This document shows positions 1 to 64,000 of a stretch of 64,000 nucleotides of DNA, in pieces; position 1 is the first letter of the stretch; every line of letters starts with the position of its first letter. A program made the translations under genes and the position numbers. The notes below the pieces were generated by a model. It ran no database searches, was not told the origin of the DNA, and was given only the letters and a program-made list of their open reading frames with translations. Source of the DNA: Octopus vulgaris (taxonomy: Eukaryota); contig OX597818.1 in assembly GCA_951406725.2 (NCBI GenBank), positions 94,550,001 to 94,614,000 of the forward strand, given 5' to 3'.

Positions 1-2077
1 CATTTTGTCATTAATTAGTCCTAGGCCCGCTCAGATCAACAGACCTATGGTTCAAGTCATTCAAGCTGTGACCATCACATCCTTTTTCAAGTTGGAAGGG
101 AATCATTTGAAGAATATTTAACCGCCATTTCTAGCAGGTTAAGTAACTCATTAGCTCAGCAAAAAGCTATTTCAATAGAATGAAGTGCAATGATACTCAT
201 AAGTTTTAACCTTATAGTTGTAGAGTTATCTCAGTTCTGGTGTGTAGTGTGTAGTTAAATGTAACCAAAATTAAAACAGTTAAAACAATCTTACTGACAA
301 ATTAACTTAAACTGTTCAGATACATGAAGTAAAATTGTTACAGTCAACTGAAATTGAACCTGTTTGCATTACGGTGAAATTAAGCCTCTAATATATCAAA
401 TTTTCTTTAGCAACCAATGTTGACTATCACCACTACCAAATGTTACCATCTACCACCATTACCTACCATTCTGACAACCACAATACCTACCTTATGTACT
501 ATCATAAACATCTATTATCTACTATCAGCAATTGTCTAGCTAGCTCTCTTGAACTCTGTCCTATCAATTCCCGGTATATGTCTAGGTGCAGAAAAAATTC
601 AATGATTGATATTTTAACAGTTGTCAAAAATATTAAAACTAAAATGAAAATATTTAGATTTGCTTATAGCAGTTTAATATATATATTAATTTGTTTTAAA
701 ATAGTTGTTGATAGCATTATTACATAAACTGTTTCTGATGTTTTTTGTTGTTTGTTTTTGAAGCAGTTTATTACTGTAACTGTTGATTATCATTATTATT
801 AATGAAAATAGATTTCCTAGTTAGCCTATCACTAATAACTGTAATTAGTTTTTGGGAGAAACTCTACTTACCAAACTACTGAAGAGAATAATTTTAAAAA
901 AGAAATATTAGTAAGCATTAAATGAGAGCAACAAGTAATTTTCATCTCATGTCACCAATCAGGTAACTGGTGCAATTTAACAAAATGATTTTTTTCTTAA
1001 CTGATGAGAAGCTACTTCATTTACAATAGTATTGATCAATGATCAACCTCATTTCATCCCACCTCTTACCTTCTCCACCCCCATTTTTTTCTTTCTCTCA
1101 GTGATTGCTAATAGCCTGCAGCTCTACAACTTCCTGAGTTACTAGTTTGTTTGTTTGTATGTATATATATTATCATATGAGCTAAAATTTCAAGATGCAG
1201 TATACCAAGTACAAATTATATTCCATCTCTGACAATAGCATTTTGCTATTAAAGGTGAGGTGATATTTATCTGATCATCAATGTTTTAGAACCTTCTGTG
1301 TTTTAATTTTTTTTTACCCCCTTCTCAATATTTTTTTTACTTCACACATCTCAATTAGCTGTAAGATATTGATATCATGTGTCATTTAGAAATTAGTTAC
1401 ATAGAAATATATATTCTCATATGGATGGAATGGATGCAAGATTAAGAAACATATATAGTGACACACTACTTTATCATGATCTTGTCTGCTTCATGCCAGT
1501 ATTGAAAAATAGACATTGAATGAGTCAGTGAAGAAGCCTATACATTGTTACTCAACCTACTGGAAACATGAGTGAAATCTTTCTTGGAACACCCTGGTTT
1601 TAAAAAAATAAAAAGAACACATTAAATAATGTACTCCTAGATTCACTGTTTGAGGAAAAAGATCTCTGAGCATCATAGCCAGAGTGCCTTTGATCATAGA
1701 TCTGCAGCATCAGATATAAAGACCTAAACAACACAGATATACTATATATTTAATATAGTACATGCAATTTATACTCTGTGTTATATATTAGCTAAATGAA
1801 CCAACAAAGAAATGAATAGGTATGTGTTACACAACATGTAAGAAATAGCTACCAAACATCCTTCAAATTACTCCCTAATGTCTTGAAAAGAAAAAGAAAT
1901 GTTGGATAATGTTTGAATAAAAGATATGATATTAATGACTACAGCTTCTTTGATCATTCCTGTAAATGAATGTAAACTATTCCTGTAAACTAACTACAGT
2001 TCTCACTGTTAGTTGACAGTTTTACCATAAGAGGAAAATGATATTTGAGGCCAGAACCACCCTTGATATATATATAA

Positions 2078-2080
<3 letters not shown>

Positions 2081-2128
<48 letters not shown>
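2081..2128. repeat. (TA)n microsatellite
   Basis: Pure TA run. Confidence 0.95.
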
Positions 2129-2132
<4 letters not shown>

Positions 2133-4534
2133 GGCATGATACTCCTAAATGACTCGATGGCTTGCCTTGTCAGGTAATGACTGATGAATATGCAGATGAA
2201 GTTGGATTTATCTGGGAATAGCTGGAATGTCTTCCTAATGACTTTTCTTGCTGAACAAAGTTACAATTCATAACCACATGTTTCTTATATACTCATATTT
2301 CTATTGAATACATATTTCAAACTGTGTCTAAATGGACATTCTCTCTCTCTCTCTCACAGATCCATGTATATCTGTGAAAAATACAACGGAGAAATGAAGG
2401 TATAAGCTATAGATATACAGAAGGAAATCTTTAGATTTTATATAAAGATGATAAAGCTATATTGTAGCACAAGGCCATAAATGTAAATGGACCTATTTTT
2501 GGTAGTCATTAACGGTGTATGTGTTAGAGGAGAGAAAGATGAGACAATAGAAATATGAGTGATATGAGGTAGTAATTTTAATTCAGTGAATTTTGGTGAA
2601 TGTGTTGTGTTCACAAGTTGTGATTCTAATGTACCAGATTATTTTGTTGTGGGTGAAGTGCACCAGACCAGTTGTGACTTTAATGTGCAACCACTTGTAG
2701 TGTACCTCAACTCTAACTTGTTATGGTACAGTGAGAAAATCTAAATTTTCTTTAAAAGATCTTCCAAGAATTTGTAATATAACTGAAAGCAAAGGCGAAG
2801 TATGCTGTCAGAGGCTGTGTATTTAGATTCACTTCAGGAATTCTGTTCTGGGAAATAAATAATGTCTGGAAGTATTACTTGCAATAGATTGGCATACTCT
2901 CTAGAACATTTATCTCCATGCCTTAAACTGGTATGAAGCACTGGCCCTCAAAAGACATGTTTTGCTTATCCTGCATTTATATTTATTTTATTCGGACTAT
3001 ATAATTCATTTATTTCACTTAGAGTTAGAACTGTTTGATAGTGTTTACAGCATGTATTACTACTAGGATAAAATATGTGAATAGAAGAGGCTTTAACTGC
3101 CTCAAAGACAATGCTGCACACACCTCACATGCATTGAGAGCTGAAACTAAGATGAAACTGTTCAAACTGTAATAATAGTGATGATTTCTTTTATGAACAT
3201 AAATAAATAAAACAATGTTTCAAAAATATTGCTTTCATTCATTAAAAAAAGACTGGAGAAAACCTGAAAAATGTATTTGGTGAAAGAATAATTTCTAAAG
3301 CAAAAAAAACAAAAGTAGATAGAACTTACTGAACTGATATGGAATAATTATGGTGAAGAGTTTGAACAGGAAAACATTATATGAATACTCAAAACTCAAG
3401 TATTTGGCATATGTTGAATATTTTGGCTACATAACAAATTTCCTGAAAACTTACATCTGAAACCTAACTTCTTTCCTCATATGAAACATAGCACAGAAAA
3501 TTAACCTTTGGCAGAACAGCAATAGAACAGGTGACCAGACAGTGAAACTTTTGTGACTTTAAATGACACCTTTTTAGTACCTTTCAGCTGAGACAAATGA
3601 ACGAGGTAATATATTTGATATCAAAGCTACTGTAAGCATATGAATTCAAGTTTGCATAATTATGAAAGCATAACTTTCCATAATTATAAATGCATAACTT
3701 ATTGAAGTCAGTATTTAAAATGGTTTCCTTCTTAGAATAATTATCTGCTGTATGTATGTTTGTAGGGATTTGCTATTCAAATGCCTATGGGATACATTCA
3801 TTGTGCTAAAGAATATGCAGTGAAATTTGAGGACATGCAAGCTGTATGCTTTATCAGGGGACAGGATTGCAGCATGTCAACAAAGTTATATAGTGATCTT
3901 CTGATGGATTGCAACAGGTACATACTATTTCATTTCAGGCATATGTATGTGGTTTTGTTGCTGCAATTTGCTGCATTGTTCATTAGTGAGGGATAAACTA
4001 GAGATAGTGGCCTTAAATTTTTACATTGATAGTCTGCCATGACTTTTGATTGAAGATACTTAGTGATGCAAAAAGCCAATCTCAGCAGCAGATGTGTTGG
4101 ATATATTGAGCTGTTGTCAAGAAATTATTATTATTATTATTACTGAGATGGAAGGAGTATTAAAGATTATTGATTAATAGTAGAGAAAATAGTGGTAGAA
4201 TTATTATTTTTGTAGAAAAACAAATGTAAAAAGACACTAGGACACACACACACTCTCTCTCATACACATTTACATGTGCTTCTTTTAGCTTACATCTGTC
4301 AAATTCACTCAACGTTTTGGTCAGCCTGGGGCTGTACTAAAAGATTTGCCCAATATGCTTAGGAAGCAAAGAGTTTAACCACACACACACACGCATAAAC
4401 TAATAATTTTATGCCTGTTTTCCATGCTGGTCCAGGTTGGACAGTTCAACTGAATCTAATGAATTGGGAGGACATGTCTTGCTCAAACATTTCAGTCTTT
4501 GTGCACGTGCACACACACACACATCTATATAAAA

Positions 4535-4670
4535 TCATCATCATTGTTATTTAATAGCCATATTCCATGCTAGTGTGGTTTGACAAGAAACAATAAGCCT
4601 AAGGACTGCATTGTGCTCTACTGTCTACTATGGTATGTTTTCTACAGCTGGATTCCCTTCCTAATGCCTT
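4535..4670 (-). mobile_element. Degenerate copy of the RTE-tail SINE-like repeat (3' end with (GAT)n tail)
   Basis: atcatcatcatt...ttccatgctagtgtggtttgac...tttctacagctggattcccttcctaatgcc resembles the copies at 10176 and 38313. Confidence 0.6.
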
Positions 4671-7600
4671 CTACTTTTTTTGGTCCTTTTTTCGTTTCAT
4701 TTCACTGAGTTGGGTGGGTCTCAAAAACTGTGTTATTGCCAATCATCCTGGCTCCTTGACATCTTCTCTGAGGGATTCATTGTCCTGATATATATATATG
4801 TCACTTTTTATAGCTTGTGTCCTCATTCCATCTCACTTATAGTAAATCAAATCAACCATATGGAGATGTGTACTTGGAAGTACAAAAGCTGGTCTCTTTC
4901 TTTGAATGTATCAGCTAGATAAAACAACATTATTATAGCACAATAGGTTGAAACCGTGCTGCCAACTACCTCTCATTAAGTATGAAAAGAAATGAAAACT
5001 CCCATAAACTGACTGAGCATTTTCTGCATTTCTCTGCTTACAAATCTTACCAGGTTCAATCATTCAAGAACAAAACAGATGTATTATATACTGAGTGTCA
5101 TCCTGCACCACAGATGTTGCATACATATGTATTAATTACTGTATAGATTAGACTGAAGTTTAAGATATGTGTGTTGCGCCTAATTTTAAATTCGCTCAGC
5201 TCTATGGAAACTGAGTAGATTTGGGTTACCCAACAACAACAAAAACCACCAGAAATTGAACAAGACAACCAACACACCTCTCTCTGAAAATCATAATCCC
5301 AGCCAATTATTTTTCAGAATTGTAGACTTAATCCGTTTTATTATTATTCTTAATCTTATCAAGCCATGCCTAAAGCAATTGAAAATCATTAAGTTGGTGA
5401 TCAATATAAGTTAATATTTGTGAAAGAGATTTGTTAAACCATTCCCAGCTGAGATCAATTTCAAAAGATATTTCAACTACGAGTAAAAATAGACTATTCC
5501 CACCCAACTCTGACAATTATTTAGAGAAGATAAAAACAATAATAATAATTATTATCAAAGATACATGCATTAGTTCAAGTTCAATAAATTTCGCCTGTTA
5601 CTTCTGAATGAATGGATATTAAAGGTGAAAATATCAGAATTGGCCAACTCAAGAGAATGTTAGCTAATCAGCAACTATCAGCCAAAATGTTCACAAATTA
5701 GATACTATCACTACTGCTGTTTAGTAACCATGACCTAAATTTTTAAAGTCTTTGCTAGCCCAGTCCACTGAACTGTAAAGAGGTGCCACTGAGGTGATTG
5801 TGCTCACCACTGTGAGTGGTTTGAGCATTGTATAACTGATGTACTGAGCAAAAAACAAGGATTATATGAAACTGAACAACAATCATAACCTTTTTAGATT
5901 TGTTTGTTTGATGCTCATAATTAGTATATTATGATAATCCTTATTAATTACTAAATGAAATCTGTTGGTTTTGTTTATTAATATATATATTGATTTATAT
6001 TGTAATGCTTTATAAGCATTTTTGTCTGTTTTCCATACACTTCCTTTCTGTGCTTGTACCATGGGTGAAATTGGTTGGTATAAATTTTGACATTTTCATT
6101 ACTGTTAAGTGAGTGAATTTTATGACCAAATTGCCATCCTAAACCATTCAACCATGAAGTCAAAGGTCATGTGTTTAAGACTATTGTAAGTGTTTCATTA
6201 TGTTTCTTGGAAGAACACTTTATTCCTGTCTTATTTCACTCAACCTAGCTACTGTGGAATATTACCTATGATTTCCCTATTCTATTTAATGCCCTGAAAT
6301 TGGTACTAAATATAGCTCTTGAAAGCCCACTCATGGCGTAGAATGCATCAATATATTTCACATGACATATATCTTGTAGAACATAATGTGTGTACCAAAG
6401 TTTGATTTCAGGTCCATATATCTTGTAATCCAGTACCTACAACCAATCTGACATTTTGTGTAAATAAAAAAAAAAATCTTTCTTTCCCTCTCATCTACTA
6501 TCACTTCAGTGCACTATCATTTGCTAATTCCGAACCCTACAGTTAAATCTCACCACTTCCCACAGCTGCCCTTTTTTAAACATGCATGTAATATATGTTA
6601 CTTACTCATTTGTAGCTCCTTCCCTTGCTCTAGCCCCACTGCATCACCTTTTCTCTCCAACACCACCCTCCTCACCAGGCCCAATCACCACTCCTTTCAC
6701 ATAACCAACCCCTTTACCTGCGCCTCTAGCACTCTAGCACTTTGATTTAGTTTCAATGGCTGGATGCCTTTTCTGTCCCTAATTGTTTCATGGCACCAGC
6801 ACTAGAGAAGTGGTCATGCTCTCAACAAGCTAAGGCATTCCTCCACCTCCATATTATATTCATTCATTTACCAGTTACTTTACAAAGCCTACTGTGTGCA
6901 TCCATTAAGGTACCAACACTTGTGGTTGTGTACTGCACTCTGAAAATCCACTTTGTATGTATGTGCATGTGCACGCACATGCATGTATATGTATGCACAT
7001 ATATCTGTGCGCACACACACTCATATAAGAACATGTATCAAAATGAGGCTACTTGTGTTGGCATTGTACATGGAAGAAATTAGGTATAAATGATGAGAAC
7101 ATAATTGATGAATGAAATCAAATTATAACCCCTCATCAGCTTTCTCACAAGAGATTTTCTAAGTTTTAGTGCATTGGACTATACCACTTAAATAGCAGTG
7201 ACCTTATTCTTCCCCCCCCTCCTCTTTATGTTGTGTCACTTCTCTCTTTTTCTCTTTCCATTCCCATTTTGCAATTTCCTACTGCTATGGCCAGATATCT
7301 ATCTATCTTTCTTTTTAATATCAATTCCATTAGTGATCGCTAATTTCTCTTCTCTAAGTCATTTTTTGGTCAGTGGACTAAGACCAAGCACCTAATCATT
7401 TATTCACTTGTTGCATTATTGTCTTATGTTGTTTTGTTTTATTTTTACCATAGAAGACTAGATGCTATTCTTTTTTCCACCCTTGTTGCTAACCATGTAT
7501 TTTTTTTCATGTTTTTCTGTTTTCTCTGTCCCTGTTTACTATGACTTAACTATGTCTATTTGTATTTGTTCTCTTGTCTTTTTTTTCTTGTCTCTACTCT

Positions 7601-7699
7601 ATCAATGTCCTAACAATCTGATGGTTGTTGACCCCACTAGAGTAGCAGTACTCCATAAGGTGTCAAAATTGCAAAGATGCCAAGCTGATTAATGCTGTC

Positions 7700-7946
7700 T
7701 TTGTGTATGTTCATCTATTATGCATTCTCATACATACATACATGCATGCATACATACATACGCACGCACGCACACAAATACTCATACACACATATACACC
7801 CCACATGCATGTATATATACACACACATGCATGTATACATGCACATACAACCATAAACAATGGGTGTGGTTGTCTTTGTGTGTGTACAAGTATGTAGGTG
7901 TATGTATATATATTTATGTGTATATGTATAGCAGTGTGTGTGTGTA
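7700..7946. repeat. Compound (CA)/(TACA)/(TG) microsatellite
   Basis: Low-complexity di- and tetranucleotide runs. Confidence 0.85.
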
Positions 7947-8367
7947 TAGCAGCTGAAATATGTGACAAACATATTTCAAGTAACTTAAATTGTAATTATA
8001 CATAAACACTGCTTAGCGCATTTACTCCGATATTTTTCTCAATTGGGTGATCTGCTAGCACAAATCAGTCAATGTGTTGGCTGAATTATATATAAAGCTT
8101 ATAAGCTTTGTCAATTTGTTCAGGGTTGCCCCTCACATCTGATTGACAAGAGTTAACAAACTTGAAATATCAATGTCTCAGATTCCCAAGAGAGGGTGAC
8201 ACTGAACGAACAGGGTGTTTTCACACCTTTTTACCATAAGAGAGAATTTTTCTCCATGGTAATTGCAGTGTATTTGCCTTTAGCAGTTGAAATATGTGAA
8301 AAACATATTTCAACTAACCTAAATTGTGATCATATGTAAAAACTGCTTAGCGTATTTACTCCCATAT
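7947..8367 (+). mobile_element. Retrozyme-like or Penelope-related non-autonomous unit: 334-bp monomer plus 87-bp terminal direct repeat
   Basis: 7947-8033 and 8281-8367 are ~87-bp direct repeats (tagcag.tgaaatatgtga.aaacatatttcaa...actgcttagcg.atttactcc.atat). The interior has several hairpins and a hammerhead-like motif. Confidence 0.6.
8137..8183 (+). ncRNA. Decayed type I hammerhead ribozyme motif
   Basis: Stem I ATCTGA (8137-42) / TCAGAT (8178-83); core TTGACAA versus CUGANGA; stem II GAGTT-AACA-AACTT; GAAA at 8164-67; short stem III T-ATCAAT-G; GTC cleavage triplet at 8175-77. Deviations from the inferred ideal motif are C>T or G>A transitions. Confidence 0.55.
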
Positions 8368-8382
8368 ATATATTTTAATGAT

Positions 8383-8622
8383 AAAGATCCTTGCCAAGAC
8401 ATATCGATTCACAGGGTCAGTTTCTCAGTTCCCATGGTACATATATTTTCCATCCCGGACAGGACACCAGTCTGTTGCAGGAAACTCATTTTCATCAGCT
8501 GAGTGAACTGGCACAACATGAAATGAAGTGTTTTGCTCAAGAACACAACACATTGCCTAGTTCATGAATCAAAACCACAATCTTACAATCATGAATCCAA
8601 CACTCTAACCATGAAGACTGCT
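8383..8622 (-). mobile_element. tRNA-derived SINE (same family as 37726-38915)
   Basis: Reverse complement reads ...catggttagagtgttggattcatgattgtaagattgtggttttgattcatgaactagg...gttcttgagcaaaacacttcatttcatgttg, with A/B-box-like head. Confidence 0.7.
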
Positions 8623-8625
8623 CTC

Positions 8626-8654
8626 ATATATATATGTGTGTGTGTGTGTTTGTG

Positions 8655-8696
<42 letters not shown>

Positions 8697-8722
8697 TATA
8701 CATATATATATATATATATATT
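8626..8722. repeat. (TG)/(TA) microsatellite
   Basis: Direct inspection. Confidence 0.95.
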
Positions 8723-8725
8723 AAG

Positions 8726-8937
8726 TTAATCCAAACATGAAAACACAAAGAGAAAACACAACGCGAGGACGTGGAACAAGTATAGTGTTATTGGACGCTC
8801 AGGAAAGGAAAGAAAGAAGGAGGATTTAACACTTCGAGTGGAGCTCTTCGTCAGAAACATAGGAAAAGGAAAGATCCAAGGAAGGGAAGACGGAGGAAAA
8901 AAATCGCCAACGATACACACACGGTCACATTTTGAAG
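8726..8937 (-). mobile_element. CpG-rich ~210-bp repeat inserted in a TA microsatellite; probable Penelope-like terminal-repeat fragment with a degenerate minimal hammerhead (8824-8858)
   Basis: Minus strand reads GTTT CTGACGA AGAG-CTCCA-CTC GAAG TG TT AAAT. Sharp compositional boundaries, TA runs on both sides. Confidence 0.5.
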
Positions 8938-9924
8938 ATATATATGTATATACACGCACACACGCATACACACACAAACCTCTATTTTAAATATATGTAT
9001 CAGTGTATAAATGCACACACTCTAGAGGTGTGCGTGTGTGTGTGTATAGCATTGGGTCCCTGTGTACCTTTGACAACATGTAATCAAGTACAATCTGTTT
9101 CATGGTTGAATTGTTGACTAAAAGGCATTCCAGCTGGTTACCCTGTTGAAAAGTGTGGCTTAAAACTCAGCAGGGAAAAGAAAAGAAAAACAAATAAACT
9201 CAATAGCAAAGTTCAAACCAGTCAAGTGTCAATGACTACCTAGAAATAGTGTACTGAGCCATAGAATTACTTTAGATAGTGAACATGTGCACTTTAAGTT
9301 CATTTTAGGGGTGATGGACACTAATTCCTCTCAGAGCATTTGGTTAAGAGGTGTGTAGATAAGATTTTTACCTGTAGAAGGATCAGCTATCTGCATTACC
9401 TTGTTGCTTTATGGGTGAATTCAAGCAGGCAAAATTTAATGTACATCCTGTGAGTAAACATGATGCCACAGCCAGCTTTTTGATAGTTTGTGACTGATTG
9501 GATTTCTGGCTGGCCTTACATCTGAGAAGTACCAATCATTTTGTGCTATCCTTGTCACTGAATCTATATGTTTCTCCTAATACCTCTATAAAATTGTGTC
9601 ATGCTGGTTTCATTTCTCTCAATATTGATCATGGATCTTAGATTTTGAATAGTCATTGCCTTTCCAGCTGTTGAGATATCACATGCATTTGCAGATATGA
9701 TATACCACTATATACAGCTTATTTGGTTCTTAAGATCACACAATAGGTGTAACTCTGTCATAAGCAGTAATAGCTCTTTAGTCACTCACTCAGCTGATGC
9801 CTCTCTTATTGCTGCTCTTTAAGAAGCACAATTACCAAAGAAGATGTACTGTTATCAAAAAATCATAATTGAAAAAGATGCTCATCATTGGATTTGATTG
9901 ACATCAAAATCTTTCTACCTATAT

Positions 9925-9955
9925 TTGTATATATATGTATATATGTATATATGTA

Positions 9956-9991
<36 letters not shown>

Positions 9992-10175
9992 TGTATGTAT
10001 GTGTATATATATATATGTATATATGTATGTATATATATATGTGTATGCATGTATATATATATGTGTATGCATGTATATATATATGTGTATGCATGTATAT
10101 ATATATATATGTATGTATATATATATATGTATATGCATGTATATATATATATGTATATGCATGTATATATATGTA
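9925..10175. repeat. (TA)/(TATG)/(TGCA) compound microsatellite
   Basis: Direct inspection. Confidence 0.95.
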
Positions 10176-11211
10176 TCATCATCATCACCATCATCATCGT
10201 TTAACGTCCGTTTTCCGCGCTAGCACGGGTTGGACGGTTTCGACCGGGGTCTGGGGAGCTAGGGACTGCCCCAGGCTCCAGTCTAGTCTGGCAGTGTTTC
10301 TACAGCTGGATGCCCTTCCTAATGCCAACCACTCCGCGAGTGTAGTGGGTGTTTTTTACCTGCCACCTGCACAGGTGCCAGACGGGTCTGGCATTGGCCA
10401 CGTTCGGATGGTGCTTTTTTTTATGTGGGGGGGAGTGCAGAAATATAGGGGAGCACCAGTGGGGAGGGGTGGTTCAGAGAAATGATGACAGGTTCTAGGC
10501 AAGTAGAACGTAGGATATCAAGAGAGGGGTAATGCATGGTGAAATAGCGTATTGAAGAGGGGTTCGAAGAGTAGACACCTATAATGGTGGTGGGAGAAGC
10601 GACATCCGGTATAGATGGAGCAAAAATATAGAGATATCCGGTATTGGTGGTGGGGGTGGGCAGGGCGGGTGCACCGCGAATACACGATGGTTGATTATAG
10701 TCGAGAAGAGAAATGGATAAATTAGTTAAAATAATTAGATAGATAGAGAAATTAGATAAAAATAGTTAGATAGATAAGAAAGCATGTATGATCGATCGAG
10801 AAGTGAAAATAAATAAGCATTCAAACTTATCTGCGCTTGGGTGCTAGATGAATGAATGAGAGAGCAAATGTATGGGGCTGCCTTTTTTAAGTAAAAATTG
10901 TCCGGAAGAGGAATTTTTGGACAAGGCGGAAGTGTATTAAAGGAACAGGCTTCAAGATGGCGAATACACGATGGTTGATTATAGTCGAGAAGAGAAATGG
11001 ATAAATTAGTTAAAATAATTAGATAGATAGAGAAATTAGATAAAAATAGTTAGATAGATAAGAAAGCATGTATGATTGATCGAGAAGTGAAAATAAATAA
11101 GCATTCAAACTTATCTGCGCTCGGGTGCTAGATGAATGAATGAGAGAGCAAATGTATGGGGCTGCCTTTTTTAAGTAAAAATTGTCCGGAAGAGGAATTT
11201 TTGGACAAGGC
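10176..11211 (-). mobile_element. Young non-autonomous RTE-tailed retroelement with a duplicated 5' module
   Basis: (CAT)n-cgtttaacgtccgttttccgcgctagcacgggttggacgg is the reverse complement of the 3' tail that follows the RTE fragment at ~33340-33515. CpGs are intact and TA-rich microsatellites flank both sides. Confidence 0.7.
10676..11211. repeat. 252-bp direct repeat (10676-10927 and 10960-11211), 32-bp spacer, 2 mismatches
   Basis: gcgaatacacgatgg...tttttggacaaggc occurs twice; the differences seen are atcgatcg/attgatcg and gcttggg/gctcggg. Confidence 0.95.
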
Positions 11212-11506
11212 ATATATATATGTATAGGCATGTATATATATATATGTATGTATATATATATATATATATGTATATGTTTGTATATATATATATGTATATG
11301 TGTGTATATATATATATGTATGTATATATATGTATAAGTATGTGTATATGTATATATATATGTGTGTGTGTGTATGTATGTATATGTATGTATGTGTGTA
11401 TATATATGTGTATGTATGTATCTATATATATGTATATATGTGTATGTATGTATATATGTGTAAATGTATCTATGTATATATGTGTGTGTATATATATGTA
11501 TATATA
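11212..11506. repeat. (TA)/(TG)/(TATG) compound microsatellite
   Basis: Direct inspection. Confidence 0.95.
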
Positions 11507-12733
11507 CAGTGGTTGGACAAAATAATGGAAACACCTTAAAATTTCAAGCAAATTTATTTTTATATGAGGTAGGACCGCCTTTGGCAGTAATTACAGCTTG
11601 AAATCTACTGGGTATGGACTCATACAAAGTTTGAATTGTTTCCAAAGGAATTTTTATCCATTCTTCAGCTAAAACAGTCTCCAGTTCTTGTAGTTATGAT
11701 GGTGGGGGATATTGACTCCTTATTTGTTTTCCTAAAATGCACCATAAATGTTCAGTAATATTGAAATCTGGGGACTGTAGTGGCCAGAGAAGATCTTCAA
11801 CTTAGCTGTGTGATTTGGTGCATTATCATCCTGAAAAATTGCATTTTGCTCTGGAAACAGTTCCACAACCATAGGATGAATTTGATCAGAAAAAATACTT
11901 AAATAGTCTTGAGTATTAATTCTGCCATGAAAGGAAACCATTGGGCTGGTGGATTTCCAAGATATAGCCCCCCCCCCCTCCATCATCAGAGATCCTCCTC
12001 CATGTTTAACAGCTTGAAGAAGACAGTCTGGTTCAAATGCTTCTTTTGGCTGTCTCCACACGTATACTCAGCCGGTGGTTGAAAATAAGGTAAAGGATGA
12101 CTTGTCCAAGAAATTAACATTCTTCCACTGCTCTAGGGACCAATTCTGTAGGTTTTTTTTACCCAACTCTAAACACTTTGTTTTTGAAAGTAGTGGTTTT
12201 CTGATTGCAGCCCTCCCATGAAATCCGGCTTTGTGCAGCTCCCAGCAAACAGTTTTTGTGAAAACTGGGTTCTTGAAGTGCTCATTAAGCTCTGCAGTAA
12301 TTTTGGGAGCAGTACTTTTGTGATTCTTTCTAACAATTCATGTTAGAGTCTGACGGTCCCTACCTGAAAGTTTTGGTTTTCTTCCGTAGTTTTGTTTCGA
12401 CAAGGAGGTTTTTCCCTCTTTCTCAAAGCTGTCATTACTTTTGAGACAGTACTTCTTGATACACCAACCATTTCAGCTGTTTTCGTTATGCTAGTGCCTG
12501 CCATATGAGCACCAGCAATTTAACCTCATCGAAAGTTTGATAGATCTGTCATTTTAATGAATTTTAGTTACCTTTTTCTGATGACATCTGAAAAGAAACA
12601 GAAATTTTAGCAAAACATATTAAGCAACACTAATAATAAATCAAAAAGCATAAAAATAAACACTATCTTGACAGTTTTATAGATATTTCAAAATTATGAT
12701 GCTAGATGTTTCCATTATTTTGTCCAACCCCTG
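11507..12733 (-). mobile_element. Tc1-family DNA transposon, defective
   Basis: TIRs of ~29 bp: CAGTGGTTGGACAAAATAATGGAAACACC and GATGTTTCCATTATTTTGTCCAACCCCTG. TA dinucleotides at 11505-06 and 12734-35. Contains a transposase relic. Confidence 0.95.
11560..12552 (-). pseudogene. Tc1 (DD34E-type) transposase pseudogene
   Basis: MTDLSNFR*G*IAGAHMAGTSITKTAEMVGVSRSTVSKVM (HTH) ... VKHGGGSLM ... IFQDDNAPNHTAK ... WPLQSPDFNITEHLW ... AKGGPTSY. Stops, frameshifts and an apparent deletion between the second D and the E. Confidence 0.9.
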
Positions 12734-13050
12734 TATGTACATGCGTAGTTATATATGCATATATTTGTGCATATATGTGTATATATGTATATATATATTT
12801 CAGTTTTTCGACCTTCCACCTATTAAATCTACTTTTTCTCACTTTTTCTCTCATCCTATTTTTGGCTTGTTATGCCATGTGGGCAGAGCCTGTAGATTGA
12901 GCTAAGGTGTTAAAAAATACTGTGTGGCATGTTTTCATCTCATGAAACTAATAGTAGCACATAAAAACATATTGTATGACTGTTAATAAGATAAGCAAAA
13001 AGTACTTGGTTCAGTGAGAGTTAAATATCATTTAACAAATACAAGATTTC

Positions 13051-13229
13051 TACATGAGCTACTTCAAGTTTCATGCTTGGATAGGAGCTTATATAGTGTA
13101 TTGTGCACTATCCAGTTTTTTATTAGAGTTTGAATATTGTTGGGTCCTGTACAATACCCTATACAAATCTGTCTGAATATTGCCCTATCTGAGCATGAAA
13201 CTTGAAGCGGTTCTCATATAACTCGTGTG
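13051..13229. mobile_element. Fold-back / MITE-like palindromic element
   Basis: Outer arms cttcaagtttcatgcttggatagg (13062-85) and cctatctgagcatgaaacttgaag (13184-13207). Inner arms tatagtgtattgtgca (13092-107) and tgtacaataccctata (13148-63). Confidence 0.6.
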
Positions 13230-13297
13230 TGTGTGTGTATGGCATGAAACTCTCAGACCTTGAGTCACTCTGTTACATCTACTAAACATTAATAAAA

Positions 13298-13331
<34 letters not shown>

Positions 13332-15229
13332 TGTCTGTGCATTTACAATGTATACTACATGTATATGTGTTCACTCTCTCCCTAATTCTCTTTCTCTCTC
13401 ACACTATACACACACATACACACACACACAAATAATATAGACACATGAATGTGTGTGTGTGTACATACCTACATACATACATGCTTGTATATTTGTATTT
13501 TATTACTTGCATATCATTCATTCATTCATTCATGAGTGCTTTAGAAAAATTATATTAAGTCCCAAAGCCTGATTTCAATTTGTTCATCGCTATCCTTGTA
13601 TGGAATTTAAATAAAACACAGGAATGATGATGATGACAATAGTAATAATTATGATGATAATAATAATAATGAAGATAATCAAAATATGTATAATAATGAT
13701 AAAAATGATATGATATCTCAGCCTTTTAACAGCAAGTTTCGTATTATTTTATTTTATTTGTTTTTCTTTTTAAATTTTATTTGAAATGGTTTTTTTTCAA
13801 CTGCATCAAATATATTTTTATTTATTTTGAAAATGTTTTTGTTGTTATTTTGATTTAGTTAATGAGAATCTTTCAATGTGATCTCCCTCTTTCTTCCTTA
13901 TCTGTTCTTTGTGTAGCTTTACTGCTGACTGCAGTCAAGGTTATATGATACATATACATCCATACACTCACTCACATGCACACATACATTTTGTATTTGT
14001 GTGTGTTTGTATGTGTGTATGTGCATGTGTGTGTATATATGTGTGTATATATATGTGTTTATATATATGTATATATATGTGTGTGTGTATATATAGATAG
14101 ATAGACTGATAGATATGTATGTAGGTTGGTAGGTATTTACTCATGTATTGAATTGAAACCTATTTTAATAGATTCTAGCCATTTTCTTTCAATCCTACCC
14201 ATTTACTTACCCACCTTCCCAAATGCCAACCCACCCAACCAACCACTAACCTACCTACCTTTCCTTTGCTATTCTTGGTTGTAGCAGCTTCTTAATAATA
14301 TAACATTGACATAATGGCATAGAGTAACAGTGAAACATCACTGACATTCTCCTCCTTCTCCTCGTCTTGTCCTCATTATGGCAGCAGGAATTACAACAGC
14401 ACCAACATAGTGTTTATTTTCAACCAATTCCCCTGTCCTATTTACATACTAATTCACTATTGATCATCAACTTTCTCTCTGCCTCTCCTTCTCTCTGCCT
14501 CTCCTTCTCTCTGTCTCTCTTTCTTTCTCTCTTAAACATCTGAAAGCTTCTCATTTTTGAGTTGTGTTTTAGTAATTCATAATTTTTCATGTTCTCTTAT
14601 TCTCTCTCTCTATTTCTCTCTGCACCTTTTCTCTCTCCTCCCCTCTCTTTCTCTCCGCCATGCAATATTTTTGAACCGAGATAGTTGTAGTTATCACTTC
14701 CATCAGAGCACCAAAGCTAATTATTTACTAATCTATTATATTTAGGTATATATACACATATACTTATGCACACAGTCACATACGCATTTGCATATATACA
14801 CTCATGCATCCATAAATCTGTTGATACACACACTAGAGGAAGGGAGAGTTACTCAAACATATATGAATTAACAGATGATATCGAAACACCCCAACACACA
14901 TGCACATACACAGTTTTACATGTCACCGATCATTCCATGCCAGTTACATCAGATTTTCATTCGATCCTCAACATTTCAATGAAATGAAATTATTTTGTTT
15001 TCTGTACCTTACCTAATGTTGATGTTGGGTCTGTAGTAACTATGTCTTGCTGCAATGTTATCACTATATTATCATATGAATTACCTATTGTTGTTCCCAT
15101 TATTGTAGCAGCAATAGCACAGCTGTTACAGTAGCATTATTAGTTACATAAATAGTAATAGTAGTATTTGTATTAATTGTAACAACATCAGGAAGTGCAA
15201 TAGTAGTATCACATCCACATCATGTATAA

Positions 15230-15308
15230 TAATAGTAGGATTAGTAGTAGTAGCAGTAGCAGCAGCAGCAGCAATAGTAGTAGTATTAGTAGTAGTATTA
15301 GTAGTATT
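15230..15308. repeat. (TAG)/(CAG) trinucleotide microsatellite
   Basis: Direct inspection. Confidence 0.85.
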
Positions 15309-16620
15309 GGTGATCTCTATAATAGTTTTAATGTCAATTGTTAGAGTTTATCAGGTGTGCTTGCTTTAGATTTCAGTGCAGCTTTAATTCTTTACAGCAA
15401 ATTTTCTTTCTCTAATGTGGTTTGCTGTAGGGTGCAACATAAAATTTTCAATTCATGAAGGTTTATAAATCAATGGCCTAAAGTTGTAAGATGATTTATT
15501 GTAGGTAACAACTCCAGTCACCAATACTCTATAGTCACTGTCTCACATACATACATGTGTAAAAAGAAAAACAGATTGCATTGTTGCTTATCCATATATG
15601 TACATATTGAATGTCTATAGTTGCTACTGCAGTATTCTCAGGTCTTCTGTCCATATCTTTTTTCTTGCTGTCATATGCCTACCCCTTGCCTTAGATTCTA
15701 TGTTAATTCTTCAGTCCCTCTTTTCCAAACGTGTTCCCATAGTAGCAATTTGTCTACATGTTATCCCAAACCTGTTACAAACCAAAGTAACTATGAACCA
15801 TTCTAAACCTATCCTATCATTGTGATACTGCAATATATTAAAGAGTTGAAATCCGTTATGGAAACTGTGCTGAGGGTCAGATAAAAAATTAGCAAAGTTT
15901 GTTGATTGTCAAGTAAATTAAATATTTCCAGAAACAGTCAAGATTTAGAGTGCAGTCACTCTATATCTTCAGTTACTGTTTTGTTTTCTTATTAGAAACA
16001 TTACTTCTAAGAAAGGTTGCATGTTTGGATTTGCTAATTCACTACCAGATCTTTCCTGAACTGCAGATAGTTCTTGCACAAATTCATTTTTCATGCCAGA
16101 ATATAAAGACAACTGAAAGGTGTCAACTGTCCCTATTTATCATCTTCATTCTATGAAACATCATTAAAGCAGGCAATAAATGTATTTCTAGATAAGCTGT
16201 GTCTGTCACCAATTGGTTTTTTTTCTCAGAAAAAGACTTTTCAAATAAGAGGTGTCTTATTTAACAATTTTCAGTTAATGTAACACCATTAATCAGAACA
16301 GTACCCATTATTTCTCTGCTGGTTTGTCAGTTATTTTCTTCCCCCAATGTCCTGCTATTCTTGGTAAGATAAATGGAGGTAAATCTAGAATTATCTTGCT
16401 TTGAGACACTCAAATACATATAGTGTGATTTGAATTCTTGGACCTAGTGCTAGCAGTCTGATACTAAATCATTCTAACCCATATTTTTATTTCTATCAAG
16501 TGTTCTCATTGCCAAAATGTTTCTTAAATATTTATATTGTGAGAAATGACAAGTTCGAAACTGTTGGAGATGGCTTGCAATGGTGGTCACGTTGAACACT
16601 AATATATTGTGCTGTTAGGA

Positions 16621-16840
16621 AGGCGGTGAGCTGGAAGAATTGTTAGCACGCTGGGCGAAGTGCTTACCAGTATTTCGTCTGTCTTTATGTTTTGAGTTCA
16701 AATTTCGCCAATGTTGACTTTTCCTTTCATCCTTTTGGGGTCGATAAATTAAGTGCCAGTTGCATACTGGTGTCGATCTAATCGACGGGCACCCTCCCAC
16801 AAAATTTCGGGTCTTGTGCCTAGAGCAGAAATAAATATAT
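16621..16840 (+). mobile_element. SINE family A (~220 bp, ggcggtgagctggcagaa...gagttcaaatt...ctttcatcctttcggggtcgataaat...)
   Basis: At least 7 dispersed copies in this window; B-box-like GAGTTCAAAT. Confidence 0.85.
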
Positions 16841-19800
16841 TGTGTTGTTGGGGCAAATTTTGCTTTTGTGCAGTATATATTGAGCAAGTTGACCTGGTAT
16901 CTATCTGTAAGCTGGTAAAACCGTCATCAAATGTAAAGCATTCTGCTTCAGTTGTTGATACCTCTCCTATGGCTGTTACAACTGTTGCTACTGTCTCCTA
17001 TAGAACTTCCAGTATGTCATATAGATGGTGCTTTTTTTTTTAATTTTTCATCATGCCAGATAGATGAGGGATAAACCTCTTTGTTGATATGTCTCCAGTA
17101 TATTAGGAATAAAATTCCCCAATAAATCTGGTAGGTGTTTTAGAGAACAAGATTTATGAAATAAAATAAAGGCCCTACCAAGTGACACTGTGGAATGTTT
17201 AATACTTTAGGCTCACTGGACAATATATTCAGCAGTTTTGAATTCATGCCACATATGTTGGTTATCTAATAATTTCTGTTGTTCTTCTTTTGCCTTTGCA
17301 TGGCCCCAAACCATCTTCATGTATTGTTTGAAGGATAGGTCTTCGTACAATATGGGTTTTCATACAGGGCCAAAGTATATCCATAGTTTAAATTGAAAAC
17401 ATTATTATAAACCAACAAAACAGTTATCAGTTTTGCACTGTTTCAGATTCCTTCAGCACTCTGACATCTACTTCCAGCCATTGATAATCAAGTATCATGT
17501 CACATACTTGTAGTGTAACAGTGACTGAATATGAACCTTTGAACTTTCTTGTTTTTTATTTTTTATCCTGAAGCCAACTCCGATCCTGAAGATATAATTG
17601 AATATGTTCTAGTTATAACTATGCTGCCTTGTTTACATTATGAAAAACTTTGTATTCAGACTTAGTATATATGTTTACACTGTTTAGTTTCTTTTTTTTA
17701 AGATGGCAGTGTCACTTGACAGAATTTTAGTTGGTAGTTTGACAACATATCAACTTCCCATATCATTTCTTCTCTCCACAGTGGTCATTGTATCTCTCAT
17801 TTACACATAGTATATCTGAGATTACATTCTCCAATGTAATCTTCCTTTTTTTTTTATAGATGGTAGGATATGATTTGAGAAAGCTTTGGCTTCTATTTTT
17901 AGAAGGTTAAGTGATATAGCTCTCTTGTTAAGGTGAATACAATTAAAATAAGAAATCAAAGCAGTTCTTTTCTTGGTGACAATAACAAGGACGCATCATT
18001 TGAATTTGAAAAGAAGTATTAATATTTTGTTGCATTATAGATCTCTTTTTGATAAAGGAAGCTTTAAATAAACCTATTTTATATCTGTATTATATAGATG
18101 TGAACAGTGCTATTCACATCTATATAATTTAGTGATAGTAAGTGGGATGGTGGGGTGATTTACTAAGTATTATTTTAGAAATACAATAAATAGATGTTGA
18201 CTGTTAAATAGGTTGATGAGTAATCAATAGGAAGGCATCAAATAGCACTGATGCAGCTGACATGATAAAGTACATAGGATTGAAGAAGCTATTGGAGGCT
18301 GTAGTGGTTCATGGGGTGTGATAGGTAAGTTGTGATATCTAGACAAGAGCTGTGTATACAGTCAGCTGATTCAGAGAATATTTCTATGGCTGGTTTGATT
18401 TGTGCAGCAGAAATGTATTGAAAAACTGTAGGATAGTGACTTAAACAATCTATTGGTTGGCTAACATGAGAATTGGACTTATGTGTTTTGTGTGTTGCGT
18501 GCGTGGTGAAAGCTATTGGGTTAATATATGCAGGAGAGATAACTGTTTGTGTGGTCAGATGATGAGAATAGATGGCGGTAATAATGGTGGTGATGTTGGT
18601 TGTGGTGGAGGTGGCAATAGAGATAGTTTACTGCGTGAAACATAGCACTAGTTGCCAGGAATAAAGTAGTTGGATCATATCTGTTAAAACGTTAAGCCTC
18701 ATCATTGAAATGATGAATGATAGAAATGAATTGAGAGATGATAGCTTGCAGTCCATGTCAGTTTGTGCTGTGATGGACAACAACAAACAGATATGAAATC
18801 AATGGTAATGATAATGTTGGTGGTTGTGATGCTGCTAACCTAATACTTTGAGTCATTAAAATTATATTTACAGGATAAACTGGCTCTTGTTTGCTAGTGT
18901 GGTTTCCAACCTATTGTTTTCCGACTTTCTAATTGATAAATCTCTCAATTAGTCACAGAAGTCCATAAATCCTGTCATTACTTCCAGATTCTACATTATT
19001 AAGATCAATCTGAGATAAATTTTCTTCCATGCCAATCTATATTGACAATCCATCACAGGTAACTTTCTCAAAAATCTGTGAACTTCAAGGTAGAATTTAG
19101 TGCCCTGGCTATTGATTGTGAAATAATTGCAGTTCTTTTGCTCCCACAACCTGTTATCAAGTAGTGAAATAAATATCAATTTGGTCTTTTATTTCTCTTC
19201 TATATTGTAAGTTTATTATAGGGTAGACATAAATTTTTAGACATCACAGTATGCGTAAACTAATTAGAAATAATTGGATACATTGGATAGTTGTTAACAG
19301 CTGTCATATATAGTTTTATAGCAGATAGAAAAAGAGGGGTCACCTGAACTATAGTTTTAATTATGATTATGTTCTCATCAGCAATTACTTACCCTACTCT
19401 TAGTATCTTAACTGACTCCTGTGAAAATGTATTTAAAAAAGACAAAAAAAATCTTTGCTGTTATGTAATTTGTTTAAAGTAAGTTAAGAGTAGGGTAAGT
19501 CATTGCTTTCATTTGAAAGTATAGTCCAGTCAATCCCCCATTCACTTTGAAATTATATAACAGCCTCTTTGGACTGACACAATAAGTAAAGTATTTTCAT
19601 TAGATTACATTTGCATTGATGGCTAAAATCCATGAATTTACTTCATAGTTAGGTTGAGTATGGAAAACAAACTTGCTGTCATGCCAGTATCATCTATATC
19701 TACAGCCTTACCTTAAATTTTGATGTTTGGAACACTATGCCTTCTTCATATTCTACTTAGCAGCTTACACAAGTATTGAGAAGTGAAGATGTTCAGGTTC

Positions 19801-22800
19801 CAGAAATTTTATGATAAATTTGATAATCTTCTGTATCACTTTATATAAAGGAGTTACTTTTCTCTTATATCAACCCTAATGCTGGAGACCAAAGAAATTC
19901 CAGCTATAACCTAACCACCTTTTATTTTTACATAGTATGTTTTGTATTGTAACAGCCAATGTCCTTTTTTTTTAAGATGGTAGGGTGTAATTTGAGGGGA
20001 ATTTTTGCTATTTTTAATAAGTCAAGTGATCACTTAGATCACAGCATTAGCTGATTCTATTTATTTGACATTCCTTCAAAGCAACAGTTCCTAGATTTCA
20101 GTAATCTCAGGGATGTTTAACCTCATGGAGAGGATGGTAAAGGATCAGGATAATTGGCAGCTTGCACTTCTGGAAAAAACTTACCCAACTGTGCAAGCAT
20201 ACGAGCCGGACATTAAAAATGGTGGAAGATGTCATTCTATCAGAAATTAAATGACAAATTAAATAATCTTCTATATGGCTTTATACAAAAGAGACTGAAA
20301 AGCATAATATATGTTCAGTCAACATCTGCTTTCTTTTTCACTTCTTTGACCCATCTCATCACTCTCTGTTACTCACCTTCTCTCCAATCACTGTCTCTTC
20401 TTTGCTGTACCATGTTGCACATATAACTAAGAAAGGCATTGCACCTATTAGACCCTCTCATCTTCACCACCCTCCCCCTTATTTATTTTATCATGCTACC
20501 TGTGCATGATACAATTGAAGATTGCAACAGATTTGTTTGTACCTGATACATTCTATTGTCACCCTCACTGTTCTATACTTCCAGTCATCAGTTCTCCCTT
20601 GTTCCTATCATAATACTGTTGTTCATTCACCCATCTTGTTTCTTCTATCATCATTCTCTCTGCTCCTCACCTAAGTCACATTGCCTTGTGTGAATGAACA
20701 TATTAGTGAAAACTCTTTAGTTTTATGAGGTACAAAGCATCCTAACTTGTGACGGTGCCATGATAAAATACTATCAATACAATCTAAAATGTGATTGGCA
20801 AACAAGGAGACAATGTGGAGAGGTTCTCATGTCTCTGCCAATATATTATCAAGTTGAGGATCTGACAACTTCTCTTGTGCTTATGCTGCAATGGAATGCA
20901 GCCAATACTATCTGTAAAGTGGTTGGTAATAGGGTGGCACCAATTCATAGAAACAAAGCTTAAAGCAAAATGTATGACTGAGATGCAGTCCTCCAGCCTG
21001 TCTAGAAAGGTAGTAACTTCAAATAAAAACTGATTGAGGCTGTGACAACCCATCCAAACCATTTCAGCATGAAAAGTGCATGTAAAATGATGGTGACACA
21101 TATGTAATAACCTTCTAGACTCCATTGAAAATGCATAAGTATTGATTTTTCTTTTTTTTATTTTGTAGAATGAGTCACATTTGTTTGTATTGATATATTA
21201 GCTTAATTAAATACACAGTAACACTTGATTTTATATATTGTCTTTCATAATATTCAGGAATCAGAATCCTACTTTATTGAATCCCTATTTGTAATATGAA
21301 TTTGCCCTTGTTATTGGTTCCATCTATCTTAATGCAGCTTCATCTTAATGATACATTAATATTTTGCTATTCCTTGTAGTGATGGTGGTTGCTTTAATAC
21401 AAACTTTCAATAGTTTCCACAGAAATGTATTGATGATCTGGAATATTTCATCCCCTTCTGTTTTACTTAGGCATATTGAGATCTATGATATATATGTAAA
21501 TGAATGGGATGCATGTCTGTTGCTGGAACTCACCATTTCAAATTTATCAATGATCAAAATTGTGATATATTGGTGTTCACATATTTCCAAGGAAACATGA
21601 TTGAGGTAAAATGCTGTCAATTGGGAATCTAAAGACTTGCAGGATACTTGCGCATTCTCTATGGCACTTGTTCTTGTCAGATTTTTAGTACAGTTTAATT
21701 TGTTTGAGACTTTACTCTAAGTAGCTTCAAACTAATGGCATTGTCTTCTATATTGTTTGTTACTACTTGAAACATGTTGCCTAGTTTAGCACTATCACTT
21801 GGCTTATGTGTACCTTTGGTGGAATCCAGTGTGTTGCAAGTATTTGGGCCTGATCTCCTATTTGGGGATAACTTCTTACCACCAGTGTAAGAGACCCTGA
21901 GAAAGCTTATGGGCACTTGCCATTCCTTCTTAAACTAACATTAAAAAGATGATATATCATGTCATCATGATATTATGGAGAAAAATAAATGTTAGCTGAG
22001 ATGTAACAATTTACTAAATAGGTTATTTCTTGTATGCTTTCTTTAGCTATTTTGTAAAGCTTTTTTATTGGTTCCTCATCAAGATGAATTCTTCAGGAGA
22101 GAGTGATTTTAAGGTTTTCCCTATTGATCCATGTATCTTCCTTAGGTGCTCATTGTTTATGGACAATTTCTTTCCATGTCAGCATTTTGTTTTTAGCTAG
22201 ATTTTTAGTATCAATATTGGTAATCTAATGAGAATTTTACCATTGTTAGTCAATATGAAATATTGAAATTTAGTGGCTGGAAAATAAGCACTACTGAGTA
22301 GGAATTTCTATAGAGCTGCATCTTTGATAGAAAGTATTCGGGAAGTATGTAGTTTGTACAGTATTTAAGAACAGATTGAATCATTGATGTGTCACAGGAA
22401 GATAAAGTGCTTATACCTAGTTGGAGGATAGCTTCTGTATAGTTGATATATTTTGGGGTGTATTTAGACTATTTAGTAAATTGTTACATCTCGACTAATA
22501 TTTATTTAAGTTTCCGACTTTGCTATACTGAAGTGATTTTTTTCTTCTTTATCCTTGAAAGAGAAACTCAGCCTTTATAGCATGCTAACTATATAAAAAA
22601 AAATGAGGAGGGCACTGTAAATAGTTAGACATTGTTACATTTATTGTTTGAATGTGAAATTTAATGACTTTCACCTTGTTGTTTATTTTTGTTTACACAT
22701 GAGATGTAGTTTGTGGTGTGTGTGTGTGTGTGTGCACACACACGTGTGTTTTCATGAGATGTGTAGTCTATGGTTTTTGGTGCTGTTGAAGAAGATTATC

Positions 22801-24218
22801 AGAAGTGATAAGAGCTTCACTGAGAACTTCTGTAAACTTTCATTTTATCGTTGTTGAATAACTTATCTCATTCATCCTTACACTCTGTTGCATGCAGACT
22901 TCAGATGATGGCTTGAAAGTCACCATGCATTATTTCATTACATCTGCACTGAGATAACACTTACACATACATGCATATGCTGCATGCCTTACTCACACTC
23001 CTTACTTGCAGACATCTTATAAACATTTACCTAGCGTACATGCATATGATTTACACACAGCAACACTTTGTAACCATACACTTAGCAAAGGGTTTTGAAT
23101 ATAACTGTGTGTGCATGCATAAATGTATACATGTATGTGTACATAGGTGTGCTTGCATGTACGCATTGAAACAAGTAAGTACATTCAATATAAGAAAACA
23201 TTTTACATTGGTGACAGTTATAAAATGTTAAAATATTAATGGTCTGCATTGTAAAGCACAACAACGTTGTTGTAAGCTTTTAAAATATTTTTGATACTTC
23301 TATAAAATAATTTAAATGTCACCTTTCCCTGTTGCTGTTGCTACTTCTACCACTCATCCATTCAATTGGTACCATATCAAGATGATTATATCTTGCCTGC
23401 TAATATCTCTGCAACAGAAAAACACAGTTCCATCTTTCTAGTTGATGGATTCTTGTTTACTTCTCTGCTGTGTAGTAACCCTCATCTCTCTCTCTCTCTC
23501 TTTCTCTCAACTGTAACTATCTCTCACACAAATTGTATAAAACATGACCTATCTCTTTGTCTTCCATTTTGTATATTACAGAGCATACTTCTCTCTCATT
23601 CTCCTCTTTCTTTCTCTCAATTATTCACTCTCTCTCTGAATATTACAATAATTTCTGATTTCCAAATTATACATTACAAAATTTGCAGCTCTATCTGTCT
23701 CTCCCTCTGTTCTACATTATAATTACTCTGTCCCTCTCACAAACTGTATATCATATTATCTCATCATACATAAATTATACAGTACTTAACCATGGTGCTT
23801 ACTCTCCCTTCTGTTTGAAACTCTGCCCCACACAATCTGCAATCTCTCTGTTTTTCCACCCTCCATCACTGATATTTGTCATAGTTTCCCTATAAAATTT
23901 AATCTTGCCATTGGTAATTGCTTACAAAATCACTAGGATCTCTCCACAATCCTTAGAAGCTATCAAGATTTCCATTAAACATGCTAACCATAGTCTGGAG
24001 AAAATCTTAAGACAAAATCTTAAGATAAAATGCTATGAAATAGTTGATATTGTTTACAATTTGACAAAAGTGATCATAGAAGTCTTGGTTATACTAAGGC
24101 TGATTACATGCATGTGGGATAAAATTGTTAGTCTGATTACTTCCTTCATTTGTTTGAGAATTTAACCAAAAATTACTTTTATAGTCTAGTAAAACATCTT
24201 GATGAATACCTTATGTCC

Positions 24219-24223
<5 letters not shown>

Positions 24224-24266
<43 letters not shown>
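24224..24266. repeat. (TA)n microsatellite
   Basis: Direct inspection. Confidence 0.95.
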
Positions 24267-24269
<3 letters not shown>

Positions 24270-27200
24270 TTTTCTGTTTTTTCTTTTGTTATGCTTGATT
24301 GTCATTTTCTTGGTTAGCAATTGAAATTCGATCATATTATAGTAATAAGCTTGTTATTTTTTGATTTAGTGCAATGTAATAGGTTTGTTGCATAAAGAAC
24401 AATGTGGTGGTGAGGGTAGTTTGTGTGAAGTAGGGTGTGATATCTTAGGTGTGTTTTATTTGGTACAGCACGTTCGCCTATGCATCTTGTCAACCTGCTT
24501 ATATTGTATATGATATAATGAGGACGACATGTATAAGGTGCAGTGTAACTGTGATGACATGTTTGAGGTGCAGTGTGGCTGTGAGGTCATTGTCGTGGAA
24601 GGTGAAATGCGGAACTTTGAGTGTGAAAATAAATAAATGTTGGGTCTCCTCAGACAGTCTGTTCCATTCAGTTTACTTCCAACTTAATACCCTGATGTTT
24701 TGATTTTGATTATTGACAAGATACGAAATATAGACTATATCAATGGTGATCTATTAATTCCACACCAGGGACTTGATTCTATTCCATGAATAGCTAGGCC
24801 CTCTTTTGGAATAATTTCAATAACAGCTACTCTATCTTGTATGGTATTCAATATCAGTCACCCTCCCTCCCACCTCTCTCTTCTGGTTGCCATGGAATGA
24901 ATTAACACTCATTCTGTCTCAGAGAACATTTAGGAATTATGTAACTTTTGTCCTCAGTAATTTTATATATTTTTTTCTTTCTTGAAATGAATTAATTTCA
25001 ACAATCTGATAATGAGTCATTGACATTTAGAATGTTGTAGCAATATTTTGCGAGTAAAATCCTTACTTTGCTCTGGGATTAAGTTTTTTTAGTATATCAT
25101 TTGGTTTTTTTTACTTGTATTTTATTAATTAGGCCTTGTTAATATTGATTCTTCCTAACATCTAAATAACTTCAAATCAGTGAAAGGGATTTTGACTGAT
25201 TCTAAAACTTTTCTATTTTTAACAGTTATCAGTAACATAAAATAAGGTATATAGATTTACTTAGCATAAAACTTTCTGTCTCATTTCATTGTAAACAGTT
25301 GACTTTCTCCTATCTTCCTTTCATCATAAATACAACAGAAAAGTAGGTCTCTTTTCTTCTACTAACAACTAACTATTCAATATCCAAATTTATCAGTTCT
25401 ATGGTATGCTTTCTTTTTACTTACAATACTTGAAAATGTCTGAGGAAACTATTTTGTTTTGTGCAAGGAACACCATGCAGAATATAACACAAGTGCCACT
25501 GTTGTTATGTTGAAATGCTTAACATAATATTTTTCAACCATGTCACCTCTAAGCTCTGTACCTAATGTAATAAGCTATAAAGATAGGTTCGCCTGGTTAC
25601 CAAACTCCGTATATTATAGTGTTGTAATACTGTAAGTATTGTGGTATCCCTTGACACTTAGTATGTCACTATTTATGGTACAATCTTGTTATTTAATTAA
25701 TTTTTTTTTGCCATTAGGAAATACACTATCTTCAATCTTTTTATTTATTCATATACTGTTTCTCCATCTAAGCAGCAGTTTTTTATTCCACTTAGTTCAT
25801 TCTGGGTTTTATTTTTTACTCTTATTCTGAAGTTTTTAAATAAAATCTTTTGTGTCCTATCTACATATCACATGTAGCATACATAGGTTTTAAATGCAGC
25901 ATAAATACCTATACATTTTTATTTTTATAATGAAGCTTGCAGATTTTTATATACATTACATTGTTACCATTAGCTGTAGGCTACCATATTTTCATAATTT
26001 CACCTGTACCATTGAAAAAGATAAGACTGGCTTTTATTTTTCTGTAACTCATAGCTGCCTGAGTTCCTAAACAGTGATAACTCTCAGTGGTCCTGACCAC
26101 CTAACTGTTGATGAGTACTAGCATGGGACTCGGATCCTCATGTAGATGCAAAGAATGCAACAGGAAACTAATTCAGCTTATCCTCTCTTAAAACTCAATA
26201 TGAAGACTGTCTTCAGCAGGCATAACTTTTTTTTATTACATCTACTACCTTCTGAATGCTAAATAAGTATAATCGGTATACCCCTTTCTTTATATATTAA
26301 ATGAAATCATTCTTGTTTGATAAGTAATTGGTAATAATTGTAAAGGTCAGTTATGAGACTGAAGACAAATAGAAGAAAAGAGAGTGTTGCATAAATCAAA
26401 ATGACTAACTGAATTAGGTCATTCTACTTATAAGGAAACATGACCATCATATAGCTATTTGGTAATGAGATTCCATGTCAAGGTCTAAGTATCGCCTAGT
26501 ATTTGTCCTTGTCAGACTCACATTCCTATAGACATCTTGGAATTATTTTAATAAAAAGCTATCTATTGCTCCAAACCTCCTTCTTGTCAGGATTAATAAT
26601 TGAACTAGCAATCAATATATGACAATATAATCTCTAGATTAATACTGTCATTGCTTAAGGTGCAAGATTTATTGATTTCCTACATTGGCAGAATAACAAA
26701 TAGCTGAAGGCATTGACAGATGTATACAGGAGGGATGACTAGACTGATATAGAATTATTAAGTGACTGGATAATACATGGAGAAGGAGGAAGGGCTGTGA
26801 TATCTTCAATAGTAATTAGTAGACTTTTGAAAACTTAAAAAGAAGTAGTTATTGCAAACCTTAGAAAATTGGCTTTTAAAAAAAAGTGGACATTGGGTCA
26901 GGATGCATGGGGATATAAAAAATATTGTTAGTATGGAAAAACAAACATTTGAAACAATAAAGATTGTAATACTAACATTACAGAGAAAGAAAAATCAGAT
27001 ATAGAGTAAGAATTGTCTGTTTAGACAGGTTTGTTGTTTTGAAAAGAACTGTTCTGAAAATCATTGAGTTTGATGATTTAGCAAACCTGCTGCAGGATAC
27101 TGTAGGTGCTTGTCTGTGAACATTAACCACACAGCAGGGGATGAAACTAATTTTACTCCAACACTCTTATAATCTTTGTACCTTTGCTATATTAATTTTA

Positions 27201-27894
27201 CTCCAGCACTCTACAGATCTTTATCACCTTTGTTATCTATGGCAGTGAAAATATTGATAATAACTTCTATTATAAAGGAGAAAAATTAGTTACTTCAAGT
27301 TGTGGGTTTTGCTCCATTTATTCATTTCAGAGTTACCAACTGCTGCATGAAAACATGTTTAGGCAGCAGTAAGTTATCCAGTCTCTAAATTTACAAATAC
27401 CTGTTCAATCTAAATTTCAGAAAACCTAATCAAGTGCTAAAATAAATAAGCCATTTTTAAAAAATTCTATTCAAGGAGGGAGTATGTTATGACAATCATC
27501 AGCTCTCAGGTAGTGTGTGTGTAGTGTATTTATACTACCTACATGGAAAGGATTTTTGAGATCAGTTCAAACAGAAATATTTGCATCCACCAGAAACATT
27601 CTGATAATTTATTCATTCACTTTATTTCTATTTTTCCATGCTCACATGGGTTTGGCAAATGTATTAATGAGACATTGTTTTATAGTTGGATTCCCTATTT
27701 GTTTTTTTAAGTAAGGGGTCTTTATTTCATGTATCTTTGAAGGTGCAAAGCCAATGGATGACTTGTTGATAGGAGAAGTGACTAAGTGCTAATGCTTGTA
27801 GTTATGTTATCCCCAAAATAGGTAAACAAATACACACGCTTGCACCCACACACAAACACACACACTCACATGTATGCACCCCTACACAAACATA

Positions 27895-28208
27895 CACTTC
27901 AGTTTTCATCAACCAAATCTCACAACAAGACTTCAGTCAGCCCAGGACTACAGTAGAAGACACTTGCCCAAGTTGCTTCACAGTGAAATTGAACCTGAAG
28001 CTACATACCTCATATAAGATAATTTGGTACATGTGTACATCTGTGTGTATGCACACACACACATTTGCATATATGCAATTATGTGTGTGTGAATAGGCAT
28101 GGCCTTGTGGTTAAGAAGTTCACTTTGGAACTCCAATTTAGGGTTCCTCCCCTGTATGTAGCACATCTCAGGCTGACCATCGCCTTGTGAATGAATTAGT
28201 AGACACAA
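27895..28208. mobile_element. Two divergently oriented degenerate tRNA-derived (CORE/MIR-like) SINE fragments: 27895-28000 on minus, 28093-28208 on plus
   Basis: ggcatggccttgtggttaagaagtt...ccttgtgaatgaattagtagac on plus; gtagaagacacttgcccaag... is the reverse complement of the same family. Confidence 0.5.
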
Positions 28209-28462
28209 TACAGTAAATAATAGAGGGAGAATGATAGAGGGATAGGAGACTATTGAATCGGTGAGAGGGTCATGCTCTCACTCACACATATTTTTGTGAG
28301 AAATTGTTCAGATATACTTTATGTAGTAAATGTGTTATTTATCTGTGCCACAAATCGTAGTTCTAGTTTCTCTAAGTGTTCAAGCTGCATTGTATGAAAA
28401 CACATTTTTAGATTTTTCTATTGATTCTTGTATAAGTAACTTACTGTCAGCTGTTCATATGT

Positions 28463-28498
<36 letters not shown>

Positions 28499-29340
28499 TA
28501 CATTAATAATTAGTAAATATGTATGTTTAGCTATAATCCTGAATAACTTTAATTTTCAGTCTAGTATTTTACACCACCAAATTTCTGGTAGTGTAAAAGG
28601 TAGACTGATGGTCAGATTTGTAAATGAGTTGTAAATTTACCACCACATAATCAATTCTCCAAACTTCATCTATTTGAGGGACAGTGTCCACAATATTGAT
28701 TAGGGTATAGTAATTATTGCATCAGATTAGTGTGGTTAATGATTGATTTGAAATGTTTTCAGGTTAAGTGGCTTGGTGAGTAGTTTCAGAGGGGTGTAGG
28801 CTTGGAAGTAAGGAATTAGGAAAAAGTTTAGTTGAAAGAATGGTAATGAGATATATTTTTTGTGTATGTGATACAGAGTTGACAGGTTTCAAAGACTGAA
28901 GTAATATTGGGAGAGAAATGAGAGGATATGTCTCTGTTGTAAAGGAGGCTTTGTCTTGGATGGCATTTGAAAATGTATCCATGTGTGCATGTTGTAGTGA
29001 ATGTCTAGAACATACCCATCAGAGCAGCTGTTCGAGATTGAAGACTACTCTGATGTATAATCTTGTTTAGCCTTTGTATGTATAAGAAACTTTGAGTAGA
29101 TTTACTCGCAATGATGACACCAAATGAAGATATCTATTTGTAAGACTACTACTTATAGAGCCTTCATAATTTCTGTTGATCAGATTCTTTTGAGAAAAAA
29201 ATCAGTTGTTTTCAGGGTTATCACTGTGAGCTATCTGTGTCACCGAAGTATATTTTGTTGCCTTGATGGTCATTATGAAAGTGTTGTTTTCAACAAATCT
29301 CTCATACTAATGCTTTTAGTTTTATACAAAACATTGGTTT

Positions 29341-29550
29341 CAAGTTTTGGCATAAGGACAACAATTTCAAGGGTGGAGTAAGTTGATTACGTCCATCCCA
29401 GTGCTCAACTGATACTTATTTTATTGACTCTGAAAGGATGAAAGGCAAAGTTGACTTTGGTGAAATTTGAACTCAGAATATAAAGACAGATAAAATGCTG
29501 CTAAACATTTTGCCTGGCGTGTTAATGATTCTGTCAGCTCACCACCTTAA
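29341..29550 (-). mobile_element. SINE family A
   Basis: Reverse complement of 16621-16840; ends ~200 bp upstream of the CaMKII exon. Confidence 0.85.
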
Positions 29551-29720
29551 ACATTAACAATGTTGTAGTGTTAGTTTGTCACTTTCACTGTTTTTGTTTT
29601 TAGTTTGTTTCATTCATCCCTCTTCTGTTTCCAGCCACTGAGCCATCCTCATCTTGGAATATGTTCCTCATTAATGGAACATTAATCTACTTTATTTCTT
29701 CTGCTGAAGTTATTAATTAA

Positions 29721-29900
<180 letters not shown>

Positions 29901-30237
29901 TAGGCACACGTGTATGTTCTGTACATGGATATTTTGATGTGATTATGTGTGAGATGACTTGTTATATAAATTAAATTTCTTTACTTTTTTGATTGAGCAA
30001 TTATTTTGCAGGTGGATGGGCACATGTTCTTTTTCTTTTTGTAAAATTAATCATTCAGCTGGGAGTGGCACCTGTTGTTAGATTAACTGAGGCAAGCTGA
30101 ATTAAGTCTTGCCCCAGGACACTGGCCAATGACTGTCGTAAATGGTTAAACTTTTAGCTGTGAAATTTGTTTAGTACCTGAAGCCTACACACTTTTTAAG
30201 TATGCCATCTTATTGGTTTCAACTAATCTATTGTGGT

Positions 30238-30588
30238 CATGCTGGAGTATTACCATTGATTGTAGGCATGCTGGAATACTACCGTCAGCTGTAGCCATTT
30301 GAGAGTACTACCATCAATTGTAGTCATGTTGGAGTACTACCACCAGTTGTAACAATGCTGGAGTACTGCCATCTGTTGTAGCCATGCTGGAGTACTATCA
30401 TCTGTTGTAATCATGCTGGAGTACTACCGTTGGTTGTAACCATGCTGGAATACTACCACTGATTTTGGTCATTCATCTCAGTCTTAGTACCATTTAACAC
30501 CAGTAATGACCATTGCTTATCTATTGAATTCATGCTGGAGTACTGCCATCAGTTGTAACCATGCTAAAGTACTACCATTGATTGATAA
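30238..30588. repeat. 29-bp minisatellite (consensus catgctggagtactaccatcagttgtaac), 8 + 2 copies
   Basis: Eight tandem degenerate units at 30238-30469 and two more at 30531-30588. Confidence 0.9.
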
Positions 30589-31527
30589 TAAAACCCATGA
30601 ATAACCATCAGCTGTTTTTATCTAGGATACTATTACGAGGTCTTGTTGAAGCTCTAACATCACAAGTGACCATGCTGCAGAAAGCACATATTTTGTTATT
30701 TTATTCAAAGTTTTATATTCTAGACTCATGTGTTCATTTGCCAGTAGTTTTTCTCTTCCTATTTTATGATGTAGAAGGCCATAGGTCACAACTAAATCCA
30801 TAGTTTCAATGGTGTTTTAACATTATCTGCAGAATAATAAATTCTGAAGTAATGAAACTAATGATAGAATTTACTAATGCTTATAGTGTATAGTTAATGT
30901 GTATAGTTAAAAGAGTTTAGTTGTTGCATATAGATTCATTTGACCTCTTGAGTAAAAATGTATCAAGTCACACTGTTCACCTTATATTTTCTACTTTTAT
31001 ATTTGTTACATTTCAACAGGTATATTATTCAGTCACCTTCAGTTATCATTTTTATATATACACCAGCCATCTGATGTGTGTACATACATATATATACATA
31101 TATATATATACACACACACACACTCACATCCCTGCATGCATATGTTCAAATGCATATATCTCTCTCTCTACACACTTTTCACTGAAGTGGGCACTTGATT
31201 GATTTACTGTGCTTGAGAAGACTTGTAAAACCAAGTGAAATCATAGCTGTGGCCAGTGCTAGTGACACGTAAAAGGTGCCTGTACCAGTGACACATAAAA
31301 GGCACCTGTGCTGTTGACACGTAAAAGGCACCCATGAAATGTGACATGCTAAGATTTTGTGAAATGTGTTGAAGGAAAGAATTAAATGTGAAATTGATTG
31401 ATGGAAGTGTATTGAAACTGGGAAAGGCAGAGAGTACAGAAGCAAAAGGTGTCATAGATTTCATTGTAAGCAAAGAATTGCAATTTGTCTTCATTATAAT
31501 AGATACAAGCACATATACACTCAAGTG

Positions 31528-31660
31528 CAAGAATGGCTGTGTGGTTAAGTAGCTCACTTCCCAACCACCTGATTTGGGGCTCAGTCCCATTGCATGACAC
31601 CATGGGCCAACCAAAGCCTTGTGATTAGATTTGGTAGACAGACTGAAACAAGCCTGTTGT
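31528..31660 (+). mobile_element. Degenerate tRNA-derived (CORE/MIR-like) SINE
   Basis: gaatggctgtgtggttaagtagctcacttcccaaccac...ccaaagccttgtgattagatttggtagac. Confidence 0.6.
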
Positions 31661-31949
31661 GTGCACACACACATGCATGCACATGCACACATACACACAC
31701 ATATGAAAGTATGTAGTCAGTTTATACTGATTTTCTATTAAGAAGCTATTCCTCTCAAAATCATCTTAGTGTTGCCTCTCTTATAGTACCCAGTGATGAT
31801 GATAACCAAGAAGCTAGAATGTGTTCATTGGTCTACAGAGAGCAAACTGTGATGACTGATCATGTTCTAACATTGTTGCCTTAGGCAAAAATTTTACCCA
31901 TGGCAAAGCACACAGTAAAAAATGACCTTTTTACAGGTCAAATATGTCA

Positions 31950-32285
31950 CAAACTCGCTCCCAACCACATGGTTTTGAGATAGTCCAACTGTATAGCACC
32001 TTGAACTCTTTCAATCTTGCTTTGAGCTAATCAAATACTTGTGAGTGGATTTGGTAGACTGAAACCTTGTGTGTGTGTATGTATATATGTATGTATGTAT
32101 GTATACATGCATCTCTTTGTCTTGACATTGCATGGTGAGTGTTAAGGTATGTCACCATTGTACGAGCAGTGTCATTTGCTTCCAACCTTCTGTGTAAATG
32201 TCCTGCCATGGGAAAATATTACCTTGCTTGGAAACATGAGAGTTAGTTACAGGAAGGGCATCGAGCCATAGAATATCTGCCTCAT
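31950..32285 (+). mobile_element. Degenerate SINE (same family as 31528) directly upstream of the RTE fragment
   Basis: ctcccaaccacatggttttgag...cttgtgagtggatttggtagactgaaac...aggaagggcatc. Confidence 0.55.
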
Positions 32286-32290
32286 GCAAA

Positions 32291-32983
32291 GATAGAAATA
32301 ATTATAGCGGTGTCAAATTGTTGGATCAGGCGATGAAAGTGAAGGAGAGGGTCATAGCCTAACTAATTAAGGAGAGAATTAGTCTAGATGGGGTGCAGTT
32401 TGGTTTTGTGCCAGGGAGAAGTACCACTGATGCTATATTTCTGGTAAAGCAGCTGCAGGAGAAGTACCCACCCTAAGATAAACCTCTGTACTTGGTTTTT
32501 ATTGACATGGAGAAAGCCTCTAGCAGGGTCCTCCAATCCCTTATCTGGTGGTCAATGTGGAAACTAGGGATATATGAGTGGTTGGTGAGAGCTTTACAAG
32601 CCATGTACAAAGATGCAGTCAGTAAAGTGAGGGTTGGCAACAACTATAGCGATGAATTCAGGGTACAAGTAGGGGTTCACTATGGATCAGTCCTCAGACC
32701 CCCTCCTGTTCAGCATAGTCCTCCAGGCAATAACAGAGGAATTTAAGATAGGCTGCTCCCGGGAGGTCCTCTATGCTGGTGACCATGTTCTTATAACTGA
32801 ATTACCAGAACTAGAGAAGAAACTTCAGGTGTGAAAGCAAAGTCTAGAATGAAAGTGCCTTAGGGTTAACCTAGCAAAAACCAAAGTCTTAGTAAGTAGG
32901 AAAGCAGACAAGTCACAAATTCCTTCAGGTTGATGGCCCAGCTCGATCCATAGGAAGGGTGAAGGTAGAAATTCCATTAGATA
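32291..32983 (+). pseudogene. RTE-clade LINE reverse-transcriptase fragment
   Basis: NYSGVKLLDQAMKVKERVIA*LIKERISLDGVQFGFVPGRSTTDAIFLVKQLQEKY...VFIDMEKASSRV...VGVHYGSVL...LYAGDHVL (decayed YADD)...VNLAKTKV, with stops and frameshifts. Confidence 0.92.
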
Positions 32984-33515
32984 TGCCATCCTTGAAAAGA
33001 CCCATCAAGTCAAGAGAAATCATAGTTGGTGCTGATACTGGTGTTATGTAACTAGCATCCATGCTGGTGGCATGTAAAAAGCATCTTTCGAGTGTTGGAC
33101 CTCATGGAGACAATGTGGCCAATGCCGGTGTTGCATAACTAGCACCTGTACTGGTGTTGCATCACTAGCACCTGTGCTGATGGCACATAAAAACACCTTT
33201 TGAGCATGGGGCCTCACAGGGGCAAGGACAAATATTTGAGACCTTTGCCATGCTTGAGTAGAAGACCCACCAAGCCAAGTGAAATCATAGTCATGGCAGT
33301 TACTGATGTCACACAACTGGCACCCATGCTGATGGCATATAAAAGCACCCATTACACTCTCAGGGTGTTTGATGTTAGGAAGGGCATCCAGCTGTAGAAA
33401 ACATGCCAAATCAGACTGGAGTCTGGTGCAGCCCCTCCGCTTACTAGCTCTTGTCAAACCATCCAACCCATGTCAGCGTGGACAACAGTTGTTAAATAAT
33501 GATGATGATGATGAT
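32984..33515 (+). mobile_element. RTE 3' UTR with internally duplicated module and (GAT)n tail
   Basis: aagaccc..caag.caag.gaaatcatagt occurs at ~32995 and ~33262; ends ccatccaacccatg...gttaaataatgatgatgatgatg. Confidence 0.75.
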
Positions 33516-35035
33516 TTTATTAATACAATAATGTCGATACACATAAATATGTATGCATCTCCTTATAAATACCTACATACATGCACATTTCTTCATACTG
33601 CTTTTCATTAGCTCTTCCAAATGAAAAGGATGCTATTCTGCTTTGAGATATACAGATACTACTTAAAAAAAATAAGGAACAGTATCATTTTTAGCCAAAT
33701 ATTCAATGAAACTCAGCTAGAGTAGGCACACCTCTTTGTTTCACTAGTTTAGATGTTAAATTAGGTCAAGTGATAGTGCACAACACGTAGTTGAACTACT
33801 CTTCATTGCAAGAAGTCCACATTGTAATCAAAGACTTGATGAGTTCTGCGAATCATGTTATGACAAGGCATTGTATGGAATTTTACCAGTAAAGGAGATA
33901 GCTAAATTAGATGTGGTGTTCATCATGAATATTACATACAAAGCAATTATATCATGTTTAAAGCTGATTAAATTGGATTTCATTATGGCCACCTACATTT
34001 CAGCAATAAAGCTATAATTAGTTGAGAAATTAACTGATTACTAGTGTTATTAACTTCTCTCTCTCTTTAGGGATGTACTAGCTGTGCTTTCATGTTGTTA
34101 GAGCAGGATTTAGATGTTAGTAACTGTCTATGTATATGTTTATATGATAATTATAATATTTTTCATTCTGCTGATGTGTGATGGCACTAAATGACATGGT
34201 TTTGCTTGAAAGTTGATGTTAGAACAAATCTTCTTCTATGTTCATTCCTATGCTGAAACTGATACTCTTCATTCCTATTTAACTTGGCACGTATATATAT
34301 GTTGTCTAACCTAGACATCCTACATCAAACTGCCCTCTCTCCATGTACAGAGACGTTGGAAATATTCTTCAATGGAGATATGGCAATCTTGTCTCTTCAA
34401 TATCACAAAGAAGTAGTTACTTAATAAATCAGTGATATGGTTTTCTACTTTACTTTGTCCAATCTTGGCTAACATGTAATTAAATTTCTCAAAGTCACTA
34501 CAAATGCGAGATGTCTCAATCACTGATCTCACATGACAAGTTCCTATTCATAACATAACATGTATCTACTTCCTTCCCATCAAGCCTTTCATTTTATCCT
34601 TTATCAACTATTGAGTTTCTTACAAAGCCAAGTGAGACCTAGAGTTGAATATTGCTTCCACATCTTGGACTGTCACTGCTACTCATAAAATTTCCTTAGA
34701 CTGCATTCATAAAAATGCACCCAGCTGATTAACAAGGATTCACTTAATATACTTTAACCTCTAACCTAGAGTTGTCCTACTGGCTTTTTCTTTTACTACT
34801 GTTACTACAGGGTAGTAAATTAAAAAGTAGCCATGGTTCTGTGGCATAGTGTAAATACAAAAATAAATTTACACATGTGAAAAAGTACCCAGCCTTTTGT
34901 CTGCAAGTTTCATTGTGTTATTTCAACTGCTTGAACAAAAATGACACGTTAGTTGACTGTATCCTCACTGCATTATCACCACATTAGTTGGTTGTAAGAA
35001 TGCATTGAGTGAACATCTGTAGCCTTTTCTGCAAG

Positions 35036-36071
35036 ATGATATACTCAATAGCAGAAAGAGTGGAGATTTTGGAAACATGTGTGAGAAGGAATTCTGTTAA
35101 ACAAATATGCGAAATTTTTGAACACAAGTTTCTGAGTAAAGGCTTACTAGCAAAGAGAATGATACAAATGTTGGTTAAAAGGTGGCACATTACAAGGTCA
35201 GTGCACAATACCCCAAAACAAAGAGACCCTACATATTGAATTCTAGAAGTTATTCAAGGCATACTTGAAGTCCAAAGAAGTCAACACATAAATTGGTGCA
35301 GTCGTCTTACATAAGCGGTAGGTCATGTAAATGGGCATTGAAAAGTCTTAAGCTAAAGCCATATCATATCACGTATGTACAGCAATTAAAAGTGGGTGAC
35401 AAGAGCAGATGAGTAAATTACTGCACATGGCTTCTGAATAGAATTGCTAATGGTGAGCTACATCCATTGCAGTACATAATGAGTGATGAGGCATAGATTC
35501 ATTTCCCTGGTGATGTAAATTCACAAAACACACAGTACCTTGTGCATAAGCAGCCATTCCACAATAAAAAAAATCAGAAAATGTGTTGTTTGATGTGCTG
35601 TTTCAGGGGGACACACATCATTGGACCAATATCTTTTGACAGTATTGTCAATTCAGAGACATACATGGATATTTTGAACCAGTTTTGTGCTCAACTCACT
35701 GACAATGAAAGACCGGTGTACTTCTTCCAGCAGGATGGAGTGACTTACCACACTTCTCTGGTATCCATACAGTGATTCCATGGGACCCTTTTTTGAGGGA
35801 CACACAAAATTTGTGGCCACCACATTCTTCTGACTTTTCAATGTGTGATTATTAACTCTGGAGACACTTAAAGAGCACGGTGTACAAAAAAAATTCACTC
35901 ATAATACAGGAACTGAAGGACAATATAATGCTTGCAGTTGCCATCATCATCATCATTTAATGTCCATTGTCCATGCTAGCATGGGTTGGACAATTTGACC
36001 AGGGCTGGTAAGCTGAGGGGGCTGCATATTTGTGTATTGATGCTGTTGGGAACCATTTTCAAAATCTATGA
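35036..36071 (+). pseudogene. DD37D-like transposase pseudogene
   Basis: MIYSIAERVEILET...IMSDEA*IHFPGDVNSQN...FFQQDGVTYHTS...LWPPHSSDFSMCDY*LWRHLKSTVY...CIDAVGNHFQNL*. 110 nt (~37 codons) separate the second and third Asp codons. Confidence 0.82.
35942..36022 (-). mobile_element. Short RTE-tail repeat fragment inserted in the DD37D element
   Basis: catcatcatcatcatttaatgtccattgtccatgctagcatgggttggac. Confidence 0.75.
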
Positions 36072-37725
36072 TGGTGAGTCTTTTCCAACATTTGTAAATT
36101 TATTTCTGTATTTTCACTATGCTATGGAACCTGAGCTACTTTTCCATGCATCGCCTTGTACAAATAGCTTCTGCTCTTGTCCACCTGACATGCACACCTC
36201 CCCTCCTGCCACTTACATTATGCTTCCACCATCACAAAACTGCATACTAACTACTTTCCACAATCCTTCCTTACCAGGTGACAAATCCTCTAGAACCCCT
36301 CTTCCATCCTCTTTTTTGTTATAGATGCCAACTTGCATTTATAGCAAGTTAGTGGGTGAAGTAGTTGGGAAAGTCATCGATCCCTTCCTTTTTTCCTCCT
36401 GACTTAAAAAACTTAGCCCTCCCCGCAAACATACACCTCCTCTCCAGAGTTTTACTCCATTTTTGTATTTTTACTCCCTCTCCTTCCTCCCCAGGTATAT
36501 TTTTAATTCTACCTTACCCTTTATTTTCCCATTTTCTCTCTTGTTCATACATATTTCACTTTTTTAATCTTTATGACCTGTTAAAAGAATATTTTTTTTC
36601 TTACATTTTCTGCCTCATTTCAATTAAATAAAATAAAAATAAAATGATTATCCATTTCTTCTACTTTTGTCACACCAACGTAGACTATATTTTGTTGTTT
36701 TCACTGAAACTCAGGAAGAGATGAAGTGGAATGATTGGAATGGTTTAACTGAATCTTTTAGAGTTTTCCTGAAGGAATGTCTTCTATTTTTACTGTTTTA
36801 TTAAATCTTTTTTTGTGTGTGTTAACATATTAGGAATGTTTATATATTTTTTCTTGCAAATTTTTGTATTTCTATATTGTTAGTTTTCATTTTTTACAAC
36901 TATTGTAATCACTCAACCAGCAAATAATGGAAGCTGCTACTAACCAAGCTGAATCAAGAAAGTGTACACCTTTTACCTTTGAGCAAAATATTAGTACAGT
37001 AAGGTTTAAACTTGTAGCTATGTGATTAGTAGTGCTAAACCTTCAAATCACTTCCAGTCTGCCTTCCAGAGATAAAAGTTTAAAAAAAAAAAGGAGAGAG
37101 AGCGAGAGAGAGAGAAGCCATTTTCAAGATCATTGAAGGTATGGAAGGGTGCTGGTAAAGCTATAATCAGTAAAATGATGATTGAAGATGATGTTCACTT
37201 TCAGTTGCTTCTCATTTATTTGGTGATTCTTTCTGCCAGCACTGGAGTAGCAGTGAATATGAAAGAAGGATTCTTCCTGTCAATGCATGTTGAAAGGTCT
37301 TTGAAAATAGCCAGAGAAAACTAAATCAAATTGTGTCTTATTATAGAAACAGATCAAAGACATGAAACTCAATTTCAGTGGAAGACCAAACAAACAATTT
37401 ATTTTTAGAATGGAATGAGTGAAAATACATTGATCAATTGGTCTGCCTGTCTGTCTGCTGTCTGCTTGTCTGTCTCTTCAGCTTTCTTTCTCTGTTTGTT
37501 TCAGAATAAAGGCTTTATCTTTTTGATGTATACACATGTACACGCATACACACTCACATATACATTCCACATATGCATACATATATACATACCACACACA
37601 CACACACACATATATATATGCATATGTGTGTGTGCATGCACATATAGACATATGATCACTGTATTACCTATCTACATATAAATACATAGTGTTTATGTGT
37701 GTGTGTGTTTGTGTCTATATGTGTG

Positions 37726-38915
<1,190 letters not shown>

Positions 38916-39117
38916 AATACATATGTTTACGAATTCTGATCAAGGTCTATAATATATAGATAGATATAGGTCAGATGATCACCTATAAACAGCACAGCAT
39001 TTTCAAGCATGCTGTGTTGGCTGGTTGGCATGCTATTTTAAAAATCTCGTTTCTTTTGGACAAGTCTTGTATATAACTTGAAGCTTATATCATTTTTCTC
39101 TTTGTTTCTCTTTACAG

Positions 39118-39172
39118 TGCGCTTGCATGACAGTATACAAGATGAAGGATTTCATTACCTGGTCTTTGATTT
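39118..39172 (+). CDS. CaMKII: CaMKII kinase-domain internal exon (55 nt; equivalent to vertebrate CAMK2 exon 4), encoding (V)[17 protein letters not shown](L)
   Basis: Acceptor tttttctctttgtttctctttacag ending at 39117; GTAAGT donor at 39173. Joins the previous exon in frame (G|TG = Val) to give ...[23 protein letters not shown]. Confidence 0.96.
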
Positions 39173-41319
39173 GTAAGTTTATTTTTAGTCTTTTGTTATA
39201 TTTCTTTCATTTCGTATATATTGATAATCTGAGCCAGTATATCACATGTGCCTTGTTAGTAAGGTAGCTAAGTTTGAGAAAATATAGAAATTTTTTATTC
39301 CTTGGTATTTTCATCTAAGAGATTAAAATGTTCTAGACTGAAGGGTAGATCATCATCACTATCATTTGATGCTTCAGAGTTGTATTGTTTTGAATCACAT
39401 TTTTAATTTTATTACTAATAGTTCAAAGGGAATGGGTTGACATTTAGCTCCAAGCTCTGAGTGCCCTTAAATAAGATACACTTGTGAGTTTGTTGACTCA
39501 TGTGGTTCCCATTTTATAACATAGGTTGTATATATAAAGAAAAGGGAGCTTGCTTTATCATAGATCTGTAGAAATTTGATGCGTATCATATAGTTAGAGT
39601 CAGTAATGCAGATATCTTTAATGCTTCCATAAATATATATACTCTTTTCAAACAGTTCACCTTTTAAAAAACTGCATGTCAAACTTTTCTTTTCTGCTAT
39701 GAGACTTCAAAAATATAAAGATAAATCACTTTCTTCTAAGTGATTTATCATTATATCTAATTAAATTAGGTTGGTTAAGATAGTAGATAGCTCTCACTTG
39801 CAATATCTTTTTCACATCATCTCAGAAAGATGACTTTGTTTTTACCCTCATGTTTCACCTATGATCAGCATGGCTCAGAAAAGATGAAGTGGGTGAGGTA
39901 GTTATTATAAAATAAATCCAAAGATCCAGCTGTTGGTGATTCATAGGTATTTATAATAGAAAAATTAAAATGAGTTATAAACTTTGGAAAAATTGGCAAT
40001 GAAATACAGCTGATGTTAATAGGATTTCATTTTCTGAACTATTAACCATGTCTTCAGCATATATATCTTCAACAATAAGATGGATTAAAATGTTGGATGA
40101 ATGAGAAGAGTAGTCATTCATTTTCAATACATCATCTGTTTTATTGTTAAAAGCTTGTATGGAACAGGACATTTCCAAAGATAGAAGACAAAGTAATGTC
40201 AGAAAGTTCCATTCATAGTAATAATAGTAATAGATTGTGTGTTAAGAGAGAATAGAGAATATGCATTGGAAAATGGTGAAAGTTTTAGTACATATAGTTT
40301 TTTTCATAAATGTGAAGACTTTGCCAAATGCAAGAATTTGCTAGCTAATATGCTTCACTGCTCACATTTCGAAGCTCCTGATAGTTAGACACCTGTCTGT
40401 CAAGCTCTGTCTTTTCTATTCAGGTTTGGTTTCTCTATGTATATTCCTGCACAAATCTGATGAGAAAGATCTGTGGTGACATTATCACTTGAAAATCTAG
40501 ATGTTTACTTATAATTTTATTGACCAAATTTTTGATGTCATTACTCAATTTAGGATCAGTTTTTGTTTAACAAAATCTTACCAATTGGTAAAAAAGCTAA
40601 TCCAGGTTCAAATTGAGGCAGAGACTTGCTACATAACAAACATGTAATGATCATAAGACAAATATGTCTTTATAAGTAATCAAAACTGTTAACAATTTAG
40701 ATTGTTGCATTTTATGCTCATTTCAGACACCATTTTTGTTCAAATCCATAACATATCTTCTCCAGCTCTCATTTATGACAGTTGCCTTATGTCTTTGTTC
40801 GTGTTTTCATCTTTAAATTTAGATTGATGCTTCTTTTATATTTGCCTTTGCCAGTCAGATAAGATATTCTGACTTTTTCTTTGATTGAAAAAAAAAAAAT
40901 TAAGAAAATATCTTTTGTTTATAGATTAAGTTGCTAAATTATTGGATAAAAATGTAGACACAGAACTGGTTCAAAGCATTTTAGTATTTATATATAGTTT
41001 AAGCACAGGTTCAAATTCCATCTGTAAATATTCAAACCATATCACAAATTCCTTTTGTTATTTTATCAATCTCAGAAAAGGTGAGAGGTAAAGTCAAGCT
41101 TGACCAGATTTAAACCCAAAATGTGAACTTAGGAAACGAACTTAAGGTTACATCAGGCATCATAAGAAAACAACAAAATCAGTATTGGTTATAATTTCTG
41201 TAGAAAATCTGTAGAGATAATTTTAACAAGTGATGTAATAGCACTGCTAACACAGTATTGACTTATAAAAATGTTTAATATACTTAGTAGTATATCATGG
41301 TTGCATAAGGAAAAGTTTT

Positions 41320-41900
41320 CCTACAGGTCATTAGGAAATGAAATACCTCAAAGTATTTCGTAAGTTGTTCTACCATTTCAGCCACTTATTCTCCTTCCAC
41401 ACGATTAGACACATATTGAATCTGTCTCAAGTCAAAAAAATAATTGTTGTTGTAATATTATTGAAGAGTGTAATGGATAGCAGACTAGTAATGTTGGTCA
41501 AAATACTTTCAAACTTTTTATGTTTTAAGAACAAACCAAGGATGAGGTGGGGCATAAGGGATAAATTTTTCCAAAATTTCAAATGCAAATATCAAATAAA
41601 TACCAACATGTAATAGTTAATATAGATTTACAATCTCAAAAAGTGTATCATGATTCTGATAAGCACTTCTGATGGATTGGGAGGTAATTTTTGAATACGT
41701 GTTTCATATATGCTTAATCATATTTGAACTACTTTAAAAATCTGAAATTTCAATATTTGGCATGGCATAATGGGTCATCCACAAATGAAGTGAAATGCAG
41801 AGCAGTATATGGATAAAAATATGACAAATTGTGGGTGAATGTTGAAAACAATCAATAAAGAAACATATGAGTAGCATCCAAATAGACTCAATCTTCATCA
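41320..41900 (-). mobile_element. Possible highly decayed mariner transposase remnant
   Basis: Minus-strand traces resembling PYSPDL..F..LK (ccttatgccccacc...ggtttgttcttaaaac) and terminal EYFE (gaaatactttgag). No TIRs identified. Confidence 0.3.
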
Positions 41901-42039
41901 AAATAAAGAAACAACAACCATGTTTACTGAACAACAGTCACTTTGAATTAAATGGATCACAATAAAGTCTTCCTGCAACACACACAGTCCACATTAAGCT
42001 GTACACTTCTTGTAGAGGAACTCTTGGTTAACATCTGTT

Positions 42040-42180
42040 CCTTTTGGTTGGTTTGACTGGAGCTGGTAAGGCCAGTGGCTACACCCGACTCCATTGTCTG
42101 TTCTGGCATTGTTTCTACAGCTTGATGCCCTTCCTCACACCAAACACTCCACAGATTGTACTGGGTTCTTTTTACACTAC
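42040..42180 (-). mobile_element. Degenerate RTE-tail repeat fragment
   Basis: ggtttgactggagctgg...gtttctacagcttgatgcccttcctcacacc. Confidence 0.65.
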
Positions 42181-42236
42181 TCTCCAAAATATATCACCTT
42201 ATGCCTATGTTAGAAATATTATTATAGTAGAATGTA

Positions 42237-42447
42237 AGGTAGTAGAATGACAGAATCATCAGCAAATCAGAAAAATATCTTGTGGTATTTGTTCCGGCTC
42301 TTTTTCGTTCAAATTCTATCAAAGTCAACTTCACCATTTCTCTCTCAACAGCTAGTTAAAGTAAATGGCAGCCAAGTACTGAGCTTGATATAATTAACTA
42401 ATTTGTCTCTTCTTAAATCTGAAGCCTTGCACCTCTGATAGAAGCAA
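42237..42447 (+). mobile_element. Degenerate SINE family A
   Basis: gacagaatcatcagca...gttcaaattctatcaaagtcaacttcacc...gccttgcacc. Confidence 0.5.
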
Positions 42448-43049
42448 TTTTTTATGGTGGAATGTTACAATTATTAGTGTTGGGCCAAATACATAAGAAG
42501 GGTTTAGTTTCAACTTCAAATCTGCAGTGGTTGATGTTTCTATTTCTTCCCCAGGAATATACAATATGTTCTACATATGCCAAAATTGGTTTAATGGATT
42601 ATATCCATTCCTCATCTTATTTGTGGGTTTCTGCTAATCAACAGTGTGGCTGTTCAGCTGGCATTATGATCATTTAATTTCTTGACAGTGCCTCCCATCA
42701 AACTTTTGAGAATTTCAAGTTAAAAGTTCAGTGTCTCCTGACAGGAGGAGGAAATATGAAAAAGTAAAAGTAAAATGTCCCTGTAATTGCTAGGTTGATG
42801 TAAATTTTGAAACTATAATTTCATGCTTTGTTCTATTTCATTAAGAGAAGTTACAATTAATTTACTTTTTAAAAATTCCACTCACTGGTCTGAGGCCATG
42901 TTAGAACACTGCTTTCAAAAGTTTATTTGATCATTTCAGTCCCATTACTTATTTCAGGCTGATCCTTTTTTTTTTTATCACGAGTCTGCTATGTACTACA
43001 TAAACACAAAACCAGTAAATATAAAACACACATACACACACACACGCAT

Positions 43050-43208
43050 TTCCATATAGACTGTCATACAGCCATAAATTGCATTCACAAGGCATTGTTC
43101 AACTTAAAGACTATAGTAGAAGACACCTACCTAAAGTGCTATGCAATGGGATCAAATATCGAATGATGTGGTTGCCAAGTGAACTTCCTAACAACACAGC
43201 TATGCTTG
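43050..43208 (-). mobile_element. Degenerate CORE/MIR-like SINE
   Basis: ctatagtagaagacacctacctaaagtgctatgcaatggga...aacacagctatgc. Confidence 0.55.
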
Positions 43209-44133
43209 TACATGACTATACACACATGCATGTAATAAATGAGAGTTGGGGTAAAAACATGGCATACTATATTAAAACAGGTTTTGTACATTAAACAAAT
43301 GAACACCCACCCATAAAGAATTGAAAAGTATATATGAAATTGTCCTCACCAAAGACTTGGAACCTCCCACATCCTTTTGTTAGCCCAATTATAGCTGTTC
43401 ATAGAGTATTAATATGGTTTTATTGAATGGGCTTGCATATTTTTCTTTTAGCTCAGTCAATACAATATGGTTCTTCTTTTCCTTCAGATCACGTCCTTCA
43501 GCAGTTCTGCCAGGCTCTTGATAGTAGTTTGATAATTTAATTTCAAGTTCTTTTAATGGAAAAGAACCCTTTTTCATGAGGTGCTTTCCAGCAACCTATA
43601 TAATTTCTGTCTAGGTTAATTTTTTTCTTTCTTTTCCTTTTTTTTTTATTTTTTCACTCTATTCTTTCTCTCCTCAAGTTTCTTATCTTTCTCTAAGCTC
43701 CAGCTCCTCCCTGTTGCTATAAGATGATGATGGGCTAGAACTGGAACTGCTGCTCAGAGCTTCTAGTCAGCTCTGTGCTGAAGGAAGAAGAAACCTTTTG
43801 TATTTTCTCTTTCATATCTTTTCTGTTTGTGCAGATTGTTACTGAGGATGAAAGTGGGGTAGTGTTCATAGTTTGTGTAGATACTCCTAGAGTAGTGAGA
43901 TTGAGATTTTCTAAATTTTAGTCACAGCTAAGGTTGTTAATTGTAGTTAGGGCTCACTAAGGAACATAATAGTTAAATGTCACAATCAACCAATAAAAGT
44001 GTTAAGACAAGACAGTTAATATTCAGTTAAAATTGTTACATGTTAACAAGGAATAAAAAGGTTCAGAGAGAAGAAAGAATTATGCAAAGTGTTTCAGCAT
44101 AACCTTAGACTAGACAACCTTAGACAACCAGTT

Positions 44134-44236
44134 CATCATCATGATCGCTTAACGTCCGTTTTCCGTACTAGCACGGGTTGGACGGTTCGACCAGGGTCCA
44201 GGAAGCCAGGAGGCTGCACCAGGCTCCTGTCTGATT
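44134..44236 (-). mobile_element. Short young RTE-tail repeat
   Basis: catcatcatgatcgcttaacgtccgttttccgtactagcacgggttggacggttcgacc. Confidence 0.8.
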
Positions 44237-45495
44237 ACACCACTATACCTCTTTTATTATTGTCATTCTTTATTGTTTTAAAAATTCTGTCACTAACTTT
44301 TGGCCATATTTAAATCCATTTGTTTGTTCTCTCTCTTTCAAGTTTTATGAATTGGGTTCTTTCATGAAAACCACATTGCCTTAGTGTGGTATGGCTATTT
44401 ACCTAGATCTTAATTACTTGGAGGAGAAAGTCAAAGAAACTGATACAAAATATAGTTGCTATCTAGAAAATATTTCATTAATCGTTCACCCATTCTTATT
44501 TGCTTCAGTACCACCATTACTGCACTATACAAGCTAGGACATCCTGTTAAAAATCTTAACTATACCCTATATAGTGGCAAAGCTAGCTTGTACCTGAAAT
44601 ATACCACCTGTATTCTCTACTGGAGTATGATAAATCATTTTTGCTATGAAATTTGAATTAGTTTTGCCATGATTTTTTTAAGTTACACAAGTACATTGTT
44701 ATATGTTAACTCTTGTACTCAATAGGTTAATTACCATTGTTAAAACAATTACCAATTACCATTGTTAGCATTTAGAGCGAATTCTTAAATAGCTGTACAT
44801 TTAAATAGCAACTTATTTTACATTTAAAATATTCTCCTAGAAATTGGTATTGTTATGTATCCATACTAAATAACTTTTACTTGATTGAGGATCCTAGTTT
44901 TATTCAATCACCTGATTCTCCCAAGAAGATACTAAAGCACAGATGTTGTTCTTCCTGTTTCACCTGATTAGATTCTCAGTTCATCTTCTAGCAACAGCTG
45001 TTGCACTAACATTTTGTATGTAGTTTTATACTCATAAACTATTATAATTTCAATTAAATGTCATCTTTGTGTGTGTGTGTGTGTGTGAGTGTGAGTGTTT
45101 GCATGCCTGTCTGTCTGCATGCATGTGTGGCTCTGTGTATGCATGTCCGTCTGTATGTGTGTGGCTGTGTGGCTGGTTGTCTGTACATGTGTGTGTGTGT
45201 GTGTGACTGTTTGTCTCTACATGTGTGTGTGAGAAAGAGGGAAATTAATTTCCTATGTTGAGATAAAGTCACAGATTTGAAAAGGAAGGTTAGAATCTAT
45301 TGGAGTAACTTGTGTAACTGATCAGTACTAATTTGATCAATTTCAACAGGATTTGAATTCATAACCCATATATCTTCACACATTAATTATACATATGAAA
45401 ACTCTACAACTGAAAAATAATAACCAATGATTTATTTCCATCTGGAATTCAACCTCTTATCTATTATTGCTTATCAGGTAAGCATATCAGGTATA

Positions 45496-45894
45496 TCTCA
45501 AGCGCAGAATAATGCACGAACAGCGTGAATAGAATAATATTCTTATATTGCAGAAAAATTTGTCAGCAGCCAGCCATGAGACTCAAACTCACATCTCTGT
45601 GATTACCAGTCAAGTGTTTTATCTTTAAGCTAAATTGCACCACACTCCCTACAAAGCAAACTTTACATATATCATAATTTGAATTTCACATACAGCATCT
45701 ATCAAAAAGATAAGTTTATAAGTTCAAACATTGCAGAAAAATTTGTCACTGGGCAGTTTAGCTTAAAGGTAAAGCACATGACCGGTAATCACAGAGATGT
45801 GAGTTTGAGTCTCGTGGCTGCCCACTGACAAATTTTCTGTAATATAAGGATATTATTCTATTCATGCTGTTCATGCATTATTCTGCACTCGAGA
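45496..45894. repeat. ~143-bp inverted repeat (45496-45638 / 45753-45894) with ~114-bp spacer
   Basis: tctcaagcgcagaataatgcacgaacagc...agctaaattgc is the reverse complement of gcagtttagctt...gctgttcatgcattattctgcactcgaga; mismatches are mostly transitions. Confidence 0.95.
45752..45824 (+). tRNA. tRNA-Thr(GGT)-like sequence, probably a pseudo-tRNA or SINE head; an inverted, more decayed copy lies at ~45567-45639 on minus
   Basis: GGCAGTT TA GCTT AAAGGTA AAGC A CATGA CCGGTAA TCACA GAGAT GTGAG TTTGAGT CTCGT GGCTGCC. Acceptor, D and T stems pair; anticodon stem is imperfect; T-loop has TTTGA in place of TTCGA. Confidence 0.55.
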
Positions 45895-47623
45895 ATAAAT
45901 TATCTCCATATCTGTATATCTCAATACATCTCCACACTTCCTACAAAGCAAACTTTGTTTACATATATCGTAACATCAGGTATTACACTACATGCTTAAT
46001 TTGATTTAAGCATGTGTGTACATGCATACACAGGGCAAGGCCCCAGGTTCAATACTACTACATGGCTCCTTGAGAAAGTGCCTTCTATCATATACTTTTG
46101 ATTGAATTTGGTTGAGATGTAAATTGTGTAGAATCTTGTCAGATGGTTTGTAACTTTAATTCAAAGGGATAGTCCTATCATTCAGTGTTATACTGAGTAT
46201 AAGTATTATTCTAAGGGTTACAAATGTATGGACTATTCAGCTACTAACACCATTATAGAATGAGTTGGGAGTTCTTTTAATCAAACATCAGGAGCATTCA
46301 CTGTCAAAACTTGCATAGGATCCATCATATCATGTGCATGTGTGTATTGGGGATGGTAGTGATATATTTAAGGTAAACACTATCATATAAGGTTTACTTC
46401 AGTTGGTTTTTTTTTTGATGAAACTTTGGGTTTAAAAGGAATCCTGTTTGTCTTAGATGAGACAAACGTATACCAAATTTTACATTTTTCTAATATAAAG
46501 ATGTATTAACCACTTCTGGGTTTTTGTAGCATATAATGAAAAAATACAAATAGCTTTCCTCCTTATGTCAATGTCTCTAGAATTGACCCCCAAAATCATC
46601 TTTTTTTAGGTTAAGTTAGTGCTGCAGAGAGAGTATGAGACATTTTGTCACCACCTATTTGGCATCACTGATTCGATGTGGACATATTTTGTATTATGTG
46701 TTTTAATGTTTCTCTCATTCTCTCTCCCTTCTCTTTATGTGTGTGAGCATATTTCTTTTTGTGTATGAGAAAAGGGAAAATGTTAATCTCTCTCTCACAC
46801 ACACACAAACACATATATTCTCTCTCTATCTGTATTTGTATATCTTAGCATGTGCATGCATGTGTTTTTGTTTGCCTCCAACCAAAACAGGTTGACTGTC
46901 CAGTCAGCTATGCCAAATCGTCAGCATCCAAACCACTGTAGAGTGGCTTACCATATTGCAAACCAGTGCAACTCTTGAAAGACACAACTGTGTTTCTTCT
47001 CTCATCTTCATGCCATCATTATCAGAAACATTTTTGAGTCTGTTTCCCTATACTACTGTAAAGAAGGCTGCTATAAAACATACCAACAGTAATCTGTCAT
47101 TCATTGTTTTTTCTGGGAAACCCAATATCTTGAGATCTATATTAATCTCAACTTCTTATGTCTTCTTTGTCTCCTTGCCTCAATACCTAATGTTTTGAGG
47201 TCTAACTTAATCTCAACTTCTTATCTTTTCCATTAACATCACATTGTACAATTTTCCCAATGCCCAATGTCCATTCATGTCACATGCCCATACTTCAACA
47301 TTGTCATCTATCCTACACACACCAGCCAATACCTTTAACACTCAGCTACTATCCACTTGTACTCCACCTCTCATGCATTTTAACATTACACACTTCTTTC
47401 TTCATCTCTCTCTAGCTTATACAGAATCTTCACAATGTTTATACCTGCACAGTTACCTTTCCTATACACTTCGATATCGTATTTCACCTCTGCCAAGTTA
47501 ATAAAGTATCCATGGTGTACTGGATTTATCCAACTTACAGGGTTGTTCCCTTCCCTTAAAAAAATTGGCTAGTACTAAATGAAAATAACCAGTATTTAAA
47601 ATAAAATATATTCATACATCCAA

Positions 47624-47670
<47 letters not shown>

Positions 47671-48577
47671 ATGTATGTATGTATGTTGTGTGTGTATGTA
47701 TATTTGTATGTATGTTTACTATACATACACATAAGCAATGTTATTAATGTTGCCTCACCAAGACAATTCCTCTGTGTATACATTAATGATCTATTAGCAA
47801 CTGGCTACATACAGCAAAAATTGTTGTCAACATTATTTTTTAAACTTGTATTTAGGTGGGGAGGAGAATAAAGGAATAGCATCAGAAAAATGTTTAGATT
47901 GGGATGAAAGTGCACCTAGTTGGGCTGAAATTTTAAAAGTAGCAACAACATGAAAAGATTGCTACTGGAAAAAGCTGAGAAGAAAGGGAATTTGTCTTAA
48001 TTGCTGTCATAAGCTGTTGTCAATAGGCATGTCTGACTGATGGAAACCTGCCAAGGTATTGTTCACATCAACAAGAGGAAACATTTCTCACCTTTCAACC
48101 TCCACTTGGACTATTTTCCAAAGTTTGAGATAAAACCAGACAATTCTGGTATCTTTCCCACATCCATGACCACCACCACTACTATCATAATCATCACCTA
48201 ATCCTCAATATGATCATCATCACCACCACTGCCTCCACTACTGGCAATGCTGCTCCTTCTCTCCAGCTATCAGGTGAAAAAAATGAGTTTTGACATCAAC
48301 CTTACTGCAATCAATACGGTGTCAAATTCTTGCGACAAAATTAATTGCTGCTGCAATCTAGCTGTAGCTTGCACAGATCAAGTAAGCCTTCCATCATTGC
48401 ACATCATCATTGCTGTATCTTATACTTTCACTAGAATCTCACCAACAAAGCTAGATGACATTGCACGCCATGGAATCCTTCCAAAAGCTGATTTCTGCTC
48501 AACTACCAACCAATCATCTCCGACAAATGATCCATGTGCACATTTAATGCACACACATACAATCACACACATACAAT

Positions 48578-48620
<43 letters not shown>

Positions 48621-49139
48621 TGTATGCATGTAAATGTATGTGCACATGAATGTATGCTCATACAAACTTAGACAAGCAGTTTCATAAAACAACTGAATTT
48701 TTTGTTTATTTTTAAAGAAAAGTGGAATTTGGAACAGAGCTTAAAAGGTTCTTAGAATGATATACAATCATTCTTTATACAAAGATAAATACTAACTGAT
48801 AAATTAATTGACTGGCAAGTATCCTTAACTCGTTTACATTTTTGATGCAGAGGGTGTCAGCTATGCCTTTTATATTGTATTACTGACATTGATAGACTGC
48901 TGATATAGGCAAGGAGGGTTGAAGGACAGAAAAAAGTTTCCAATATAGTTGATGGGAATGGGTGGGCACATTGCAATTGTCTGGATCATTCCAACTAGAA
49001 AACTTTAAAAGAATTCAACAGTGGCAGAATTTCAGAATATGTTCTATCCTCTCATAATCTTTTTAGTATTGTCATTGTCACTATTTCACTTGTGCATGCT
49101 TATTTAGCAGCTATTTTATCTCGAAGCATAGTGACAAGA

Positions 49140-49650
49140 AGTCTCACATGTCAAGAATCTTTCTTAAGATTCTTTCAGAATATAGGCTGGTACTTTCCTG
49201 CAGGTCAACAACGAGTGTTTCAATTCTGATTTCTTTCAGTCTTTTAGGTAGCACTTTATCAAGTACACCAGTTATTCCAGGAATAATTGTTGTTTTTCTC
49301 TTCCACAGTCTCAACTCTCTGGCTAGATTCTCATATTTCTCAAGTTTTTAAGTTTTTTTGATATCAACTCTACTATCATAGAGAATCACAAAATGTATGA
49401 TCTTACACTGTTTGTTTATTTTGTCCTCCATAATCGTATCTAGTCTTCTTGTTTCAATAATATAGTCAGTGTTTCTGGGGAAGTCCCACAAGATCTTGTA
49501 ATTATCATTTTCTGTCACAGCCTCTGACTTGTGTTCATACCACTTTTCTGTTGTTTTGAAGCCACACACTTGGCTAACATCCCAACACAGTTATGTCTGT
49601 GATTATACTCCTTATGTGCTAGTATACTGCACTCGCTCAAAATGTGATTA
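49140..49650 (-). pseudogene. C-terminal fragment of an RLE-type non-LTR retrotransposon (R4/Dong/NeSL-like)
   Basis: HILSECSILAHKEYNHRHNCVG...KWYEHKSEAVTENDNYKILWDF...TDYIIETRRLDTIMEDKINKQCKIIHFVI...KYENLAREL: end of the CCHC motif, RHN and a decayed PD-(D/E)xK nuclease. Confidence 0.8.
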
Positions 49651-49668
49651 CTACTGCTACTGCTGCTG

Positions 49669-50150
49669 CAGTGAGCTAGCAGAATCATTAGCATGACAGG
49701 AAAAGTATTTAGTGGCATTCCATTTGTCTTTGTGTTCTGAGTTCAAATTCTGCCGAGGTTGACTTTGTCTTTCATCCATTCGGGGTCAATAAATTAAATG
49801 CCAGTTGAACATAGGGATCAATGTGATCGACTTAATCCCCTCCTCCAAGCTGCCCTTGTGACAAAAAAATCATCATCATCATCATCATCATCACCATCAC
49901 CATCATCATCATCATCATCATTATTATTATTATTATGACAGTGAGGTAGCAGAATCATTAGCATGCCTGGAAAAATATTTAGTGGCATTCCACCTGTCAT
50001 TACATTCTGAGTTCAAATTCCACCAAGGCCAACTTTGCCTTTCGTCCTTTCAGGGTCAATAAATTAAGTACCAGTTGCGTACTGGGGATGATCAAATCGA
50101 CTGGTCCTTTTTCCCCAAATTTCAGGCCTTGTGCCTATAGTAGAAAGGAT
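49669..50150 (+). mobile_element. Two tandem SINE family A copies (49669-49870 and 49939-50150) with (CAT)/(TTA) tails
   Basis: Both start cagtgag.tagcagaatcattagcatg and match 16621-16840. Confidence 0.88.
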
Positions 50151-50158
50151 TATTATTA

Positions 50159-50205
<47 letters not shown>
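50149..50205. repeat. (TTA)n microsatellite
   Basis: Direct inspection. Confidence 0.95.
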
Positions 50206-50206
<1 letters not shown>

Positions 50207-52097
50207 CTTAAATCTCACCCATTACAAATCTTTAAAAACATTCCAAAATTCTTGTTTTTTTGTCCTCTCTTTCCATTTTGGAAAACATAACCGACCATAA
50301 TTTTTTTTTCTTTTTGGCTGTATCAGTTTTTCTGAATTATCCTTTGAACATAGGAAATTACAATTCTTGAGAAAAAATAATCACAAATTCAGTTGTTTTG
50401 GAAAGAAGAAAACCTTTTCCCTAAAGTACATTCTAGTAAAATGCCCAAGACTATTATTAAAAGTAATGTGTATTCAGTTATGGATGTATATTGTACTCGC
50501 CTTTCAAGATTAAAGAATCTTTACTATATGATGTTCTTCCTTGCTTGCTCAAGACAACATAACTGTAACCAAGAAAAAGAACAGAAGAGAGAGAGAGAGA
50601 GAAGGTGGAAGGACCAAGATCAGTAAGTGAGGGGAACAAGAGTATGATGATAGAAACAGTGTGTTTGGGTTGAGAAGGTGGTAGAAGGAAATATGTTATT
50701 TCCCTCTAGCACCTGTAATGAAGTTGCAGTTCTTTGGACATTGATCCATTCTGAACAATAGTAACTATGTCATCTTAAGCATTTCTAGCTTTGTGTGTAT
50801 GTGTAAAAGACAAAGACATTATTGGCTTCTTTCTTGTATCGAATGTTTTTTTGGGGTTATTTTTGTTATTTAGTGAAGCTAAAGCTGTACAGCTCATCAC
50901 CTTTATAGACTTCTCTATAGAAGTTGGGTCAGTGTGGTTGATGTTCACATTGAACCTCTGTAGGTTGGGTTGAAGTGGTAGGTAGCATGCTATCTCAGAA
51001 GAACAGAAGCCATTACAGTAGCAATAGATAACAAAGAGAAGAGCAAATCTGTGAGCCAATGTAGTATTGGTAAGTCTTTGTCAATCAATTGCATTGTTTT
51101 TGTTTTTCTTTCAATGCAGTCTAGGATGCTTGTATGTGTAGTAGCAGCAGCAGCACTGTCCCAGATATGTAAACAGGTAGATGCATCAAACCACCATTAC
51201 CACTGCTGCAGTAGACTAGAAACTTATTGTTTGACCAAAATATAATTCTGTTTTTATTTATAGATTGCAATGTGATATCAGTGAAGCTTGTGTAGAATAT
51301 CATTAGAACTATTAGCCATTGTGGTTGATTGATGCATTGGTCGTAATACTGTCACACATCTAGATATCATTTTGTGCTTTGCTGGAGGTGATGGGGCTGT
51401 TGGTGGTAATAGAGGGAATTAAACATGTGCTTTCTAATGATGAATTAGACAGGACTTCTTTTGTTCTCTTTATAATACAAGTAATCCAATATCAGTCCTA
51501 CATAACCAATTGCTTAGAACACATCTGTCATTAATCTCCAGTTAATCAATGTTGGACTTGTCTAATGTTTACCAAAATGGCACATTGGTGAGTAGGTAAT
51601 GTCAGCCTCTTCTGAAGAACATCAAAATCAATAGTTCAATCTGACAGCTTGAAGGTGAAGATCTTTCTCTAGGTGGCCTGTATGAAGTTGTATGTTTTCT
51701 TTATTACATTTATTCAATTCTTTCTTCTGTAGCTAACTTACTGTTTTTCTTGGATCTTTTATGGATGGGAATTAATAGTGTGAGTGACTATGATATGTGT
51801 TGTGGAGAGAGAAATGGGGATAGAGAAAAGACATTCACAGACAGTGAAGTCAAGTTCACACACTAAATGGTCATTTGTATTCTGTCACAGGAGCTCTTTA
51901 CCTGACAAATATACTTTTAACTTGGTTCACTTAGAAGGTAGTTTATTGTAGTAAGTAGTGGGGGAGCAATGTATATTGATGAATGTAAGACATGGATTGC
52001 TCAACAAGAAACCAACACCTGTACAGCTTTTAAATAACTATGTGAGGGAAGAAAACTTTTGTGTAGACAAGTGATGCAGTAGTTTACATACAACTGT

Positions 52098-52120
52098 TGC
52101 TGCTGCTGCTACTACTACTG

Positions 52121-52164
<44 letters not shown>
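52098..52164. repeat. (CTG)/(CTA)n microsatellite
   Basis: Direct inspection. Confidence 0.95.
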
Positions 52165-52165
<1 letters not shown>

Positions 52166-52899
52166 TCACAAGTACTGCTAGCACCACTTCTACTTAAATA
52201 AGATATTACTGTATTTTTTGTCATTTCATTAGATTTAAATGAGACATAGCATTTTCCATATTGTCTTTAAATTTAAATTAACATCAATAATTAATATGAT
52301 GCCCTTTTGTTATGTAGAAGACAGGATCACCTGATGTCAGTGGCTTAGATTTTAGTTTGGAGTAATATTCAATTAACACTTTCTTCAATTGAATGAGACC
52401 ATTTGTTTCAATGTAAGGACTATGTACTACTAAGAAATACCAATTACATATAATCTACATTTCATGACATTGATTAGTTGAGATTGTTGATATATTTCAC
52501 TTGCAATGTGTTTGTTTTGAACTTTATTTCAATCTAAAAACGAATGCGGATTTTAACATTCAAGGCTTAATTGTTCTTAGGGAAGGTCTGATGGAAATTA
52601 CTGCCGAGAATGTGAAACCACTGAATACATACATTCAGTGTTTAGTTTTGTAATATTACTTAAAATAATCATATAATTAAAATAATAAATAATGATAATT
52701 TACACTGTGTTTGTGTTTGCAGTCACCTGGAGACTGAAATAACAAATGGAGTGGGAGTGAGTGGCAGTCAGAGACATTATAATAATGTGAGGGCAAAATG
52801 GGTGGTTTTGCTATGGCTGGAGTATCAGTTATTTTGATCAAAATGAAACCTCAAATTTTTGTCATAAATTTTGCAAGCAATATTTTTTTATTAAGTTCA

Positions 52900-53120
52900 T
52901 AGTTGGCAAGCTGGCAGATTCATTAGCATGTCAGACGAAATACTTAGGAGCATTTAGTTGGTCTTCACGTTCTGAGTTCGAATTCCGCTGAGGTTGACTT
53001 TGGCTTTCATTCTTTCCAGGTCAATAAAATAAGTACTAGTTGAGTACTGGGGTTCATGTAATCAACTTACCCCACTCCCCTGAAAATTACTGGCCTTGTG
53101 CCATAATTTGAAATCATTAA
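52900..53120 (+). mobile_element. SINE family A
   Basis: ggcaagctggcagattcattagcatg...ctgagttcgaattccgctgaggttgactttgg...ggccttgtgcc. Confidence 0.85.
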
Positions 53121-53938
53121 TTTCAAGAGGTAAAACAAGATTTTATATTTATATTCAAAGGGCAGAAAAAAATCAAACACATTGTGCAGATTTTTAAATG
53201 GAAGTTCACATACACATTTATGATCTGACAAAAACACACATACAAGTACACATACACATAGACAAACATTCATAGACATACATGAATTCATGTATACATG
53301 CATGCACACACACACACAGACTCACACACAAGTGATACAACTTTTATTTTTGTGACTAAGACTTATGTTTGACTGCTAGTGAGAGAGAATAAAATCAAGT
53401 GAGTTACAATAAGTTTTAAAGCTGGTCAAAATAGGCGGTATTGTATTATTAAATAGAAAAAGCAGATGAAAAATCAATCAGTCACAAACAAAACACACTG
53501 GTGATCATTTTAGAAAAATTACTTTCAAACAAAAGAGAAGAAATAGTTTAATATTTAATTTCATATATATAACAAATGGTAGCACTAACATTAATGTTGT
53601 CTAGGTAACTACTAACAAAATTTGTTACAATATCACTGCAAAGAGTTGATATGACTGACTGGTCAAGGCACAGGTCCAATTTATGTCAAATTATATCATA
53701 GACATCTTATTTATGTTACAAGACAACAGATACTAGTTCAGTTGTGCATAGGAGCTTATTGGTTTAGGGAGTTGAAAAACACATGCTTTAGATACACTTA
53801 TTTGTTTCAGTCATTAGACTATGGCCATCCTGGGATACCATGTTGGAAGGTTTTTAGACAATCATATTGACCCTAAACATTATTTATTTTCATGTATAGT
53901 ACTTAATTACCAATTTCTCTTGATTGCAATGTGGTTAG

Positions 53939-53939
<1 letters not shown>

Positions 53940-53994
<55 letters not shown>
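53940..53994. repeat. (TA)n(GA)n microsatellite
   Basis: Direct inspection. Confidence 0.95.
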
Positions 53995-54261
53995 TGGGGG
54001 GGGGCATAGCTTGCTCCTATTTCAAAGCTTGACTACTTCTTGTGAGATGTGCTTTTTCTGTGTATGGGCATGTTAGTGGCTTTTAAGTCTCAAGTCTCTT
54101 TGAATTTGCATTAGAAACAGTGGCACAGTGTTGTTTGTCTAGTCTGATTTGTGGATATTTAAATAACCTTTTAGACCAGCAGGGGGCTTATATGTCCTAT
54201 TATAAATATGTCATATTAGCTTGTCTGCTGGAATGATCTTTGTGACACTTGGATCAACTGT

Positions 54262-54770
54262 ATGAAGATGAGTTCTGAGATGTGAAGTTAAATCAGTCTT
54301 ATAAAAGGCAAGTCTTACCACACGTTGAGCAACTAAAGGATGAAACTGTTTCTGTGTTTAGTAAGGTGTTATTTTTCTGTTGTTTGCTTCTCTTTTTGCA
54401 AACTTTTGTTTCTTTTCTTCAAAAATAGATTCAACATCTTTGTATGGTGTATTCGAATCTGCAAGACTGGTTTTTTAGCTAGTCTTAAGACTTGTTTTTT
54501 TGGTTTGCACTTTTTTTTCCACTTCCCAACAGATAGCTCACCATGAAAAACTCTGCTTCAGAATGCACTCATCCTCTATCCGTATTAAATGGCTAGTCCA
54601 CCTCAGCTGATTGGAAACCAGTGTTGTGTAAATTGATGAGATTCCTACTCTTCCAGAAGTTTTAGGGGTTGCATGGACAATTCTGTAAATTTGATGAAGA
54701 CACTTTTGATGAAAACATTCTCAGGATTTTATATGGTGGTTGTAAACAATCCATGTTTCCACTGAATAAA
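54262..54770 (-). pseudogene. RTE-clade LINE C-terminal fragment with terminal C2H2-like finger
   Basis: Minus strand: NQLRWTSHLIRIEDECILKQ/FHGELSVG...FSCSTCGKTC/LTSHLRTH, matching RTE QLRWAGH..RM..YGEL and the terminal CxxC..SH.RTH motif. Confidence 0.75.
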
Positions 54771-55116
54771 GAAGGGAAGCTAGAATAAATACATAATAGG
54801 CCAAAATTTTTATGTTGACCTTAATTTGCTGTTGTGTTTGGAAGTGTCTCCTTGTCTCAAGTTTGTGTGCTGGTTGTAAATGAATGTATAGTCATTCAAG
54901 GAATATTGTTTGTTTGCAATCTTCTGTGAAATCATAGTCAGTTGTTGTATTGTTTGTGTTTGAAAGACTAGAGGAAAGTTCACCTTACATGAAAGTAGGT
55001 GAGAATTGGTGATAGGAAAAGCTGTAAAAAATCTGCCTAAATTTTGTCTGATACATGCAAACATGGAAAAGTTGACATTAGAATGATTATGGTCACACAC
55101 ACATTTATATATGCAA

Positions 55117-55325
55117 TGGTATGGGTACATAAACTGGATCGAGATTGATGACTACATAAGCAAGTGCTAAGTGCTTAAAGTGAATAGTACCTTTGGAAGA
55201 GAAAGACTGAGGAAGACTCAGAATGATATGGAGAAAAATGATCTTAAGGTGATATATCTGATGAAGAAGATGATGGGACTTTATTGAGTGGTACTATGTG
55301 GTGATGCAGAAGACCCAACCTCCTG
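55117..55325 (+). pseudogene. RTE-clade LINE C-terminal remnant
   Basis: WYGYINWIEIDDYISKC*VLKVNSTFGRERLRKTQNDMEKNDL resembles WYGHV.RM...GRGRPRKTW...V..DL; followed by the gaagaccc motif that opens the 3' UTR. Confidence 0.6.
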
Positions 55326-56539
55326 TGCAAGCTTAGTGAAATACTCATTGAAATTGTGGGGTAGTACATATATTCTCCTTGCCTATTTATAGTGCATGCA
55401 TCCCTCTGTCCCTTCACTATTACCTATTCTGTATCCTCATACCCTTTCCATCTATTCTTCTACCCATTGTTTCTGTTCTATTTCCTTTCATCACTCCTAT
55501 CATCTCTTTTACTCACCTATTTGTGCCTATTCAATATCTCCATCTTCCTCTCCCATACCTCTGCTACCTGTATCCCACTACACTGTCTTCCTCTATTCTG
55601 TCAAATCATGATGCTGGAGTGGGATTGCATGCTGGTAACCTTTACCCACCCATCCTGACTATTCTGTTACAACTCTATCCTAGATGTGGTCTCCCGAGAA
55701 TTTATTTTGGTTCCCCATTATCATCTCATCTTTTCTCAGTGCTCCATTCAACCCACCTTTATATATTGTGGGGTAGCACTGTATCCTTTCCTACTTAACC
55801 CCACCACTCCTATCACTTTCTGACTCTCAGTCATCCCCTGGTACTACTTTTCCTTTACCTCCAAGTACCTCTTTCCATCTTATCTTTCCTTCACACACCA
55901 CTTTACCCACCCATATATAACATCTCTTCCAATTCAACCCTCCCCACTATATACACTTTCTCTAACTTCCCTGACACTGCTTTCTCCCCTTTTTTTCCAG
56001 TTACCCTCTTCACTTACACTGTTTTTGTTAGTCTGTCTCTTACTACCTTCTCTCAACAATAAACCTGTGTAACTCCAATAAAGATCTGACATGGATCCTG
56101 ATGAACCATCCAACCTATACGGGCATGGTAAGTAGACTAACCCATCCCTCACTGGGTCCACTTGCTCAAATCACCCCATCACCATTACCAATTCGCTCCC
56201 CAATTCTCCTTCATACTAATCCCTGATGTTACTCTTCCCTTTTTCTCCTCCCTTGTGTTTCCTCCTTTGCTCTCTCTAGCACTGCTCCCTCCCTTATTCT
56301 ATCCACTATCATCCTCTCATAACAATAAATCTCTTCCATCCATTATGGGACTTTCTTTTGCCTTGCAAGCTACAGAGTGACCCCTCCATCACCAATAGTG
56401 CTGGAGTCGCAAAAAAAAAGCTCCCAATATATTCTGTAAGTGTTTGTAAATCAAATCAAGCAGCAACAACGCAGAAAATGTGATTATTCTTTCGTCTTGT
56501 CAATGGCAAGGCTACCTCTATAGCGCTGCTGCTATGAAA

Positions 56540-56703
56540 AATGCACTCAATAAACTCCATAAAATGGTTGGTGGCGCTAGGAAGAACATCTAGTCATTCC
56601 AGAACTGCGACATTGGAGTAAGACAGTCCTCTAACCTTCTGAATCCTGTTGAGTCATCCAACACATTCCAACATGGAGAATGGATATAAAATGATGATGA
56701 TGA
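56540..56703 (+). mobile_element. Degenerate RTE-tail repeat
   Basis: ggttggtggcgctaggaagaacatc...catccaacacattccaacatggagaatggatataaaatgatgatgatgat. Confidence 0.55.
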
Positions 56704-57685
56704 TATATCTGTGTGTTGAAGGGTGCATGCATGCCTATGTGTGTACATATATGTACACGTTTGTATTTGATAGGAAAAGTTTCATAGAGGTAAAAAATGC
56801 TATCTCATATATGAATTGTTGTAATATGTTTTTGTTAAATATAAATTTCTTAATGTTTTCTCCTATCATTTTGAATGGAATCACCATTTTCTATCATTAA
56901 TAAAACTATTGTCTGTTTTGATGACAGAGGTGGGGGTTGGAGATCTGCTAGTAAAAATCCTACTTTGTAATGTGCTTGAGTTAAGGAGAAGCTATATAGC
57001 TTTGTTGACCTCTGACATATTGAAGTGATAAGAAGCTGGAATAGTCATGAAGCAGTTACAGTCTTCACCCAACTTTCTAAAAATATTAGTTTCTCTATCT
57101 TTTTTATTTCTCCATTTGATACTGCTTTCTCTCTCTTGCTATCTTACTATTTCTTTTTTAATTCTTTCTCTCATGCTAATTATCTAATCTTCATTCTCTT
57201 TCTCGTTTAAATGTTTCTTCTTATACCTCTTATCTCCTTCTGCCCATCCTTTTTTTTTGCCCCTCTGTTAGCTCACTCTGTTTTCATACCTACAGATGTT
57301 GCACATCAATTTGTACACAACTAATTTTATATTATATCATAACTTTTCTACTTGGACAATTTTTGAGATGTTTGTTCCAGAATTAATCTATCATAACAAA
57401 AGCTTTCAGAAATTTTTGTATATCCTATTTCAGATAAGATTTTCTATCTTTTATGATGTCTGCTCATTGTTGGAATGTCTTGAATTTCTGAACTTCCTGA
57501 CTACATAACATTTTTGTATCTTGTAAATTAATTGACTCTGTCTTCTTAAGTACTTAACATGCAGTTATCTAACAAATTAACAACAAGATGGTAATTTGAG
57601 TTTATTAAATTTACTTTTATCTCATAAGTTAAGTACTTGAAGAACTAATCAAATCAACACTGAGGAACTGCATCATATTTCTTAT

Positions 57686-57903
57686 AATTGTTTCTCACAT
57701 AGGCACATGGCCAGAAATTTAAGAGGAAATGTTTGTCAATTACATTGACCCCACTACTTGACTGATACTTTATTTTATATTGACCCTCTAAGGGATTTAA
57801 AGTGAATTTGACCTTAACGGGATTTGAATTCAGAATATAAAGAGTTGCAACAAATACCACAAGGCATTTTTTCCAATGCTGTAATGATTCTGCCAATCTA
57901 CTG
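57686..57903 (-). mobile_element. SINE family A
   Basis: Reverse complement match: taggcacatggccagaaattt...gatttgaattcagaa...aatgattctgccaa. Confidence 0.75.
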
Positions 57904-60900
57904 TCCTGATTCTATCCTATTTCTAATATTTTAAGTTATATAGGATCTTGAGTGCACGAATCTTCAACATCGAGCTTTGGCAAATTAGTTTCAATCTATA
58001 GTAATTGCTGAGGTTTTATGGCTTTTATCCATTTAATATGATGTAGCTGAACTGTTCTATAACCTTTTACTAAGTCAACTTATTTGCATGTAACTGAAGA
58101 TATTTACCAAGTGTTAGTAGCTACTTTAGGATTGTCATAGGATTGTAGGTAAAACAAAATTAGTTAACTTTGATACGGTTCACAAATTTTCAGGCAATGG
58201 TATAGTTGAATGAATTTACTGCAGTATATGGCTTATATTTGCAGTTGTCTTATATTTGGTGTAATGAAAAGCCAAGTTAGCTCCTTTATCAGTTAGCCAG
58301 TTCTGAATTGTATGAAATCACAAGAATTGTGCTAAATTTGTTTATATTAATTTTGAAGGAATTGAAGTATTCTCTAATGTAAGGGAGAAATCTCTAATCC
58401 CTTTTCAGAGTATCCCACCACTGGTTGTCAACTGTCACTTAATTCACTAACTCAGTCCTTGTAGTTTTTATACCCCAAGAAAGACATATCCAGCTTTCTG
58501 TAACCTGGATTCTTAGCTAACTGTATATATCATATATTTATGGGCTGTTTAGCTGACTAGTTTCTGGCACATTTGGGAAATCCAGTCAGTACATGTCAGA
58601 TAGTTAAAAATATCTGAGCAGGTTTTTGAGGTTTTTGCACCTTTTGTTTTACTCCTCACACAATCCAACTGGTCATAGATGATCATTCCTGTCCAGAACT
58701 ACTACTTTCATTTTTGCTGTTGTTGAGTTCGTAGTGGACTTGGAGAACATCTACCACTCCTTTGAATACACTAATTTCATTTGGTGGTGGTGTGTGTGTG
58801 TGTGGGGGGCAGATGTTTTTCCCAGCTTTCTCTTCTGTGTGCCACAGCCCTTTTTAAGTTGTTTTCTCGCCTTTTTTTGTCACTCAGCAAGGTCCTTGTT
58901 TCAGAAGAGGTCTGCAGTAGCTGAGATAGAAGGTGAATCTCTGATTTTGTGTGTCTTCATATATGTATTTTGCTGAAGGGGTGATAGTATTGGTACTGAT
59001 TTTCTTTTGTAGAGGGTTTGGTACCAGTATCTGTTATTAATTTGGGGAAAGCCAGTATTGTTAAAACTAAGGTACTGTTGCTGCAGTTTCTGTTGTGGCT
59101 GTTGTTGTTTACTTTGCATCTGCTGCTGCTATTGTAATTGTGGCTGTTTTTGTTGTTTTTTTAATGTTGATGTTTTTGTTCTTGGCTGTTGTGAGGGTCT
59201 TTTGCTATCATTTGTTGTGGAAAGTAAGCCTCTCACTGGTGGATGGTGTCACATATGTTGCACCTAGATTTTCTACCTTCCACCATAGCATGCAGTTGGT
59301 ATCCATTTAGGAGTTCTATAAGATAAAGAATTTTGTCCAAGTTTTCTGGTTTAACCTGGCTGAGAACTTCCAACCAAATTCTAGACCAGTTTAATTTTCC
59401 TGGTCATGCTTTTTTATGTCTAAAGGGGGATTGCCTCCAACTAGAAGAGTGTTTCCCACTCTTTTTAACTGTTGACCATTATCCTTAACACTTTCAGTCC
59501 CCATCATATTTTTAATGTACATATCAGGCCAGAGCAATTTAGTTTGAATTATTAGTTTGATGCAAGTAACTACTTACTATAGCATCACCCAGCTATAATT
59601 TTTTTTTTAAAAGTTAATATTTGAATAGGAGACGAAAACTAAAAGAAAAATAAAGATGTGTCTGTTGCATACCCTACCATTCATTTTATCTCCAGTACCC
59701 ATATAAAATTCTCTTATCCCCCCCCCCACACCTCATTCCCAGGAGTGGTATTGCTCACTTTGAGTAGCACTGCTCTGGAACAAGGCATTCCACTACCCAC
59801 CAGATGTTCAATTCTGACTGCACATTCAAAACTTTTATCTTCACCCCTTTCCTCTCCCTTGTATACTGGGATAAGGGACAAAATCCTGCCTCTTGCTCAG
59901 GGTCTGTAGAATATCTGTGTATGCGCTACACAGAGGAAATTTGCTTCAACTCTACCATGTTGCTTGACCCAGGTGACAAAGTCAGTGTCATACCATATTC
60001 TGCTCAAGCATTTTTCCATTTAGGTATTTGGGGACATTTGAATTTGTCAGTTCAAAACTGACACACACCAATATACTACAGTTTTTCTACCTGTGTTTTT
60101 CCAGGCAGTATGGTGGTACTACCAATAGGAGCTTCTTGCTGTGTATCTTAATAAGTGTTTGCATACTGTTCCTCAAAATTTTGTGCTTTTCCTGCAAAAA
60201 GAAAAGAAAAAAAGGAGTTGCCCTTTATGTTTTTGGTAAAGTAACTACTGCCATTGCTCCTGCTAGATCTGACTGCCATAGTGAATGAGGGAATGGTGGC
60301 TGTGGTGATAAAAGTAGTAAAACCGGTGTCATTTGTGTTGCTGTTTTTGCAGTTTTCTTTAGAACCACCAAGCTTGGAGAACCGTCACTATTCTTTCTTT
60401 TAATTCTGATCTTGCTGCTTCTGTTGTTGTTATCACTCTTTTATCTATTTTTGCTACTGCTGTACTGATTTTGTTTTTATTATTGTTCTTGTTAGTCTGT
60501 TTTTATTGTTGCTGTCCCTACTACAATTATTCTTGTATGATGTTAAAGTATAAGTAGAAATGGAGTTGCAATGATGTCAGTCTTCTGTTGTCATGGTGAC
60601 AGTATTACTGTTTGTTTTCAAATTGGCTAAATTTTGATGCTGACCTCCGAACATTATTGATTTTGTTTCATCCACTTTTTAAAAACAGAAATAACTAAAT
60701 AAAATGAACAGATTTACAAAATTGCAGCCTTCCTTTTCAATAGCAGAGACATGCTCATTTAATGTCTATGTCAATTTTCAACAGAACTATAAAGAAAAAT
60801 AAAATGAACATAAACCTTTTTATGCAAAAATAACAGAAAAAGTGAAAGAGACAAAATTTCATGGAGCTCAGGACAAATACTACTACTACTATTACTACTA

Positions 60901-60916
60901 ATGATAATAACAATAA

Positions 60917-61129
60917 CCTTTTTTACTATAGGCACAAGGCCTGACATTTTGGAAGAGAAGGCCAGTCAGTTAGATTGACTCCAGTACACTACTGGTATTT
61001 AATTCATCGACCCCGAAAGGATGAAAGGCAAAGCCAACCTTGACGGAATTTGAACTCAGAATGTGCAGACAGACAAAATGCCACTGAGTGTTTTGCCCGG
61101 TGTGCTAATGATTCTACCAGCTCGCTGCC
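60917..61129 (-). mobile_element. SINE family A
   Basis: taggcacaaggcctga...tcgaccccgaaaggatgaaaggcaaag...ggaatttgaactcagaa...ccagctcgctgcc. Confidence 0.88.
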
Positions 61130-61131
61130 TT

Positions 61132-61140
<9 letters not shown>

Positions 61141-61193
<53 letters not shown>

Positions 61194-61267
61194 CATTATT
61201 ATTATTATTATTATTATTATTTTATTATTATTATTATTATTTTATTATTATTAATAATAATAATAAA
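61141..61267. repeat. (TTA)n switching to (TAA)n microsatellite
   Basis: Direct inspection. Confidence 0.95.
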
Positions 61268-61819
61268 GTGAGAGAGCAGTTCATGCCATCAAAGTGACAC
61301 TGGGGTAAAATATACGAAGCCCAATATACCCATCATGACTACCCGTCTAATAAAGGTACACCAGGCACATGCATCACAACCATATGTGCGCGACATGGTG
61401 ATCTCATATCAAGATAAACAGCACATGACCTTGCAGGTGGGGCCCAGTTAGAATTTTCTTCAGGTTGAGTAGCCCATCCCGCTCAAACGGTCCCTGAATA
61501 AGGGTTGCTTAAGGATGTTGAAAGAACCACCCATGTTTCCAGAGGTGAACTATTCAAACCCCAAAGAATCCCTCTCAACACATGGCTATGATGCTCCCCC
61601 ACTACTTCTGCTCGTGATCAGAGATGCACATATCGTCAGCCACTAAGGGACATGCTCAACTGGTTAAAGTCAAACAACTGACAAGCAAATCTGTGGTATT
61701 GAGCAGAATATTTGCTGTAGCCCATCTTTTATACCAAGACAAAACAATGTACATGATAACACTTCCAATCAGTTAAGATCAGAAGCCATGAGAGCCACTG
61801 CCTGGTACTGCATCAGGGC

Positions 61820-61820
<1 letters not shown>
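61268..61820. mobile_element. 553-bp non-coding interspersed element embedded in TTA/TAA repeats; class unknown
   Basis: Sharply bounded block, more GC-rich than its flanks, between two (TTA)/(TAA) arrays; no recognisable ORF. Confidence 0.55.
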
Positions 61821-61880
<60 letters not shown>

Positions 61881-61891
61881 AATAATAATAA
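61821..61891. repeat. (TTA)n switching to (TAA)n microsatellite
   Basis: Direct inspection. Confidence 0.95.
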
Positions 61892-62829
61892 TGTTTCTTT
61901 ATTAGCCACAAGAGCTTGGAAGATAGATTAAAATAAACAAAGAAATGTTAAACTAGTTGTATGGTGGAAACAGTTATATAAAGGGATGAAAGGCATTATC
62001 CAGCTGTATAGACAAGTTGAAAAATGTATAAAATATACAAATAATTCCATACAATTTTAGAATAATTAATATGAAGTATCATCTAAAAAGGAAATAAAAC
62101 ATGGAAAATATTTTGAGTTTTTGCCTACATATGGATAGAAACCACTGGCTAGGTTGGGTTAGGCATACCACACATCTCTGCTTGTCTGACATTACTCATA
62201 GTAGAGCCTCCTGCATTCTAAGATACTTGTTAACTTTACTTAGAGTGGGTTGAGGATACACATGCTTCAATTCATTGTAATAAATTACTATTATTTTTTA
62301 TTAGGCTTTTGACTTTAGAACATGTCATATTCTGAATCTATTTGTTCTTTGAATCCAGGCAATGCCTGCTGTACCACTATGTTATCGTATCTATGAAGCA
62401 CTGGTTTAACATCCAGAAGGGGTTAAATTTCATCATCTTCCTTATCATCATTAATTGTTGTTCTGAAGAGGATGGGATCTTATATTTTATTATTTTCTTC
62501 TTCTGTGGTTGGGTTTTCTTTTGGGCTGCTTTTTCTCTTTTACCTCTTTGTGTTTTCTCCATTTGGAAATTTACTTCCTTCCATGCATCTCCTCACAAAA
62601 TGTTGGAATGGTACTATTTTTCCTAGTCAGGAAAGGGAAACAAAATTTCTGCCTGTTTCTTTCTTGAAATGACTTTCTCTACTAGATTCAGAGTGGGAGA
62701 GAGTACCTTAGAATGGTTTACATCAAAGACTAAGATTGAGGATGATTTTTCAACCATCCTCATATCTACAACTAGTGATGCAGGTGGTGTTGCTACTGGA
62801 ACAAGAGCTCCCAGACCCTGATCAACTTT

Positions 62830-62930
62830 TAGCATTTTACTAGCTCTGCATTATAGAAAACCCTCAGGTGGCTTTTGCTGCCACAAATATAACAGCTGAG
62901 CTTTCTTCCCAGCACCACTAACTAGTTCTA
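62830..62930 (-). pseudogene. Decayed gag-type zinc knuckle, likely a LINE ORF1 remnant
   Basis: LVVLGRKLSCYICGSKSHLRVFY fits CX2CX4HX4C with the last Cys codon read as TAT (TGT>TAT). Confidence 0.45.
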
Positions 62931-64000
62931 TTGCCTTAAAATCAGCCAACACAGTGGGATACAGCTCTGGAATGACCCTGTACTTCTAAGGCATCATCCG
63001 GACATGCATATCTATACTGACCTTTACTAATTGCATATAATTTTTTTCTATTTGCATTTAACAAGTGCTCATATTGTTTTACAAAAGTAATGTGTAGCTA
63101 GGAGTCAATATTACTTGTTATACTTCTGGACAGCACTTGTGGGCAGCTGTTTCACACCCAGTGTCTACTTTCTGTGAGCTTTGTCCTCAGTCCTACAGGT
63201 TAGTCAGATGGTACTCTAATCTTCACCTTTATCAATGTGTAAGGCATTTCTTCTGATAACTAGGGAAGCATGTGAGACATCCCTAGGTATTTTACACTTT
63301 TGTAGGATATCTTACAGTGTTCCTGATTGTCTTTTGGGGGTATAGTGAAAGCTTTTCCTTAGAGACAAAGGTAGATCAGTCTTCTTGTCCAATTCTGGAT
63401 GTATATTTTAGGCAATTCTAACACTGCATTGTTTCAGGTTGTGTACTGTCCATCTTCAAGGATTCAACATTGAAGGCAGTGCAGGCAAAATTAATTTCAT
63501 ATATGGACTTCTTGTTTGACAACATTTGTGTCTGAGTGTCAGTTGTTGTAATTGTTGCTTTTTGCAAAGTTGGTTCTCAGAATCATGGGAGGGGGGGGGG
63601 GGGAGCTTTTTGCCTGAAATAAAAAATTTTGTATTTTTAAACATTGTGTGCATTGTTGCAATGCAGGTTTGTTCAAGTTATTCTGCTATGCAGTGGCAGA
63701 AATGCTTCTTTTTTTCCTTTTAATTTTGGCTTTGGAAAGCATTTCCTCAACTTGATGTCATTGTGAATCAAGTTGAACCAAAACAAAAGCCCAACATGTT
63801 AATAAAAACTGTTTTTTTTTTTTTAGAGATGCAAATAAATTACATAAACTTGCCTTGTAAAACAATACTAACAATACAAACACGTAAAATAACATCCAAT
63901 TTATGAAAAATCCTTGGAAAAGGTAGTAATTCTAAAGCTAATTGTGAGAGCAAAAAAATAAGTCTGCACTTGCTGAAACCCATAATAACAGTAGTAGTAG

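Follow-up and report, generated by a model that had tools for sequence, protein, structure and literature searches.

Non-LTR retrozymes of animals have been described as non-coding units of 150–450 nt with a GC content below 50% and no LTR (Cervera and de la Pena 2020, PMC7229834), and tandem units with at least two consecutive hammerheads have served as the criterion for an active retrozyme (Li et al., bioRxiv 10.64898/2026.07.22.740005). Penelope elements have been proposed as their mobiliser (PMC7229834; Li, Clavereau and Pollet 2026, bioRxiv 10.64898/2026.07.22.740005), a case made so far from co-occurrence and phylogeny, with the mechanism stated to be open. Penelope insertions have a described footprint of partial tandems, an inverted 5'-truncated copy and a 30–40-bp tail at one end (PMC8557442). 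In the window, by which we mean the whole 64,000-nt stretch of Octopus vulgaris DNA analysed here, positions 7947..8367 hold what we consider quite likely to be an old retrozyme copy, probably dead, whose family was spread by machinery of the Penelope type. The retrozyme-like reading of the initial annotation stands, while a Penelope footprint, an snRNA-type promoter and a LINE target site had escaped it. The layout is that of known animal retrozymes; judged from sequence, what appears to be new is the LINE target, the predicted promoter and a U3-A8 hammerhead core that Penelope elements resident in the genome also have. The footprint lies here on the copies themselves, and the rare core variant is found also in autonomous elements with many intact frames. 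Our literature searches yielded no account of this family, of cephalopod hammerheads or retrozymes, or of Tx1 elements or other LINEs that target retrozymes, although supplements could list the family; the main text of an octopus repeat annotation (PMC13282606) mentions neither ribozyme nor hammerhead.

Two genome searches, with 40 candidates scored in each, returned 1989 and 1786 first-look candidates. This family size of about 2,000 candidate copies agrees with the earlier description of a multicopy, non-coding hammerhead unit of retrozyme size. The consensus unit of 341 nt (GC 0.39) has no long frame, its longest stop-free stretches being 49 aa on the ribozyme strand and 93 aa on the opposite strand, and a search of the unit for a rolling-circle ORF found none. 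Like the animal non-LTR retrozymes described to date, it is non-coding, 39% GC, free of LTRs and highly self-paired, with a type I hammerhead that has a 6-bp stem I, a 4-bp stem II and a palindromic stem III. Unlike them, its copies are dispersed and span 0.3–1.9 units without long arrays, its core is of the U3-A8 type, and the Penelope footprint is visible on the copies. Copies are circularly permuted, as the initial annotation had suggested checking, and no array of at least three units was seen among 65 loci. Against 60 dinucleotide shuffles, circular folding gives z = -5.9 for the window copy and z = -10.5 for the family consensus; the consensus folds equally well in its minus-strand form (z = -10.9), so the strand is not settled by folding. 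Divergence from the consensus is 3–19% (median 9.5%) among the 63 copies long enough for measurement, which makes the sampled family old, and the window copy is itself old and ordinary for its family. Contigs of public sequencing runs also contain pieces of the family, more than 1000 in each of three runs (three organism codes) and 11 in a fourth. One such contig returns after 344 nt and another holds 2064 other letters near the LINE site; neither informs on circle, start or strand. Two consecutive hammerheads occur in the layout of L307, L308 and the LINE-split L022, and the window copy has one. Two further copies on different contigs (L009 and L025) are near-identical including their flanks, a likely segmental duplication.

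The insert at 7947..8367 (forward strand, as are all features given below) is the sole family copy within the 64-kb window and spans 1.26 units, as initially proposed, with the unit reduced to 334 nt after indels and an 88% identity to the family consensus. A weak match extends back to 7928, and the 5' end may lie at about 7931, within a TG/TA microsatellite. The terminal redundancy consists of 87 nt (unit positions 1–87) at 7947..8033 and again at 8281..8367. The 334-nt offset between them is as first noted, but the recurrence that had been called exact is an identity of 76/87. The second copy stops at the long 3' end of the family (position 87) and is followed by a short AT repeat; its last 33 nt (8335..8367), between the fixed 3' ends 54 and 87, form an optional tail resembling the Penelope tails of PMC8557442. 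The hairpins listed in the initial annotation are present, as is the 16-nt palindrome at 8094..8109, which is a 15-nt hairpin in the family and is perfect here only through a private 1-nt insertion. Elsewhere in the window (1–64000) we found no further copy of the family, second retrozyme family, Penelope element or LINE. The window also has 10 open frames of at least 130 aa, which by eye are mostly microsatellite- or repeat-derived.

The type I hammerhead topology reported at 8137..8183 is indeed present in the sequence. Stem I pairs 8137-8142 with 8178-8183, the U3-A8 core occupies 8143-8149, stem II 8150-8163, the GAA 8164-8166 and the stem III palindrome 8167-8176, and the predicted cut falls after 8177. 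Stem I would be prolonged by a long distal extension with its 5' arm at 8115..8134 and its 3' arm at 8189..8211, a helix paired in 88% of cells over 43 copies. In the 43-copy alignment 90.3% of cells are paired, a level that none of 500 shuffles reached. At one position of stem I, 30 copies have a C-G pair and 8 a G-C pair; doubly changed pairs, 8 in all, are no more numerous than in shuffles (105/500), and a single event may account for the swap in stem I.

Among 30 copies picked by similarity, the core reads U3-Y4-G-A-C-A8-A, with U3 in all 30, A8 in 29, and position 4 occupied by C in 18 and T in 12. Over 43 rows, some of them selected by core pattern, the 3-8 pair is U3-A8 in 42 and U-G in one. 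The U3/A8 pattern has 59 genomic matches against 0 for a reversed control, and a C3/G8 pattern with identical stem III has none genome-wide. The core is intact in the window copy, which departs from the consensus at 11.1, at 15.2, at one stem III palindrome base and at one loop II base; contigs of three public runs have the consensus base at these sites and no change at 3 or 8 (40% threshold). The proposal that four reversions would restore a CTGACGA core is thereby overturned: copy tallies, genome pattern counts and public-run contigs together lead us to reject the canonical-core reversion. A family consensus without the CUGANGA core had been named in advance as grounds for abandoning the hammerhead interpretation, and such a consensus is formally what we find. 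The ribozyme reading nevertheless survives, because the consensus core is that of a known natural U3-A8 covariant reported as active in vitro (PMC3088659) and known from Schistosoma Penelope elements (PMC4209133). For C4, a reduced in vitro activity of another hammerhead has been reported (PMC3088659). Hammerhead searches that require CUGANGA would miss this 341-nt family, and the Infernal-type model check that had been suggested gave no match to Rfam hammerhead models at E<=10, either for the window copy or for a copy 96% identical to the consensus. Inspection of the consensus showed no minus-strand hammerhead.

As previously suspected, stem III is of the palindromic dimer type. It is a perfect 10-nt palindrome in the consensus and broken in the window copy, with predicted self-duplex energies of -12.9 and 0.0 kcal/mol, respectively; dimer folding through a palindromic stem III has been described for animal hammerheads (PMC4209133). 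With a single ribozyme and a broken palindrome, the window copy is likely unable to release a unit, and its predicted ribozyme unit is likely dead, as the initial annotation had thought probable. The family resembles Schistosoma Cercyon (Cervera and de la Pena 2014, PMC4209133) in its U3-A8 core and dimer-type palindromic stem III, and Penelope-like-element hammerheads as described in that paper in its opposite-strand pairs 100–700 bp apart. It differs from these in that the unit around the motif has no ORF, the stems are of canonical size and the distal part of stem I is long.

A U1/U2-type (Pol II snRNA) promoter is predicted within the unit. In 41 of the 45 U1 and U2 genes of the genome, a common element lies 56–61 nt upstream. 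A matrix built from 8 representative U1/U2 sites and anchored on a motif picked by eye has its best site in the unit at position 114 (window 8060..8073), a score equalled in 6 of 2000 shuffles of the consensus and 1 of 2000 of the window copy. The implied start, inferred from the median element-to-start spacing in the 41 genes, is position 176 (window 8122), about 60 nt past the element, and is an A as in U1 and U2. One U1 promoter agrees with the unit in 14 identical letters, and both have a similarly spaced AT-rich box; as read from the sequences, the box lies at 8087..8096 in the window copy, with a spacing from the element similar to that in the U1 gene L285. A U6-type Pol III promoter was considered and rejected: by eye, U6 upstream regions lack the U1/U2 motif, and runs of T occur inside the unit. 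Newt satellite 2 is a known case of an snRNA promoter (PMC2220036), and the family is like that satellite, by description only, in being a hammerhead repeat of about 330 nt with an internal snRNA-type Pol II promoter (Coats et al. 1994, as cited in PMC2220036). Newt satellite 2 differs in being tandem, with a canonical core (PMC7229834).

The family copies have the insertion footprint of Penelope elements: 5' truncation, partial tandems, inverted arms, a tail and microsatellite targets. The 65 distinct loci have 96 arm ends, 43 of which fall at positions 44–63 and 27 at 73–94, with modes at 54 and 87, and a microsatellite follows 46 of the 71 ends lying at positions 44–94. The two fixed 3' ends are thus 33 nt apart, and the 5' ends are scattered over the whole unit. 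In many loci a second, inverted and 5'-truncated arm is joined head to head. Twenty such pairs have two terminal ends, and the tail is on one arm in 13, on neither in 7 and on both in none; this asymmetry is no more than suggestive, given that about two both-tail pairs are expected by chance and that 3 of the 20 pairs involve a self-match of the hairpin in the unit. Craig et al. 2021 (PMC8557442) likewise describe partial tandems, an inverted 5'-truncated copy, a 30–40-bp tail and (TA)n targets for insertions of Neptune, Naiad and non-autonomous Penelope-like elements such as Chlamydomonas MRC1. The spread of the 5' ends removes the fixed termini of a TRIM or LTR element that the initial annotation had raised as an alternative. 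It also argues, with the lack of terminal inverted repeats, against a TRIM, MITE or satellite monomer carrying a chance hammerhead look-alike. The missing Rfam match is what speaks for such a monomer. The conservation of the core positions, of the covarying 3-8 pair, of the palindromic stem III and of a compensatory stem I change, along with a second family that has the same layout and a canonical core, leaves this the least credible of the alternatives considered here.

Penelope elements resident in the genome have the same core type and 3' end anatomy as the family. There are 6136 GIY-YIG candidates, many in 781-aa frames, and the one tested comprises an RT with a C-terminal GIY-YIG. Among 30 sampled loci, 21 contain near their 3' end a match to a U3-A8 hammerhead-like pattern that presets the core and includes a palindromic stem III; each of these 21 ends in (TA)n, 5 of them with an additional tail. 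The features in common between the family and these autonomous Neptune-type elements are therefore the core type, the (TA)n ends and an optional tail of 30–40 nt. The U3-A8 hammerheads and 3' anatomy of these autonomous elements, of which 30 of 6136 candidates were examined, are also what would be expected if the unit were the orphan end (pseudo-LTR) of a further autonomous Penelope family and its copies the 5'-truncated remains. We regard that origin as improbable, since 5' of the ribozyme the copies re-enter the unit with no ORF, the only common upstream sequence found is an inserted LINE, and the unit has its own match to an snRNA-type promoter. DNA similarity of the unit to the 30 sampled loci does not go beyond a 29-nt match (E = 0.016), so that no partner was found among them of the kind with which MRC1-type elements are described as sharing 3' sequence (PMC8557442). 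The Neptune-type family at L192-L221 is abundant, with many 781-aa open frames, and looks recently active; its minimal U3-A8 hammerhead-like motif has the cut triplet GUU or GUA.

We propose that the family spread by Penelope-type machinery in a cycle that would begin with the predicted U1/U2-type promoter, from which Pol II transcription would start about 27 nt ahead of the catalytic core. In transcripts of a copy with two ribozymes, pairing through the stem III palindrome would allow one unit to be cut out and closed to a circle. A Neptune-type Penelope RT-endonuclease would then nick (TA)n, prime on the RNA at position 54 or 87 and copy over a distance that varies and often exceeds one turn; it may also prime a second, inverted arm. 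Rolling reverse transcription has been proposed earlier (PMC4209133). A 341-nt template with two fixed priming points would make the poorly understood Penelope insertion reaction testable.

The template for this copying was probably a circular RNA. The copy L308, which has the predicted promoter and two ribozymes, begins at position 95 and thus ahead of the predicted start. A linear transcript from a similarly long copy could not regenerate this layout, but a circle could. This favours rolling reverse transcription, on few copies, although L308 could be a DNA-level duplication; the 1.26-unit window copy could derive from a circle or, through a linear transcript left uncut, from a longer copy. 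The latter origin leads to an unlikely but serious competitor that dispenses with the circle altogether: the templates of the Penelope RT would be linear and partly uncut RNAs from longer tandem masters, which would make the redundancy an ordinary pseudo-LTR overlap. A master like L308 would yield a linear RNA long enough for a 1.26-unit copy, and partial tandems are described as general in Penelope elements (PMC8557442). Linear copying from the predicted start, however, never restores a promoter before the first ribozyme, such as L308 has; no master of at least three units was seen among the 65 loci; and related animal retrozymes are reported to form circles (PMC7229834).

Four copies have a common foreign upstream sequence joined at position 185, which proved to be a LINE 3' end; the domains of this LINE are endonuclease, RT and zf-RVT. 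An autonomous parent in the upstream sequence was rejected on this finding. A LINE query that contained no unit sequence showed the 17-nt target at the 3' junction in 27 of 30 loci (including the query's own locus), and two of the remaining three adjoin a second hammerhead family. At the LINE 5' end, the family target precedes in 21 and a second-family-type target in 7 of 30 loci, as judged by eye. The unit up to position 201 precedes the LINE 5' ends, giving a 17–19-nt duplication of the target 185–201, and only the target stretch lies between tandem LINEs. LINE-bearing copies are scattered over the family tree and a single clade is rejected (AU p = 8e-5, with 13 truncated rows of 77 left out and a poorly resolved tree). 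Insertion of the LINE immediately 5' of the ribozyme has occurred repeatedly, in independent events. A single insertion amplified by hitchhiking was rejected as the sole origin on 19 label changes in 19 rows (shuffled mean 16.7) and the AU test; hitchhiking may explain the LINE copies without an upstream unit. The target site is empty in the window copy (8130..8141), with a 6-nt deletion after 8134. Short deletions at this site in the window copy (8134-8135), L003 and L019 could be scars of endonuclease nicking.

That unit positions 185–341 and 1–87 follow the LINE 3' ends in most loci, several of which have no upstream unit within 8 kb, might suggest that the unit is itself the 3' end of the Tx1/L1-type LINE or a SINE moved by it. 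The two-sided junctions and the AU test largely refute this very improbable origin: the unit up to position 201 lies before the LINE 5' ends, and tandem LINEs are split by the duplicated stretch alone. Sister LINEs also occur in another repeat and at U2 genes, and the family has its own ends in (TA)n with inverted arms.

We provisionally take the LINE to be a Tx1 element on its resemblance and target specificity; homologue and PDB searches returned no named relative. The Tx1-clade features sought, an AP endonuclease, an RT, a C-terminal zinc-binding region and a fixed target with duplication, are all present. LINE 3' ends with about 76% identity to the retrozyme-targeting LINE adjoin the first base of U2 snRNA genes (L247 and L254, 1-1500). 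In 341-nt family copies, the LINE 3' junction is 8–10 nt past the predicted start, and the duplication keeps stem I of the downstream ribozyme. The upstream target copy often has a C found in one of 43 family rows, which suggests an inherited LINE leader. Like Tx1L in Tx1D, Keno in U2 and Tx1-Mar in Mariner-N4 (Kojima 2015, PMC4494074), this is an APE-RT LINE at a fixed site in a multicopy element, and it has the tandem insertions and possible transcription from the target described there for target-specific Tx1 LINEs. It is unlike those described in that paper in that the target is a hammerhead retrozyme, entered at or 8–10 nt past a predicted snRNA-type start.

The second retrozyme-like family (L162-L191, e.g. 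L172:1500-1740, as well as L117, L118, L121 and L122) has a circularly permuted 361-nt unit, a canonical hammerhead core, a near-palindromic stem III and 1159 candidates. Its copies have two fixed 3' ends into (TA)n and inverted arms, and Rfam gives Hammerhead_HH9 at 13.6 bits (E = 0.76). The promoter match is weaker than in the 341-nt family (71/2000 shuffles), with the implied start at the LINE junction. A third hammerhead repeat, with a U3-A8 core, lies in the first 300 nt of L210, on the strand that does not carry the Penelope frame, and has 72% similarity over 79 nt to the second family.

In the proposed cycle, the Tx1/L1-type LINE would land in the transcribed unit, past the promoter and ahead of an intact ribozyme. 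A wider reading, which we put forward tentatively and rate somewhat below an even chance, is one of parasites in three layers. A hammerhead circle with an snRNA promoter would have descended from Neptune-type Penelope ends, hence the common U3-A8 core, and would enter (TA)n by rolling reverse transcription; Tx1-type LINEs would be specialised for the starts of these circle units and of U2 genes. The LINE would draw its promoter and 5' leader from the target, and cleavage of its RNA by the downstream ribozyme about 50 nt past the LINE 3' end would leave target sequence to guide a further insertion. The position between promoter and ribozyme offers a natural test of how target-specific LINEs get their RNA ends.

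Further LINE arrangements were seen. A different LINE-like 3' end meets the unit at position 174–175, the predicted start, in L146 and L150; there it precedes the main LINE and lies immediately before 1500-1745. L112 (G000:C12:48713600-48723400) has three partial units with an inverted head, and two target sites in succession are each occupied by a LINE. Three loci (L097, L098 and L113) carry, at the usual LINE target site, a 2-kb internally deleted LINE derivative made of the 5' end, an ORF1-like piece and the 3' end, probably a non-autonomous family.
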